From Candidatus Latescibacterota bacterium (GTDB taxonomy: Bacteria > Latescibacterota > UBA2968): a stretch of 64,000 nucleotides of DNA. Below, piece by piece: positions 1 to 64,000 of this stretch. Location: contig OZ242195.1 of NCBI GenBank assembly GCA_965205975.1, forward strand, positions 4,704,001-4,768,000. The letters are read 5' to 3'. Each line of letters opens with the position of its first letter. Positions within the stretch are counted from its first letter, which is position 1. A program made the translations under genes and the position numbers. Under the pieces are notes generated by a model. It had not been told where the DNA came from. It saw only the letters and a list, made by a program, of their open reading frames with translations, and did no database searches.

Positions 1-284
1 TGTTCGCGGATTGCTTTGAGGAGGGTGTCTGAGGTGTCATCGGAGGTCATGACGATGACTGGCGGCGGTGAGGGCAGGGTTTTTACTTTTGACAACAATT
101 CCAAACCGTTGAGTCCGGGCATCCATATATCTGTAAGCAGCAAGTCGAATGAGGTTGTGGAGATTCGGTCATAAGCCTTTGTCCCATCGGTAACCGTTTC
201 TGTTGTGTGCCCGGCGTCTTCGAGTATGGCTTCTACCAGCACTCTGGTTGAGCCGTCGTCTTCTGCGATTAGTATTTTGGACAT
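1..284 (-). CDS. Response regulator receiver protein (runs off window start)
   Basis: Manual translation from ATG at 284: MSKILIAEDD...DLLLTDIWMPGLNGLELL, a REC domain. Confidence 0.85.
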   Translation of the reverse strand, partial: MSKILIAEDDGSTRVLVEAILEDAGHTTETVTDGTKAYDRISTTSFDLLLTDIWMPGLNGLELLSKVKTLPSPPPVIVMTSDDTSDTLLKAIRE

Positions 285-298
285 GTCTGGTGCTCGGT

Positions 299-997
299 TC
301 AAAAGGATAGGGTGAGTTCTTTGAGTGCATTTTGGACAGCAGATAGCTCGTGTTCGAGCTTTTGACAGGTTGCGGAGGCCTGGCTCAGGTTGTTCGATTT
401 GCCCATTTGCTCGAGTGCGAAAGCTGCTTCGTATGCTGTTTTGGCGTCAAAATTGGCGATAGCGCCCTTCAGCGCGTGGGCTGCCTGGCGCAGGTCTTCA
501 GACGATTGTTGGTCAATTGCCCGGTGCAATGCGGCAATCTGGTCGGGTAGTTCTTCTGTGAAAATATCAACCATTTTTTTGAGAATTTGCCTTCTTCCGC
601 CTACCCGTGTCATGATACGATCGATGTCAATAGGAGGTGTTTGGACGTTTTCGGGCTGTATATTCAAATTTTGCAAGACGGCAAAGAGTTGGTCTGCAAG
701 GACGGGGCGGATGAGCGTTGCTGCGGCACCTGCGCTGAGACAGGGTTGATCGTGTTTTTCGTGTGATACGAGACCAATAATGGGTATGCCCGGTTGTGTC
801 CGCGCAATTTGCTGTTCAAAATTTTTACACTCATCTATGTCCATCATCGCGAAACGATAAGACAGGGCTTTTTCAGGCGGTTCGGGAACTGCCACGACCC
901 GATAGCCCATTTGCTCGAGTAGCGCGTAGAGCAGGTGGCGATGGATGGGGTTGCGATCTATAATGAGCGCGTCATAAGAAGTTGGGAGATGGTCCAT
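299..997 (-). CDS. Degenerate receiver + Hpt domain protein
   Basis: C-terminal Hpt motif AAHALKGA; REC-like N-terminus; start placed at ATG 997 (ORF track starts at 1072). Confidence 0.75.
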   Translation of the reverse strand: MDHLPTSYDALIIDRNPIHRHLLYALLEQMGYRVVAVPEPPEKALSYRFAMMDIDECKNFEQQIARTQPGIPIIGLVSHEKHDQPCLSAGAAATLIRPVLADQLFAVLQNLNIQPENVQTPPIDIDRIMTRVGGRRQILKKMVDIFTEELPDQIAALHRAIDQQSSEDLRQAAHALKGAIANFDAKTAYEAAFALEQMGKSNNLSQASATCQKLEHELSAVQNALKELTLSF

Positions 998-1208
998 CGA
1001 ATCTGGCTCCAGGATTGTTAAAAAAGTCATTTGCATAATAGGTACAACAGATTGGCAGTTTGTGTCAACCACAATTGTTTGAGGTTGTGGGGTGGCGCGA
1101 ACTAATATGAAGAAGTAGATTTTTGATTGACTTCTGTTTTTGTGTGTATAATCTTAGTGGTGAAATGGTTCCTCGCAATCGTTATTCCGATAGCATCAGG
1201 AGGTGTGT

Positions 1209-1448
1209 ATGGATCTTAAAGATTTGGACCGTATCCACAAGGAGCAGGCTGAAAGACAAAAGTTCAAAAGCATTCTTCAACGTTTTGAAGAAGGGAACAA
1301 TTTGAGGAATGGGTTTATTGTCATTGCTATTGTGATTGTCCTGGTTATTTTGATTTACGGTGTGAAAGAAATGAATTTTCTCTTTGAATCTATTCCGGGC
1401 GGTGACCCGGTAGAACAAGTAACACCCCGGGGAACAGAGGGTGAATAG
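1209..1448 (+). CDS. Small hypothetical membrane protein
   Basis: AGGAGG RBS before ATG; one hydrophobic helix FIVIAIVIVLVILIY. Confidence 0.6.
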   Translation: MDLKDLDRIHKEQAERQKFKSILQRFEEGNNLRNGFIVIAIVIVLVILIYGVKEMNFLFESIPGGDPVEQVTPRGTEGE

Positions 1449-1458
1449 AGCAGATTGA

Positions 1459-4353
1459 ATGGGTAAACGCGATACACATACGGTTGATTCTACTGGTGGT
1501 TTTCAACAGATTCGGGATGCGTTAGACGCATTGCAGCGGAGTGAAGAGCGTCTAACACACGCGCTCAATGCCGGTGGGATTGGTCTGTTTGATTGGAATA
1601 TACAGAACGATAGTGCCGTGTGTACAGACCGGTATTTCGAACTTTTTGGTTTTCCTCCACGAGATACAATGGTCTCTGAGGCCGAGTGGTTGGCGTGCGT
1701 TTATCCAGATGATCGCGATCGCGCACAGAAGGAGGTCAGACAAGCCCTTGAAGGCCGCGCTCCTTATGACACTGAATATCGAATTGTACATGCCAATGGC
1801 GAGGTGAGATGGGTCAGCAGCAAAGCCAAAGTATTTTTTGACGCAGGTGAGGAAGTGCCGGTTCGCATGATTGGGGCGGTGGCCGATATTACCCGACAAA
1901 AGCGGGCAGAAGGTGCGCTTGGCGAGCAAGTGGCTTTTCAGAATGCGCTCATACAGGTCAGTCGCGCCGTGCAACAGATGACGCGGCCAGAGCATCTCGA
2001 GGTGGTTGTTCGCGTGTGTAGAGAACAGTTACTGGCTCTTGATGTATCAGTTGTCGCCATTGCCGTGCATCGATTGCTCGATCCCAAAACGCGTACTTTT
2101 GAAACGTACGAGGTGATGCCTTCGGGGCAGATCAATTGCATGGTGCGCGAGGTGCCGAATGTATATCGGATGTGGCAACAGCAGAAAACAATTTATCGCG
2201 AGAATCTCGTAGAAAATATGGGGGGGTTGTCACAGGTGGGATTCAAGGCCATAGCTGCGCGATATGGGGTTGAGGTGCGGTGTATTCTCGATATTCCCCA
2301 TGTGCGGGGCACGCTGGCTTTGATGGGTAGTGAGGTTTCTGCCTTTTCAGAGGCCGAAGTTCTGTTTTTGGAAAGTATTGCAGAACAGGTCTCGATGGGT
2401 ATTACCCGTTTAGACGACCTCGAGCGCCTCGAAGCGCAGAACAAAGAGCTTGAAAATGCCCGCCTGGTAGCTGAAGCAGCAAATCAAGCTAAGAGCCAAT
2501 TTTTGGCCAATATGAGCCACGAGATTCGCACGCCAATGAATGGCATTATGGGGATGATTGAGTTGCTGGGCAATACCGAATTGACAGAGCGGCAAAAAGA
2601 ATACGCCGATCTCGCTTATAATTCGGCAGATACGTTACTGGTGTTGCTCAACGATATTCTCGATCTGTCCAAGGTGGAGGCCGGTAAGCTCGAATTGGAA
2701 AGCATTCCGTTTGCACTGAGAGATACGCTTGGCGATACGTTGCAAACGCTGGCTGTTCGGGCGAGTGAGAAGGGGCTTGAATTGACCTATCGGATTGCAC
2801 CAGAGGTTCCCGACGACCTGATAGGCGATCCCATTCGCCTGAGACAAGTCGTTGTCAACCTGGTGGGCAATGCCATCAAATTTACAGAACGGGGGAATGT
2901 AGATATCGATGTTGACCTGATAGAGGTGCGCGAGGAGAACGCAAAAATGCGATTTGAGGTGCGCGATACAGGTATCGGTATTCCATCACAGGTACAACAA
3001 CAGATATTCAGTGCGTTTGATCAGGCCGACAGTTCAACGACGCGGCAATACGGCGGCACGGGTCTCGGTTTGACTATTTCTGCCCAACTTGTGGAACTGA
3101 TGGGTGGAAAACTCGATGTGAAAAGCGAACTGGATAAGGGCAGTATTTTCTTTTTTGAAGCCAGTTTTTCGCGTCGGACCAACGGTGTGTTATACCGGGA
3201 TGTTTTGCCCGATACGTTGCATGGTATGCCCGTATTGGTCGTTGATGATAACAATACCAATCGGGTGATTTTTGAAGAGATGTTGTCCTGTCATGGTTTG
3301 AAACCCGCTCTGGCTGAGAATGGTCAGATAGCATTGGAAGAGTTGCTGCGCGCACAACGGGCAGGTAGCCCATATCCACTGGTTTTGCTCGACGCGGAAA
3401 TGCCGGTTATGGACGGTTACGCGCTCGCAAGGCAGATTGCCGCTGATGCAACGCTGCAATACACGCGTGTGGTGGTTTTGACCTCTGCTGGTCGCCCGGA
3501 TGTGGCTTCTACCAGAGAAATGCTGGCCGGGCACTTGTCCAAACCCATCAAGCAATCCGATCTTTTTAATTTGATCGCTGACATATTTGAGGAATCTGCG
3601 CCAGATGCTTTGGGGGCGGGCGATATTGTAACCGATAAGGCGCAGAAATCTCTTCACATTTTATTGGCCGAAGACGGTCTGGTCAACCAGCGCGTTGCCA
3701 TTGATATGTTACACCAGCGCGGTCACACAGTCGTTGTGGCAAATAATGGTGTGGAGGCTCTGGAAGCACTTAAAAAAGACGATGTTTTTGATCTGGTGTT
3801 GATGGATGTACAAATGCCCGAAATGGATGGGCTTGAAGCTACAAAAAAAATTCGCGAGCGAGAGAAGGTGTCGGGGGGGCATATTCGCATTGTTGCGATG
3901 ACAGCCGATGTGATGAAGGGCGACCGCGAGCTTTGCATAGCGGCCGGCATGGATGGATTTGTCGCCAAACCACTTCGATCTCGCCTCCTTTACGAGGCGG
4001 TGGAAACGACGGGTCCCACCTCGCACCAGGCGCTCGATTGGGGGGCGTCATTGCAACATGTTGGTGGGGATAAAGCACTTCTCGTGCGGCTATCCGAGAT
4101 GTTTTTAGAAACGAGAGGAGATTTGATAAGCCTGCTCGAAGATACAGAAACGCTTCGCCAGGGCGCGCGTGAATTAAAAGAAAATGCCGAATTGTTTTAC
4201 GCGAATGACCTGAGGGAAGTTGCCGCGACAATTGAGGAGCTGGCAAAGGATGAGAATTGGGCAGATGTTGATCGCTTTATGGAAGATTTAAGAGGGCATG
4301 TAGAATCCCTTGCAGCCGCGCTCGAGGTGCAGGGACATTTGGTTCACAAATAG
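1459..4353 (+). CDS. Hybrid sensor histidine kinase (PAS, GAF-like, HisKA, HATPase, two REC, Hpt-like)
   Basis: [16 protein letters not shown]-box, [11 protein letters not shown]-box, GGTGLGL G-box, two receiver domains. Confidence 0.95.
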
Positions 4354-4366
4354 GAAGGAAAATAGA

Positions 4367-4711
4367 ATGGCTTTTGAAGAAACTATGCAGGGGAATATTC
4401 GCATTATAAAGCTCGACGGTCAGGTGACAGACCGCGAGATGTCGGAGTTGGCCGATTATGTAACTGAATTTCTCGGAGAGAATAATGGAATGAAAGTAGT
4501 TTTGGATTTGGGGCAGGTGCGGTGGTTAAACAGCATGGCATTTGGGGTTTTGACCGCGCTTTTGCAGCGTTTGCGCCAGGCCAACGGCGATTTAAAACTC
4601 GCCAATGCCCACGATCATGTGATTAGTGTTTTTGTGCAGACGCAGTTGATTAAAGTTTTTGATCTGCACGATTCCGTAGATGAAGCTGTTGCGGCATTTC
4701 AGGCGGCGTGA
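4367..4711 (+). CDS. STAS domain anti-sigma factor antagonist
   Basis: VVLDLGQVRWLNSMAFGVL STAS motif; AGGAAGG RBS. Confidence 0.9.
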   Translation: MAFEETMQGNIRIIKLDGQVTDREMSELADYVTEFLGENNGMKVVLDLGQVRWLNSMAFGVLTALLQRLRQANGDLKLANAHDHVISVFVQTQLIKVFDLHDSVDEAVAAFQAA

Positions 4712-4765
4712 ATCTTTTTCTTGCCTGAGAATGAAATTGTGGTATTTTTTTAAATAAATAGCAAA

Positions 4766-4842
4766 CGGGGCGTGGCTCAGCCCGGTAGAGCGCCTGCTTC
4801 GGGAGCAGGAGGCCGGAGGTTCAAATCCTCTCGCCCCGACCA
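4766..4842 (+). tRNA. tRNA-Pro (CGG)
   Basis: CGGGGCG/CGCCCCG acceptor stem, anticodon arm CCTGC-TTCGGGA-GCAGG, GGTTCAAATCC T-arm, encoded CCA. Confidence 0.97.
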
Positions 4843-4850
4843 ATAGATTT

Positions 4851-4884
4851 AAGGGGTCGCGTTATTTAACGCGACCCCTTTTTT
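4851..4884. terminator. Intrinsic terminator between tRNA-Pro and the convergent kinase gene
   Basis: AAGGGGTCGCGTTA-TT-TAACGCGACCCCTT followed by a T run. Confidence 0.85.
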
Positions 4885-6706
4885 ATACGCCTGGCAATGT
4901 CAATCCAAATGTCGATCCCTTGCCCTGTTCACTCTCGACATAGACCCGCTCGCCGTGTGCATCCATGATGTGCCGAACAATTGACAAGCCCAGGCCCGTC
5001 CCGCCCATTGCCCGCGAGCGCCCTTTATCGACCCGATAAAATCGCTCAAAAATACGATCCATATCTGAAAGCGGAACCCCAATACCCGTGTCCTTTACTT
5101 CAAGTGCAATGCGACGCTTGCGGGTCTGCGTCGCATTTTCACCATGTCTATTGCGACGGTTTTCTCGATCATTTTCCACATGCTCGAAATCCCGCGTCTG
5201 AATCCAGATTCCACCTTCTTCAGGTGTGTATTTTACGGCGTTGTCGAGCAAATTGAACAATGCTTGTTCGATGAGCTTGCGATCGCACTGTACCTGCACG
5301 TTTTCTTTTGTGTTTATCTCAATGGTAAGGGTTTTTTCTTTTGCCAGTGGGCGTATTTGTCCAACGACGGAATTGACTATCTCATGTAGGGGATAAACGT
5401 CGATCTCAAGAGGTAGCGCACCTGATTCTATACGCGACAAATCCAGAATATCTTCTACCAGATTGTGCAGGCGATCCGCATGGATGTTAATCATTCGCAC
5501 GAATCGCTGTGAGGCTTCCCGGTCGTCTAAGGCGCCGTCTGCCAGCGTGGATGCACATCCCTTAATGGTGGTAAGCGGGGTGCGCAATTCATGGGAAACA
5601 TTGGCGACAAAATCTTTGCGAATGCGCTCCAGGCGGCGCAGTTCCGTGATATCGTAAAAAATAGTTACAGAACCCGCGATATGATCATTTTGCAAAATAG
5701 GTGCAATCTGCACATCGAAATGTCGCTCTCGGTCGTCTGAGCGGGTGAGATCTAAAAATACCGCTTGTCCGGTTTTCAGGGTTTGATCAATTGCATTTTG
5801 CACATCCCGATGGCGCACAAGCTCAATGGGCATGCGCCCTTCAATGGCGTCAGGCACTCCAAATAGCTTTTCAAATGTCTGATTGCCCATCAGGATGCGA
5901 CCACTCTGGTCCGTGACCAGAATCGCTTCTGTAATGCTCGTCAAGACGGCTTCTAAACGCGATTTTTCAAGTGTAACTTGCCCGATGTGCGTCTGGACCT
6001 GCCGGCGCATGTCGTCTAATGCGGTGCCCAAATCGCGCAATTCTCGCGTGGATCCAACGCGGAGTGTGCGGTGTTTTAATCTTCCAGAAGCAATGTTTTT
6101 GACGAACCAGATGGCGTCTAAAATTGGACGCGAGATATATCGCGAGGTGGCATAAGCCAATAACAGGGCGAGGCATAATCCCAGTATCGATACTATCCAT
6201 ATCGCCTGTGAAATCAGTTGTTTTATCTGCTCTATATCGCGCAGGGGCAGGGCCAATCTCAGGACATAATGTCCATCGCCAATTTCCGGTACTGCCGTTG
6301 CTACATATAATATTTCGGTATCCAGAGTATTGCTATAACGCAAGCTGCTTCCCCGTCCCTGTTGACGTGCCGCGCTGATTTCTGGATGATCGGCGTGATT
6401 CTCCAGAGCGCTCAGATCGGATGGATCGGTTTCCGAATCGGCCAGTACACGTCCCTGTCCGTTGATCAGCATTGCACGCACGCCCAAACGCAAGCCCACT
6501 TCGTTGACGAGTGGGACGAGTCCCTCGTCGGTATTTGCCACCTCGCTGAGATGCACGCGGGCAAAACGCACCTCGCGCAAAAGTCTCTGCTCGAGATGAG
6601 AAACCCAAAAGGCGCGTATGGCGTGATCCAGATATAGATGTGCAGATGCCAGTACCAGTATCAGCACAGAAAGGCAGGCGAGCATCCATTTCCAGTGCAA
6701 ACGCAT
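4883..6706 (-). CDS. phoR: PhoR-like sensor histidine kinase
   Basis: Two TM helices, HAMP, PAS, DFVANVSHELRTPLT, IFERFYRVDKGRSR..GGTGLGLSIV; start at MRLHWKW. Confidence 0.85.
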   Translation of the reverse strand: MRLHWKWMLACLSVLILVLASAHLYLDHAIRAFWVSHLEQRLLREVRFARVHLSEVANTDEGLVPLVNEVGLRLGVRAMLINGQGRVLADSETDPSDLSALENHADHPEISAARQQGRGSSLRYSNTLDTEILYVATAVPEIGDGHYVLRLALPLRDIEQIKQLISQAIWIVSILGLCLALLLAYATSRYISRPILDAIWFVKNIASGRLKHRTLRVGSTRELRDLGTALDDMRRQVQTHIGQVTLEKSRLEAVLTSITEAILVTDQSGRILMGNQTFEKLFGVPDAIEGRMPIELVRHRDVQNAIDQTLKTGQAVFLDLTRSDDRERHFDVQIAPILQNDHIAGSVTIFYDITELRRLERIRKDFVANVSHELRTPLTTIKGCASTLADGALDDREASQRFVRMINIHADRLHNLVEDILDLSRIESGALPLEIDVYPLHEIVNSVVGQIRPLAKEKTLTIEINTKENVQVQCDRKLIEQALFNLLDNAVKYTPEEGGIWIQTRDFEHVENDRENRRNRHGENATQTRKRRIALEVKDTGIGVPLSDMDRIFERFYRVDKGRSRAMGGTGLGLSIVRHIMDAHGERVYVESEQGKGSTFGLTLPGV

Positions 6707-6707
6707 T

Positions 6708-7406
6708 CTATACTCTATCTCGGCGGAAGCGATAGCCCACGCCCCGCACGGTTTCGATCCATTCGTTTGCTTCGCCGAGTTTCTCGCGCAACCGCCTGAT
6801 GTGGGTATCGACTGTGCGCCCATAGCCGCTGTACTCATAACCCCATACTGTGTCGAGTAAATCGTCGCGCGTTTGCACGCGCCCGCGGCGTTCGATCAAG
6901 GTCAGGAGCAACTTAAACTCTGTGCCGGTCAATTCTAATGGATCGCCATTTAAGAGGGCCTGGTGTGCGGCTTTATCGATAGAAATCGGTCCCGTATGTA
7001 ACCAGGCCTCGGTCTCTGTGGTCAATTGCGAGCTACCCTGACTGCGCCGCAGAATCGCCTGCGCTCTCAAGACGAGTTCGCGTGGGGAAAAGGGTTTGAC
7101 GACGTAGTCATCGGCTCCCAATTCCAATCCCACAATGCGATCTACTTCCTCTTTGCGTGCGGTTAACATCAAGATGGGTATGTGACGGATTCGAGCATCT
7201 TGTTTTAATTGTCTGCACATGTCCAGCCCATCGATGCCCGGTAGCATCAGGTCCAGTATGATCAGATCTGGTAGAGTTTCCTGAACGCTCTGGAGGGCAC
7301 GCTCGGCATCTTCTGCTGTTTCAACATCTAACCCAGCCTGATCGAGGTTGTAGCGCACCATTTCCAAAATATCGGGTTCGTCTTCAACCACCAGAACTTT
7401 ATTCAT
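6708..7406 (-). CDS. phoB: PhoB-like OmpR-family response regulator
   Basis: REC + winged helix, RTVDTHIRRLREKL..IETVRGVGYRF; directly upstream of the PhoR-like gene. Confidence 0.85.
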   Translation of the reverse strand: MNKVLVVEDEPDILEMVRYNLDQAGLDVETAEDAERALQSVQETLPDLIILDLMLPGIDGLDMCRQLKQDARIRHIPILMLTARKEEVDRIVGLELGADDYVVKPFSPRELVLRAQAILRRSQGSSQLTTETEAWLHTGPISIDKAAHQALLNGDPLELTGTEFKLLLTLIERRGRVQTRDDLLDTVWGYEYSGYGRTVDTHIRRLREKLGEANEWIETVRGVGYRFRRDRV

Positions 7407-7472
7407 TTTTATCTCCTGGTCTGAAAATGTAAGTACATATTTCTACAGTATAAATATAATACGGTGGTCAAA

Positions 7473-9815
7473 TTATTGTAAACGTTTTAGGACAAAAACC
7501 ATGTCAATGGCTTGCAATTGTTCGGCCAGCTTATCCAGGGTGTTTAGTTCAGATAGGTTGACAGGTGTTTGCAATAGGCGCTGAATATCGCGATGGTCAA
7601 AAATGCGTTGGGGTAGTGTTTCGTAGCCTTTTGCTTCTACGTGGATCTGGCTGGTCACAGGTACCCAAATTTGAAATGTTCCGCGTGGAGCTTCTGTTTG
7701 CAGGACTGTTCTGCCAATGGGATCAACGGCTCGAATCATGGCTTTGGGCACGGGAGAATTGTCGGCCATTTCAATTTTCCCTCGCACAATAGCCTGAACA
7801 GGTTTGGGGGGCGCAAAATTCTCTGTTTGGAAATAGATTGGATTCGTCCATGCCACGCGCGACGTATCTGCACCGTAGCACCGCGCGAGATACCAGCAGT
7901 TGACAGAGTCTTCGAGTGTTATTGATGTCCGATATTTTCGCGGCTGTTTTTTTAAATTCCAACTCTGGATTACCCGTGCATTGCGAACCAGTTCAATGCG
8001 CGTCAAATACGCATCGGATTTTGCGGCTGCCCAGGCGTTAATTGTTGCTCGTCTTTTGCGGCCTGTGGGCAATTGGTTACCGGGTCCGGCTGCAAAGACG
8101 GATAATGAGATTAGAGGTCCGTTGGTTATCATATTTTGGCCGTTGGCAATTGCGCGCATCAGTCTATCAGCGGTCAGGTCGCCGGACACTTGTGTGTATG
8201 TGCGAAAATGTTTGGCGGAAAGCGCTGTACCCGCAATGCGGTATCCCCGATTGAGCAGTGCAAACCACAGTGCTCGTATATCGGGATGCGCGACGTCGAG
8301 TGCGTCAAAAGCCGGGCCTGCGAGAATATCGAATAAGTTCGATGTGCCAAAAATATCTGTATAGCCAACAATACCGCGATCTAAATGCGTCTGGGCATGT
8401 ACCTCGAATCCGTTTTTTTCAGGGGTAAATAGCCTTGTGGTGCCCAATACCCATTGTTTTCCCCCGCGTGTTTCAACATATTTGCCGGGTAGCGTCAGTA
8501 TCGAATTTCCATTCGCATTCACCGGCAAGGCTACCCAGTCCAGTCCGTGTGCCCGCGCATCATTGGCAGTGCTGTTGAGAAGATCGCCAGCCACCCATCC
8601 TCGTGCACGGAGGTCTGTCCAGGGTTCGAAGGGCAATTCTACCAGGTGTTCTCGACCAGCCTCGAGGTGTAAGACCTGTGGTTCTGGCGGCAGGTGCGTA
8701 AGACCGCGCATTGCGGATACGGTGATTGTTTGGGGGGGTACATCAATTGCAAATGCACTGTCGGCAACAAAACCGCGTTCTGCAAAGCCCGTTTGTAAAA
8801 TAGTTCCCAGAGAATCGGCGACGATTACCCGGCCCAATAGGGGTTGCCCGGTTTCGGCATTAAAAAGACGACCGCGCAGTCGGACCGCTTTTTTGTCGCC
8901 AACATAGGTTTGGGCGCTGAGGTAAGCCAACCGCGCCCGCACATAGACGCCGCCCACATTTTCATCGGCGTCGCGCAATGTGGCTGTCGCTGTGCCATTT
9001 TCTATTCGTGCCCAGGGGGTTATTTGTCCGCGACTCGCTTCGAAGATGACCACGGCTCCATCATGAGAAACCACACTGTCCTGTCCCGTTGCCTGCATGT
9101 GGTGAGGCAGCGCAATAATACTGTCTTGTATGGTCACGCGCACCCTTGAGACGCGCGCACCACGTATGGGAAAATCTGTTGCTTTTAATTGAAGACCAGA
9201 GGGCATTCGCGATGCAATTTTGTGCAGACGCACGTCGTCAAAAGCCGCTTCTTTTCCGTGTGTGAGACAAATCACACGCCCAAATACGGCTTTTGTGGGT
9301 ACCACAAAAGTTCCGTCCCATTCCGTCCACGACGCGTTTGTTACTTCTGTTGTTATTCTGCTTTCGCCCACTGGCGTCTGATCTTCTGACAACCATCGGA
9401 TGCGTGCAGAAGCCCTTGCGCTGTCGGTACGCGCCCATCCGGTTAAGACATAAACGGCTCCCGGCTGAATACTGACGGGATCGCTGATCAATGCAGTGGG
9501 TTCTCCCCGCGGTCCACCTATCATAAGGACTGAGGTTTTGCCGCTGTGGGCGCGTTCGCGTTCGACCATGATCCGTGTGGAATCGGGTACGGGAGACCAA
9601 TTTACAGGTATCTGAGATGCTGTGATTTGTTCAAACCCCCCGTTGGGCACGTCCGCCCAGAGGTGGGGGGCGAGCGATAAAAAGAAAAAAAGCGGTAGGA
9701 GGTGAGACGTGAGACGTGAGAGGTCCACCCAACACCGCCCCAATGTTTTCCATCTGTGTTTATCTGTGTTCATCTGTGGTTGCTTTTCACTTTTCCATGA
9801 CAAATTGAATATCAT
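7473..9815 (-). CDS. Secreted protein with CBM-like N-terminal domain and degenerate PHP/CehA-McbA-like C-terminal region; start uncertain
   Basis: Signal peptide LLPLFFFLSLAPHLWA, NGGFE motif, GWVAGDL (metal His absent), AWTNPIY; true start probably at 9773 or 9728. Confidence 0.6.
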   Translation of the reverse strand: MIFNLSWKSEKQPQMNTDKHRWKTLGRCWVDLSRLTSHLLPLFFFLSLAPHLWADVPNGGFEQITASQIPVNWSPVPDSTRIMVERERAHSGKTSVLMIGGPRGEPTALISDPVSIQPGAVYVLTGWARTDSARASARIRWLSEDQTPVGESRITTEVTNASWTEWDGTFVVPTKAVFGRVICLTHGKEAAFDDVRLHKIASRMPSGLQLKATDFPIRGARVSRVRVTIQDSIIALPHHMQATGQDSVVSHDGAVVIFEASRGQITPWARIENGTATATLRDADENVGGVYVRARLAYLSAQTYVGDKKAVRLRGRLFNAETGQPLLGRVIVADSLGTILQTGFAERGFVADSAFAIDVPPQTITVSAMRGLTHLPPEPQVLHLEAGREHLVELPFEPWTDLRARGWVAGDLLNSTANDARAHGLDWVALPVNANGNSILTLPGKYVETRGGKQWVLGTTRLFTPEKNGFEVHAQTHLDRGIVGYTDIFGTSNLFDILAGPAFDALDVAHPDIRALWFALLNRGYRIAGTALSAKHFRTYTQVSGDLTADRLMRAIANGQNMITNGPLISLSVFAAGPGNQLPTGRKRRATINAWAAAKSDAYLTRIELVRNARVIQSWNLKKQPRKYRTSITLEDSVNCWYLARCYGADTSRVAWTNPIYFQTENFAPPKPVQAIVRGKIEMADNSPVPKAMIRAVDPIGRTVLQTEAPRGTFQIWVPVTSQIHVEAKGYETLPQRIFDHRDIQRLLQTPVNLSELNTLDKLAEQLQAIDMVFVLKRLQ
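9702..9721. repeat. Heptamer tandem repeat (GTGAGAC) x~3
   Basis: GTGAGACGTGAGACGTGAGA read directly. Confidence 0.7.
9750..9783 (-). repeat. 34-bp decamer-based dispersed repeat, copy 1
   Basis: Reverse complement GCAACCACAGATGAACACAGATAAACACAGATGG matches 54403-54436 with 2 mismatches. Confidence 0.85.
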
Positions 9816-11745
9816 CTGCCCAGGGATCTACCCGCGTCAGGCGCACGCTTATGAGTTCACCCGCGCTGATCTGTCCGGATAGGCGCATGTCAACTTGTAA
9901 AGCGTAGTCCAGGATTTCGATCCGGGCGCGCTGATCCCAGATATTTAGTACGAGTGCGTCAAATACCTGTCCTCTGTGTTGCGAGAGATGGTGGTATATC
10001 CAGTAGCGCTCTCGTCGCTGTTCCAGGCGATTGATCAGGCGGAGGCGTTCTTCGACGTAGGGACAGAGTTCTGTCAGGTCGTCCAGAGAATAGGGCAAGG
10101 CTTTATTGTCGATGATGGCGACGAGTTGTCGCTGTGATATCAGGTCCAGAAATCGCCTCAAGGGAGATGTGGTCTGGCAATAGGGTTCTACCCCCAGGCC
10201 ACCGTGCAGACCGGGTTGTAGTGAGATTGCCGCTGCGCGCATGCGCGTCAATACCCGATACCGGTGCAATTGCTCGATGTCCGTGGGTTCTAAGTCGGAG
10301 AGGTCGGGTGCGTCCTGTACGCGAAAGATCGCGGGTGCGTTTTGTTTAACACACAATTTGGCGGCTTCGACATTGGCTTTGACCATCAGTTCGCTGACCA
10401 GCAAATCAGCCCTGGAGTCGCGTTTTTTTATTTCGATGTTCACGGTTCCGTCTGCCGAGACATTCACGCGGCGATCAATTTGATCAACTGCTATAGCACC
10501 GGCTTCTACGCGGTGTATCAAAAGCGATTCTGCCGCGTCAAATAGGGCTGATAACATCGCGTGTCTGGGGTGCGTCGCATCGTTGAGTATTGTGTCTGCT
10601 TCGTCATAACTCAGTTTTTCACAACATCGGATGACGGAAAGCGTCCAGGTCGGGGTTTTCATTACGCCATCTGAGCCCACATCCCACAAGAGGCTGACGG
10701 TCAACCGATTCTCATGCGGGATAAGACTGCCCAGGTTTTCTGATAAGACGGGTGGCAACATGGGATATTTTGCTTCTGGCAAGTATAGACTTGCGCCACG
10801 GTTTCTGGCTTCTTCATCGAGAGATGAATGCGCGGGGATCAGTGCGGAGACATCGGTGATATGCACACCAACTTGATAGCTGCCGTCTTCTCGAAATTGA
10901 ACCGATATTGCATCGTCCATGTCCGTTGTCGATGCGTCGTCAATGGTTACGGTATCCAGATATGTCAGATCCTGACGGTGCGCAAGTTGCGATTCGCTAT
11001 ACATTGCCTGGATCTCGTCTGCTTCTTTGATCAACAGGTCGGGAAAATTCAGGGGTATGTCTTCGCGCATCAATTCGACAAAGGCATGCTGATCCCATAC
11101 GCCTTCGGCAACTAAGCGATCAAAGGCTTTGCGTGCAGAGAAGGTCTTGCCAGCCATGCGTTCCAGCCAGTGTGCATGTTTGCTCTGGTCGCCGTATATT
11201 GCGACGTCTTTTAGCTGGTCGATCCAGTCGTTTTTGCTGGTGCCCTTATATTGGAGCCATTTCAAAAATGCCTCTCGTTCCGCTTCGCGCTCTTTGCCAC
11301 GGGCGACCACTTCCAGTCTGTGGCTGACCTCTGACCGATCAACTGCGCGAAATCCCCGTCCTTCAGTATCGAAGTGGATACTTGTTTCCAATGCGACTAA
11401 AAATGCCGACATGTGCTCCGATGTCGGCGTGTTATTGTAATACAGTTCAGCCAATTCGTTCAAGTGCCAGATTTCATCATCTTCTACGACGAGTTCCCAC
11501 AGGTCGCAAAGGTCAATGTCGGCGCTTGTGGTTTCTGCACGATTGAGCCACGTCGCGCCAGCGGTTTTGTCATTTCCGATGTGTCCGGTTGTCTGAAGTA
11601 TATTTTCTATGGGTACATTGTGAGATGTACGCGTCGATACCGCAAATCTGGCTCTGGTATGTGAGATGTTGACGCACACGCCCGCCATGAGCCGATTTCT
11701 GTAGCGGAACAAAGCTATTTCGTTTTCTTTGGGTAAGGTGTTCAT
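9787..11745 (-). CDS. RNB domain ribonuclease (RNase II/R family)
   Basis: TIDDASTTDMDDAIS catalytic motif, TSPLRRFLDL, C-terminal S1-like region. Confidence 0.92.
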   Translation of the reverse strand: MNTLPKENEIALFRYRNRLMAGVCVNISHTRARFAVSTRTSHNVPIENILQTTGHIGNDKTAGATWLNRAETTSADIDLCDLWELVVEDDEIWHLNELAELYYNNTPTSEHMSAFLVALETSIHFDTEGRGFRAVDRSEVSHRLEVVARGKEREAEREAFLKWLQYKGTSKNDWIDQLKDVAIYGDQSKHAHWLERMAGKTFSARKAFDRLVAEGVWDQHAFVELMREDIPLNFPDLLIKEADEIQAMYSESQLAHRQDLTYLDTVTIDDASTTDMDDAISVQFREDGSYQVGVHITDVSALIPAHSSLDEEARNRGASLYLPEAKYPMLPPVLSENLGSLIPHENRLTVSLLWDVGSDGVMKTPTWTLSVIRCCEKLSYDEADTILNDATHPRHAMLSALFDAAESLLIHRVEAGAIAVDQIDRRVNVSADGTVNIEIKKRDSRADLLVSELMVKANVEAAKLCVKQNAPAIFRVQDAPDLSDLEPTDIEQLHRYRVLTRMRAAAISLQPGLHGGLGVEPYCQTTSPLRRFLDLISQRQLVAIIDNKALPYSLDDLTELCPYVEERLRLINRLEQRRERYWIYHHLSQHRGQVFDALVLNIWDQRARIEILDYALQVDMRLSGQISAGELISVRLTRVDPWADDIQFVMEK

Positions 11746-11754
11746 AGAGGAACG

Positions 11755-11916
11755 ACGAATCAACGAATCAACGAATCAACGAATCAACGAATCAACGAAT
11801 CAACGGAACGGGGTACAACTGGTTCGGTACAATTCATCAATGTAGGGGCGGTGCCCCTGTGCCCGCCCGTTGGGTGGTAGGGTGGGGTTCGTCTATTCGT
11901 CTATTCGTCTATTCGT
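11755..11916. repeat. Element bounded by inverted octamer arrays, (ACGAATCA)x6 ... (TTCGTCTA)x3, with an internal GTAG REP-like hairpin
   Basis: Arrays read directly; GTAGGGGCGGTGCCCCTGTGCCCGCCC at 11842-11868. Confidence 0.8.
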
Positions 11917-11969
11917 TTGCAAATAAAACGGCAGACGATACAATCCGTCTGCCGCGAGTCGATGCATCC

Positions 11970-12407
11970 CTATATTGTGGGCAATAATGCCTCGGGATGT
12001 TTTCGCGCATCCACGTTGGTATGGATTTGCGCGATTGTCCCATCGGGTGCAATGAGGTATGTCATGCGTTTGGCTGCGCGGTCTGATGCCAATTGACAAG
12101 CCCCATAAGATAGACAGATTTCGCGTTCTGTGTCGCACAACAGGGGATATTCAAATTCCTGTGTTTTTGCAAATTTGGCGTTGGCGGCAACGCTGTCTGT
12201 GCTCACGCCCAGAATTTGCACATTTCTATCGGCATAGTCACGGATTCGCTCCTGGAATCCCACACCTTCAGCCGTTCAGCCACCTGTGCTTGCTCTGGGA
12301 TAAAACCAGAGTACGACGGTTTTGCCGCGATAATCACTGAGTTTTACTTCATTGCCTGTGTGGTCTTTGACCAGAAAATCAGGCGCGATATCGCCAACAT
12401 CGAGCAT
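11970..12407 (-). CDS. bcp: Peroxiredoxin (Bcp/AhpC-TSA family) with in-frame UGA at the peroxidatic position; probable selenoprotein
   Basis: GGAGG RBS, MLDVGDIAPDF...WFYPRASTGG-UGA-TAEG; UGA at 12276-12278 is codon 44 and the frame continues to 11970. Confidence 0.88.
12242..12260 (-). promoter_or_regulatory. Candidate bacterial SECIS hairpin
   Basis: GGAUUC-CAGGAGC-GAAUCC stem-loop starting 15 nt after the UGA. Confidence 0.55.
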
Positions 12408-12565
12408 TATGACCTCCTGAGAAAAATTGAAGTGTTGACAGACGGTGGCAATATAGGCAAACAGGATGTGTAAATCCAGTGGGAAAAAGGGAGAGAAACA
12501 AATCTTTACCGCATTCTTTATTCTCTGTATCTTGGAATTGACGACTGATAACTGAGGACTGATTT

Positions 12566-13279
12566 ATGAAAATTGCACATATTTCCGATTTCCATCTTCG
12601 CCACCATCTCGCTGGCGAGAATATCAGGTGCGGGCCTGATCTTATAGCCGAAGGTGCGCGTCATATTGCCGCGCATTCTCCCGATCTGGTCGCTATTACG
12701 GGTGATCTGGTTGATTATCCGCTCGATGCATTGGACGATCCCGATACGGTTGCGCTGGGGGAGAAAGATCTCCATCTCGTGCGCGAATGTTTTGACAGTC
12801 TTTCTTGTCCTGTTGCGTATGTGCCTGGCAATCACGATCATCCCACGTCTTTTCGCCGCGTTTTTTCCGATCAGCCTTTTGATTTTGATGTGCAGGGTTT
12901 TCGCGTGGTTATTTTTTTTGATGAGGAGGGGGATCACAATGTGCCGCAGCGCGTTGGGGCGGAACGAGCGCGGTTTTACTCTGTGTTGGCAGATGACGAC
13001 CCGCGTCCGCAAATTCATTTGCAACACTATATGATATTTCCCGAGCATAGCGGAGGATATCCATATAATTATGGCGATGCGGCGGAGTTGAATGCTGCAT
13101 TGCTTGCAGATTCGCGCCGCAAGTTCGTGCTTAGTGGGCATTATCACGAGGGAGAGGATCTTATGGCAGAAGGCCATATATCTTTTGCGACGGCGCGTGC
13201 TTTTCGAGAACCACCCCATCCCTTCCGCGTGTATGAGATTACGGATGCGGATATTACACAGGCTGAATACACTTTGTGA
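12566..13279 (+). CDS. Calcineurin-like metallophosphoesterase
   Basis: HISDFH, TGDLVD, PGNHD and SGHYH motifs. Confidence 0.92.
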   Translation: MKIAHISDFHLRHHLAGENIRCGPDLIAEGARHIAAHSPDLVAITGDLVDYPLDALDDPDTVALGEKDLHLVRECFDSLSCPVAYVPGNHDHPTSFRRVFSDQPFDFDVQGFRVVIFFDEEGDHNVPQRVGAERARFYSVLADDDPRPQIHLQHYMIFPEHSGGYPYNYGDAAELNAALLADSRRKFVLSGHYHEGEDLMAEGHISFATARAFREPPHPFRVYEITDADITQAEYTL

Positions 13280-13866
13280 GTGGAGGATGTGTGACGTTCA
13301 AGGCGCGACATATTTTTCTACTAATTGCTGTAATCGTTTTGGGGATCTGCGTTTTTGTGGTTTTTTTAGATTACCGAGATGATTTTCGCCGCGCCCTCGA
13401 TGTGCCGCCAACTTCGCATTATGCCGATGATATACCCAATTTGGTTACGGCGTATTACACGCGTTCGGATGTATCAGATATAGAGTGGACGCTTTCCGAA
13501 GCTCTTGCGCCCGACCAGCCGATTCGCCGTTTGGTTTTTGTACTTTTTCTTGTGTACACACCACAGGAGAAGCGCGTTGTCGCATTTTTGCATTATGCGC
13601 AGTTTGGTCCTGTGCAGGGTATTGAGCGGGCTTCCCTGTATCATTTTGATATTCATCATTCCAAACTCACGGCTGGCGAGGTTTTGCTGCTGTGTGATCT
13701 GGCGCAGGGTGCGGATGTTCCGATGAATGATCCCATTGCCGCGCTGGAGTGCCGCGATGCGCTTTTGTCTGATTTGTTCGCGCGCGGTTTTTTGTCCCAG
13801 GCTGTTTACAGTAGCGAGCGCGACCGCGCGCTGTCCCTTTCTGTCAATCCCATACCGGTGAAGTGA
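13276..13866 (+). CDS. Membrane-anchored hypothetical protein, weakly resembling a degenerate transglycosylase domain
   Basis: N-terminal TM helix; FGPVQGIERASLYHF..SKLTAGE resembles GT51 motifs without the catalytic ED. Confidence 0.5.
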   Translation: MSGGCVTFKARHIFLLIAVIVLGICVFVVFLDYRDDFRRALDVPPTSHYADDIPNLVTAYYTRSDVSDIEWTLSEALAPDQPIRRLVFVLFLVYTPQEKRVVAFLHYAQFGPVQGIERASLYHFDIHHSKLTAGEVLLLCDLAQGADVPMNDPIAALECRDALLSDLFARGFLSQAVYSSERDRALSLSVNPIPVK

Positions 13867-13911
13867 TGGTTCGCTGTGAGGATATGGTGAAAAACAAAGG
13901 TTTTATTGCGT

Positions 13912-14487
13912 ATGTCAAAGACAAAATGGTGCGTAAAACTCGATTATGCGAAAACAATTGCCGATCCATTGCGCCGTCGGCTCTATGTTTGCGCGCTTGT
14001 GGCCGCAGCATTGCCGCAAGCGAAAAAGTTTCCGTATGTCATCGTTGGTGGCAATGCCCTGGAGTTCTATACGCTTGGTGCTTATGCCACTGTGGATGTC
14101 GATCTCGTGAGTGAAAGGCGAACCGAAATTGGCAATTTGTTGGAAAGCTGGGGGTTTGATCAGACGGGCAGGCATTGGCATCACGTGGGGCTGGATATTG
14201 CGATTGAGATTCCCGATGATGTTCTCGCGGGATCTGAAGATAAGGTGACACAGGTCGAGATTGAGGATTTGACTGTCTATATTATCGGTGTGGAAGATCT
14301 CATTATTGATCGGCTGGGTGCTTATGTCCATTGGGATTCAACCGATGATGGAAATTGGGCGCAGGAACTCATGGCGCTATACCAACAAGATATTGATTGG
14401 GCATATCTCAAAACCCGCGCTCAGACAGAAGGCGTGATAGAGGCATTGATTGCGTTTAGAGATCAGGCTGAGGAGGACAGAGGTTGA
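13912..14487 (+). CDS. Nucleotidyltransferase-fold hypothetical protein
   Basis: IVGGNALEFYT..YATVDVDLV (GG..DxD) and EDLIIDRL; start uncertain. Confidence 0.65.
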   Translation: MSKTKWCVKLDYAKTIADPLRRRLYVCALVAAALPQAKKFPYVIVGGNALEFYTLGAYATVDVDLVSERRTEIGNLLESWGFDQTGRHWHHVGLDIAIEIPDDVLAGSEDKVTQVEIEDLTVYIIGVEDLIIDRLGAYVHWDSTDDGNWAQELMALYQQDIDWAYLKTRAQTEGVIEALIAFRDQAEEDRG

Positions 14488-14714
14488 AAACTGTAAATTT
14501 TGATCAACACGTTCGAGAGATACGACCGCGTGCGAGACGCTATCAACTCGAGCAACGCACGCGGCGACGTCAGCGCCTGCCCCGTCGTCGTCCTCGCGAT
14601 GCGGAGGCACGTCGGAGTCTGATTCAGTTGGCGTTGAAACGTCGGGCGCAGTGGTTGGAAGACGGTAGATTAGAAAAGATCGGCCCCAGACACTATCGCT
14701 TGCATCTCGATTAA
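14484..14714 (+). CDS. Small Arg-rich hypothetical protein
   Basis: TTG start overlaps upstream TGA; GAGG RBS. Confidence 0.55.
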   Translation: MKTVNFDQHVREIRPRARRYQLEQRTRRRQRLPRRRPRDAEARRSLIQLALKRRAQWLEDGRLEKIGPRHYRLHLD

Positions 14715-14981
14715 AGGCGAGTGATGAATAGAGATACGCGCGATTAAATTGTCGCCTTTTGCTGAGGATGCGGATCAATATCTCTACTTTGGCGGTTTTG
14801 ACGCAAATTTCCTTGATGCACACGATACCGCCTGGATTTACCGCGCGCATGTGGATACGGTTACTGAATAAAGCATTTTTTGGGATTGCATCTTATCTAC
14901 GATACGAGGTGACACATGAATATACCCCTGCTTCGCAGCCTGTCACTGAAGCGTTTTCGGAGTCTTTCATCGGCAGTACTA

Positions 14982-16422
14982 GTGGGTCATTTGCTTTGGT
15001 TATAGCCAATGCGTAATTTTAGATATATCTTTATGCATCAGCAAGAGCTTTCACATTTTCGTCTTTATCGTGGAGGTATAATGGCCCGAAGGCAAAATAA
15101 CCCCCTGCGTATTTTAACAGCAGAAGAACGCACCACCCTGTATGCCATCAGCCGTAGTTTAACACAACCGGCTGCCCCTGTTGCGCGTGCCAAAGCCTTA
15201 CTGGCCGTATCCGAAGGGCATTCGTTTAGTGAAGCGGCTCGAAGGGCAGGTCGTCGCAGTGGTGATGCCGTCAGTCAGTTAGTCGCCCGCTTTAATCAAG
15301 AAGGGATAGCAGCCATAGAACCCCGATACGGGGGTGGACGACAAGTGATCTATACAGAAAAAGAACGCCAACGTATTCTTTGTGAGATAAACCGTGTGCC
15401 AGATCGCATACAGGATGGGACAGCAACCTGGTCGCTTTCGACGCTTCAAGCAGCACTGAGAAAAGCCCCTGATGGGTTGCCCAATGTCAGCACCTATACG
15501 ATTTGGACCGTATTGCATGACGCGGGCTGGACCTATCAAAAGGATCGGACATGGTGTATGACTGGTCAAGTGGTACGTAAGCGAAAAACAGGTGTGGTCA
15601 CCGTGACTGATCCGGATGCACAAGCAAAAAAAAAAGCTCATTGAGAAAGCCTACACGCTCGGTGAAAAAATGGGGCTATCCGTCTGGTGTGAGGATGAAG
15701 CCGGTCCCTTTCAAACCATCCCTTACCCCGGACAGCGCTGGCATCCTGAAGGGCGACCCCATCGTTTGCCACACGAGTATGTTCGATCAGGTACAGCCAA
15801 GCTGATGACGCTGTTCCATCCCAAAACAGGTCGCCTGCGTGTGCGGGGAACCACAAGCACAGCCAATCAGGTTTTGCACCCCTGGCTGAAAGAAGAACTC
15901 ACCGCGATCCTGAAAGGCTTACCAAAGGTAAAAAAGACGCATAAAGCAAAGCAGAATCGCGCATTATGGCAGACCTGGCAAGCGGGATTAGAGATGCCTA
16001 TAACCCTGCCTGAAGACCTCCCGCCATTGCGCCTGCTACTTGTGATGGATAACTTGAAAGGACATCACACGACATCGTTGATCTTATGGCTATTCTCTCA
16101 AGGGGTTATGCCGCTTTATACCCCCCTTGGCGGATCTTGGTTAAATATGACAGAGTCCATACAGCGCATCTTGAAACGGCGAGGACTGGACGGACACTAT
16201 CCCCAAACACCTGAGCAAATCATCGACTGGTTGGAAGCCACTGCTGCGGGATGGAATGGTAATCCAACGCCTTTCGAGTGGGGTGGTAAAAGAGCAAAAC
16301 GACGACAGCACAGCAGAGATAGACGCTATGCCATAGGCGGATCAAGGGCCTTCACCAGATCACCTTTGAGACGGTCTAAATCTGCACTCTATCAATGGCA
16401 ACGCGCATACCAAATGACCCAC
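14982..16422 (+). mobile_element. IS630-family insertion sequence (copy A)
   Basis: Terminal inverted repeats GTGGGTCATTTG / CAAATGACCCAC flanked by duplicated TA within CTAG; HTH ORF plus DDE ORF. Confidence 0.92.
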
Positions 16423-16425
16423 TAG
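15081..16425 (+). CDS. IS630 transposase split at an A10 run (ORF A 15081-15644, ORF B to 16425)
   Basis: [29 protein letters not shown] motifs; removing one A at 15626-15635 fuses the frames. Confidence 0.88.
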
Positions 16426-16650
16426 TATTTGGCCAGAAACAATTGGATAATTTGTATTTAGTTAGCTTTTTCACTAATCATAAGACAATTTTAGAGAGAA
16501 CGGGACAGATTAATATGAGGGTCTTTTCAAGATGCTTCATTATCTTTTGATACATTTCATCATTTGTTTGCATCAACTCCTCCTGTGTCAACCACATTGC
16601 CAATTGTAACTTATTTCAGACTGAGAAGATTCCATTTGACATTGAATATA

Positions 16651-16686
16651 AAAAAGTCGTGAGTGCGCAAACCCTCACGACTTTTT
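16651..16686. terminator. Bidirectional intrinsic terminator closing the 16.7-22 kb operon
   Basis: AAAAAGTCGTGAG-loop-CTCACGACTTTTT. Confidence 0.85.
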
Positions 16687-16709
16687 CGTTTTACTGATAA
16701 TTTATGGCC

Positions 16710-17297
16710 TCAGTTTCCAGTTGGACCTATCCAATGCCGACAGACATCATCAAATCCTTTCTTCCCACGTACCCATTTTAGAATAACTTCAATAATCCTA
16801 TCCAACTCATAGTTACCATTAACAACCAAATCGGCCCGTTCAAGCAGAAGCTTCTTGACCTGTTCCTCGGTGGAGTGCTTTTCAATTTGGGCAAGATAAT
16901 CCAGATCATCTGAAGGTTTATTCTTCAATCTTGAAAATCGAATCGCTTCGTCTACCTGGACATAGATAAGCGATAGTTCAGAAGGTAGGACTATTTTCCG
17001 GATTTCATTCAATACCTTTAGATGGCGTATCCCATCAACAACCAGATTCTGGCCTGGTATCCAATCAACCTGATTCAACACGGACCAACAGAACTGGCGG
17101 CAGTCATTCTCTACCAAACTTTCTCCAATATCCTGCAAAATTTCTCTGGAGTTTTCCAGTCCTCGTCTTTGAGCGATACTCCGCACATAGTTTCCAAAAC
17201 TTACCCTCGGAAAACCTAATTGCTGCGCTACACACTCTGATATAGCTGTTTTTCCAGTTCCAATTTTACCTGAAAAACCCAGCACAAATGGTTTCAA
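16710..17297 (-). CDS. P-loop nucleoside monophosphate / dephospho-CoA kinase-like protein
   Basis: GFSGKIGTGKT Walker A, SFGNYVR, REILQDIG and VVDGIR motifs. Confidence 0.8.
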   Translation of the reverse strand: MKPFVLGFSGKIGTGKTAISECVAQQLGFPRVSFGNYVRSIAQRRGLENSREILQDIGESLVENDCRQFCWSVLNQVDWIPGQNLVVDGIRHLKVLNEIRKIVLPSELSLIYVQVDEAIRFSRLKNKPSDDLDYLAQIEKHSTEEQVKKLLLERADLVVNGNYELDRIIEVILKWVRGKKGFDDVCRHWIGPTGN

Positions 17298-17311
17298 GTG
17301 CCCACTTCCCC

Positions 17312-17854
17312 TTACTCGCGGCTAAATGGAATTTCAGATGCCCTTTTTATGACCACCCATCCTCGACGGTCTCGTTTCTTAACATCCAGCGGTTTTGTAG
17401 TACGTACGTGCCGTATTTTCATTAAAGTAGCAAATGAAGCTTTTTGACGGCTTGTCCAGAATTCCGGATCTTCGGCACAAAGAGCTTCAGTAAATTGAGT
17501 CCGTATTTCTCTCCAAGACTCTGAATCCAACAAATAAAACCAGGCAGTACTCACTTGACATATTCCAACTATTGGTCCTCCTGATTTTTTAAGTAAAACT
17601 AAATCGCCTTTATTTACCTGCCCATAGGGAGCACACCTGTTGGATGAAAACCTTGATTCTACAGTCTTCTTACCATCAAGAATAAACTGAAGATAAGGTT
17701 CGATAAAGATTGCAAGATGAACCGCATACGGTGCTGGTTCCTCAGGATTGAATTCCTGAAGATAGCTATTCCAAAAAGTATCCTCCCTGAATTCTGACTG
17801 CAGATAATCAATGATAAATGAACTAAAATTCCTGAGAGAACGGAAATCCTCCAT
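17312..17854 (-). CDS. ASCH (PUA-like) domain protein
   Basis: PYLQFILDGKKTVESR (GxKxxExR signature), GDLVLLK. Confidence 0.85.
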   Translation of the reverse strand: MEDFRSLRNFSSFIIDYLQSEFREDTFWNSYLQEFNPEEPAPYAVHLAIFIEPYLQFILDGKKTVESRFSSNRCAPYGQVNKGDLVLLKKSGGPIVGICQVSTAWFYLLDSESWREIRTQFTEALCAEDPEFWTSRQKASFATLMKIRHVRTTKPLDVKKRDRRGWVVIKRASEIPFSRE

Positions 17855-18424
17855 AGCTTAGATTCTCCCCTTTTTCGATGTCTATGATTCTGTTGATTTG
17901 ATCAGAAGTAACAGACACCAACTTTGCTTCGTCTGGTTTCAACTGACCTTTCAGATTTTTCGAAACGGCTATGTGGGGAGAGGTACCACAGGCCAATGCC
18001 TGAAAGATAAGTTCTAATACGTTAAGACCATCGCACGCGAACACACGGTTTCCTGATGTCCAAACATCAACCTGTTGACGACGGGGATCTCTTCGGCTTA
18101 CGGTAGGATTGACATGCACTCCAAAGGAATGCGTGAAAATACGCTTCATACCAGGGAGGGGCAAGAAGAACTACCGATGCTTGAAAATCGGGAGGTGGAT
18201 CTCTAAGAGCGTCATTCGGCTTGTCGGGCTTGTCGGAACGCACCAGATGATATTGTTCTGACCGTTTCGCCGTTCAACCTCATCTGTCTGACAACGTCCA
18301 GAATGTGTGAAGGGTAAACTCCTGGAAGTGACATCAGTATCTGATCCAGATTTTTTTAATTCCGTGTAACGGCTTTATTTATCTAATCTTCGACCTTTCT
18401 TTCGAATTCGTTGGCAGCAATCAT
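17823..18424 (-). pseudogene. Decayed gene between radical SAM and ASCH genes
   Basis: ATG overlaps the radical SAM stop (ATGA); MIAANEFERKVED then stops; fragment ILMSLPGVYPSHILDVV; 113-aa C-terminal piece at 17823-18164. Confidence 0.6.
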
Positions 18425-19443
18425 CTGTTTAATGACACTCCTTTAAGTGGCACATCGACAATACAGCACTCCCTTTCAGTACCTGTAAAACGACATTCCA
18501 AACTTTGTTGCCAAGCTTCTATGGCTATCCATTGATTCTTCAGAGCTTCTTCAAATCTTTGTGTTAACCTCTTACCCATTGGTGCAAATTCGCGGATCTC
18601 AAGCGGGACTATACGAAGCGGCAAATTTTCATCCAGTGTCTGAAGGCGATCAAGAAAATGGTTCATATCGTCTTCTATTTTGTTTGACGACAATGATGTA
18701 AATGTCGCGTAGCCATACAGATCGATTTTGAGATGTAGAAATCTTTTCATCAATTCAAACTGACGACCAAAAAGTAAGGGGTCTGCTTGGGTGTTAAAAG
18801 AAAATGATTCAGGACTAAAACCTTTGAAACAGCATACTCGGCCATAATTAGAAAATCCCTCTATTCGTTCAAGATCAATGTCGGAGAGATAATTCCAAAA
18901 ATAGTCATTGCTCAGATTATCGTCTGACCAAAGATAAACTTGCTGCTCAATACCACGTTCCTGAATTTCTTGCATCATCCACGGTACCCATTCAGGAACT
19001 AAATCAGGCTGTCCTCCTGTTAGATCAATTACACATGGAGGATTGGACTGATCAAGATAGAGGTCAATCAGTTCGGCAGGTTTGACCAAGGTAGAGAATT
19101 TGTGATTAGCAGATAGCAATTCGAAGGGCACATAGCAATACCAGCATCTCCAATTGCACGAGGCATTTTGAAAAACCTGTGCTCGCATCTTATCTTTTGG
19201 TGCTATATCAAGAGCTCTGCAGACCGGATCAATTGGTAAGGGATTCTCTGGCCACCCCTCGCTCGTTTTACGACCAAAATGCCGTATGCGACCTAGGCCC
19301 TTACAATTAGGAGGCTCACTCAGATCCTGCTCTTGTTCTGTGCCGATGAAATTGGTGATGAGCAGACGACGGTTCTCAAGATCTACTGATTTTTTCCTGA
19401 GGTGTTCAGAAAATTCGTCTGTATTGATCGTCTTGCTGCTCAT
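18421..19443 (-). CDS. Radical SAM protein, uncharacterised clade
   Basis: CNWRCWYC (CxxxCxxC), LTGGQP; no SPASM Cys cluster. Confidence 0.9.
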   Translation of the reverse strand: MSSKTINTDEFSEHLRKKSVDLENRRLLITNFIGTEQEQDLSEPPNCKGLGRIRHFGRKTSEGWPENPLPIDPVCRALDIAPKDKMRAQVFQNASCNWRCWYCYVPFELLSANHKFSTLVKPAELIDLYLDQSNPPCVIDLTGGQPDLVPEWVPWMMQEIQERGIEQQVYLWSDDNLSNDYFWNYLSDIDLERIEGFSNYGRVCCFKGFSPESFSFNTQADPLLFGRQFELMKRFLHLKIDLYGYATFTSLSSNKIEDDMNHFLDRLQTLDENLPLRIVPLEIREFAPMGKRLTQRFEEALKNQWIAIEAWQQSLECRFTGTERECCIVDVPLKGVSLNR

Positions 19444-19461
19444 GTCACAACCACCTCTTTT

Positions 19462-20052
19462 TTAAGACTGCCTTTTCTTCTGTCTGATTGGAGGCACCTT
19501 CTCCCCCTTTACAGTCAAAGTAGGTAATTTCTCATTTATATAGAGCATAACAAGCTCTGTAACGTACTTGATCTCTTTCTCCGTGAGGTCTCTGCCGAGT
19601 GGGATATCGTGCCAATATTCCATGCATTTCCGACAACAACAGGCAGTAGCATGTTGCGCATAATAGATCGAATTACCCTTGAAAGGAGTTTGACGTCCAT
19701 CCCGATTGGGCTCCGCAGGCCCTACGTACTTACGAATCCTGTGTTCTGCAGCTTCTTTGAGACGAATTAGACCCTTTCTACGAGCATGATTTATTGCTCT
19801 AAGGTCAATATCTTTGTGCCAATAGTGGTGACGAAAATATTCTATCTTCAATGAATCAAATGTATGCTTAACATCTGACAAATTGCGTTTATGTACCCGC
19901 TTCCAATCAACTAAATCAGCATCACATTGGCGACATCTTCCTTGCTCATTCTTCTGCTTCATCCGTTGGGTAGCTTTGAAGCAATGAAGGTTGTCTTCGC
20001 AATTTGTGCTGGTGCATGTAATCTTCAACGGTTTCAGTTCTTTTTTAGCCAT
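19462..20052 (-). CDS. DUF4186-family protein with extra Cys-rich N-terminus
   Basis: DGRQTP..YAQHATACCCRKCMEYWH motif; N-terminal CTSTNC..HC..CRQC. Confidence 0.8.
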   Translation of the reverse strand: MAKKELKPLKITCTSTNCEDNLHCFKATQRMKQKNEQGRCRQCDADLVDWKRVHKRNLSDVKHTFDSLKIEYFRHHYWHKDIDLRAINHARRKGLIRLKEAAEHRIRKYVGPAEPNRDGRQTPFKGNSIYYAQHATACCCRKCMEYWHDIPLGRDLTEKEIKYVTELVMLYINEKLPTLTVKGEKVPPIRQKKRQS

Positions 20053-20062
20053 GCGTCAATCC

Positions 20063-21511
20063 TCAATACAGACCATCATCTATTGCACGCATTAGTAGAT
20101 CTCTATCGAATTCGTTGAGGTAACTAAGATCTACGTGTTCGAGTAGTATATCCCGAGCGGTGACCCAGGGTAGAGGATCTGTTTTCTGCAGGTTGCTGGC
20201 TGCTCCCCACCAATTTAACTTCTGTGACGACAGTCGATATGCTATGTAATTGGCAAGAGCATCTGCCTCTACACTTTCCTTTTCAGCCACTTCGGGAACG
20301 ACCCTTTTCAACCATTCTACTTTTCCTTCAGCAGCCTCAACACATTTTTCAGCAAGTTCCTCCGCGCGTCCCGCAAGCATGACATCATCAGCGAAATCAT
20401 TCGCAGCGGCCTCCTCATCAGAGCCTTGCCTTTCTATTGGATCAGTCTCAACCATAGCATATTCTTCGCTGTCGGGATCTTCGCCCGCATGGGCAAGTTC
20501 ATGCAAAAGATCGAATAGCCAACGCGCTAATGAATTCGTCCCTTGTTTCAGTACGATCACATTCCGGTATTCTATCCGCCAACAGGCACCATGGAACGCG
20601 CCTGGATCACGCAACGGCAACACGGGTATACCTAAGCCCCATACATAGCGTAGCACATTTTCAAATGTGACAGATCCATAGGAAGACAGTATCTCCTCTC
20701 TCACTTTGAGACCATTTGTAGGCACTTTTTGTGGTTTCAGATCCTGCGTTGTATCAAGAAGATGCAGACCCAAAATATGGGCAAACATAGTATAGGCACT
20801 TAATCTGGTTCTTTTTGCATATACAGGAGTTTTAAATCTTCCAGCTCTCGCAATAGCAGAATCCATTATTAATGGACGAGAACCAAAGATCAGAGTAGGA
20901 GACCATCCAAATACGCGAGCAATTGCTGTAGCAACCTGCAATGGTACATTTCCGGTTTGGCTCTTTTCATTCTCTTGTTCTATGTATGCGACTAAATCTC
21001 GCGGCAGTAATCGATTGAATATAAAATTCTTCTCAAAACCGGATTTTTCCATCCGACTGAAGATTTTTTCCAGTGAAAATCGTTCTGAAGAAAGAAAAAG
21101 GTCCTCTTGCATTTCAATACCTAGAGCTTCTACGATCTCTTTCAATCGTTCAAGATTGGCAGTCGCATATTCATTTGCTTCGTATCGCTGTATTTGTTGC
21201 TCTTTGAGTCCGAGACGATGGGCAAGTTCCTTCTGAGATAACCCCATAGCAATCCGAGCCTGAATGAGAGCACGAGGAAGATCAGTAAGTGAAAGACGTT
21301 CGAGAACATCGCGCTTACCTTCTACAAGCGCGTCGTATTCCTTTACCTGCATACGGAGTTCCTCATATTGACTTCTCAATGCATCCTGATGAGCTTTCTG
21401 GAGTAGAGGATGAATATTCTTATCTTTATTTTCAGCCAACTCCGCCAAAGCACCCTCAAACTTCCTCATCTGGGCCTTGGTGATCCGATATTGTCTCTCG
21501 TTTTTGATCAT
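20063..21511 (-). CDS. XRE HTH + ImmA/IrrE-family metallopeptidase fusion
   Basis: LSQKELAHRLGLKEQQIQRYE HTH; FDLLHELAH (HExxH) and EEAAANDFA. Confidence 0.9.
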   Translation of the reverse strand: MIKNERQYRITKAQMRKFEGALAELAENKDKNIHPLLQKAHQDALRSQYEELRMQVKEYDALVEGKRDVLERLSLTDLPRALIQARIAMGLSQKELAHRLGLKEQQIQRYEANEYATANLERLKEIVEALGIEMQEDLFLSSERFSLEKIFSRMEKSGFEKNFIFNRLLPRDLVAYIEQENEKSQTGNVPLQVATAIARVFGWSPTLIFGSRPLIMDSAIARAGRFKTPVYAKRTRLSAYTMFAHILGLHLLDTTQDLKPQKVPTNGLKVREEILSSYGSVTFENVLRYVWGLGIPVLPLRDPGAFHGACWRIEYRNVIVLKQGTNSLARWLFDLLHELAHAGEDPDSEEYAMVETDPIERQGSDEEAAANDFADDVMLAGRAEELAEKCVEAAEGKVEWLKRVVPEVAEKESVEADALANYIAYRLSSQKLNWWGAASNLQKTDPLPWVTARDILLEHVDLSYLNEFDRDLLMRAIDDGLY

Positions 21512-21536
21512 ATCTACCACCCACTTAGGTCTATGG
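21288..21536 (-). repeat. ~250-bp inverted repeat, copy 1 (partner 48366-48613)
   Basis: Direct alignment with scattered substitutions and one 1-bp indel. Confidence 0.9.
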
Positions 21537-21957
21537 CTATAATCCCTTTTGGATCGCCCGTAGCTTTATCGGTCTGGAAAAAATCGAGAAAAATCCTGTA
21601 GGGAGGCGTAGTTTCTGCCTCAAGATGAGCAGGAAAGAATTCTCCATGGTATTTGGCTTTTTGTGCCGCCCGTTGATTATCGAAGTTTAACAGAACGGGA
21701 TCAAGTAATGCCAGATCAACCCCGCTGTCATCCCAGCATGCATCAAAATCTCCAGGGATTTCTTTATCTGTAACAAAACTTCCATCTATGTAAACAGTCG
21801 AGCAGCCGGCTGCTTTCAAAGACTTTAATCCTTGCTCCAGGCCATCTAAGAGTCTGCGCCTATGAGCGGTCACACCGAATCTGATTTTGAATTTTTCCCA
21901 AGTTGTCCAATATATGCCGACGGGTAAGCATCCGTTAGAATCGAAAAGTGGTATCAT
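21514..21957 (-). CDS. DUF6932-like protein (predicted nucleotidyltransferase fold)
   Basis: MIPLFDSNGCLPVG, YIDGSFVTDKEIPGDFD (GS..DxD), GDPKGII. Confidence 0.8.
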   Translation of the reverse strand: MIPLFDSNGCLPVGIYWTTWEKFKIRFGVTAHRRRLLDGLEQGLKSLKAAGCSTVYIDGSFVTDKEIPGDFDACWDDSGVDLALLDPVLLNFDNQRAAQKAKYHGEFFPAHLEAETTPPYRIFLDFFQTDKATGDPKGIIAIDLSGW

Positions 21958-22031
21958 AGATTCGCCGTATCTTCTGACAGATTCCGACGGGTAGCAGCTG
22001 CCCGCCAAAGCTAAATCCAATAAAGTATAAA

Positions 22032-22072
22032 TTATCAACACAACAATATAGTTGTGTTGATAAAAATGTCAA
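22032..22072 (-). promoter_or_regulatory. Sigma70-like promoter with overlapping palindromic operator
   Basis: Minus strand TTGACA-16 bp-TATATT; TTATCAACACAAC-N6-GTTGTGTTGATAA at 22032-22063 with the -10 box as spacer. Confidence 0.8.
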
Positions 22073-22112
22073 GAACTAATTTTTCGTTTTCGGATTACAT
22101 TTGAAAGGTTAT

Positions 22113-22886
22113 TCAACTCATTTCAAGAATACCCAATCGATCTTCACGCAAATGATTTCTCAACTCGCGATAATATTGTTCTCGGACTTCTATGCTTTTC
22201 ATGTTAGCATCAATGGTATATCCTGCGGGCTTAAACACCATAAACATCACTTTCCGGGGAAACGCATCAATATTGATAGATGCGCCGTGGACCATTGCCG
22301 TGGTGCAAACCGTCATCTGTCCTGCCTTTGCAAGCAAAGGAACCGGATCGGCAAAAGGCAACTCGGGAAGTTCTCGAAATGGGACTGGATTCCGAATATA
22401 AGTCCCGTGCTTTTCCACATCCTCTGCAATCAAACGGTGGCTGCCGGGTCGGTACATGAGAGGTGCCCGTTTTTCCGTCACATCGCTCAACCAGAGCAGA
22501 CAACTGCAAAGCATCTGTTTGGGTGTGACATCCAGGTCTGAAAGACTATATTTTATATCCACATGTTCGGAAAAACTGAATAGTGCGCCGGGCTGTGGAT
22601 AGGAGGTGACAACAAACGCATTAAAAAAATGCACGGCATCGGCCCCCAATGTCTTTTTCGCCACAGCTTCCAAAAACGGATCCTGGATCAGATCCAGCAA
22701 TTCAGGCTCGAGAAAATACCGTTGTCCCACACGATACTGGGTCGGTTTTCCATCTTCCGGGCCTTCAAACGGCAGCATCCGATCAAAAACCCTCGAAACA
22801 CGATCCAGCCGCGCTTTACTAAAAGGCGTATCGATAGTTACCGCCCCGACCTCTTCAAATTGTGCAATTTCAGATTCGCCAATCAT
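22113..22886 (-). CDS. Phytanoyl-CoA dioxygenase (PhyH) family protein
   Basis: HVD, PGSH and distal HG motifs; GGAGG RBS before MIGESE. Confidence 0.85.
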   Translation of the reverse strand: MIGESEIAQFEEVGAVTIDTPFSKARLDRVSRVFDRMLPFEGPEDGKPTQYRVGQRYFLEPELLDLIQDPFLEAVAKKTLGADAVHFFNAFVVTSYPQPGALFSFSEHVDIKYSLSDLDVTPKQMLCSCLLWLSDVTEKRAPLMYRPGSHRLIAEDVEKHGTYIRNPVPFRELPELPFADPVPLLAKAGQMTVCTTAMVHGASINIDAFPRKVMFMVFKPAGYTIDANMKSIEVREQYYRELRNHLREDRLGILEMS

Positions 22887-22906
22887 AACATACCTCCTAT
22901 ATCCTT

Positions 22907-24136
22907 CTACGCATCCAGCCATGCATCCTCAAACACCCGACATCCGACGCCCTCCTGCCCCATGGGACTGCATGCGTAGAGTGTGATATACTGGGACTCA
23001 TTGAGAGGACCAACAGTACTGTACGAAAAGGTCTCCGGCTCGATAACCTTGTGGCACCAGGTCTGACCTTCGTCATCGCTAAAATAGATCGCACCGCGCT
23101 GGCGCTCTGTAGCGTGCTGCCGCTCGGATTCGGGCAGGCTGGAGCCATTGGGAATAGAAAAGAGCAAACGCCTCCCGCCCCTGGCAAGCGTACCGTGGCA
23201 GAGCACCCCACTGATATCGACGAGAAAGGGCCGGGACCACGTCTTGCCACAATCCGTCGAAGTATGGGCAATGCGCTGCACAGGACCGGGACGCACCTCC
23301 GAGAAGGGAACGTGGGCTTCGAGCATACCGCGCGAATTCAGCCTGCGGACGAGCAACAATTCCTCACCGCGGTTAATCGACACAGCGGAAGCTTCATTAC
23401 CCAGATAATCTGTAATAAAGCCATCCACGCGCCAGGTCTCACCCTGGTCATCGCTATAAATAACGGCAGAACCGGACTGGGGATGGTTGCGAAAATAATC
23501 CGTAACGGCCTCCCCCTCGGGCACCACAGTAACAGGTCCCCCCAGAACGTACCGCCCCCGATGAGGACCTTCGGAAATCGCGTGAACCTGACCCACCGCG
23601 TTAAACATAATCAGCGTACCATCGGAATACCGGTGATTCAGAGGCGACCGGTCCCCGAGCAACATCTCCATAGTCCAGGTATCGCCATCGTCATCCGAAT
23701 CAAACCGGCAAAGAACCATAGGCGTATCGCGCCCCACGGCATCGATATCGATACCGGACTGCGCCCGCATCTCGCCATAGTCCTTGTCGTAAATATTCTC
23801 CGTACCCCGCAAATCAACCATAGACAGAACAGACACGCGCTCACGTCCATCACGTTCGGAAAGATACGCAGACACCGCGTAGTGGGTGATCCGACCCGAA
23901 ACCGCCTTCGCTGGCGACCACGTCGCGCCCCAATCTCTGCTCCTGCTCGTCAGAATCACCTTCGGATCGTCGTCGCGGCCTCCGCGCAACCTACCCTGAC
24001 AAAAGGCGATCAACACGCCAGCGCGCGTAACGACATACGACGGCTGAAACGTGCGACACACCTCCTCACCGTGCACCTCAAAACCAGGCTCAAAAGCCAG
24101 CGTCCGTTCACTCAAACCATTTTCAAGCTGCCTCAT
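22907..24136 (-). CDS. BNR/Asp-box sialidase-family protein
   Basis: Repeated Asp boxes SRDWGATW, SDDDGDTW, SDDQGETW, STDCGKTW, SDDEGQTW. Confidence 0.88.
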   Translation of the reverse strand: MRQLENGLSERTLAFEPGFEVHGEEVCRTFQPSYVVTRAGVLIAFCQGRLRGGRDDDPKVILTSRSRDWGATWSPAKAVSGRITHYAVSAYLSERDGRERVSVLSMVDLRGTENIYDKDYGEMRAQSGIDIDAVGRDTPMVLCRFDSDDDGDTWTMEMLLGDRSPLNHRYSDGTLIMFNAVGQVHAISEGPHRGRYVLGGPVTVVPEGEAVTDYFRNHPQSGSAVIYSDDQGETWRVDGFITDYLGNEASAVSINRGEELLLVRRLNSRGMLEAHVPFSEVRPGPVQRIAHTSTDCGKTWSRPFLVDISGVLCHGTLARGGRRLLFSIPNGSSLPESERQHATERQRGAIYFSDDEGQTWCHKVIEPETFSYSTVGPLNESQYITLYACSPMGQEGVGCRVFEDAWLDA

Positions 24137-25488
24137 ACGCTCTTCTCCTGATCAAAAGGCTGCTCCGAGTGATAAATCTCCCGATCCGCCTCCAGCAGAA
24201 ACGACCCGTCTGACTGTTTAATCCATTGCGGAACATCGGAGTGACCTTCTCTATTCGGCACAACCCCCATCAAAATGGGATCTTCTGTCTCCTCGAGAAA
24301 CGCGGTTAATTGCCCCTCCAAATCATCGCGAACCTTTGAAAAACGCGGATCATCTGCAACATTGTTCAACTCATACGGATCGTCTGCCAAACTGTAAAGC
24401 TCCCGATCCGGTGCCGGTCTTGAAAAAAGTGCCTGAACAACCTCTCGCCTGTTCTGAAAACGATTCACCCACCCATTATCGACATAATTTGGCACCCGCG
24501 CAAAATTGCGGATCAGCTTGAACTGATCTGACCGAACGCACCGCATCGGCGTATAATACCAGTTCCCAGCACGCCGCCCCCAGGTCTGCTCGCTAAACAC
24601 CACAGACCGACCGGCCCATCCCGCACCGGAAAACAACCCCCGAAAACTCCGCCCCAGAATACCATCCGGTTTCTCCAGACCGCACAATTCCATCAACGTC
24701 GGCAGCAGATCCAGATTGCTAATCAAATCGCCATACACAGCACCAGGAGCAATCTCAGACGGGTATCTCATAAGCAAAGTCGTGCGGATACCCGCATCGT
24801 AAAGCGTGTGTTTTGCCCGCGCAGTCGCCACACCGTGTTCGGTAGTAAACACCACAACGGTCTCATCCGCCATCCCACAATCATCAAGTGCATTCAAAAT
24901 CCGCCCCACTTTTTTATCCAACGCCCCAATCTGCCGACACAACGCGGCGAGATCTTTACGCACCTCCGAACAATCGGGCAGATCCGGCGGCACAACCATC
25001 CTCTCCGCAAGATCTGGATCGTAATCCAGACCAAAAGGTCTATGTACCTCCGAGAAAGAGACCTGCAAAAAAAAGGGACGCTCGATAGACGGTGCTTCTT
25101 CTCGCAAAAAACGCTCGACCAGCATTTCCACACCAGCCTTCCCCTCTATCACACGCGAAAAACCCGCCCAGGATGGATCATTCAAAATCATCAACCGGTT
25201 GCTCAGCACCGTCTCATAGCCCACATCCTGAAAATAACGCGCCATACACACAGCATCATCACGATATGGAAATTGTCCCCACACACCGATCATATGCGGC
25301 ATCTGGCTGCAATACAAGCCAACGCGACTGGGAATACAAATGGGTGCCGTCGCGATAAATTGCGAAAACCGGGCACCCTGAAAAGCCAACCGATCCAGAT
25401 TTGGCGTCGATACATCAGGCCGGTCATAACAACCGAGCCAATCGCCCAAATCGTGACAGTCGATAAACACAACATTGGGTTGTTTCAT
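24133..25488 (-). CDS. Sulfatase (formylglycine-dependent)
   Basis: CIPSR signature, PNVVFIDCHDLG, ELYSLADDPYE. Confidence 0.92.
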   Translation of the reverse strand: MKQPNVVFIDCHDLGDWLGCYDRPDVSTPNLDRLAFQGARFSQFIATAPICIPSRVGLYCSQMPHMIGVWGQFPYRDDAVCMARYFQDVGYETVLSNRLMILNDPSWAGFSRVIEGKAGVEMLVERFLREEAPSIERPFFLQVSFSEVHRPFGLDYDPDLAERMVVPPDLPDCSEVRKDLAALCRQIGALDKKVGRILNALDDCGMADETVVVFTTEHGVATARAKHTLYDAGIRTTLLMRYPSEIAPGAVYGDLISNLDLLPTLMELCGLEKPDGILGRSFRGLFSGAGWAGRSVVFSEQTWGRRAGNWYYTPMRCVRSDQFKLIRNFARVPNYVDNGWVNRFQNRREVVQALFSRPAPDRELYSLADDPYELNNVADDPRFSKVRDDLEGQLTAFLEETEDPILMGVVPNREGHSDVPQWIKQSDGSFLLEADREIYHSEQPFDQEKSV

Positions 25489-25639
25489 ATCCTGGTTCCT
25501 CTATCTCATCAAAGACCTGAAATTGCCACATCGCACATCTTGTGGAAACAAAATGTGGGCAACCAGTATCACAGTTTTCAGGTTGTCACATTAACTCTGG
25601 TATAGACACATAATAATATAAGCCTTTTGTGTAATAATA

Positions 25640-25667
25640 TTGACAAAAAATTATAAATAGATATACT
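25640..25667 (+). promoter_or_regulatory. Sigma70-like promoter for a probably leaderless abiEi-like mRNA
   Basis: TTGACA-16 bp-TATACT, ATG 7 nt downstream, no SD sequence. Confidence 0.6.
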
Positions 25668-25674
25668 TTGACAC

Positions 25675-26280
25675 ATGTCTAAAAATTCACCTGAAAATCA
25701 AGTTCTGGAGCTGGCACAGCAAGGTCTCTTGAGAGTTTGCGATCTGACATCCCGGGGCCTTCACCCCGAATATCTGCGCCGACTATATCAGAAGGGACTG
25801 GTACGACGGGAGGGAAGAGGCCTGTACATTGCAGCCGACGCCGAGATTTCGGTACACTATGGGCTGGCGCAAGTAGCAAAGCGCGTTTCCCACGGGGTAA
25901 TTTGTCTGCTGTCAGCCTTGAGCTTCCACGAAATCGGCACACAGCTACCGCATCAGGTCTGGATGGCCATTGACCGCAGAGCAGCCAGGCCAAAGATGCA
26001 ATTTCCTCCTCTGAGAGTGATGCGGTTCTCCGGTGCTGCACTGACTGAAGGAATCGAAACATATCGGATTGAAGGCGTTCCCGTTCAGATTTTTAACCCC
26101 GCCAAAACAGTTGCGGACTGCTTCAAATACCGCAACAAAATCGGCCTGGACATCGCTCTTGAAGCGTTGAAAGAATGCATCCGCGACCGTCGCACCACAA
26201 TGGACGACCTCTGGCACTTCGCAAAGGTCTGTCGCATGACCAATGTGATGCGGCCCTACATGGAAGCTATCGTGGCATGA
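25675..26280 (+). CDS. Type IV toxin-antitoxin AbiEi-family antitoxin
   Basis: RGLY, GVICLLSALSFHEI, PAKTVADCFKYRNKIGLD motifs. Confidence 0.9.
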   Translation: MSKNSPENQVLELAQQGLLRVCDLTSRGLHPEYLRRLYQKGLVRREGRGLYIAADAEISVHYGLAQVAKRVSHGVICLLSALSFHEIGTQLPHQVWMAIDRRAARPKMQFPPLRVMRFSGAALTEGIETYRIEGVPVQIFNPAKTVADCFKYRNKIGLDIALEALKECIRDRRTTMDDLWHFAKVCRMTNVMRPYMEAIVA

Positions 26281-26304
26281 AAAGAGCGCGTCCCAAAAAC
26301 CAGC

Positions 26305-26344
26305 AAAACGGGTAGAGCGTCTCGTAATTCTCTACCCGTTTTTT
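26305..26344 (+). terminator. Intrinsic terminator
   Basis: AAAACGGGTAGAG...CTCTACCCGTTTTTT. Confidence 0.75.
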
Positions 26345-26466
26345 ATTTTTCTAAAAAAATTTTACATTCTCTGAATCTTTCATCTCTTCGGCTTTGTCAG
26401 AGTCGATACCGCACCAAAACAATGCATAAATGCATAAATGACGGAAAGGGAAAGGAAGGAGAAAAC

Positions 26467-26580
26467 ATGCCAGACGAAAGCAACCAACTCTACCTCTATG
26501 AAGCTCTGGAACTCAGGGCTGAATACGATGCCAGAATCAAAACCCTGAAAGATTGCCTGTCAGAAACCAGGCAAAATCGC
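26467..26580 (+). pseudogene. 5' gene fragment (DIP1984-like coiled-coil start) truncated against the convergent PhyH gene
   Basis: AAGGAG RBS, LYLYEALELRAEYDARIKTLK, then the frame runs antisense into the next gene. Confidence 0.45.
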
Positions 26581-26597
26581 ATTAGCCTCTATTCACT

Positions 26598-27464
26598 CTA
26601 TCCAATCGCTGATCGCTTTGGCAGCGCGGCTCTAAACGCCGCCACACTCTCCCAATCGGGACCCAGTGCGTGCCGCGAGAATATCGGATCTGGCTGCCGA
26701 TACATCAAATGCGCCGTGCGCCGAATCCGCTGCGTCTGCCGGACAGTCCCGCAGTGATAACTGGCAATATTGAACATCACAGCAGACCCCGCTGGCGCGT
26801 GAACATCGACCCGACCGATCCGTCGGGGATTTGTGCGACCAAAAGAATCTGTCCAAATCGGCTTATCCGGATCTACATACGCCGTCTCATCATCATCAAT
26901 CCGCAAAACACCCTCGCCCCATCCGGATTTCCCCTCCCGCGTCTTGGGCAATTGACGCTTGGTCTCGGCACTCTCTGGAATAAGACTCGTGCAGTGGGAC
27001 CCGGCATCCACATCATCCAGATAGTAAATCACCTGTATCGCCGGGGCAAAAAACGCATTCCGATCAGCACCCTCCACAATACCGTTGTACTCCCGGTGCC
27101 ACTGCCGCGAGAGACAGAGCGGATCGCCGCCGTCAATATCCTCTGGCGGATCGGCGGCACACACCTCGCGCCGCAAAAAACTCAGACTGCTAAACTGAAC
27201 ACCCGCTCCGAGAATGCAATGCACCAGTGGCACGACCGACGGATGGTGAACCAGGCCATCCAGCGCCTCTGTCCTGTGCATCAACTCCGGTGCCCTGCAG
27301 CCCACCGCTATATGCCCCGGACGAGGTCCAGGCTCCCATTCCTTCGGGTTCGCGGCCACATCCGCATCAATCCCATCGTTAATCGCCGCCACCTCCTCCG
27401 GTGAAAGCGCCCCCTCCACCACGGCATACCCGTTCTCCGCAAAACATCTCAGCATCTCGTCCAT
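26598..27464 (-). CDS. PhyH-family dioxygenase
   Basis: FAENGYAVVEGALS, WHRE, YYLDDV, distal HCG; AAGGAG RBS before MDEML. Confidence 0.85.
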   Translation of the reverse strand: MDEMLRCFAENGYAVVEGALSPEEVAAINDGIDADVAANPKEWEPGPRPGHIAVGCRAPELMHRTEALDGLVHHPSVVPLVHCILGAGVQFSSLSFLRREVCAADPPEDIDGGDPLCLSRQWHREYNGIVEGADRNAFFAPAIQVIYYLDDVDAGSHCTSLIPESAETKRQLPKTREGKSGWGEGVLRIDDDETAYVDPDKPIWTDSFGRTNPRRIGRVDVHAPAGSAVMFNIASYHCGTVRQTQRIRRTAHLMYRQPDPIFSRHALGPDWESVAAFRAALPKRSAIG

Positions 27465-27492
27465 CGCATCGCTCCTTTGAAAAGACATCGCG

Positions 27493-28590
27493 TCAAACCG
27501 AATATCTCTCAAGAACATCCCGGTCAATCTCAATCCCCAGCCCGGGACCCTGGGGAACCGCGAGAAAACCATCCACGGGCAAAATAGGCTCTTTGGACAA
27601 CCCTGTTCGAAGCCCATTTTCCGTCATATCGCATTCAAAAAAAGAAGGGACTAGATTCATAGAACCGGACGCATCTGGCATCGACGCCTGCCAGTGCAGA
27701 GTAGCGGCAAGGCCAACGACTGCCCCCCACATATGCGGCATAACCGGAATATAATTGGCACTGGCCATCGCCACAACCTTTCTCGCCTCTGTAAACCCGC
27801 CGACAATCGCGATATCCGGCTGCACAATATCCACCGCCCGCCGCTGAATAAACTCCCGAAATGCCCAGCGACCCTGCAAACCCTCGCATCCCGCAATCCG
27901 CATCCCGAGCGCCCTTTTAATTTCTACATACCCGGCCACATCATCCCTCGAAGTCGGTTCTTCATACCAGAACAGATCGTACGCTTCCATCCTGCGTCCC
28001 ACCTCAATCGCCGTACCCACATCATAGGCCAAATTTGCATCCACGCACAAAAGAATATCATCGCCAATCGCTTTTCGCACAGCAGCCACATTCTGCTCAT
28101 CGTACGCCTTCCCCAATCCAACCTTCATCTTCATCGCGGGAAAACCCCGATCCACATATCCCCTGGCCTCATCCATCAACGCCTGTGTATTATCCGGCCT
28201 GTCTTTCCTGAACAACCCACTGGCATAGCAGGGGATACGGTCCCGAAATGCACCCCCCAGAAGGCGATAAACCGGCACATCAAGTGCCTTACCCATAATA
28301 TCCCACAACGCAATATCCACGCCGCTGGTCGCCCCCACATTCCTCAGACTCCCCGAACTGTTCAGCGCATTCCAGATCACTTCGCAATCGAACGGATCCT
28401 GCCCGATCACATGCCACTGAATATCCGACTCACCAATCGACCCCGCCCCCTGTCCCCATCCCGTAATGCCCGCATCGGTCAAAATCTCCACCAGAGTAGA
28501 TGACCGCTCCGTAATCCACGCAAAAGAATTTCCGAACTTCTCGGTCACGGGATAGCGCAAACGATGGTATTTAACATCCGTAATCTTCAT
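27493..28590 (-). CDS. Mandelate racemase / muconate lactonizing enzyme family protein
   Basis: DIALWDIMGK, KMKVG, VDAN, WYEEP, VPQGPGLG. Confidence 0.93.
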   Translation of the reverse strand: MKITDVKYHRLRYPVTEKFGNSFAWITERSSTLVEILTDAGITGWGQGAGSIGESDIQWHVIGQDPFDCEVIWNALNSSGSLRNVGATSGVDIALWDIMGKALDVPVYRLLGGAFRDRIPCYASGLFRKDRPDNTQALMDEARGYVDRGFPAMKMKVGLGKAYDEQNVAAVRKAIGDDILLCVDANLAYDVGTAIEVGRRMEAYDLFWYEEPTSRDDVAGYVEIKRALGMRIAGCEGLQGRWAFREFIQRRAVDIVQPDIAIVGGFTEARKVVAMASANYIPVMPHMWGAVVGLAATLHWQASMPDASGSMNLVPSFFECDMTENGLRTGLSKEPILPVDGFLAVPQGPGLGIEIDRDVLERYSV

Positions 28591-28705
28591 ATTCTCTCCC
28601 ATACATTGATCCAATATCTGGTACCCGAAAATAAAACCTCACTTTACCAAAGTCAACCAGCACCGAACTTCAGAATATCATCTTTCCCATCTGGACTTGC
28701 AATTC

Positions 28706-28730
28706 ATTCTGACCTTGCCCATATTTGAAT
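28706..28730 (+). repeat. 25-bp direct repeat, copy 1 (partner 30065-30089)
   Basis: ATTCTGACCTTGCCCATATTTGAAT versus ATTCCGACCTTGCCCATATTTTAAT. Confidence 0.75.
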
Positions 28731-28778
28731 AACAATTTAAAAAACCAATACGCACTCTCATGACAGATGCGATAACAA

Positions 28779-29420
28779 ATGATCGCCACGATATTTGACA
28801 TTGATGGAACCCTGGTCGAAAGTTTTGATTTTGATGGGACCAGCTACATCTCTGCGATAAGAGAGGTTCTGGGCGAAGTTTGCATCCACGATGATTGGAG
28901 CCAATACAAAAACGTAACAGATTCAGGTATGTTGCGAGAAATAATGAAAGAGAATAAGATCCGAGAAAACGGACAAATTGAAGAAGTCCGCAAAAAATTC
29001 GGTGAATTAATTGCGCAGTATCTTGAAAATGGTGGCGAATGTCGCTCAAAGAAAGGGGCGATTTGCCTGATTGACAAACTTCTATCTGATCGGCACTATA
29101 AAATTGGAATTGCCACAGGCGGCTGGAGACATACCGCCAGAATGAAACTCAGGCATGCGGGATTTGGCTTGAGAAATACGGTACTGTTTTCCAGTGATGA
29201 CAGTGACGAGCGTGTGGAAATCATGAAGAAATGCCTATCTGCATTGGGGGACCGTTTCCATCGCGTCGTATATATCGGTGATGCTGTATGGGATATCCAG
29301 GCAACCAAAAAACTGGGATGGCACTTCATCGGCGTAGGACCACGCTTAAAGGGAAAATGTGAGTTTTGGGTTGAAGACTATTCAAACTACCATACATTCA
29401 TGAGGATGTTACACGCTTAA
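28779..29420 (+). CDS. HAD-family hydrolase
   Basis: FDIDGTL and YIGDAVWD motifs. Confidence 0.92.
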   Translation: MIATIFDIDGTLVESFDFDGTSYISAIREVLGEVCIHDDWSQYKNVTDSGMLREIMKENKIRENGQIEEVRKKFGELIAQYLENGGECRSKKGAICLIDKLLSDRHYKIGIATGGWRHTARMKLRHAGFGLRNTVLFSSDDSDERVEIMKKCLSALGDRFHRVVYIGDAVWDIQATKKLGWHFIGVGPRLKGKCEFWVEDYSNYHTFMRMLHA

Positions 29421-29441
29421 CAAAAAGAATGGAGATAAAAA

Positions 29442-29672
29442 ATGCATGAACGTATTATTATTGATCCCAAAGTTTGTCATGGACAAGCCTGTATTAAGGA
29501 CACTCGTATCCCAGTGCATTTAATCCTCCGGATGATGGCCAATGGGGATACCTTTGATGATATCCTGGAAGAATATCCTTCACTGACCAGAGAAGACATT
29601 CATGCCTGTTTCGACTATGGGGCCGCACTCGCTGAAGAACAGGTAACCCCTATAGAAACTTTGTCGAGATAA
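29442..29672 (+). CDS. DUF433-family antitoxin
   Basis: DPKVCHGQACIKDTRIPV..EYPSLTREDI. Confidence 0.9.
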   Translation: MHERIIIDPKVCHGQACIKDTRIPVHLILRMMANGDTFDDILEEYPSLTREDIHACFDYGAALAEEQVTPIETLSR

Positions 29673-29674
29673 GC

Positions 29675-30031
29675 ATGAAGATTGCCGTTGATGAACATAT
29701 TCCCTTGATGACTGTGCAAGCTCTGCGAGAGATGGGGCACGAGGTACGCGATATTCGCGGTACTCCTGATGAGGGCATGCAGGATGACGAACTGTGGAGT
29801 ATGGTACAGAGACAGAGATGTTTGTTTATCACAGCAGATAGAGGCTTTACACAGTATCGTACAGAGAGACATCATGGCGTGTTGATCGTCCGGCTGCGTC
29901 AGCCGAATCGACATAGAATTCACCACCGGGTCATGCAGGGAGTAACTCAATTTGCCGAAACCGATTGGCCCGGTTTACTGGTGGTCATGAGAGATACAGT
30001 CCAGAGCAGTTGGCGGGCAGAAGCGAAATAG
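29675..30031 (+). CDS. DUF5615 PIN-like toxin
   Basis: MKIAVDEHIP, GHEV, DDELW, ITADRGF; follows DUF433 gene. Confidence 0.85.
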   Translation: MKIAVDEHIPLMTVQALREMGHEVRDIRGTPDEGMQDDELWSMVQRQRCLFITADRGFTQYRTERHHGVLIVRLRQPNRHRIHHRVMQGVTQFAETDWPGLLVVMRDTVQSSWRAEAK

Positions 30032-30064
30032 CATACTTCAACTACTTATCTTGACTTATTACTT

Positions 30065-30089
30065 ATTCCGACCTTGCCCATATTTTAAT
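30065..30089 (+). repeat. 25-bp direct repeat, copy 2
   Basis: Matches 28706-28730 with 2 mismatches. Confidence 0.75.
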
Positions 30090-30146
30090 GGATAAACTGA
30101 TCCAGAAATTTCCGTTGTTCATCCCTCTTTACACAGGAATAGTAAA

Positions 30147-30434
30147 ATGGCTTCTTGGCAAATTAAACAACTCGAAAAAATGAGTGAAATGGACTCCGAT
30201 TTGATAGATGATATACTCCATTATCTACACCAATCAAACCCTGTACGCCTTGAAAAACTTGTAATAGGTGCCTATCTCGATCGTGATATTAACCTCGGCA
30301 AGGCAGCGGAACTTCTCGGCCTCCATAGAGAAGAACTGAGACAACGCTTCCTCAAACAGGGCATTCCACTGCGAGAAGGAAGCCAATCCGTTGATGAATT
30401 AAAAGCTGAGATTGCTGCTGCTGATCAAATATGA
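30147..30434 (+). CDS. UPF0175-family protein (putative antitoxin)
   Basis: YLDRDINLGKAAELLGLHREEL...GIP. Confidence 0.75.
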   Translation: MASWQIKQLEKMSEMDSDLIDDILHYLHQSNPVRLEKLVIGAYLDRDINLGKAAELLGLHREELRQRFLKQGIPLREGSQSVDELKAEIAAADQI

Positions 30435-31198
30435 GCAACGTAATGACGCTTAAAGAGCTAAAACAAATCGCAGCGTCTATTGGTAAAATTCAAGGATGGG
30501 ATTTCTCCGCCGTAAGAGATGGACGAGATCCCGTACCCTGGGATTATCTTACTCTGGTTCGCAACTACCTCACCTCATCATCTCGCGTCCTTGATATAGG
30601 GACGGGTGGCGGTGAAAAGTTTCTCACTCTATCACCGAACTTCGGCAGGGGCATTGGTATCGACATTAGCGACGAAATGATTCAAACAGCTCATGAGAAC
30701 CAATCCAAAATGCAGATAAACAACGTCTCTTTCAATGTCATGAGTGCTGATGCTCTGCAATTGCCTGACTCAAATTTTGATATTGTCTTGAATCGACATT
30801 CAGTTGTCAATGTAGATGAGATTTTGCGTGTGCTACGCACGGGAGGGTATTTTATCAATCAGGGCGTGGGACATCGCAATACGTCCAATATCCTGGCGGC
30901 GTTCGGTTGGACAAGCAACAGTTTTGGCGAGGATTGGTGGTCGCCTGATAGAGAATTCGCCAAAACTTTCCAGCAACTCGGCAATCGCATCATCGCGCTC
31001 ATGGAATATAACGTCGCGTATTGGTTCTGTGATGTTGAATCACTTCTCTTATGGCTACACACAGTCCCATTGCCAGAAAAATTCGAAATCGAAAAACACT
31101 GGCAAGGCGTTAACCAGATTCTTGAAAAGTACACCACTCAGCGGGGCATCGAAACCAACGAACACCGCGAGTTGCTTATTGTACAGAAGAGTGCTTAA
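30431..31198 (+). CDS. Class I SAM-dependent methyltransferase
   Basis: VLDIGTGGGE, FDIVLNRH, RVLRTGGYFI. Confidence 0.9.
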   Translation: MSNVMTLKELKQIAASIGKIQGWDFSAVRDGRDPVPWDYLTLVRNYLTSSSRVLDIGTGGGEKFLTLSPNFGRGIGIDISDEMIQTAHENQSKMQINNVSFNVMSADALQLPDSNFDIVLNRHSVVNVDEILRVLRTGGYFINQGVGHRNTSNILAAFGWTSNSFGEDWWSPDREFAKTFQQLGNRIIALMEYNVAYWFCDVESLLLWLHTVPLPEKFEIEKHWQGVNQILEKYTTQRGIETNEHRELLIVQKSA

Positions 31199-31219
31199 CA
31201 GCTTCCAGAGGAGAACCCA

Positions 31220-32302
31220 ATGGCCGAACCCAAAGGTAAAGCCTTTCAGACCATGCGGGATACCGCTCCCAGAAATACCTATCGAGGCGCTGTTGTAGGA
31301 TGCGGCAGAATGGGCAGCACCATTGACGACGAACACATCGGCATGCCCCATTACCCATGGCCCTGGGCACACGCGCCTGCAATGATAGAAGCCCGGGGAA
31401 TTGATCTCGTTGCCGCCGCTGATGATGACCCCGCCAAACTCGAGGACTTCAAACAGCGCTGGGACGTTTCAGCCCTGTACACCGATTACCGGGAGATGGT
31501 CGAAAAAGAACAAATCGACGTGGTCTGCCTGACCACCCGCCCCGAACCCCGCGCTGAAATAACGGTCGGCCTGGCCGAACTGGGCGTCAAAGCCATCTTC
31601 GCCACCAAACCGATGTGCCGCACATTGGCTGAAGCCGATGCCATGATCGACGCCTGTGCCAAAAACAACGTCATCCTCTCAATCGCCTGCCATCTCAACT
31701 GGTATAGCTACTACACAAACGCCCGCCGACTCATTGCCGACGGCATCATTGGCCCCTTAAAAACAATGATCTGCCACAGCCCCTCCAGCCTTTCCAATAT
31801 TCAAAGCCACACCCTGACCTTACTCCGCCTCTTTGCCGGCGCGCCAGCCCAATGGGTAGTCGGTCTCATCGATACAGACAAACAGGCACAGTCCAACACC
31901 GACATCCCCGGATCGGGAATCATCGTATATGAAAACGGCCTCCGCACCATCTTAAACTCCCGCTCCGAAACCAGACCCTTTGCCTGGTCCCTGGAATTCA
32001 TCGGCGAAACCGGCCGCATCATCTCCCGCAACGCCCATGCCCAGTTCGAAATATGGACCCCACATCCCGAAACCGATGCGCCCACCCAGACACACCTACC
32101 GGGACCATGGCACCCCAGAAGCTCAATGGTTGACGCCATCGAAGGCGTCTGTCGCTCTATTGAACAGGGCCGCGAGGACATCTGCCCCGGCGAGTTTGGC
32201 CGCGAAGCCCTTGAAATCGGCATCGCCATAAGAGAATCTCACCGCCGCGGCAACATCCGCATTGACCTGCCCCTCGAAGATCGCAACTTGAGGATGGGGT
32301 AG
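31220..32302 (+). CDS. Gfo/Idh/MocA oxidoreductase
   Basis: VVGCGRMG Rossmann motif, TKPMC variant of EKP. Confidence 0.9.
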   Translation: MAEPKGKAFQTMRDTAPRNTYRGAVVGCGRMGSTIDDEHIGMPHYPWPWAHAPAMIEARGIDLVAAADDDPAKLEDFKQRWDVSALYTDYREMVEKEQIDVVCLTTRPEPRAEITVGLAELGVKAIFATKPMCRTLAEADAMIDACAKNNVILSIACHLNWYSYYTNARRLIADGIIGPLKTMICHSPSSLSNIQSHTLTLLRLFAGAPAQWVVGLIDTDKQAQSNTDIPGSGIIVYENGLRTILNSRSETRPFAWSLEFIGETGRIISRNAHAQFEIWTPHPETDAPTQTHLPGPWHPRSSMVDAIEGVCRSIEQGREDICPGEFGREALEIGIAIRESHRRGNIRIDLPLEDRNLRMG

Positions 32303-32323
32303 TCAGCCTGATAAGGAGCCTCC

Positions 32324-33439
32324 ATGAATACCGTAATCGAAACAGTCGAAACAACACAAACATCCCCCGAAGGATTCTTCACCCTCGCAAAACTCGGCGA
32401 ACGCTGGGTCTTGCTCACGCCAGATCGACAGCCCTTCTTCTCAGTTGGACTGAATCACATCGACTCCTCCCCACTGCTGTATCCAGAAAATCTGCCCCGC
32501 TGGAAACAGAAATACGACAACAACAGCATCAAATGGATCTGTGAATCCGTATCGCCCGACCTGAAAGCATGGGGATTCAATACCGTCGGCTGGGTACAGG
32601 ATGTAACCATTTTAAAACACGCGCACAGTCCGAGTTTCACCCTAAAAGAATATCGCGCGCTATCCATGCCCTACTGCCACCTGCTGCCCTTCATCGAAAC
32701 ACATCAATGGAACGCATGGCACAAAAATCCCGACATCTTCAGCAAAGACTTCGAGGACTGGTGCGATTATGTCGCCAGATCCGAATGCGCCCGACTGAGA
32801 GAAGAACCGAACTTAATCGGCTATTTTTACTCGGACTGTCCCACCTGGATTCACGTCCGACCTCAAACGACATGGCGCGGAGCCATGTTTGATCCCACAC
32901 GACTGGAATCGCAAGCGGGCCGGACTGAACTCTTCAACCTCGCACAGCGATACTACAAAATCACCCACGACGCCATTCGCCGTTATGATCCCCATCACCT
33001 GATCCTCGGAGACCGATACGAAGCACTCGCACCACTCCCAATGGAAATTGTACAGGCTGCCGACCCGTACGTTGACGTACTCAGCTTTCAGGACTTCGGA
33101 GATCCGGTCACACACATGCGCGAATGGCACACCGCCACGGGAAAACCGGTTCTATGGGCAGATGGCTCCCGCCCCCGGGAAACCATCGCGGATGACAGCG
33201 GAAAATACCTGGATGGGGAATATCATCTCGTGGATGGGGAATGGTATGCCGACGCCCTCTACGGCCTCCTGAAAAACCCCGGCGCAATAGGCGCGCATCT
33301 TTGCGGTGGTTATCTCCGAAATCGCTTCCGGCGAAAAGGCCTGATCGATGAACAAGAACAACCCGACCACGAAGCCATATCTGAAATACAAAAAGGCAGT
33401 CGGGTTGTAACACGCTGGCTCGGCGAATTGGAATCCTGA
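32324..33439 (+). CDS. Agarase-like glycoside hydrolase-fold protein
   Basis: FFSVGLNH, WGFNTVGW, LIGYF, IRRYDPHHLILGDRY. Confidence 0.7.
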   Translation: MNTVIETVETTQTSPEGFFTLAKLGERWVLLTPDRQPFFSVGLNHIDSSPLLYPENLPRWKQKYDNNSIKWICESVSPDLKAWGFNTVGWVQDVTILKHAHSPSFTLKEYRALSMPYCHLLPFIETHQWNAWHKNPDIFSKDFEDWCDYVARSECARLREEPNLIGYFYSDCPTWIHVRPQTTWRGAMFDPTRLESQAGRTELFNLAQRYYKITHDAIRRYDPHHLILGDRYEALAPLPMEIVQAADPYVDVLSFQDFGDPVTHMREWHTATGKPVLWADGSRPRETIADDSGKYLDGEYHLVDGEWYADALYGLLKNPGAIGAHLCGGYLRNRFRRKGLIDEQEQPDHEAISEIQKGSRVVTRWLGELES

Positions 33440-33456
33440 ACGAACTCGAATGCAGA

Positions 33457-34281
33457 GTGACCATGCCATTAGACCTCGTTACACCGGCTATGACGGATGA
33501 AGCGCCAGCGCCGGGCAAGCGTGTGCGTCAAACTGCGCCGGAATACAGAGGGACCGACGTACACCACGCGCTATACCTTCCCACAGACTGGCAACCCAGG
33601 CGCAAATATCCCGTCATCGTCGAATACACCGGCAACAAATGGGAACCTTGTAAATCAACTGGGAAAGTGGAAGATGCGAACCTGGGCTATGGCATGAGTG
33701 GAGGGCGAGGATTTATCTGGATAACCATGCCATATATAGAAAAAGGAAAAAAAGAAAACGCCGTCACATGGTGGGGCGACAAGCAAGCAACTGTGAACTA
33801 CTGCAAAACCAACCTCCCGAGGATCTGTGAAAAATTTGGAGGCGACCTGCACAACATATTCATCTGCGGCTTCTCGCGCGGAGCCATAGGCACCAGCTAC
33901 ATCGGCCTTGCAGACGACGAAATCGCAGCCTATTGGAAAGGCATCTTCACCCACGACCACTTCGACGGCGAAAGGGAATGGGATTATCCAGAAAGTGATC
34001 GCACATCCGCTCTCACCCGCCTCGCACGGATAAAGGGCAGGCCCGTACTCATCTGCGGGCAGAACGCCAACAGGGTAAAAGATCAATTCCTCAAAGCGCA
34101 CCTCAATCTGGCGCAATTCACATTCCTGAACGTACCAACGGATCAAATATTCAACATCCCCGAAGGCAATATCGTCCACCCGCATACAGACCTGTGGATG
34201 CACAGAGAAAGTGCATATCGCAAGCGTGCCAGAGCATGGCTTAAAAGCGTGCTAAAAGAAACACACTATGCCCAAGGATGA
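33457..34281 (+). CDS. Alpha/beta-hydrolase-fold protein
   Basis: LYLPTDW..YPVIVEY, GFSRG nucleophile elbow. Confidence 0.75.
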   Translation: MTMPLDLVTPAMTDEAPAPGKRVRQTAPEYRGTDVHHALYLPTDWQPRRKYPVIVEYTGNKWEPCKSTGKVEDANLGYGMSGGRGFIWITMPYIEKGKKENAVTWWGDKQATVNYCKTNLPRICEKFGGDLHNIFICGFSRGAIGTSYIGLADDEIAAYWKGIFTHDHFDGEREWDYPESDRTSALTRLARIKGRPVLICGQNANRVKDQFLKAHLNLAQFTFLNVPTDQIFNIPEGNIVHPHTDLWMHRESAYRKRARAWLKSVLKETHYAQG

Positions 34282-35276
34282 AGCACGATCTTTGCGGCTT
34301 CGCCAGCAGCTAAGAGACCGAAAGCCTCCTGAATTTTACTCAGCGGCATAACGTGACTGATCAGCTTATCGATAAGAGGCGACTCAGCAATCACCTGCAT
34401 CACGCCCTCGTAATCCTGCATATTGTACAGCCAGTTTCCCGACACCAGCAACCCTTTGCGAATCAAATCCGGACTCACCTTAATCGGCAAATCCTGGGAA
34501 CACTCGCCGACAAACGCCACCCGTCCGCGCCGCCGCACCGCATCAATACACAGCCGCTCGCCCGCTACAGAACCAGAACAATCCACCGCGCAATCAACCC
34601 CGCGACCATCTGTCAAATCTCGAATACGCGCAAGCGGATCGTCCTGCGGATGCAACACCACCTCTGCACCCAACTCGAGACCGAGAGCAGCGCGCCACGG
34701 CGCAGGCTCCACCGCCAGCACCCGCGCCCCGCGAAACCGAGCATTGATAATACCGCCAAGCCCCACCGGACCCAGACCCGTAATCAGCACCGTATCAAAC
34801 GCACCCACGCCAATAGCCTGCATACCACCAAAGGAAGCGCCGATACCGTCAATCGCCATCGTCGCCTGCTCGTACGTAACCCGTTCGGGAATCGGCAACA
34901 AAAGCCATGAGGGCTTAACCACATAATGGGCAAACGTACCACTGCCATCGCGGCTACCGGTGAACTCGGCAAAGTTGTATGTATCCTCACAATAGATATA
35001 ATCACCAGATCGGCACAAAGCGCAATTGCCACACGGATACTGCGGCATCACCGTAACCCGATCGCCCACCTTCACTCGCCCTGGCTGCGCCACCGCCACC
35101 ACCTCGCCCGCCCCCTCGTGCCCGATCACCTCACGCCGATCCCCCGCCATCCACGCCTTGTACTCCGTACACATCGCCGAAGCATGCACCTTCACCACCG
35201 CCCAATCCTCCTTCGGCTCTGGCACTGGTGCCGGCACCACATCTGACTGTCGCTCTCCAACGATTCTCGCTTTCAT
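34266..35276 (-). CDS. Zinc-binding alcohol dehydrogenase family protein
   Basis: GHEGAG, CGNCALC..C, GLGPVG. Confidence 0.93.
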   Translation of the reverse strand: MKARIVGERQSDVVPAPVPEPKEDWAVVKVHASAMCTEYKAWMAGDRREVIGHEGAGEVVAVAQPGRVKVGDRVTVMPQYPCGNCALCRSGDYIYCEDTYNFAEFTGSRDGSGTFAHYVVKPSWLLLPIPERVTYEQATMAIDGIGASFGGMQAIGVGAFDTVLITGLGPVGLGGIINARFRGARVLAVEPAPWRAALGLELGAEVVLHPQDDPLARIRDLTDGRGVDCAVDCSGSVAGERLCIDAVRRRGRVAFVGECSQDLPIKVSPDLIRKGLLVSGNWLYNMQDYEGVMQVIAESPLIDKLISHVMPLSKIQEAFGLLAAGEAAKIVLHPWA

Positions 35277-35590
35277 ATTGCCTTCCTAATTAACAGTTGA
35301 GCAGTTTGATGATTTTCGGGAACATCATCAAGCGGAAAGTCATTATGGGTACTGTCACTTGAAAACAACTCGGGATTATCAAGTTCACTATAAATATCAG
35401 CCAGATTATCTTCCAGTTCTTCTAGAGTTTCGCCCTGTGTCCAATAATCTGAATAATCTACAAGATATCCCAGATACCAGGAATCAGAAATCCAATAGAC
35501 ATATTTTAGAATTGTTGCTTCCTCCTTTGGCTCCGGCACCGGTGCCGGCACCACATCAGCCTGCCGCTTTCCAACGATCCTCGCTTTCAT
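35273..35590 (-). CDS. Chimera: duplicated dehydrogenase N-terminus fused to HicB-like antitoxin
   Basis: First 23 aa copy the downstream gene; then WYLGYLVDYSDYWTQGETLEELEDNLADIY (HicB-like). Confidence 0.7.
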   Translation of the reverse strand: MKARIVGKRQADVVPAPVPEPKEEATILKYVYWISDSWYLGYLVDYSDYWTQGETLEELEDNLADIYSELDNPELFSSDSTHNDFPLDDVPENHQTAQLLIRKAI

Positions 35591-35642
35591 ATTTCACTTC
35601 CCTTGGGAATTATATGAGGGATGTGCAGTCGATCTTGCAATC

Positions 35643-35675
35643 GTCATTGCGGCATGCTTAAAGCCGCAATCCAGT
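35643..35675 (-). repeat. REP-like palindrome (ACTGGATYGCGGC-loop-GCCGCRATGAC family)
   Basis: GTCATTGCGGC-ATGCTTAAA-GCCGCAATCCAGT, inverse of the copies at 39277-39353. Confidence 0.8.
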
Positions 35676-36944
35676 TGGTTTGTTGTTCAAGTGTTCCAGT
35701 ATTTTTTTTCCGCTACATTCGGACTTAGTCACATCAAAGGGAAAACAAAACAGAGACAATTTCTCATCAAACTTATAGCACAATTTTTTCTTAAACTGCT
35801 CAGTCTTCGGATAGATAAGCGCGACCTGCTTACATCTATACTTTTTCCCATAAGCAAACAACTGGTACATATCGGCTTGGCTGATGCCGTGTTTTGGGTC
35901 ACTTTCCTCTCCGTTAATACGCTTCCACTTGGTATCCAGGATAAATTTCACATCGTCCTGTTTGTCCTGTTTGGTCAAGCTGATATCCGGTTTCATATAA
36001 AAAACACCCTTGCCGCCAATGCAAGCCAACGGTTTTTGCGGTCTTTGTTTATACACAAAAAAATCTTTTTGATACCGTCGAAAGCTCGCCGTAACGAAAT
36101 CTTCAAATACCTCCCACATCGGAAACAACAGCGTCTGGTTGACATGTTTGCCAGAAAATGTAGTCAAACCGTGACCAAACAGAAATAGCCCGACCCACTG
36201 CATCACCTCATCGTAATGCTGCATTGAACGATCCGAACGATTCACTCGATATTGAACCCAGTCGCTTTCAAGGTGCTCTGACTGCGGAATATCGGAAAAA
36301 TTGATACGCAACTGATGGAGCAACTGTTGATTTCTCGGTTGCCGCACAGAACCCATTAATTTATGAATGGTGCTGTGAATCAGGCGATTGGCTGGGCGAT
36401 TGGCACTGAACTCGTCATAGCCGACGTAAAACTGCGCACGATTAGCTATATTTGCACGAATATGCTGCGGAAAGAGGATTCGCCCTCGCAAATAAGGCTG
36501 GTTATCTTCCACTAGCTGGTAGTGACGGGCGAGACCGCGTTGTGTCAGTAAAACGAGATTGTTCAGAAACAGGTGGACAAACACCTCCAGCATATTGAAA
36601 CGCCGCACAGCGTCGATGTGACTCTGGTTGAACTGTGCCAATGATTTGAACCCGCGCCAATCCCGCAGCATCGAAAAAAAAACCTGTTTGGTTTTCTCTG
36701 TATCTTCGGCAAAATCTACCTTCGGCAGAATTTCGAGCACGGTCCCTTTGTGCGTTTCAATAATACCGACGTAGTTTTGCGCGTACAGCCGCTTGTTTTT
36801 CAACTCTAAAACAGGTCGGTAGTTGCCCTGTCCATCCATTTGATTTTCAAGGGCAAAATCCTTCAGGTCTCTCAGTTCATTCTGGCCAAGACCCTTCAGT
36901 TCTTCATGTTCTCTGATGGAGAGGAGATCGTTAATAACGGGCAT
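35658..36944 (-). CDS. mcrC: McrC-family restriction endonuclease subunit
   Basis: QNYVG, EILPK, MKPDI..ILDTKWK, ADMYQLFAY. Confidence 0.92.
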   Translation of the reverse strand: MPVINDLLSIREHEELKGLGQNELRDLKDFALENQMDGQGNYRPVLELKNKRLYAQNYVGIIETHKGTVLEILPKVDFAEDTEKTKQVFFSMLRDWRGFKSLAQFNQSHIDAVRRFNMLEVFVHLFLNNLVLLTQRGLARHYQLVEDNQPYLRGRILFPQHIRANIANRAQFYVGYDEFSANRPANRLIHSTIHKLMGSVRQPRNQQLLHQLRINFSDIPQSEHLESDWVQYRVNRSDRSMQHYDEVMQWVGLFLFGHGLTTFSGKHVNQTLLFPMWEVFEDFVTASFRRYQKDFFVYKQRPQKPLACIGGKGVFYMKPDISLTKQDKQDDVKFILDTKWKRINGEESDPKHGISQADMYQLFAYGKKYRCKQVALIYPKTEQFKKKLCYKFDEKLSLFCFPFDVTKSECSGKKILEHLNNKPTGLRL

Positions 36945-36955
36945 AATCAGGTGTC

Positions 36956-39232
36956 CTATCCGGCTTCACCGGTTTCGCCTTGTCCTTTTTCGTAGATCGC
37001 CTGGTAACTTTCGGGGTCTTCCCATTTGCCATCATCATCGGACAGTTCATAAATTTTTCTTTCTTCATCAATCAAATCTGAATTTTTGAACAAATCGCTC
37101 TTAAAGGGGATTTCGTGAACAAACCCATTGCAATTCAATACCAGATCAATCTTCTCCCAGTTATCGTAAAAGTATTCCTGCAACAGTGGAATGATTTGGT
37201 TTTTAAAAGTTGCCGCGAGGGATTCCTCCCCGTTGCCCTTAATCCTCTTAACATTCATAAAATACGTGTGTCCAATCTGACGCTCGCGATCAAGCAGGAA
37301 ACGGATGCGATCGTTCATTGCATTAAGTAATTTCTGGCAGTCCACATCATCGATATTATCGCTGACATGCTTTGAGTCCGGCATCATCTCGATAAAATCA
37401 AATCGTCGCCGCAATGCGGTATCCAAAGGAGCGATGGAGCGGTCAGCAGTATTCATCGTACCGATGATGTACAGGTTGTCCGGTATGCCGAAAGCGTCTT
37501 GCGAATAAGGCAGGGTAACGGTTGTTTCATCCTTCTTGCTTCCAATCCGTTTGGATGGCTCAATTAGCGTAATCAACTCAGAAAAAATCTTGGCGATATT
37601 ACCGCGATTGATCTCGTCAATAATCAGGACATAATTCCGCTTCTCTACTGTCATTGGTTCTTCCGGCTGCCATTCTTGGTCGTGAAATTGTTTTATTTTT
37701 TGAAATAATGGAAAGTAGTACAGGTAATTTCCATGGTAAGGCCGTTTAGATTCTCTGGTAGGTTTAATATCTCGTGCCGATTTGATCTTCCCCCGATAAA
37801 AAGTCCCGTAATCCCGTTTGATTACACTCTCGGTAAGTCTCTGACCCTTTTTTACGGTACCACCAAGCCGTACAGATCTGAAATTACCGTCTTTTAACCA
37901 ATATATTTCTTCAATAGTGGCACCCCTTTTATCACCGGAAGGAAAGAGATTGATTTCTTCTCCTGATTCCAGCCTGTTCTCTATTGACTCGGCAAATGTT
38001 TGAAGCAATTCATCCATGTTCCATGATTCGTCACCTGTTTGCTCAGATTGTGTCCTATTTTTATTAGCTCGATCTGCAATTTTCTTGAAAACACCTTCAG
38101 AAAGTTCATATTCAATATCTCTGTCATCATCATCCAATACAGGCCTGATACCTTCAATAAAATCCTCATAGGTAAAGTTCTGATGAAACGTCACCATTTC
38201 AATCTGACCTTCCTCTTTCAATTTATCAAATCGCCGTTTTACATCTCGACGGTCATCATTTTCAATCTCATCCAAAGACTTGTCCTCAATAATCGCCACA
38301 GCGTGGTTGACGGTATTATAGGTTTTACCCGTACCTGGCGGACCATAGAGAATTTGGTTCAAAGGGTATTTCATAGTATCTGCTTCCGGTTGCGAATCGC
38401 CTTGATCAGGTTCAGGCCCATTTTTAGGCTTAGAATCTTGCCAAAGTTCACTAAGAGGAGGAGCGTAAAAGTCCAGGTTCCTGGTGCCATATTCTTTTTC
38501 TTTTTGACGCCGTATATCGAGAAGTTCTCGATCTATTTCCAATGCCGACAATCCCTCGACCTCTGCCTTGGTTTTTCCTGTAAATTTCTGGACGATCTCC
38601 CTTCGCTTTGTTCTAGCGAATATGTGTTCAAAATTGTCAGGAAAAAGTAAAAACACGATCATATTGCGAAATTGCCGATCATTACACCCTGGAATCTTTT
38701 CGAGCCACTTGCCAAACTTCCAGCCATCAGAGAGAAGCTTGTGGCGTTCCGGTTCAGGAAGACGTTTGAAAGCAATCATCATGTGGATGAAAAACGCCAA
38801 ATCGTGTGGACGATAATTGAGAAAACCTTGTCCGGGATTACCTGCCCCACCAAGAATCTTATCTGTTACGCAATCAGAATTTTCAGGAAAGGGTTCTCCC
38901 GAACATTCCCAAACACGCCTAATGTGCGTACGCTTTGTTGAAGCACTAATAACAGTGTCCGGACATAAATACATGACCCACAACATCTCCGCAGCCAGTT
39001 GCTTGACCTCGGGTTCCGTCACGGCAAGTTGCTTTTCCAGTTTATCGACAAAGCCACCTTTACCCTCATCAGGCTGCTTGATAACGTATTCCTCCAAGTC
39101 TTGAAGATTAGACAATGTCCACACTGGTTCCTGTGCAAATACTGATCCATCTGACAGCAAGGCAACGTCTTTCCAATGTTGGCTGGCATCCAGCATCCGT
39201 TCGACACGCCTTTGAGCATGATTATGACTCAT
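36956..39232 (-). CDS. mcrB: McrB-family AAA+ GTPase
   Basis: GPPGTGKT, TFHQNFTYEDFIEG, IIDEINRGN, GTMNTADRSI, ALRRRF. Confidence 0.93.
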   Translation of the reverse strand: MSHNHAQRRVERMLDASQHWKDVALLSDGSVFAQEPVWTLSNLQDLEEYVIKQPDEGKGGFVDKLEKQLAVTEPEVKQLAAEMLWVMYLCPDTVISASTKRTHIRRVWECSGEPFPENSDCVTDKILGGAGNPGQGFLNYRPHDLAFFIHMMIAFKRLPEPERHKLLSDGWKFGKWLEKIPGCNDRQFRNMIVFLLFPDNFEHIFARTKRREIVQKFTGKTKAEVEGLSALEIDRELLDIRRQKEKEYGTRNLDFYAPPLSELWQDSKPKNGPEPDQGDSQPEADTMKYPLNQILYGPPGTGKTYNTVNHAVAIIEDKSLDEIENDDRRDVKRRFDKLKEEGQIEMVTFHQNFTYEDFIEGIRPVLDDDDRDIEYELSEGVFKKIADRANKNRTQSEQTGDESWNMDELLQTFAESIENRLESGEEINLFPSGDKRGATIEEIYWLKDGNFRSVRLGGTVKKGQRLTESVIKRDYGTFYRGKIKSARDIKPTRESKRPYHGNYLYYFPLFQKIKQFHDQEWQPEEPMTVEKRNYVLIIDEINRGNIAKIFSELITLIEPSKRIGSKKDETTVTLPYSQDAFGIPDNLYIIGTMNTADRSIAPLDTALRRRFDFIEMMPDSKHVSDNIDDVDCQKLLNAMNDRIRFLLDRERQIGHTYFMNVKRIKGNGEESLAATFKNQIIPLLQEYFYDNWEKIDLVLNCNGFVHEIPFKSDLFKNSDLIDEERKIYELSDDDGKWEDPESYQAIYEKGQGETGEAG

Positions 39233-39276
39233 TTAATACCTCATTGTGAATAGTAATAGATCAGAAGAAGCGATAG

Positions 39277-39353
39277 ACTGGATCGCGGCTAAAACCGTGC
39301 CGCAATGACAATCAAAACTACTGGATCGCGGCTCAACACCAGGCCGCGATGAC
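39277..39353 (+). repeat. Two tandem REP-like palindromes
   Basis: ACTGGATCGCGGC-loop-GCCGCAATGAC at 39277-39309 and ACTGGATCGCGGC-loop-GCCGCGATGAC at 39320-39353. Confidence 0.8.
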
Positions 39354-39359
39354 GGCTCC

Positions 39360-39880
39360 TTATTCATCCATATCCGCCCCTGCTTCTGTAAGAACGCGAA
39401 CAACCTCACGGAGCTCATCCTTGTTCTTAATCGTCGAACGCAACGCAGCCATAAGCGGCGTATGTCCCGCGCGGTCTCGCAAATCGACTTCGGCACCTCG
39501 TTCGAGAAGCAGAGAAACAATCTCCACAAAACCCGCCCTTGCCGCGCAGTGCAACGCGGTCTGGCCCTTGTAATTGCGCGCATTCACATCTGCGCCGCGC
39601 GCGATCAAATCCCGGATGCGATCAACACTCCCACCGCGGTCTCCACGAGCCTGAAAAACAATCGGCGGCCACTATCCTCTTCAAATATTCTCTGTCCATT
39701 CTGCAGGAGGCCAAGAGCCAATATCCTGTCCCATTGCACGCAGCAAGACACCGAATGAACTGGTCAGCTTGCGGAAGGATCGACATTGAGCATAGGCGGC
39801 TCCCATGGAGAATGTCGCGCTGAAAGCTGGCTGATCCGCTGTCTCCAGATAGCTTCTGCCCGCACTCATTCGCGCTTCCA
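39360..39880 (-). pseudogene. Ankyrin-repeat gene remnant, frameshifted and 5'-truncated; upstream boundary approximate
   Basis: GADVNARNYKGQTALHCAARAG..GHTPLMAA at 39360-39608 with no intact upstream frame. Confidence 0.7.
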
Positions 39881-39914
39881 ATTGTTCCTTCGCGCCACGC
39901 GGCATCTCCGGTTT

Positions 39915-40042
39915 TGATTGCGCCGAATCGGTCTGCCAATATCTATTTCCCAGGCCTCCGCTTCTGCGATCAAACGCCGCAACAGCACTGGTGCTGCGGC
40001 TACCTCACCGTGGCCCTCTACGATTGGTTGGATCTTATTCAC
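39915..40042 (-). pseudogene. 5' fragment of DUF4276 (TOPRIM-like) gene
   Basis: GTG overlapping the ATPase stop; MNKIQPIVEGHGEVAAAPVLLRRL then similarity ends. Confidence 0.65.
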
Positions 40043-41172
40043 TTGAGGTCTTCCTCGAACAACGCAATTTCAGATGAATCGGACACGTACTGATCGGCGG
40101 CCACCAATGCGTTGGACCGCATCAATTCACCTGCGCCCATCAGATGTTCTTTCAGTGCCACACGCGAGGCTTCAGAAACCGGGGCAATTTGCGTTTCCCC
40201 CTCTTCCCAACTCACAATTCGTAAGTGATGATCCTCAATCCACGAGGCGTCAAGAATATCGGGGCTATGGGTTGTTACAATCGTCTGCATGAAGCGGCCT
40301 GCGTGTCTCAACAAATCGAGAACCGAGCCAAGCCCCCCCGGATGTATCGTCACTTCCGGTTCCTCAATCACCAAAACTGAAGGCGGGATTGGCTGAAAAA
40401 CAGCCGCGAGAAGGCCCAATACACGCAAAGTTCCATCGGACATATTGTGCGCTTCAAACGTCACTTGTTCTGACTCTGCCCATCTCTGTATAAATTCCAG
40501 CGATAGCTTGTCGCCATGCGCCTTTGGCCTCACGTCGGTTGTTCCAGGAACAATTTTTTCCAGAAGATCGCGGATTATCTGCCAGTTATTCGGCGATCTT
40601 TTCTCAATCTCGCGCAACACACTGGCTGCGTTACGCCCATCAAAACGCAATCGAAATCCCTGGTCCGGATCTTGCATTTCGCGTAGCTCATCCGGTTGGA
40701 TTCGGTACACTCGCATCATCGACAAAAATCGAAAAGCTGGCAAAAACCGCTTATCGCCTCCAACTAGGGGCAAAGCAAGGGTGTTCGCTTCCAAAGCTGG
40801 GGCCAGTGTGGTCGTGCTGCTCCGAAATGTGTTGGGCGAGCGTTCGAACCAGTCGAGTGAACCATCTCGCCGCAAAACAAAGCACTGTTCGCGCACGACT
40901 TCAAAGTCATAGTCCGTCACGCCACGCAATTCAAATGCGTAAATAGCCCGACTCGTTTCAGTGTCTAAATTTTCCAGTTCGACCTTCAGCCCCAAGTTGG
41001 ATGGACGCCTTTTCGAAGTACTTCGATATTCAACCGAAGTGATCCCTCTACGACGATCCAACACTGCTGGCAGGGGGATGATCATCGCCTCGGAGAGAAA
41101 AGAGAACACATCGGCAATATTGCTCTTGCCAGCACCGTTTTGACCGACTAAAAATGTCGGATTACTGAACTC
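40039..41172 (-). pseudogene. ABC/AAA_21-type ATPase, N-terminus cut by IS630
   Basis: LVGQNGAGKSN Walker A next to the IS end, MSDGTLR, IEEPE, TTHSP; no start codon upstream of Walker A. Confidence 0.8.
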
Positions 41173-41174
41173 TA

Positions 41175-42568
41175 GTGCATCGTGGCAAAAAAGGTTCCTT
41201 GTATGATCAGCATTGCTTATCTTTGTGTGTCCGCCAAGCCTTCAGATAAAATTCGATCCCGTTTATAGTGCCTGTCTCATCGAGGTGTCCATGCCCGGTT
41301 ATTACAAAAAAGCCAGCCCGTTGCCCATCAGCGTGATGCAACGTAGCGTCTTAGAACACATTGTCCAACGCCATACCAGTCGCCAAGACCATGCCCGCCG
41401 TGCGCGTATGATCCTGTTAAGCAGTGAAGGGTTAGGCATCGGTCAAGTCAGCGCACAAGTCGGCGCAGATCCAAAGACAGTTTCTACCTGGCGCAAGCGT
41501 TGGCTGGCAGGTTATGAGGCTCTCAAAGCGATGGAAGCCGAGGGCGATAGCCGTGCCTTGTCCGATGCGGTCTTATCCCTCCTATCGGATGCGCCCCGTC
41601 CAGGTACGCCTGTGAGGTATTCGGCACAGGTGGTCACAAAGATTGTGGCCCTCTCCTGTGAAGCCCCCAAAGCGTGTGGGTATCCCATCAGCCATTGGAC
41701 GCCTCAAGTCTTGCGTGAAGCAGTCATCGCCCGCGGCATCGTCCCTGATATTTCAGTTCGCAGTGTGGGACGTTTTTTAAAAAGAGGCCGATCTTAAGCC
41801 GCATCAAGTCCGGTATTGGGCGCGTCCTCCTGATGAAGATAAAGAAGCCTTTTACGAGGCAAGTGAAAAGGTCTGTGCCTTATATCAATCTGCTCTTGAC
41901 CTTCACGAAGAAGGTGTGCATGTCATCAGCACAGATGAAAAAACGGGCATACAGGCCAAAGAACGTGCCAAACCCACCCTACCGATGAAGCAGGGACGGG
42001 TTGAACATCAGGAGTTTGAATACAAAAGACATGGCACCTGTTGCTTGATTGGCAATTTTGAAGTCGCCACAGGGCAGGTGATTGCCCCAACCTTATCCCT
42101 AACACGAACAGAGAAAGATTTTAAGACGCACATCCAACAGACCTTTGCACAAGACCCAAAAGGTGAGTGGGTCTTTGTCGTGGATCAACTCAATACCCAT
42201 AAATCGGAAGCCTTAGTCCGATGGGTGGCTGATGTGTGCGACATTCAAGACGATTTAGGGGAAAAAGGCAAATACGGGATTCTAAAATCTATGCAAACCC
42301 GGGCCGACTTCCTCAGCAATCAAGCCCACCGAGTGCGCTTTGTTTATACCCCTAAACACGCCTCGTGGCTCAATCAGATTGAATGCTGGTTTTCTATTCT
42401 CGTGCGACGCCTACTCAAAAGAGGGAGTTTTACCTCTGTCCAAGACCTCCAGCAATCGCTTTTGGATTTCATTGCCTTTTTCAACAAAACCATGGCCAAA
42501 CCGTTTAAATGGACCTATACCGGAAGACCCCTTAATCTATAACACCAATGACTTTTGCCACGATGCAC
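41175..42568 (+). mobile_element. IS630-family insertion sequence (copy B, different from copy A)
   Basis: TIRs GTGCATCGTGGCAAAA / TTTTGCCACGATGCAC flanked by TA within CTAG. Confidence 0.92.
41291..42542 (+). CDS. IS630 transposase in two frames (ORF A 41291-41797; ORF B to 42542)
   Basis: STDEKTGIQA, VDQLNTH, YTPKHASWLNQIE; frame change at TTTTTTAAAAAG near 41773-41784. Confidence 0.88.
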
Positions 42569-42580
42569 TAGAGATTTAAG

Positions 42581-45500
42581 ATGATACAGCCTCTTCTTGA
42601 TTTTGATGCGCTACCCCCTGCTGAAAGGTTTCCACTAAACAGGGGTAACCAGAAGGTCGAACAATTCGTGAGAGAGGATTTTGACGTCTCAGATGACTTT
42701 CTGATTATCACGGGTTTTAGTTCTCTATCCTATATGGTTGAATTCCTAGGACGGGCTGATTATTCAGGTGGAAAACGGGTTCGAGTCGTATTGGGCAATG
42801 AGCCTATGTACACTAACCTGAGCAGGCAGGATGATTTTCGCAACATCCCGCTCAATCAGGAGATACGAGATTTCTGGCTTGAGGAAGGCATTTCGATTAC
42901 ACAATGTGGGGCTATACTTCGCCTAATTGAGCATATCGAACAAAATCGTCTAGAAGTGAAAATTTTTGATTCTTTGCACGCTAAAATGTACGTGGGGGCT
43001 GAACACGCAATTCTTGGATCGAGCAATTTTTCTGTCAGTGGTCTCCGGTTGCAGAATGAAGCCAATATACGGTTTGAGAAATCGAAAGATGAGTATAAAG
43101 AAATCCGCCAGATCGCAGAGCACTTCTGGCAGATGGGTGGTGATTATAAGCAGGAGATCATTGATCTGTTGAGGCGGCTTCTAAGCTTGGTGACGTGGGA
43201 GGAAGCTTTAGCGCGCGCTATAGCTGAGATTTTGGAAGGAAGCTGGCTTCAGAAATATCCCCAGGTGTTTGATCTTCTGAACAATGTTCAGATTTGGCCT
43301 TCACAAGTTCAGGCAATTGGGCAGGCGCTTTACATATTGGACAACCATGGAAGTTTACTCATTGCAGATCCTACAGGTTCTGGTAAGACCCGTCTTGGTG
43401 CTGGTTTGCACCTTTCAATCATTAATCGTCTCTGGACGGGTGGACGAGGGGCAAGAAGCAATACGTTGATCGTGTGTCCTCCGCAGGTCATCGACAACTG
43501 GCGGAACGAATATCAACAATTGGCATACAATTACCCTGTGATGTTGTCGCAAGGTAAGCTCAGTATGGGTGAACAGAGCCTAAACCGAAATGACGTCAAG
43601 GATGCAAAGATTCTGTTTATCGACGAAGCACACAATTATTTAAATAAACGTTCGAACAGAAGTGCTGCACTTCAGTATAATTCAGCAGATCACATTGTGC
43701 TTTATACCGCAACGCCCATAAATAAAAAGATTGAGGACCTGTTCCGACTGATTGAGATTCTCGATATTGACAATCTATCGGATGAGGCGATTGCTGAATA
43801 TGTGATGTTGAGTAAGAAACGGACTCATTTAGGAACGTCTGATGCCGATCCGCTCCGTGAACATATCCGAAATTTTACCATCAGGCGAACAAAAAAAGAT
43901 TTGAACAGATTGATTGATGAGGCTCCCGGGAAATATTTGAACCAGTTCGGGGAAAAATGTCGATATCCAGAGCACATCTGTGACATCTACAAGATACAAG
44001 AATCAGAACGTGACATTGCCATCGCCAGAGAAATCAATACGCTTGCACGCCGATTAAAAGGCTTGATTTTCTTGCGAAAAATTCGGCTGAGACGCGATGA
44101 ACTCAAAGATCCCAAAAAACAGCGAGAGATTTTGAAGAACAGGCAGAAAGCCGCGGCGGCACTTGCGCTTTACAATGTGCAAGCCATGATGCGATCTTCA
44201 CGAGCTGCTTTGCTGGAACACATTAAAGGAACCGAACAGGCCCGGCACCATTTTCGCATTAAGAGAAGAAAGAACCCCTCTGGAAATGTTATTGGCAGTT
44301 TGAAAAGGCATCGCGCTTCACTGCCACAACACAATCTGACAATTGAACTGCCGTCTTGGCTAACGAAGAGGGAGATTTATCAAACTGAGTGTGATCAGGA
44401 AATTGGGATCTATAATCAGATCGCTGAACTCTGTAAGCAGTTGAGTGATCACCGAGAAAAGAGCAAGGCAAGGTTCATTACTCAGTTGTTTAAAAAACAT
44501 AGCCTGATTCTGGCCTTTGATAGCCATCTTTTGAGCCTTCATTATATAGAACAGATCATAGATGCAGAATACAAAAACATAGAAACGCTCACTGTTACTG
44601 GTGACAACGAACAAAGCAAAAGCCGAGCAAAAGAATATTTCGGTTTGGAGTCGGATAAACAGGAAGTTGTTGGGTTTTGTTCGGATGTGATGGCCGAAGG
44701 AGTTAATCTGCAGCGTGCATCGGCGATGGTGCTTTTGGATATGCCCAGTGTCATGCGAATTGCAGAACAGAGAATTGGAAGAATTGACCGAATGGATAGT
44801 CCCCATGGGTCCATTGAGATCTACTGGCCGGATGATCATGAGGAATTTGCGCTCAAAACGGATATGAAATTCTTCAGAACAGCCCGGACTGTAGAGACCG
44901 TATTGGGGAGCAATATTGATATCCCTGAAGAGTTGCTGCAGGATCAAGATTTATTGGAGGATCCGAACAGGACCATCATTTCTGGATCTGTTGCCAAGAA
45001 TCTGTACGAAGAAATGCAACGGGATACGTTTGAGGCAACATTTGCAGATGGTATCCAAGATGCGTTTCAGCCCGTCAAAGATTTGGTTTTTGGTCCGGAA
45101 CCGTTGATCAAGACCCAAACCTACAATGCGATAAAATTGTCGGAAGCAACCGTCATAAGCAATGTGAGTGTTGTAAAATCTAATACGTGCTGGGGATTTT
45201 TCGCGATCAGGGGGTCAGCACAATATGCTCCTCGGTGGATTTATATCGACGAAAACGGAGAAATCATTAAGGATCTGCCAGCAGTCTGCGAGAAGCTGGT
45301 AACCAACCTTGAAGGTGTGGAAAATCTCAATGATAGAATCGACCAGGCTCAAGTTCTCCTAACTGATTTTGTTGAGAAAATTCAGAAGAGCGAAATCCAG
45401 AATCTGCCAAACAAGAAAAGGCGTGCTCTGGAATTGCTTCAAAACCTGATGGTTGCCTATCTGAAGCCACGAGAAGTGCCACGAGAACGCAGAGATATAT

Positions 45501-45784
45501 TGCGGGGGATTCAGAAGCTCTTCAATCCAGATCCAACGCATGAATTCTCTATTGATTATTACCAGCTTGCGCAGACATGGTTGGATATAATCCAGCCGAT
45601 CCTGATTGAGGAACGCCAAAAGCGCAGAGGCATAGTGCATTTGAAAAGTTTAGAGAGAAAGCTGAAGCGTGAACCCTTGGACAATGCGCAATTGGCACTT
45701 TTAACAGACCGCCTACCTACCATCAATAATATCGGGAAGCGGATTGCATCGTGTATTATTGGCATTATTGTTGTTGATCAATGA
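42581..45784 (+). CDS. PLD-family nuclease + SNF2-like helicase fusion
   Basis: LHAKMY..GSSNFS, DPTGSGKT, IDEAH, TATP, EGVNLQ, EQRIGRIDR. Confidence 0.9.
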   Translation: MIQPLLDFDALPPAERFPLNRGNQKVEQFVREDFDVSDDFLIITGFSSLSYMVEFLGRADYSGGKRVRVVLGNEPMYTNLSRQDDFRNIPLNQEIRDFWLEEGISITQCGAILRLIEHIEQNRLEVKIFDSLHAKMYVGAEHAILGSSNFSVSGLRLQNEANIRFEKSKDEYKEIRQIAEHFWQMGGDYKQEIIDLLRRLLSLVTWEEALARAIAEILEGSWLQKYPQVFDLLNNVQIWPSQVQAIGQALYILDNHGSLLIADPTGSGKTRLGAGLHLSIINRLWTGGRGARSNTLIVCPPQVIDNWRNEYQQLAYNYPVMLSQGKLSMGEQSLNRNDVKDAKILFIDEAHNYLNKRSNRSAALQYNSADHIVLYTATPINKKIEDLFRLIEILDIDNLSDEAIAEYVMLSKKRTHLGTSDADPLREHIRNFTIRRTKKDLNRLIDEAPGKYLNQFGEKCRYPEHICDIYKIQESERDIAIAREINTLARRLKGLIFLRKIRLRRDELKDPKKQREILKNRQKAAAALALYNVQAMMRSSRAALLEHIKGTEQARHHFRIKRRKNPSGNVIGSLKRHRASLPQHNLTIELPSWLTKREIYQTECDQEIGIYNQIAELCKQLSDHREKSKARFITQLFKKHSLILAFDSHLLSLHYIEQIIDAEYKNIETLTVTGDNEQSKSRAKEYFGLESDKQEVVGFCSDVMAEGVNLQRASAMVLLDMPSVMRIAEQRIGRIDRMDSPHGSIEIYWPDDHEEFALKTDMKFFRTARTVETVLGSNIDIPEELLQDQDLLEDPNRTIISGSVAKNLYEEMQRDTFEATFADGIQDAFQPVKDLVFGPEPLIKTQTYNAIKLSEATVISNVSVVKSNTCWGFFAIRGSAQYAPRWIYIDENGEIIKDLPAVCEKLVTNLEGVENLNDRIDQAQVLLTDFVEKIQKSEIQNLPNKKRRALELLQNLMVAYLKPREVPRERRDILRGIQKLFNPDPTHEFSIDYYQLAQTWLDIIQPILIEERQKRRGIVHLKSLERKLKREPLDNAQLALLTDRLPTINNIGKRIASCIIGIIVVDQ

Positions 45785-45816
45785 CGGAGGATAAATAACA
45801 GAAGGGAGAGCACAAG

Positions 45817-47082
45817 ATGCTAAAGAAGCCAGATGACTTGGGAATCGAAAGTCTTTGTATCATTCCGCCTAAGAAGAATTGTATCAGCCTCGATCCACAG
45901 ATTCAAACTTTTTTCTCGGAATCAGAGTGTGTTCGGGCTGCAATCGCCTTCTGGTCTATTTCAGAATACCAGCTTCAGCGATTGACAGGGAATCGGGGTA
46001 TACAGGTTCTTAAAAATGAAGATAGTTTTCTCTGTGTGGATATACAGAAGCCGACCAATATTGACCATCTTGCCAGTCTGGTTCAGAAAGGTGTCAAAGT
46101 CTTCTTAAATATCCGTCGCCTGCCAGGTCCTCTTGCAAAGTACTCAACCTCATCAGGTTTGCTGCACACCAAGATGCTATTGTCAAATCGCAGTAACGAG
46201 CAGGCAGATTTCTGGATTGGGAGCCACAACTGGACTCTACCAGCATTGGAGGGCCCTAATAAAGAAGGTTCGATGGCCTTGCGATTGGATCGGGATGGGG
46301 CCTTATACACGGAGGTGCTGTCGTTTCTTGAAGACATTCGTGCGAATTACTGTCGGCCGTTTGACTCTGGAAAAGTCGATTTTTACAAGCTCCTACAAGA
46401 AAAAATGAGCCAGAGAGTGTCTGGGGAGAGTATTGATGTTATAAAAATGAAAGGAGAAGACGTAGACCAATTGCAGGGTGAGGTTATTGGTGTTTTTGGT
46501 CGGAACACTAAGGATTACCGAGATATACGAATGGTTGATCGGCCGGTGATGATATTAATTACCGATTCAAAGTCTGGTAAGGAATATCGATATTCTGCAA
46601 CGATCATTCAGGCCGGACGATTGGACTCTTCAAACCCTACAATTCAGGGTGTAAGTTTCTCAAAGAGACGCTTCGCTATAGTCGATGGCAGGCTTCCTGT
46701 GCTTGAGCCTGAGCAACAGCCTAATTCAATGCTTCTTTCAAAAGCAAAATTCTTCGCAACCATCCAGATTGATGCTCCTGAACTCAAAGACACTTGTTTG
46801 TTAGATACATCTGAGAGTAAAGTGCCTACCTGGGTTCCTGAATTTTATGATCCAGCCATAGAACAGATGTCCTCCGAAGCGCGGGCACTTTACTCAGATT
46901 TGGGAAAGAGTGGCCAGACTTTGGTGCTGCGTGGATTTGATTATAAAGAAGAAGGGAGACACGACGAACTCTGGCAGAAAAGTGAAGAGGCAACAGATAC
47001 TCGACAAGCCCCGGTGAAGAAAGAGAAAACCTATCAGCTTATCCAGAAGAAATGGATGGTAGATCCAGATATTGAGTATTAA
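45817..47082 (+). CDS. PLD-fold nuclease-like protein with unknown C-terminal domain
   Basis: AAIAFWS, LHTKMLL..IGSHNWT..NKE motifs. Confidence 0.75.
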   Translation: MLKKPDDLGIESLCIIPPKKNCISLDPQIQTFFSESECVRAAIAFWSISEYQLQRLTGNRGIQVLKNEDSFLCVDIQKPTNIDHLASLVQKGVKVFLNIRRLPGPLAKYSTSSGLLHTKMLLSNRSNEQADFWIGSHNWTLPALEGPNKEGSMALRLDRDGALYTEVLSFLEDIRANYCRPFDSGKVDFYKLLQEKMSQRVSGESIDVIKMKGEDVDQLQGEVIGVFGRNTKDYRDIRMVDRPVMILITDSKSGKEYRYSATIIQAGRLDSSNPTIQGVSFSKRRFAIVDGRLPVLEPEQQPNSMLLSKAKFFATIQIDAPELKDTCLLDTSESKVPTWVPEFYDPAIEQMSSEARALYSDLGKSGQTLVLRGFDYKEEGRHDELWQKSEEATDTRQAPVKKEKTYQLIQKKWMVDPDIEY

Positions 47083-47141
47083 TAATCTATTTCGTTTCCG
47101 TCGGTTTTGATAGAGAGGTTTATTTATAATCTAACGCAGTG

Positions 47142-47756
47142 CTACACCTCCCACCTTGCCAATTCCATCCACCGCGTCATCGCTTTTTGTGCTTCATTAA
47201 ACCGTTCGCGGATCTCTGGCGGAAGACATCTGTGGTATCCATTTGGCGGCTCGCGCATCATCACATTATAGTGTGCGTGTGTGTAGTTGAAGTACAGATT
47301 GGATCGCACTGGCTCTGTGGTCTTGGGCAGTCCATTGTGGATGACGGTCTCGGAAAAGAGTAAGACATCGCCCGCCTTGCCCGTTACTGCGACGGCGCCT
47401 GGAAGATCCAATCCCTGATATTCCTGCCAGCTCAAATCAAAATTGCTCTTGTGTGAGCCCGGTACAGCCACCACGCATCCGTCGTCGGGTCCATTATCTG
47501 TTAGAAAATACACGGTATTGAGCATTCGAGAGCGAATGTCACCGTTTCGATAACTGTAATCCGTTGTTGGCACGCCGCGATGCCATCCCCCCTGTTGCGC
47601 TCCCTTGTATTTAGAAATTGACCAGGTGTTGATGAGTTGAGGTTCGCCCATAAATGCCTTCAGATAAGGCACGACTTTCGGATGTGCGATCATCAGGTCA
47701 AAAACGGGATCAAGCCGTAAGAGACCATTCAAACGGATCTGCTCAGTTTTTACCAC
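47142..47756 (-). pseudogene. PhyH-family dioxygenase, 5'-truncated
   Basis: WHRG, YFLTD, VPGSHK, HNG; the usual N-terminal segment is missing. Confidence 0.7.
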
Positions 47757-47776
47757 TTTATGAGGCTAAACTGAGA

Positions 47777-48403
47777 ATGACCCGAAATATTCTTGTGCAT
47801 TCGGATAAGGATGTGCCAAAGCGCATGCTCACGGCCTGGAGTCTTGGATGTCCGGATCAGTTGATTGCCACTGCACAGGTTATTGATGATGAGCTCTTTG
47901 TCGTGGCCTGTGACCATACCCTGTTTAGAGTTGGCTTTGAAGAAATGCCCGCACTCAAGCGTATTCCAGAAGAACAGCGTTCTTCATTTACCATCTCCAG
48001 TGAAGGTAGTTATATTCACTGGCCTGAGGCTGATGTACATATCGACCTGGATGCAGTTCGCTACCTGAAAGATGATGAGTGGCGTGAAAAAAAGGATCGG
48101 GAAAGATTGATGTCTGATATTCGGTTCGGAGAGGCGGTTGCCGCATTTCGAAAACAGTGTGGGCTTAAGCAAGCCGATATTCAGGGCCTTTCGGAACGTC
48201 AGGTGCGTAGAATCGAAAAGGGAGAACGGACAAAGGTGGATACGCTGGGGATTCTGGCAAGAAGTCACGGATTGTCCCTGAAAGTATATCTGGATAAAAT
48301 TGCCGAGATACTTTCTGAAGATGGTGAGGTTATCTCCAGAGTCTCGACCTCGATTCCGCAAGACACCATAGACCTAAGTGGGGGCAGATATGATCAAAAA
48401 TGA
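47777..48403 (+). CDS. DUF2442-like + XRE HTH protein, probably 5'-truncated
   Basis: GSYIHWPEADVHIDL; GLKQADIQGLSERQVRRIEKGE; ORF-track N-terminus is antisense PhyH sequence. Confidence 0.65.
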   Translation: MTRNILVHSDKDVPKRMLTAWSLGCPDQLIATAQVIDDELFVVACDHTLFRVGFEEMPALKRIPEEQRSSFTISSEGSYIHWPEADVHIDLDAVRYLKDDEWREKKDRERLMSDIRFGEAVAAFRKQCGLKQADIQGLSERQVRRIEKGERTKVDTLGILARSHGLSLKVYLDKIAEILSEDGEVISRVSTSIPQDTIDLSGGRYDQK

Positions 48404-48613
48404 GAGACAATATCGGATCACTAAGGCCCAGATGAGAAAGTTTGAGGGCGCTTTGGCGGAGTTGGCTCAAACTAAAGATAAAAATATTCACCCTCTACTT
48501 CAGAAAGCTCATCAGGATGCATTGAGAAGTCAATGTGAGGAACTCCGTATGCAGTTGGAGGAATACGACGCGCTTGTAGAAGGTAAGCGCGATGTTCTCT
48601 AACGTCTTTCACT
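48366..48613 (+). repeat. ~250-bp inverted repeat, copy 2
   Basis: Aligns with the reverse complement of 21288-21536. Confidence 0.9.
48390..48602 (+). pseudogene. Truncated copy of the 5' end of the HTH-ImmA gene
   Basis: MIKNERQYRITKAQ..KRDVL then TAA where the intact copy has GAA. Confidence 0.85.
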
Positions 48614-48671
48614 ATCTGTCTGTTGTCACTGAATTTGTGTGTGCTGCCAATCACCGAAACCATCTCCGAAT

Positions 48672-49241
48672 ATGAAAACAGATCAATTTCCATCGAAAGT
48701 CCCATCCTTCCCAATCGGATCTTATAACCTGCGCGGAATAAAACCCGAGGACGCACGCTCTCTCTACCATTTTATGTCAGACAAAGAGGTAACCCAATTT
48801 ACAAGCTTGCATGCAGAAACGCTTGAAGAGGTCCAATCGTGGATTGAATTTATGATGGAACAGTTTGAAAAGAAACAATCAATTTACTGGGTCATAACAG
48901 AGGATAATCGTGCCATTGGTCGATGTCACTATATTTATCTCGACGCTATGCATTCAAGAGCCGAGATTGGATACTACCTCGCAAAAGAGTACTGGGGCTG
49001 CGGAATTATGACGAAAGCTGTCACTGCAATTGTAGAATACGGTTTTGAACACCTCAAATTGAATCGAATCGAAGCAAGGTCGATTTCCAGGAATTATGGT
49101 TCCACGCGCGTCCTTGAAAAAGTCGGTTTTTTAAAAGAAGGTACCCTGAGGCAGCATACTTTCAGAGCCGGTGAGTTTTTCGATGTTGAGGTGTTTTCGT
49201 TTTTAAATGCAGATTGGCAACAATTGAGAAACTCTTTATAG
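48672..49241 (+). CDS. GNAT acetyltransferase (RimJ/RimL type)
   Basis: AEIGYYLAKEYWGCGIM, NYGSTRVLEKVGF..EGTLR. Confidence 0.9.
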   Translation: MKTDQFPSKVPSFPIGSYNLRGIKPEDARSLYHFMSDKEVTQFTSLHAETLEEVQSWIEFMMEQFEKKQSIYWVITEDNRAIGRCHYIYLDAMHSRAEIGYYLAKEYWGCGIMTKAVTAIVEYGFEHLKLNRIEARSISRNYGSTRVLEKVGFLKEGTLRQHTFRAGEFFDVEVFSFLNADWQQLRNSL

Positions 49242-49287
49242 CATACATTGCAACCACAAAAGACGGCATCCCAGATGGGTACCAAAG

Positions 49288-49322
49288 AAAAATGGGTTGC
49301 GCATCAATTTGCGTAACCCATT
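49288..49322. terminator. Intrinsic terminator downstream of tRNA-Val
   Basis: AATGGGTTGCGCA-loop-TGCGTAACCCATT with flanking A/T runs. Confidence 0.75.
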
Positions 49323-49330
49323 GTTTTTAA

Positions 49331-49407
49331 TGGTGGGCGATACTGGACTTGAACCAGTGACCTCTTGCATGTCAAGCAAGCACTCTAACCACCTGAGCTA
49401 ATCGCCC
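49331..49407 (-). tRNA. tRNA-Val (GAC)
   Basis: GGGCGAT/ATCGCCC acceptor stem, CTTGC-TTGACAT-GCAAG anticodon arm, GGTTCAAGTCC, encoded CCA. Confidence 0.97.
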
Positions 49408-49601
49408 ACTAATTTGAAAGAACACACGGCCTGATATGAGCAAAAGCTATATGGATACAAAAATGTTGTCAAGCGAATTTTCTGACGGACGGTCGATTTT
49501 TTGGTGTGAAAAAGTGGGCAGAAATGCATATCATAGTATTGCAAGACCAGTACATTGCCGATAACTTTGAATTGGATTGCTGGTTGGCAAAGGAGATAAA
49601 A

Positions 49602-50501
49602 ATGCAATATCGCAATCTTGGGCGCACTGGCATTAAAGTATCTGTTGTCGGTCTGGGAGGACACGAGTTCCATCCTGATTCGCGTGTCGCTGGCTTTGGG
49701 GATAACAAGAACCTCGCAGTAACTCCTGGTCACATTTTTCCAGGCTTTGGCGGAGAGAACAGACTGCGGATTGTAGAGACAGCTCTGGAAACTGGGGTCA
49801 ACCTCTTTGATCTGACAATCGATTCTGAGAAAGAGGCTATGGGCAGGATTCTGAGAGCGGTGGATGTCAAAGATGAGATCCTTATACAAACCCGGCCAGA
49901 GGGCATGGTCTATACCTATGACCCGCACAACCGGAAGATGGCGGACTACAGCCTCTTGAGAGCTGAAGCGATCCGAGCTTTGAAGCTCATACAGCGGGAG
50001 GTGATAGACATCTACAACTTTGCCTTTATGGCAGATGCTCTGGAACACTATCCGGACTACCTCGACAAGATTGCGGACAACATCCAGAAGCTCAAGGATG
50101 AGGGGCTGATCCGATTTGCTTCGGCAGATACATTTTCAGGTCCGGAGACTTATGCCAAACAGTATGACAAGGGCTGCTTTGATACAACTTTCATCAACTG
50201 CAATCCCCTCGAAAAGGCCAAATTTGGTGATACCATTGTGAAAGCGAAAAAGCAAGCGTTGGGCATCCTGGGGCGCGTGCTCTTTCAGAAAGCAAAGGTG
50301 TTTGCGATTGCAGAAGAAAAAGGCTACGCCAACAGAGCGCAAGTTGCTAAGGCTCTAATCAAGTGGGCAGTCAAGGATAGCGGGGTTCACACCATCATGT
50401 TGGGTGTCTCCTCTCCGGAGCAGTTGACAGAGAACCTGACTGCCCTAAAAGATCTAAATTATGATGGTGAAGAGAGCAGGATTATAGAGGTGCTGAGCTA
50501 G
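49602..50501 (+). CDS. Aldo/keto reductase family protein
   Basis: MQYRNLGRTGIKVSVVGLGG, GVSSPEQLTEN; AAGGAG RBS. Confidence 0.88.
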   Translation: MQYRNLGRTGIKVSVVGLGGHEFHPDSRVAGFGDNKNLAVTPGHIFPGFGGENRLRIVETALETGVNLFDLTIDSEKEAMGRILRAVDVKDEILIQTRPEGMVYTYDPHNRKMADYSLLRAEAIRALKLIQREVIDIYNFAFMADALEHYPDYLDKIADNIQKLKDEGLIRFASADTFSGPETYAKQYDKGCFDTTFINCNPLEKAKFGDTIVKAKKQALGILGRVLFQKAKVFAIAEEKGYANRAQVAKALIKWAVKDSGVHTIMLGVSSPEQLTENLTALKDLNYDGEESRIIEVLS

Positions 50502-50511
50502 GAATCTTGAT

Positions 50512-51795
50512 ATGCAAATTTCACATGGCGCTCTTGACGGTCATCGCCACCGCGCCCTTATTTCAACAGACATCGGCGGAACCGATCCCGACGACTTCCA
50601 GTCGATGGTGCACCTGCTTCTGTATGCAGATGTCCTCGACATTGAGGGCTTGCTTTCGTCGCCCTACGGCCCGGGCCGGAAGGAGGACATCCTCCGGGTG
50701 ATCACCTGTTATGAGAGCGATTACGAAAACCTTCAGACCTGCTCCAAGGACTACCCCACACCCGACGCATTGCGTGCCATCACCAGGCAGGGTGAGATCG
50801 AAATGGCTCCCTACGCAGGTGTTCGACGTTCAACAGAAGGATCGGAGTGGATCGTGCAGTGTGCACGGCGCGACGATCCGCGTCCCCTGTATGTCCTGGT
50901 TTGGGGGGGTATCGAGGATATCGCGCAAGCCCTGTACGATGCGCCCGACATCCTGACAAAACTGCGTGTGTATTGGATCGGCGGGCCAAATAAAAAATGG
51001 AGCCCCGATGCCTACCAGTACATTGCCGACAACCATCCCGAACTGTGGATCATAGAGAACAATGCCTCATATCGCGGTTGGTTCACCGGTGGTAACCAGT
51101 CGGGCGAATGGGGTAACACGGCATTTGTGGCCAAACATATCGCTGGCTATGGTGCCCTCGGCGATTTTTTTAACGAACAACTCGGCGGCACGGTAAAGAT
51201 GGGCGATACCCCGTCCGTGGGCTGGTTGCTCAAAGGCACCCCCGAAGATCCATCGCAACCCGGATGGGGCGGACAATTTGTGCGCGCCTGGGAACGGCCA
51301 CACATCGTATTTAATCGGCTGACAACTTCTGCAGACCAAATAGAGGCATTCTGCATATTTGAATTGGTTTTGCCGGTTGGCTCAGAAACGCCGACAAATC
51401 CCGCAGCTTCGATGCAAATCGAAAACCAGTTGCTGGTCGGCGACTTTAGCACACATGGCTCGGTGCGCTTCCGCTTTTCTCCAAAGAGTGTGCAAACCTG
51501 GAACTACAAGATCCATAGCAATGTCCCGACACTCGATGGACAAACAGGCGAAATGACATCCTGCCTGCCTTCGCCCGATGCCGCAAAAAATCCATCTGCC
51601 CAGCATCCGAACTGGTGGACAGATAATCCAGCATCGGAGTTCGCCGAAGGCGACCATATTGGTGCCAAAACAGTGAGCCAGTGGCGCGAAGATTTTCTGT
51701 GCGACTTTGCAGAGCGCATGCAGCGTTGTCTTGCGCCCAAGGACAGTGACCCGGCCAATAATCGCTTTAGTTGGGACATTGAATCGACCGAGTGA
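50512..51795 (+). CDS. DUF1593 (nucleoside hydrolase-like) protein
   Basis: STDIGGTDPDDFQSMVHLLLYAD, LVWGG, KMGDTPS, GWGG. Confidence 0.85.
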   Translation: MQISHGALDGHRHRALISTDIGGTDPDDFQSMVHLLLYADVLDIEGLLSSPYGPGRKEDILRVITCYESDYENLQTCSKDYPTPDALRAITRQGEIEMAPYAGVRRSTEGSEWIVQCARRDDPRPLYVLVWGGIEDIAQALYDAPDILTKLRVYWIGGPNKKWSPDAYQYIADNHPELWIIENNASYRGWFTGGNQSGEWGNTAFVAKHIAGYGALGDFFNEQLGGTVKMGDTPSVGWLLKGTPEDPSQPGWGGQFVRAWERPHIVFNRLTTSADQIEAFCIFELVLPVGSETPTNPAASMQIENQLLVGDFSTHGSVRFRFSPKSVQTWNYKIHSNVPTLDGQTGEMTSCLPSPDAAKNPSAQHPNWWTDNPASEFAEGDHIGAKTVSQWREDFLCDFAERMQRCLAPKDSDPANNRFSWDIESTE

Positions 51796-51837
51796 GCGTC
51801 TCAGTTCAAGCATTCGGGTTCTTTATTGGAGGTGTGT

Positions 51838-53301
51838 ATGTCAAAACCCAATATTGTTTTTATATATTCGGATCAGCATCGCGGCGATGCGGTGGGGTGC
51901 GCGGGGCATCCAGTGATTAAGACACCACATCTGGATCGCCTGGGGTCCGAAGGGGTGGTGTTTAGCCAGTGTTATACCAACGGGCCGATTTGTATGCCTG
52001 CGCGAGCGACGATGATGACGGGGCAGTATGTGCGGGAACACGGTGTCTGGCAGAATATTGTTGAGGCCGATCAGCGCGGTCCCAGTCATGTGCGAAATGT
52101 GCGCGATGCGGGCTATCATACTGCCCTGGTGGGCAAGACCCACTTATATACGCACACGGGTGGAACAAAAAGTCAGGAAAAGACGGCAATATTGGAAAAT
52201 TGGGGGTTTGTAGATATTCAAGAGATGCACGGTCCACACGCGTCGGGGGTAAATAGATCGCAGTATTCGGATTATCTCGAAGAATTGGGTTTGTGGGAGA
52301 CGCATCGAGACTATGTGGTCAGGTCAAAGACGCGCCTGGAAGAGGGCAGAGCACGGGCGTGGGAAGATCCGCCCTGTCCATTGCCTTCTGAAAGCCATCT
52401 GGACAGTTATACCGGGCGTACGGCCGCAGAATGGGTGCGCGATTACGATGGGGACAAACCGTTCTATTTGCAGGTGCTGTTTCCGGGGCCGCACAATCCC
52501 TTTGATTCACCACAGGAATATCGGGATATGTACAGTATGGATGATATTCCTGTGGGTATTATGGATCTGCCCCAAGAACCGTATCCCAAGTATATTGTGC
52601 GGTCGCTCTTTCGCGCTGGCGATGCCAAAACGATGACCAAAGAAGAAAAGAAACAACTGGTTATCAATTATTATGCAAAGATTACATTGATCGACAATGC
52701 GATCGGGGGTATTATCGAAGCTCTTGAGGCAAAGGGCATGCTGGACAATACCTGGATTATTTACAGTTCAGATCACGGTGAGATGGCAGGGGATCATCGG
52801 TTGAGCCACAAAGGGGTCTTTTACGATATGGCTGTACGGGTGCCTCTGGTTGTGCGTCCTCCGGGGGGACAGGCGGGGTGGATTTCTGAAGGGTTGACGG
52901 ATTGTTTGAATATTACGGCTACGGTTTTAGATGTTGCAGGGGCGGAGTCTTTGGAAAATAGCGATGGGGTTTCGTTTGCACCGCAGGTGTTGGCAGGTCC
53001 GGATGCCGACGGTGCTCAAGAGGGTAAAGATGCTGTGTTTAGTGAAGTCGATGGGTTTACGATGGTTTTTGATGGGCGATACAAGCTGGTGGTTGAGTCC
53101 GCGTCTGAGAAGCCGGTTGAGATGTATGATTGTCAAAATGATCCCTGCGAACTGAATAATGTTTTTGAGGATCCCGATCTGGAATCTGTCCGGGGAGATT
53201 TGATCGATACGCACTTGAGTGGGATTAGAGACCGATTGGATCGGGAGAAGCTCGAGTTTTATCGGGCGATTCCGGCAAAGACGTATTCTCCACCAGGATA
53301 A
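51838..53301 (+). CDS. Sulfatase
   Basis: PNIVFIYSDQHR, CMPAR, GKTH, SDHGEM. Confidence 0.93.
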   Translation: MSKPNIVFIYSDQHRGDAVGCAGHPVIKTPHLDRLGSEGVVFSQCYTNGPICMPARATMMTGQYVREHGVWQNIVEADQRGPSHVRNVRDAGYHTALVGKTHLYTHTGGTKSQEKTAILENWGFVDIQEMHGPHASGVNRSQYSDYLEELGLWETHRDYVVRSKTRLEEGRARAWEDPPCPLPSESHLDSYTGRTAAEWVRDYDGDKPFYLQVLFPGPHNPFDSPQEYRDMYSMDDIPVGIMDLPQEPYPKYIVRSLFRAGDAKTMTKEEKKQLVINYYAKITLIDNAIGGIIEALEAKGMLDNTWIIYSSDHGEMAGDHRLSHKGVFYDMAVRVPLVVRPPGGQAGWISEGLTDCLNITATVLDVAGAESLENSDGVSFAPQVLAGPDADGAQEGKDAVFSEVDGFTMVFDGRYKLVVESASEKPVEMYDCQNDPCELNNVFEDPDLESVRGDLIDTHLSGIRDRLDREKLEFYRAIPAKTYSPPG

Positions 53302-53598
53302 GCATTCCATTAAAAGTAAATTTAGACTTGACCCATTTGATTGGACAACGTATCTCTAAGTCGGAGCTACTAAAGGGGCTCGCTGGTACCCGGAAGACTC
53401 TCCATCTGGAATTGTGCCGAAAAAAAAATAATAGAACAAAAAGCATAATTTTGGCATAATTATGCACAATTAATTTTATAAGTATTTGTTTTATATAGAT
53501 TTGAAAACAGAAAAAAATGGATATAAAATGTGTATAAATGTGTATAAAATACGCATAAAAAGTAAAAAATATATACAATAGTACAATTAGAGGCTATT

Positions 53599-54390
53599 AT
53601 GGACGCGGTTCAGGTTGCCGATAGTATTACAAAGCTCGGTTCTCAGTCGCGGGGAACTGTTTTGGTTGCCGCTTCTCACGGGGGGCGGTATTGCGGGTAT
53701 CTCGCAGCATTGGCTGGTCTTCAGGGTGTTATTTTTAACGATGCGGGTGTTGGGAAGGACAATGCGGGGATTGGGTCGCTCGGTTATTTGCAAAGTTTCG
53801 GACTCGCTGCTGCCGCGATTGCACATACGTCAGCGCGTATTGGCGATGGGGCAGATATGCTCAAGCGCGGGCGTATTAGTTTTTGCAATGAGATAGCCCG
53901 TGCGCTGGGCTGTGAAGAGGGGCAGGCTTGTCGAGAGGCGGCTGAAGTTTTGTGTAATGGCATACCCTTTGAAGGGGATGTTCCGGGCTACGAGGAATCG
54001 CGCTCTGTATTGCAAGAGGTGCCTGTGCTTACGATTGCATGTGATTCTGCATCGCTTGTTATGCCTGAGGATGCAGGTGCGTTTATTATTACGGGGTCGC
54101 ACGGTGGAGTGATTGCGGGCAGGCCCGATTATGGTATTGCAGCAGAGGCGAGAGGCGCGGTGTTTAATGATGCGGGGGTCGGTGTTGATCGGGCGGGTGT
54201 TCGGCGTCTTGAGGTTCTGGATCGCGCCGGTATTCCCGCGGGGACAGTGGATGCGATGACCGCCTGTATCGGCGATGCGGTTTCCGCATGGGAAGGCGGT
54301 GTTCTGTCGTATGTCAATTTACAGGCGGAAAGCCGCGGTGTTAAAGCGGGGATGACGGTTCCGGAGTTTGGGGAGAGGCTTAGTTTGTAA
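53599..54390 (+). CDS. Uncharacterised protein with two internal repeats
   Basis: SHGG..FNDAGVG..A(R/C)IGD..G occurs twice. Confidence 0.75.
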   Translation: MDAVQVADSITKLGSQSRGTVLVAASHGGRYCGYLAALAGLQGVIFNDAGVGKDNAGIGSLGYLQSFGLAAAAIAHTSARIGDGADMLKRGRISFCNEIARALGCEEGQACREAAEVLCNGIPFEGDVPGYEESRSVLQEVPVLTIACDSASLVMPEDAGAFIITGSHGGVIAGRPDYGIAAEARGAVFNDAGVGVDRAGVRRLEVLDRAGIPAGTVDAMTACIGDAVSAWEGGVLSYVNLQAESRGVKAGMTVPEFGERLSL

Positions 54391-54402
54391 AAAGCAAAAA
54401 AT

Positions 54403-54436
54403 GCAACCACAGATGAACACAGATGAACACGGATGG
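54403..54436 (+). repeat. 34-bp decamer-based dispersed repeat, copy 2
   Basis: GCAACCACAGATGAACACAGATGAACACGGATGG. Confidence 0.85.
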
Positions 54437-54503
54437 TTACGCTGTTGCTCATCACTAAATATGTGCAAAACACTGTAATCTCCCTTTTCTGTATGGTATT
54501 TCT

Positions 54504-56234
54504 ATGTCTTCAGTTGTACACATGAATGGCGGGCAGGCGCTTGCCGAGATGTTTCGCCTTCACAATCCTGCGCCTATGTTCGGTATGGGAGGGTTTCAAC
54601 TCCTGCCTTTTTACGATGCGGTGCGCGAGTTGGGGCTTTCGCATACGTTGATCAATGATGAGCGGTGTGGTATTTTTGCCGCCGATGCCTGGGCGCGCGT
54701 GACTGGTCGTCCCGGTATATGCGATGGTACGCTGGGTCCCGGGGCGACGAATCTGGTTACGGGCCTGGTGGAGTCTCTCAATGCGGGTGTTCCGCTTATT
54801 GTTGTTGTGGGTAATAGCAATCGCGAGCATTCATGGAAGAATATGACGCAGGAGGCGCGTCAGACGGAGATTTTGGCGCCAGCGGCTAAAGCGCTTATTC
54901 GGATCGAGAGCGGCTATCGCATTCCCGAGCTTGTGCGGCGTGCGTACGCTGTTGCCACGTCCGGACGGCCGGGACCTGTTGTGCTCGATGTTCCCGAGGA
55001 TATTGTGCATGGGGAGTATGATTATCCCAGGGCGGATTTTTTTGTGGATCCAGAAACGCTGAGTATTCCCGCACAGCGTTCGCGCCCGGGGCGAGATGCA
55101 GTTGCGCGCGCGGCAGCGTGTTTGCGCGATGCCCGGCGGCCGATTATTCTCGCTGGCGGCGGTGTCCATCTTTCTGGCGCTTATTGCGAACTTCAGAGCT
55201 TTGCGGAGGCATTTGGTATTCCAGTTGCGCAAACGCTGAGTGGCAAGGGTGCGATTCCCTGTATTCATCCGCTCAGCGTGGGGCTGTTCGGACGCTGGTC
55301 GCGGATTGCCAATGATTTGATTGCGTCTGCAGATTGTATTCTGTCTGTTGGATGCAAGATGGGCGAGATTGCCACGAAACGCTATGATTTGATTCCGCGC
55401 GATGTGCCTTTTATTCATCTCGATATTGTGGCTGAGGAAATTGGGCGTACGACGCCTGCTACCGTTTCGCTTTGGGGCGATGCGGCTGAGGGTTTGCGCG
55501 ATCTTCAGGCGTGTTTGTCCTCTGACCGGGTGGCGATACAGCAGATGCGCGTGGACTATTTGACCGAGGTCTCAGAGCGGATGGCTGCCTGGCGAGCCGA
55601 AGCAGAGCCGCGTTATGCGTCTGACGAGAGACCCGTCAATATGGCGCGGGTGGTGCGCGAGTTGCAAAATGCGATGCCCGAAGACGGTATTCTGGTTGTG
55701 GATGGAGGTTTTGCCGCGCATTGGACGGGTTTGCTCTACGATTCGACCCGGTCTGGGCGTACGTATATTGCCAATCGCGGATTTGCTTCTATCGGTTACG
55801 GGTTGCCGGGTACGATGGGCGCGCAACTCGCTGCGGGGGATTCTCCCGTTGTTGGTTTGACGGGAGATGCAGGGTTTAATATGGTGCTTGGCGAATTGGA
55901 GACAGCCCGGCGTCTTGAGCTTGGGTTTACGCTTGCGATTGTGAATAATGCGGCTTCGGGTTATGTCAAAGCGCTTCAGCACAATATGTATGCGGGTCGC
56001 TATCAGTCGAGCGATTTGAGCGAGACGGATTATGCCGATACGGCCCGCGCACTCGGCTGTCAGGGTATTCGCGTAGATGATCCCGGGGCGTTGCAAGACG
56101 CTTTTGCCGAGGGGATTGCCAATCGCGATATGCCTACGATTATCGATGTTATTGTTACGAGAGATCCATCAAAAATGTTGCCGGGCGTTGATAGCCGAAC
56201 CGCGCCGGTTAAAAAGGGTGATAGGCCAGCGTAA
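54504..56234 (+). CDS. Thiamine diphosphate-binding enzyme (acetolactate synthase-like)
   Basis: NDER, GPGATN, SGRPGPV, GDAGF..NN ThDP motif. Confidence 0.9.
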   Translation: MSSVVHMNGGQALAEMFRLHNPAPMFGMGGFQLLPFYDAVRELGLSHTLINDERCGIFAADAWARVTGRPGICDGTLGPGATNLVTGLVESLNAGVPLIVVVGNSNREHSWKNMTQEARQTEILAPAAKALIRIESGYRIPELVRRAYAVATSGRPGPVVLDVPEDIVHGEYDYPRADFFVDPETLSIPAQRSRPGRDAVARAAACLRDARRPIILAGGGVHLSGAYCELQSFAEAFGIPVAQTLSGKGAIPCIHPLSVGLFGRWSRIANDLIASADCILSVGCKMGEIATKRYDLIPRDVPFIHLDIVAEEIGRTTPATVSLWGDAAEGLRDLQACLSSDRVAIQQMRVDYLTEVSERMAAWRAEAEPRYASDERPVNMARVVRELQNAMPEDGILVVDGGFAAHWTGLLYDSTRSGRTYIANRGFASIGYGLPGTMGAQLAAGDSPVVGLTGDAGFNMVLGELETARRLELGFTLAIVNNAASGYVKALQHNMYAGRYQSSDLSETDYADTARALGCQGIRVDDPGALQDAFAEGIANRDMPTIIDVIVTRDPSKMLPGVDSRTAPVKKGDRPA

Positions 56235-56240
56235 AAAGCG

Positions 56241-56340
56241 CGAATAGACGAATAGACGAATAGACGAATGGTAATACATACTGATTTTGGGAGGATGGGC
56301 GGGGTTCGTTGATTCGCAGATTCGCAGATTCGCAGATTCG
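56241..56340. repeat. Element bounded by inverted octamer arrays (CGAATAGA)x3 ... (GATTCGCA)x3
   Basis: Read directly; inner TTGGGAGGATGGGCGGGGTTCGT resembles TTGGGTGGTAGGGTGGGGTTCGT in the 11.8 kb element. Confidence 0.8.
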
Positions 56341-56357
56341 TTCAGGGAGATTATCTT

Positions 56358-57323
56358 ATGGCTCTTACACAAGAGAAACAACTCGAGATGCTGCGGATTA
56401 TGCAAACGATCCGGCGCTTTGAAGAGCGCGCGTCTGATGATTATCGCGCGGGGGATATTTACGGCGTGGTCCATTGTTACATCGGCGAGGAGGCCGTTGC
56501 TACGGGTGTCTGTGCCGCGCTCAATCCGGACGACCAGATTATCAGTACGCATCGGGGGCACGGGCATTGTATTGCCAAGGGCGCGGATTTGAAGCGTATG
56601 ATGGCTGAGCTTTATGGGCGGGAGACGGGGTATTGTAAGGGCAAAGGGGGATCGATGCATATCGCCGATTTTAGCATTGGGATGCTGGGTGCAAATGGTA
56701 TTGTCGCAGGTGGCATACCGATTGTTACGGGTGCTGGTCTGGCCGCGCAGCTCGAGGGTAAGGGGCGGGTTGCGGTCTCGTTTTTTGGCGATGGGGCGTC
56801 AAATGCAGGTCCGTTTCACGAGTCGATCAATATTGCTGCGGCGTGGAAGCTGCCCATGATCTATGTTTGCGAAAATAATCTTTACGCGGCGAGTACTTCG
56901 GCGGCAAGTACGCTGGCGCATAGCGATGTTGCCGCACGTGCCGCGGGGTACGATATCCCGGGCGTGGTTGTCGATGGGAATGATGTGATGGCGGTTTATG
57001 ATGCGACGCAGGAGGCTGTTGCGCGTGCGCGCAGTGGCGAGGGTCCCTCGTTGATTGAGTGCAAGACTTATCGCTGGCGAGGGCATACGGAGAGGGTTGG
57101 TGGGGCTGATCCAAGGCCGCAAAGCGAGATCCGCGCTTGGCAGGAGAGAGATCCTATTGAGCGGTTTGTCGCGGGTCTGATGGATCAGGGTTGTCTTACC
57201 CAGGAGGCGTGGCAAGAGATGGATGAAGAAATTCTCGCGGAGATTGAAGCGTCGGTGCAATTTTCCAAAGAGAGTCCATTTCCAAATTTAGAAGCTGCAG
57301 TCGAAGATGTTTTTGCCGAGTGA
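56358..57323 (+). CDS. ThDP-dependent dehydrogenase E1 alpha (acetoin/pyruvate type)
   Basis: HCYIGEEA, STHRGHGH, GKGGSMH, FFGDGA..ENN, TYRWRGH. Confidence 0.93.
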   Translation: MALTQEKQLEMLRIMQTIRRFEERASDDYRAGDIYGVVHCYIGEEAVATGVCAALNPDDQIISTHRGHGHCIAKGADLKRMMAELYGRETGYCKGKGGSMHIADFSIGMLGANGIVAGGIPIVTGAGLAAQLEGKGRVAVSFFGDGASNAGPFHESINIAAAWKLPMIYVCENNLYAASTSAASTLAHSDVAARAAGYDIPGVVVDGNDVMAVYDATQEAVARARSGEGPSLIECKTYRWRGHTERVGGADPRPQSEIRAWQERDPIERFVAGLMDQGCLTQEAWQEMDEEILAEIEASVQFSKESPFPNLEAAVEDVFAE

Positions 57324-57338
57324 GTCGAGGATAATACG

Positions 57339-58298
57339 ATGAGAAGAATCTCTTATGCACAGGCCGGGATGGAAGCCCTTGTAGAAGAAATGAGGCGCGA
57401 TCCTACGACGTTTCATCTGTCAACCGATGCGCCCGATGCGCTCGTCGAAGAGTTTGGGTCTGAGCGCGTGCGCGCTACGCCCATTGCCGAAGGCGCGCTT
57501 ACGGGTATCGCTGTTGGTGCTGCCGGGTCTGGCTTTCGTCCGATTATTAACTGGAGTATGGTTACGTTTTCTTTTGTGGCGATGGACCAGATTGTGAATC
57601 AGGCAGCCAAGATTCACTATATGTTCGGGGGGCAGGTGAAATTTCCGATTACTTTTCGCACGTCGGTCGGTGGCGGCAGGCGGGTTGCGGCGCAGCATTC
57701 GCAGAGTCCGTATTCGATGTTTATGAATCTGGCTGGGTTGAAGATGATATTGCCTTCGACGCCTTATGATATGAAGGGGCTTCTCAAAACTGTTATTCGG
57801 GATGATAATCCCGTCATTTCTTTTGAGTCCAATCGCCTCATGGGTGTTGCAGGTGAAGTTCCCGATGAGCCTTATACCGTGCCTTTGGGCAAGGCGGATA
57901 TCAAGCGCGAGGGTACAGATGTGACCATTGTCGCGCTGGCATGGCTGGTACACGAAGCGCTGGCGGCTGCGGAGGTGCTGGACAAAGAGGGTGTTTCCGT
58001 TGAGGTGCTGGATCCGCGCACACTGGTTCCGCTCGATTGCGATGCTATTCGCATGTCTGTGCAAAAGACCGGGCGGCTGGTTATTGCAGACGAGGCGGGT
58101 CCCACAGCAGGTGCCTCAGCCGAGATTGCTGCTGTGGCGACCGAAGATGCGGAGACGTTTGCAAAGATGAAAGCACCCGTCAAACGCGTCTGCGCCCTCC
58201 ATGTACCCATCCCGTACACGCCTCAGTTGGAAGACCACGTTTTTCCTGATCGGGATAATATTGTTGCAGGTGTCAGGGAGGTGATGGACGCCGGATAG
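57339..58298 (+). CDS. ThDP-dependent dehydrogenase E1 beta
   Basis: TPIAE, DQIVNQAAK, AAQHSQ, DPRTLVPLD. Confidence 0.92.
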   Translation: MRRISYAQAGMEALVEEMRRDPTTFHLSTDAPDALVEEFGSERVRATPIAEGALTGIAVGAAGSGFRPIINWSMVTFSFVAMDQIVNQAAKIHYMFGGQVKFPITFRTSVGGGRRVAAQHSQSPYSMFMNLAGLKMILPSTPYDMKGLLKTVIRDDNPVISFESNRLMGVAGEVPDEPYTVPLGKADIKREGTDVTIVALAWLVHEALAAAEVLDKEGVSVEVLDPRTLVPLDCDAIRMSVQKTGRLVIADEAGPTAGASAEIAAVATEDAETFAKMKAPVKRVCALHVPIPYTPQLEDHVFPDRDNIVAGVREVMDAG

Positions 58299-58337
58299 GA
58301 AAGCGGGGTAACTCTAAAGGTCGTATTTAGACGAAAT

Positions 58338-58368
58338 AAAAAACCACGTCCTTCAGGCGTGGTTTTTT
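58338..58368 (+). terminator. Hairpin/terminator, also repeated at 62341-62371
   Basis: AAAAAACCACGTC-CTTCA-GGCGTGGTTTTTT. Confidence 0.75.
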
Positions 58369-58393
58369 GTTCTGTTTTTCCAGGAGGTGTAGT

Positions 58394-59401
58394 TTGACGC
58401 AAAATTCAAAATTTTCAGTGATTATTCCGACATATAATCGCGCGAACTATGTTGTGGAGGCTATTGAGAGCGTTTTGCAACAGACGTATCAGAGGTTTGA
58501 ACTCATTGTGGTGAATGATGGTTCTACGGATGATACGGCAGAGGTGATCGGGCGGTTTGGAGATCGGATTCGCTATATGGAAAAGGCAAATGGCGGGAAG
58601 GCGTCTGCTGTGAATCTGGGTCTGAAATATGTGACGGGTGAGTATGTTTGGATTTTGGACGATGATGATATTGGCTTGCCGAATAAGCTCGAGTTGCACG
58701 TGGCGCAGTTTGCAGAAGATCCGGATTTGAAATTTGTCTATACGGGTTATGAATTCATAGAGGGGGAGAGAAGCGATGTGCCCGTTCGATCTTTTGAAGC
58801 GAGAATGCCGCCCTTATGCGATATGGTGATGTATTTGTTCGGGCGGTTTGAATTGTGCAGTCCCACTGTGGTTGCCCATCGGATGTGTTATGACAGGGTC
58901 GGCTGTTTTGATGAACGTTTGATTCGCGGACAAGATTACGATATGTGGATTCGCATGATACGCGCTGGGTTTAAAATTGGGATTATCGTACAACCCACGC
59001 TCCGGTGTCGTATGCATGAGGGTGATCGGGGGTCGGCGTCTGATCGCTTTTCCGCCAGTGATATTGCCAAGAAGAACCGGGAATATCTGGGGCTTATTGT
59101 GCAGAAGTTGTATTGGGAGTTGCCCCTACAGGCTTTTTACAGTCGTTTAGCTCAAGATCCAAATGACCCGATTTTGATTATGAAGGCGCTGTTGCGGCGT
59201 TTGTGGGTGATGCCCCTGCCTGCGCTACAGGACGAGGTGTTGCGCGATTTGGATATGTTGGAAACGCATGTCGAGCAGCATCGCTTGTCGTTTGATGACT
59301 CCGCCCACCGTTTTTTGATAAGTCTAAAAAATACAACAGAACAAACCACGCCCCGTGTTGCCAAAAAGGTTGAAAAAATTCTGAACATTCCACATGATTA
59401 A
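58394..59401 (+). CDS. Glycosyltransferase family 2
   Basis: SVIIPTYNR, VNDGSTD, LDDDD, QDYDMW; AGGAGG RBS before TTG. Confidence 0.92.
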   Translation: MTQNSKFSVIIPTYNRANYVVEAIESVLQQTYQRFELIVVNDGSTDDTAEVIGRFGDRIRYMEKANGGKASAVNLGLKYVTGEYVWILDDDDIGLPNKLELHVAQFAEDPDLKFVYTGYEFIEGERSDVPVRSFEARMPPLCDMVMYLFGRFELCSPTVVAHRMCYDRVGCFDERLIRGQDYDMWIRMIRAGFKIGIIVQPTLRCRMHEGDRGSASDRFSASDIAKKNREYLGLIVQKLYWELPLQAFYSRLAQDPNDPILIMKALLRRLWVMPLPALQDEVLRDLDMLETHVEQHRLSFDDSAHRFLISLKNTTEQTTPRVAKKVEKILNIPHD

Positions 59402-59711
59402 CATGATTACCAGGAAGTTTCTTGCCTTTTGGGGTGTTTCCTTGGTTTTTTTAGGTGGATCTTTTTTTTCTCAAGGCAGTTCATCTAATAAGAGGAGTAG
59501 TGGCCCCTACGAAAATCTGCTTTCAGAATCTCTATTTGCCAGAGATGCCTTGGCTATCGAGTGTGGTGTATGCGCAGTACATGCTGGACAAGGCAAAGCA
59601 ACCGAATGGCAATGCGATGATAACGAGTTAGATTCCGAGTGTGAAATTGACGTTGACGAAAATGGTGAACAAACTTGTTCAGATTGGTATAGTGATGCTT
59701 GTAGTTGGTAA
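59394..59711 (+). CDS. Small secreted acidic peptide with six C-terminal Cys
   Basis: Signal-like RKFLAFWGVSLVFLGG, then DALA|IECGVC...C...C...C...CSW; overlaps GT2 stop. Confidence 0.65.
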   Translation: MINMITRKFLAFWGVSLVFLGGSFFSQGSSSNKRSSGPYENLLSESLFARDALAIECGVCAVHAGQGKATEWQCDDNELDSECEIDVDENGEQTCSDWYSDACSW

Positions 59712-59905
59712 TTGAAATTCAAGAGTCTTTCACTCTGGTTTCAATTCAGAAGATGAAGATCCGTGATTTCATTCCCTTTGAATCTAAATACGGGTCGTTA
59801 TTTTCTATGTTAAATGCATCTCTAACGTTTGGTAAGCGGACCTCTTTGATTCATATACATCAGACCACCTTGATCAAATGCCGACACTACCCGAGGTGAT
59901 ATGTC

Positions 59906-62338
59906 ATGTCTAATCATAGCTATGTTCGTTGTGTGCTGTGTTTGTCCTGGATATTGATTTTTGGGATAAGAACGCATGCAATTGAAATCGATTCTTTGCA
60001 GGTTATGGAGCGTGTGGTAAAACAAGAACCCAAAAATGGCGATGCATGGATAAAGCTCGGTTACCTATATCTAAATGAAGAACGAATAACAGATGCCAGG
60101 AACGCTTTCGAAAAAGGTGTGCGATATACAAAGTCCGCTGAGGCATACACCGGGTTGGGAAAAGTTTATGTAATGGACCAAAAAATGGCTCAAAGGGCAT
60201 TTGTCGCTTTTCGTCAAGCTTTAGGTGTAGATCCTGCATATCTCGAAGCCCAAATGCAGATTGCGCTATTGCACGTCAGATCCCGTAATCTGGATGCAGA
60301 GAGAGCATTGCGCCGAGTTATCGAAATGGATCCAAACTATGTCCCGGCGTATCGCGAACTAATTTTATGGTACGAGCAAGCGCAGCCAAATTATGAGCAG
60401 GAGCTAATAGACGTCTGCGAACAATACATCGCCCACTTCCCAAACGATCCGATGGGATATTATCACCTGACTTTATCGCATCTTGAAAATCATCGCTACG
60501 ATGAAGTCCTGAAGATAAGTGCTGAAGCCGGGGCGCGTTTTTCGGATGATTTGAGATGGATGCCATTGATAGCGCAAGGGTATGCTTCTCGAGGTGATGC
60601 AGAGCGCAGCTTGACCATATTTGAAGAATATTTGCAAGGTGTTTCTGAGGATGAGCATGCGTATTACAATGATCTATCGCTTATCGCTACGGATGCTGAA
60701 CTGGAGGCGCTGAAATCCATCTCTGAGGATGAGCGCAGCGCTTTTTTAACCCGCTTTTGGGCAAGTCGCGAGGGTGCTTTGATGTTGGGCGGAGATGCCC
60801 GGCAGATGGAACATTATCGCCGTGTGTGGTATGCGCGTACATTCTTTGGTCGCAAGGATCAGCCGTGGGATAGACGTGGCGAGGTCTATATTCGGTATGG
60901 AGAACCTGATTACAGGTCCAGGTCTGGCAGTGAAAATCCGATACCAGATGTGGCCGTTCAGAATTTTAAGATGCGAAAAATAGATGAATTATTTGGTCGC
61001 ACTTTCGCATATAGAGGACAAGAACCGAGTCGATATTTATTGCCTCGGGTGATGCCGGGTAAATCGTGGACACCTGGAACGCCATCAATGATTGAATATG
61101 ATAAGGATGGGGAGGAAATTGAAATTGACTTAGATCGAATACCTCTGAGCGAGTGGTTGTGGGAAGTTAAAGGGGTCTATGGAACAACAGTTCACCTCAA
61201 TATTCCTCCAGGACTATATCGAGGTATCGAGCCTGTTGTTCCGATTGATCGTTCTCCTGAAGGGGCAACCACGGTGCCCTGGGAATCCTGGGTATATCTG
61301 AATATCGGTGATGGATTGGAGTTTGTATTTACCGATCGATATATGAGTGGCAGTTGGGATTTTCCGCTTCAACCAAATACGATTTGGCATGCGTCTTTGG
61401 GGCTGCATACCTCTTTGAATTCTCCTTCATACCAACTCATGCAAACAGTTTCGGAGTTGCCTGAGTATTTTGATGTTCCTCCAGGTGTTAAGTTATTAGA
61501 GTTTTATTATGACACAGTGAGTTTTCGCGGAGAAAATGAACGATCTTTACTGGAAGTTTATTTTGGTATTCCGCCAGAGCAAATTAGTTTAGAAAATGTA
61601 GATGATCGGGTTGTTCGTATGACGATAGAAAGAACCATTGTTCTGGCTGATGCTGAAGGAGACTCGATCTATCGCAAAAAGGATGAGCTTGTCTTTGAGG
61701 GTGAGGTGGCAAAGAATCAAGACAGGGGATTATTTGTAGAATTGGCGTCTCTGGATGTTCCGCCTGGTCATTATACCTTAGGTGTAAAGTTAGCAGATCG
61801 CGTATCTGGCCGGTGGGGTATGTATCGACAGGAGGTGGAAATCCCAACATTTGAAGATTCCCTGGCCGTTAGCGAAATTGAAATGGCCTATAATATATCT
61901 GATACCTCACAGACCTCACAGACCTCAAAGTTTGTAAAAGGTGAGCTTGTGGTGATACCCTCTCCCACCAGGAGTTTTAATCTCCATAAGGATGCAAACC
62001 TGTATTACGAAGTGTACAACCTGACGCTGGATGCGTTTGGTCAGGCGAAATATCGGGTGGCCTATACGATTCACCCCAATGTGGCTGGGGGCACGACGGT
62101 AGCAAGTGTGGTCATCGGTGGATTGAGACGGTTGTTTGCTGGTGCGCAAGAACCGGAATATACTATTAGCTATGAACGGGTTGTGAATGCGACAGAAGAA
62201 CCTGTTTTCTTCGCATTGGAGACTGGTTCTCTAAAGCCTGGTCTCAAGATGGTGGAAGTAGCCATTGATGATTTAAATTCAGGACAACGTGTGAGGCGAC
62301 GGGCTGTATTCAATGTAGTGGTGTCACCAAAACCTTAA
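59906..62338 (+). CDS. Secreted TPR + GWxTD-domain protein
   Basis: Signal peptide, TPR helices, FLTRFW..EHYRRVWYAR..WDRRGEVYIRYGEPD. Confidence 0.85.
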   Translation: MSNHSYVRCVLCLSWILIFGIRTHAIEIDSLQVMERVVKQEPKNGDAWIKLGYLYLNEERITDARNAFEKGVRYTKSAEAYTGLGKVYVMDQKMAQRAFVAFRQALGVDPAYLEAQMQIALLHVRSRNLDAERALRRVIEMDPNYVPAYRELILWYEQAQPNYEQELIDVCEQYIAHFPNDPMGYYHLTLSHLENHRYDEVLKISAEAGARFSDDLRWMPLIAQGYASRGDAERSLTIFEEYLQGVSEDEHAYYNDLSLIATDAELEALKSISEDERSAFLTRFWASREGALMLGGDARQMEHYRRVWYARTFFGRKDQPWDRRGEVYIRYGEPDYRSRSGSENPIPDVAVQNFKMRKIDELFGRTFAYRGQEPSRYLLPRVMPGKSWTPGTPSMIEYDKDGEEIEIDLDRIPLSEWLWEVKGVYGTTVHLNIPPGLYRGIEPVVPIDRSPEGATTVPWESWVYLNIGDGLEFVFTDRYMSGSWDFPLQPNTIWHASLGLHTSLNSPSYQLMQTVSELPEYFDVPPGVKLLEFYYDTVSFRGENERSLLEVYFGIPPEQISLENVDDRVVRMTIERTIVLADAEGDSIYRKKDELVFEGEVAKNQDRGLFVELASLDVPPGHYTLGVKLADRVSGRWGMYRQEVEIPTFEDSLAVSEIEMAYNISDTSQTSQTSKFVKGELVVIPSPTRSFNLHKDANLYYEVYNLTLDAFGQAKYRVAYTIHPNVAGGTTVASVVIGGLRRLFAGAQEPEYTISYERVVNATEEPVFFALETGSLKPGLKMVEVAIDDLNSGQRVRRRAVFNVVVSPKP

Positions 62339-62340
62339 TC

Positions 62341-62371
62341 AAAAAACCACGTCCTTTGGGCGTGGCTGTTT
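62341..62371. terminator. Hairpin between convergent genes, near copy of 58338-58368
   Basis: AAAAAACCACGTC-CTTTG-GGCGTGGCTGTTT. Confidence 0.7.
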
Positions 62372-62401
62372 GGTTTATACTGCTAATGTTTTCACCAGGG
62401 A

Positions 62402-64000
62402 TTAAAACCGCGATTGTTTGCTCTCCATATTGGTATGTACATCGATCAACACGGTTTTGCCATCGGCGTTTAGTCGCTGTGCTTCTTGTAGTGCGAGGCG
62501 CATTTCACCCACTTTTTTGACGGTGATGCCCACAGCGCCCATGCCTTCGGCAATTTGGGCGTAGTTGCCCTGCATATTGGAGACGCCATAGCGTTCGCGC
62601 GCCGTGGGAAATCCACCGGGATAGGTCGCCATGCCTCCGTTGTTCAGAATTACGGTTGTAATGGGAATGCCTGCGCGAGCAGATGTTTCAATGTCCAGGC
62701 CGGACATGCCGAAGGCACCGTCTCCCATCATGTTGAGACAGAATTTGTCGGGGTGGGCGAGTTTGGCGCCGATCATCAGTGGGATGCCAAAACCGAGGTG
62801 GGTTGTTTTGCCCCAGCCGATGTAACTGTGGGGCGTGGTTGCGGTGTAAAATGGCACGATTGAGTCGCGGGGCGCGCCGGCATCGTGTGTGACAATGCTG
62901 TTTTCGCGGTCGAGTGTGTTGTTGATTTCGTTGATTACGCGATAGGGGTTGAGGGGTTCTTCATTTGAGGTCAGCAGGGGTGTCCAGGTGTCGAGCCATT
63001 GTTTTTTGGCATGTGCGATTTCGGCGGCGATCTGATCAGAATTTCTGGGTTCGCCAATTTGCGCTTTTACTTCGTCGATGATCGCTTGCAGGGCGAGTTT
63101 GGCGTCGCCGATCAATCCGATATCTACGGCTTCGTCTTTGTTGATGTCATCTGGGTTATCGGTGTTTTGGATGAGTACTTTGCAGGGGGGAACGGATTGG
63201 GCATAAGAGGTGCGGGTTAAACTAGATCCGAGCGCGAGGAGTACGTCGCAATTTTTGAGCCAGTGGTGTACGGGTCCCGTGGTTGCGCCGCTGCCAGCGC
63301 CGAGGGCGAGTGGATGGCGTTCGTCAAAGGCCGATTTGCCGGGCATGGTGCAGAATACGGGTATGCCGGTTAGATCGACGAGTTCTTTTAATTCCTCTGT
63401 TGCCCCGGCAAATACGACCCCGTGTCCCGCCCAGATTACGGGGTTTTTTGCTGTGAGGAGTGCTGTGACGGCATCTTTGATGTCGCCGGACGAGGGCATT
63501 TGTTGCGCGCGTTTTGGCGAGTGATAATTTTGTGCACCGGCGGGTATTTGTTCTGCGCAGACGTCGGAGGTCATTTCGACCACGACTGGACCAGAAGTGC
63601 CATTGCGAAGCGCGTGGAATGCGCGGCGCATTACGGTGCCGACATCTTCTGGTCGATAGATTGCTTCAACGCGTTTGACCCATCCGCGATAGGTGTGGGT
63701 TGCGGAAAAATTGGGACGGACCGCGATTTGATTGAGTCTTACGCCGCCTGGGAGGACCAGTATTGGGACGTTGTCGGCATAAGCCTGGGCAATGCCACCC
63801 ATTGCGTTTTCTGCACCGGCTTGTGCCTGTATTGCTACGACGCCAAATCGCTGTCGGTTGCTGGTGCGGCTAAAGCCGTCTGCAGCCATGACTGCGCCGC
63901 GTTCGTGGCGAAATGCGATTGGGCGGATGCTTTCTTTGGCTGCTGCTTCAATTAGCGGATTGCTGGGATAACAGGAGATCCATTCGACGCCTTCTTGTTT
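62402..64000 (-). CDS. ThDP-requiring enzyme (start lies beyond window end)
   Basis: RHERGAVMAADG, GDGAFGM..LNN ThDP motif; frame open to the window edge. Confidence 0.9.
   Translation of the reverse strand, partial: KQEGVEWISCYPSNPLIEAAAKESIRPIAFRHERGAVMAADGFSRTSNRQRFGVVAIQAQAGAENAMGGIAQAYADNVPILVLPGGVRLNQIAVRPNFSATHTYRGWVKRVEAIYRPEDVGTVMRRAFHALRNGTSGPVVVEMTSDVCAEQIPAGAQNYHSPKRAQQMPSSGDIKDAVTALLTAKNPVIWAGHGVVFAGATEELKELVDLTGIPVFCTMPGKSAFDERHPLALGAGSGATTGPVHHWLKNCDVLLALGSSLTRTSYAQSVPPCKVLIQNTDNPDDINKDEAVDIGLIGDAKLALQAIIDEVKAQIGEPRNSDQIAAEIAHAKKQWLDTWTPLLTSNEEPLNPYRVINEINNTLDRENSIVTHDAGAPRDSIVPFYTATTPHSYIGWGKTTHLGFGIPLMIGAKLAHPDKFCLNMMGDGAFGMSGLDIETSARAGIPITTVILNNGGMATYPGGFPTARERYGVSNMQGNYAQIAEGMGAVGITVKKVGEMRLALQEAQRLNADGKTVLIDVHTNMESKQSRF

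Follow-up and report, generated by a model that had tools for sequence, protein, structure and literature searches.

Prokaryotic viperins are radical SAM enzymes that produce antiviral ddh-nucleotides, and their operons combine the radical SAM gene with one for an NMP-kinase-like protein. In CapH/CapP regulation, the HTH repressor and the peptidase come from two different genes that precede a defence operon. HTH-ImmA proteins are the antitoxins of anti-phage RosmerTA (PMC10440598), a two-gene system of the HTH-ImmA antitoxin RmrA and a variable toxin, RmrT. In (PIN)-GNAT-EVE operons (PMC7641849, citing Iyer et al. 2013), which are predicted base-modification conflict operons, an ASCH gene with a gene for an AAA_17-type P-loop kinase behind it recurs as an accessory pair. 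Here we describe a seven-gene operon in which a toxin-antitoxin-like switch that represses itself is joined to little-known enzymes. These enzymes probably synthesise or sense an unusual DNA building block, most likely for defence against viruses.

The operon occupies positions 16651..22072 of the 64,000-nucleotide stretch of DNA that was analysed (the window). Six intact minus-strand open reading frames and one decayed gene were found there, with the following features.

22045..22072, minus strand: sigma-70-type promoter (-35 TTGACA, 16 nt, -10 TATATT; 11/12 match)
22032..22063, no strand: palindromic operator with 13-bp arms, core ACACAA-N6..9-TTGTGT, -10 box central
21514..21957, minus strand: gene A, 147 aa, DUF6932 (Pfam, 1e-37), putative toxin of the head
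20063..21520, minus strand: gene B, 482-485 aa, joining an N-terminal partner domain to an Xre HTH and an M78/ImmA-type zinc peptidase, putative antitoxin-repressor
19462..20052, minus strand: gene C, 196 aa, Cys/His-rich N-terminal extension and DUF4186 core (CCRxC; DUF4186 3.5e-32)
18421..19443, minus strand: gene D, 340 aa, radical SAM protein of an unnamed family (Pfam Radical_SAM weak, below cut-off)
17850..18424, minus strand: gene E remnant, 575 of ~1300 nt, with two internal deletions, frameshifts and stops
17312..17854, minus strand: gene F, 180 aa, GKER-type ASCH protein (Pfam ASCH just above cut-off) with a family-specific KRDRRGW tail
16710..17297, minus strand: gene G, 195 aa, P-loop nucleoside-monophosphate-kinase-like protein (AAA_18/AAA_17), Walker A conserved
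16650..16687, minus strand: hairpin of an intrinsic terminator, flanked on each side by A/T runs
15009..16425, plus strand: IS630-like transposase in two ORFs, adjoining the operon 3' end; context, outside the system

Neighbouring intact genes are spaced by -7 to 18 nt, and gene A starts at the ATG at 21957, with a GTG at 22041 as the alternative. A sequence-only reading of this DNA had claimed a packed, co-oriented gene run from one promoter to one terminator, and all of its elements were recovered; the CxxxCxxC, HExxH, GxKxxExR and Walker A motifs that it listed are present and conserved in relatives. Its description of the operon as AT-richer holds against the immediate flanks (GC 0.42-0.45 versus ~0.50 on both sides) but not across the window, where 37-39 kb and 42-47 kb are comparably AT-rich. 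The terminator hairpin has a folding energy of -19.6 kcal/mol (z -4.5), equalled by 0/200 shuffles; a consensus scan missed it because the loop is too long. Contigs from RNA runs span most of the operon, which is not in itself proof of transcription.

The gene order proved to be conserved as a multi-phylum unit. We examined 85 loci, selected by radical SAM gene D and covering 15 phylum-level groups, and found the exact order DUF6932, HTH-M78, DUF4186, radical SAM, transferase, ASCH, kinase in 49 of them; C is present in 84, and F and G in 76. Gene D has 3155 relatives at 90% clustering, and 164 at E<=1e-30 at 50% clustering. With thousands of enzyme sequences, cultured hosts and plasmids, this is a common and strongly conserved system. 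Its occurrence is patchy, the enzyme being found in only 2/151 genomes of the phylum to which this genome belongs. The operon lies on seven plasmids, six of them predicted to be conjugative; in Tolypothrix it sits within an 18.4-kb strain-specific insertion. Our gene D tree was built by a quick method that leaves deep forks open, and it therefore displays clustering by phylum without proving individual transfers. Searches for phage carriage gave no match in a phage collection and none in viral contigs (two patterns), and there were no PHROG families for C, E or F.

As the earlier reading had supposed, the operon is not a named PADLOC system, and we found no description of it in searches that covered the main texts of papers other than Iyer et al. 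2013. The papers found on DUF4186 contained no description of this system, and no DUF6932 literature was found. The operon may nevertheless be listed in the supplements to comparative-genomics or defence-prediction studies. At its core are three families for which no reaction is known: the unnamed radical SAM protein, DUF4186 and a BpsA-fold transferase that lacks GDDD.

The -35/-10 arrangement upstream of gene A recurs in most relatives, while the promoter scan overall returned 8 promoter-like sites against 10.9 in shuffles, i.e. no excess. The operator palindrome was present in 61/62 upstream regions compared with 3/1240 shuffles, and in 32/33 regions of a held-out set. It was found in 0/32 loci without gene A, and upstream of the radical SAM gene in 1/161. 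The palindrome over the -10 box is probably the binding site of the gene B product. The operon thus appears to be auto-regulated through a conserved operator linked to the A-type head, with B as its putative repressor.

Genes A and B appear to form a swappable, toxin-antitoxin-like head. A DUF4160-like gene replaces gene A in 21 loci, and in 21/21 it lies directly upstream of B, in a locus without A and with a different B N-terminus; the B N-terminal domain therefore changes in step with the upstream gene. Because DUF6932 is interchangeable with the DUF4160 gene, we assign it to the head and not to the chemistry. Gene A, whose toxicity is predicted, matches PADLOC PDC-M63A (5e-10). It carries a GS-x9-DxD motif, which we take to be the signature of Pol-beta-type nucleotidyltransferases (GS-x9..13-DxD); in its family G59, S60 and D72 are invariant and D70 is near-invariant. 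Comparison of gene A with nucleotidyltransferase families and structures found no match.

The sequence-only reading had likened the regulator to CapH/CapP, a comparison that fails: HTH and peptidase are one chain here, and the capH profile covers the HTH only (0.0014). In Pfam, gene B matches HTH_3 and, weakly, Peptidase_M78, and its HExxH motif is invariant across 36 relatives. It more closely resembles the RosmerTA antitoxin, which also joins an HTH to an ImmA/M78 peptidase and also follows an exchangeable small gene. The PADLOC RmrA profiles match gene B (5.6e-9, mainly across the HTH), and A and B also occur as a lone pair, without C-G, in two same-genus genomes. Unlike the RmrA profiles, gene B is ~100 aa longer and has an extra, partner-specific N-terminal domain, and whereas RosmerTA consists of two genes, the pair here heads a five-gene enzyme module. 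DUF2442, a candidate label for the alternative B N-terminus, was not supported, since none of the B-sized frames in 5 genomes matched it. In 11/80 metagenome loci (9 full-length) the C-terminus of B continues into kinase G, with no separate G behind F.

The operon is reminiscent of viperin systems (NF038283; PADLOC pVip, VakA), since it places a radical SAM fold with CxxxCxxC in one operon with an NMP-kinase-like protein and its proposed logic is an antiviral nucleotide; it differs in having five further conserved genes. Gene D itself is unlike viperin, as had been noticed from the sequence. It scored 19.3 bits on NF038283 against a cut-off of 180, over aa 94-166 only, around the cluster motif, and matched PADLOC pVip at 1e-5 over 74 aa. 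Its fold is nearest to PFL-activating enzyme/QueE (PFL-AE Z 17.1, viperin Z 11.2), with spore photoproduct lyase and QueE among the top matches. A glycyl-radical activating enzyme (PFL-AE, NrdG) was rejected as an identity for D: TIGR02495 gave 16.4 bits against 131, and none of the seven genes encodes a glycyl radical enzyme partner. The cluster motif CNWRCWYC is kept in 63/63 relatives, and the family has additional near-invariant Cys47 and Cys205.

In the gene C extension, C13, C18, H23, C40 and C43 are invariant. Elsewhere C is fused to ASCH and to a DUF5131 protein. A predicted complex of D and C scored 0.00, which carries no weight either way. We left an apparent C-D fusion in L016 unused because gene E is broken there too, so that the join could itself be damage; P0130 does not contain a C-D fusion.

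The decayed gene proposed from the sequence is real. Three surviving pieces, in three frames and with stops, match positions 3-71, 157-197 and 326-412 of a single 418-position family profile; the DPPWY motif is degraded and its Asp lost. By these profile matches the decayed gene is a SAM-dependent transferase, which is central to our reading of the operon, and in this genome only an E-less version can run. Gene E is broken in 7/91 loci that have it, compared with 6/371 for B, C, F and G. Between the window and L046, dN/dS was 0.25 for the intact genes and 0.13 for the remnant (4 and 9 changes); because the remnant ratio is similarly low, these values are uninformative on selection after the loss of E.

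Intact E relatives are SAM-dependent amino-transferases of ~430 aa with a BpsA-like fold. They superpose on all three domains of BpsA (Z 21.2, rmsd 3.6, 278 residues; next-best Z 16.1), but lack the catalytic GDDD of BpsA. This motif positions dcSAM and is indispensable (PMC12979288). It aligns with GTPS of E, in an alignment that is weak (E 0.017), and G124 and P126 are present in at least 90% of 51 E members. With GxPS/T in place of GDDD, BpsA-type aminopropyl transfer is unlikely, and we rejected a BpsA identity for E; PF01861 was found in 0/51 members. The family also resembles the PF10237 amino-methyltransferases (EEF1AKMT1), which have a DPPY-type motif after strand 4: DPPWY occurs in 50/51 members, and 38/51 match PF10237 at E<=0.1 (best 9e-9), the first member falling below the cut-off. 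E further carries an arginine-rich C-terminal motif, SRRDxRR..WTSGNR, and a winged helix, the latter common to BpsA, and these could indicate nucleic-acid substrates. E-F fusions occur at L070, L118 and L123.

Gene F had been compared with YqfB, a comparison that we discard. YqfB-type ac4C amidohydrolases have a GK..[T/S].R octapeptide (bioRxiv 2026.02.27.708502), and F has Glu (GKER) instead of T/S. G61/K63/E66/R68 are conserved in its relatives, with the Glu in at least 90% of 37, and F retains the Lys/Glu dyad on which tRNA deacetylases of the GKER type rely. Gene G matches AdkA-like SSO1041 over its full length and a phage dNMP kinase family over aa 1-171 (3e-7), and by these comparisons is nearest to dNMP/NMP kinases. 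F and G recall the ASCH and AAA_17 pair of the (PIN)-GNAT-EVE operons, but the catalytic core here is radical SAM, DUF4186 and BpsA-fold transferase, and the seven genes contain no GNAT, EVE or PIN domain. Sequence searches of solved structures with A, C, E and F gave nothing useful.

Recurrent neighbours of the operon point to pyrimidine deoxynucleotides: dCTP deaminase, MazG, dNK, dGTPase and thymidylate synthase. dCTP-deaminase-like genes neighbour seven genome loci and are inserted directly before D in three metagenome loci; MazG-like genes neighbour six and dGTPase genes seven, and dNK genes recur. Distant D relatives without the other genes lie beside ThyX/ThyA-like, dNK, Ham1 and NDK genes in 6/8 such loci, about four of them independent. 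These accessory genes bear out the proposed link to nucleotide metabolism, while the modified-nucleotide pathway itself is our interpretation.

At some loci the next-door genes are pAgo, type I RM, Pycsar, CBASS, AbiE or Druantia-type. PADLOC matches made up 52/213 flanking proteins against 18/124 control genes from a single genome (p 0.037, Fisher test), and 23 of these matches fall among the 39 flanking proteins that belong to 13 cyanobacterial loci. Non-cyanobacterial flanks were at the control level (29/174, p 0.63). The suggested defence-island enrichment is therefore seen in cyanobacteria but not elsewhere, and an anti-phage function is our inference.

We tentatively favour, at somewhat below an even chance, a mobile two-layer defence cassette that would, when induced, make a modified pyrimidine nucleotide. 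Gene A would be a nucleotidyltransferase toxin partnered by the N-terminal domain of B, whose HTH would keep the operon off from the palindrome over the -10 box until its zinc peptidase lifts repression upon a stress or infection cue. D, assisted by metal-binding C, would act by radical chemistry on a pyrimidine (deoxy)nucleotide of the soluble pool, and E, as optional tailoring, would place a methyl or other SAM-derived group on an amine. G would phosphorylate the unusual monophosphate and may also serve as the sensor domain of B, while F would read or remove the modification and so shield the host. The product would poison the replication of invaders, and A would stand by as a suicide measure. 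Against this reading, PFL-AE, the nearest fold to D, acts on protein, and Z differences give no substrate; the nucleotidyltransferase call for A comes from a sequence signature, with no family or structure matching; the arginine-rich motif and winged helix of E may point to nucleic-acid substrates; flank enrichment is confined to cyanobacteria; and DPPY-type motifs are also found in protein, RNA and polyamine enzymes (PMC11514484) and are not nucleotide-specific. The B-G fusions suit sensing as well as synthesis. If the reading is true, the operon would offer new radical chemistry on nucleotides and perhaps an antiviral compound not seen before. It would also give DUF4186 and DUF6932 their first function and connect toxin-antitoxin heads with immunity based on nucleotides. 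A bolder form, which we regard as unlikely, is an independent immunity class, in which a non-viperin radical SAM enzyme, a DUF4186 helper and a BpsA-fold tailor would make a novel pyrimidine deoxynucleotide, a poison and/or second messenger, read by a kinase-like domain fusible to the antitoxin-repressor-peptidase, so that the exchangeable toxin is released; a single auto-regulated operon would then unite nucleotide synthesis, signalling and control by toxin and antitoxin.

The same B-G fusions, the exchangeable, toxin-like head and the dispensability of E would also suit sensor-triggered abortive infection, which we consider rather unlikely. Here C-G would recognise or convert a modified pyrimidine nucleotide of the phage, or turn a host nucleotide into a signal, and the kinase-like domain would bind it and switch B, which in turn would free A; P-loop kinases have been proposed as phage-nucleotide sensors for DndF (PMC10853773). 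A radical SAM enzyme plus a transferase would be a costly sensor, however, and some loci with D-E-F-G, or with D and thymidylate synthases, are headless within the fetched DNA (L084, L140, L153, L116, L154).

A non-defence role, namely damage-inducible nucleotide repair or house-cleaning, or a small-molecule pathway, on mobile DNA kept by the toxin-antitoxin head, seems quite improbable. It would accommodate the unenriched flanks outside cyanobacteria, the spore photoproduct lyase and QueE folds, the house-cleaning neighbours (MazG, Ham1, HAD) and the polyamine synthase as the best fold for E. However, E lacks the catalytic GDDD of that synthase, and patchiness, plasmids, frequent one-gene breakage and defence neighbours typify conflict systems.

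A self-marking system of the Dpd or Dnd kind, with D and E modifying a base in DNA or RNA and F as reader, is about as improbable: the winged helix, amino-methylase motif and SRRDxRR..WTSGNR of E, the E-F fusions and the prediction of ASCH domains as modified-base readers tied to N6A-methylases (PMC4738411) speak for it, but the core has no nuclease, E is lost while the others remain, opposite to what a protective mark predicts, the winged helix is also in BpsA, and the monophosphate kinase and pool enzymes indicate free nucleotides.

Intact copies of the operon are present in Tolypothrix PCC 7712 (NZ_CP063789.1), Nostoc NIES-3756, Rhizobium WYJ-E13 and Roseovarius THAF8, the copies in the last of these being on plasmids. 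Tolypothrix PCC 7712 and PCC 7601 offer a natural pair of strains with and without the operon, and E-less variants also occur naturally; together with the intact copies and the defined operator, they make the system directly testable.

The operon at 16651..22072 (minus strand), proposed from sequence alone, is real, widespread and probably auto-regulated. Its six intact open reading frames were confirmed in the window sequence with the motifs claimed for them, and its promoter and terminator were found where the sequence-only reading placed them. The genes encode DUF6932 (A), an HTH + M78 peptidase (B), DUF4186 (C), a radical SAM enzyme (D), a decayed product (E), an ASCH protein (F) and a nucleotide kinase (G). 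The operon is indeed AT-richer than its flanks, but this composition is not unique to it within the window. An IS630-like transposase adjoins its 3' end, and this copy is a degenerate member of the system. The window also holds:

13906-14714: DUF6036 nucleotidyltransferase with a small ORF downstream of it, on the far side of IS630
25675-26280: ORF resembling what we take to be an AbiEi-type antitoxin
29442-30031: pair of ORFs, presumably DUF433/PIN-like
48378-48617: truncated copy of the gene B N-terminus, 91% identical; similar fragments are present in many same-genus genomes

Of 4279 candidates, 3155 proved to be relatives of D at 90% clustering; at 50% clustering and E<=1e-30 there are 164. 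We collected 85 loci, comprising the best 80 of 165 genome stretches that encode a D relative and five plasmid loci. The gene order, which the sequence-only reading expected to be conserved in other taxa, was exactly A-B-C-D-E-F-G after collapsing in 49 of the 85, short contigs included; on the same basis B and C were each present in 84 loci, F and G in 76, E in 75 and A in 66. A quick tree of 78 D proteins, its deep forks open, spans 15 phylum-level groups, of which one is represented by an archaeal bin, and the operon was mostly the same in the best 80 of 457 metagenome loci. D is carried by seven plasmid records, six predicted to be conjugative, and all five records examined have the seven genes in identical order. 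Within its own phylum D occurs in only 2/151 genomes, and the whole locus in 1/20 genomes of the same genus, although the flanking DNA was found in 13/15. According to excerpts of PMC9679502, an 18,401-base insertion with these genes distinguishes Tolypothrix PCC 7712 from PCC 7601. Together, the patchy distribution, plasmids and insertion indicate that the operon is accessory and mobile. Among titled loci the nearest, from a Candidatus Latescibacterota bin (L046), shares 96.5% DNA identity without gaps, and is probably not independent of the single same-genus locus. As the sequence-only reading had it, the operon belonged to none of the named systems tested. No published description was found in the portions of the literature searched, Iyer et al. 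2013 and supplements lying outside that scope, and the parts of PMC10853773, PMC4738411 and PMC12707154 covered do not describe it.

The predicted structure of D (pLDDT 94.5) is closest to PFL-activating enzyme (Z 17.1), followed by QueE (13.9), spore photoproduct lyase (12.5) and viperin (11.2), and D came near the cut-off of none of the NCBIfam models, which bears out the earlier view that it does not resemble viperin. G matches archaeal AdkA-like kinases and a phage dNMP-kinase family along its length. F is a GKER-type ASCH protein and retains the Lys/Glu dyad that, in excerpts of bioRxiv 2026.02.27.708502, deacetylates tRNA cytidine in such proteins. F and G also recall the ASCH + AAA_17 accessory pair of GNAT-EVE operons (PMC7641849, in part).

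Neighbouring genes, thymidylate-synthase types among them, point to pyrimidine deoxynucleotides as the probable substrate class. Neighbour families were Pfam-confirmed for representatives and otherwise assigned by clustering. A dCTP-deaminase-like gene occurs in 7 genome loci and immediately upstream of D in 3 metagenome loci; MazG-like genes (6 loci), dGTPase (7 cyanobacterial loci), a deoxynucleoside kinase and TylF methyltransferases were also found. Eight more distant D relatives stand without the other six genes, and ThyX or ThyA-like genes lie beside six of them (about four independent cases), the remaining two being on contigs under 3.4 kb. One is followed by dNK, ThyA-like, Ham1 and NDK genes; this operon (L154:1-5970), which opens with a methyltransferase gene, is a candidate for a complete modified-dNTP pathway. 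Another distant relative stands first in a compact operon, before ThyX, HD-CE, Orc/Cdc6-like and C5 cytosine methylase genes (L116:157-6859), a candidate for another system. At L163:6986-14743, L191, L192 and L161, D relatives are paired with a beta-propeller protein amid ThyX, FolC-like ligase, glycosyltransferase and ECF S component genes. Fusions tie the parts of the operon together. B and G are joined in 11/80 metagenome loci, the ASCH-DUF4186 fusion was seen in 2 database proteins besides at least 5 loci, and E-F, F-G and B-C fusions also occur. DUF4186 is further fused to a DUF5131 protein bearing a three-cysteine motif, which we assume to be radical-SAM-like.

The promoter -10 box lies in the centre of a palindrome, ACACAA-N6..9-TTGTGT, found upstream of A in 61/62 loci versus 3/1240 shuffles, with one mismatch allowed and the pattern derived from those 62 loci; it recurred in 32/33 held-out loci, 0/32 loci without A and 1/161 regions before D. 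The A start codon often directly follows this operator, which suggests that the messages are leaderless. Where A is missing, its place is taken by a small DUF4160-like gene (all 21 found directly precede B), and the B N-terminal domain differs there; two same-genus genomes have A+B but lack C-G. DUF4160 and DUF6932 are putative toxins, and A a putative nucleotidyltransferase. In the anti-phage RosmerTA system, the antitoxins are HTH-ImmA proteins and the toxins are variable (PMC10440598, in part), and B is likewise an HTH + ImmA-type protein behind a swappable small gene. From operator, exchange, independent occurrence and this analogy, we infer an exchangeable, self-repressing, toxin-antitoxin-like head made up of B and either A or DUF4160. 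Our best reading, held tentatively at somewhat short of an even chance, is that the operon, under this head, inducibly makes a modified pyrimidine nucleotide for defence. That it instead acts in sensing with toxin release seems unlikely, non-defence repair or metabolism more unlikely, and polymer marking the least probable of the rivals.

As to the defence context, we examined the two nearest genes per side at 76 genome loci (213 proteins of 150-1300 aa; shorter proteins and plasmid loci left out). Among these, 52/213 matched the PADLOC defence-system profiles at 1e-15, including pAgo + Cas4-like nuclease, dGTPase, type I RM, Pycsar, CBASS cyclase, AbiE and Druantia-type helicase, and also some transposon or generic matches. 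Control genes, taken only from the window's own genome at 15 regularly spaced regions, gave 18/124, eight of them from one CRISPR locus (p 0.037). This difference disappears without the 13 cyanobacterial loci (29/174, p 0.63). Defence is therefore no more than plausible. In cyanobacteria the operon diverges from an upstream pAgo + Cas4-like nuclease pair (L007-L010, L018), and dGTPase often lies downstream (L001, L007, L009, L010, L014, L016, L019). By chance, control regions L095 and L100 (G000:C1:3480001-3492000 and 5330001-5342000) include dndC/dndD genes as well as a type III-B CRISPR locus that encodes CARF proteins.

Where intact, E has a length of about 430 aa; 50/51 members carry DPPWY and 38/51 match PF10237. 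All three domains of its predicted structure (pLDDT 91) align with those of BpsA, a branched-chain polyamine synthase (Z 21.2, rmsd 3.6, 278 residues; next 16.1), and Foldseek ranks 1-9 are BpsA-type. GxPS/T of E aligns with the BpsA GDDD, described as indispensable for catalysis in part of PMC12979288; this replacement makes E more likely a transferase of a methyl or other SAM group to an amine. A DPPY-type motif by itself does not tell whether the target is DNA, RNA, a protein or a small molecule (PMC11514484, in part).

Of the roughly 1300 nt of E, the remnant in the window retains 575 nt, split into three pieces that are out of frame with one another. This form was present in 2/4 sequencing runs examined and a differently broken E in one; in one run contig the deletion site holds a further 691 bases, consistent with an intact E in a close relative. 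Among 98 loci in which D is flanked by 3.2 kb or more on each side, E was broken in 7/91 having it, versus 6/371 for B, C, F and G pooled (p 0.006; loci not independent), and E is cleanly missing from 4 otherwise typical loci. E gives the impression of an optional or costly gene rather than a protective one. At its 3' end the remnant (17855-18164) lies in an open 113-aa frame and differs from L046 at 3/310 bases, all silent in that frame; intact genes differ by 2.5-5%. Possibly the C-terminal domain of E is still maintained; alternatively, the deletion may be recent or recombined. The BpsA family is described mainly from thermophiles in the sources covered, and a true BpsA-type gene with GDDD is present in the window's own genome (G000:C1:3618211-3618789, L113).
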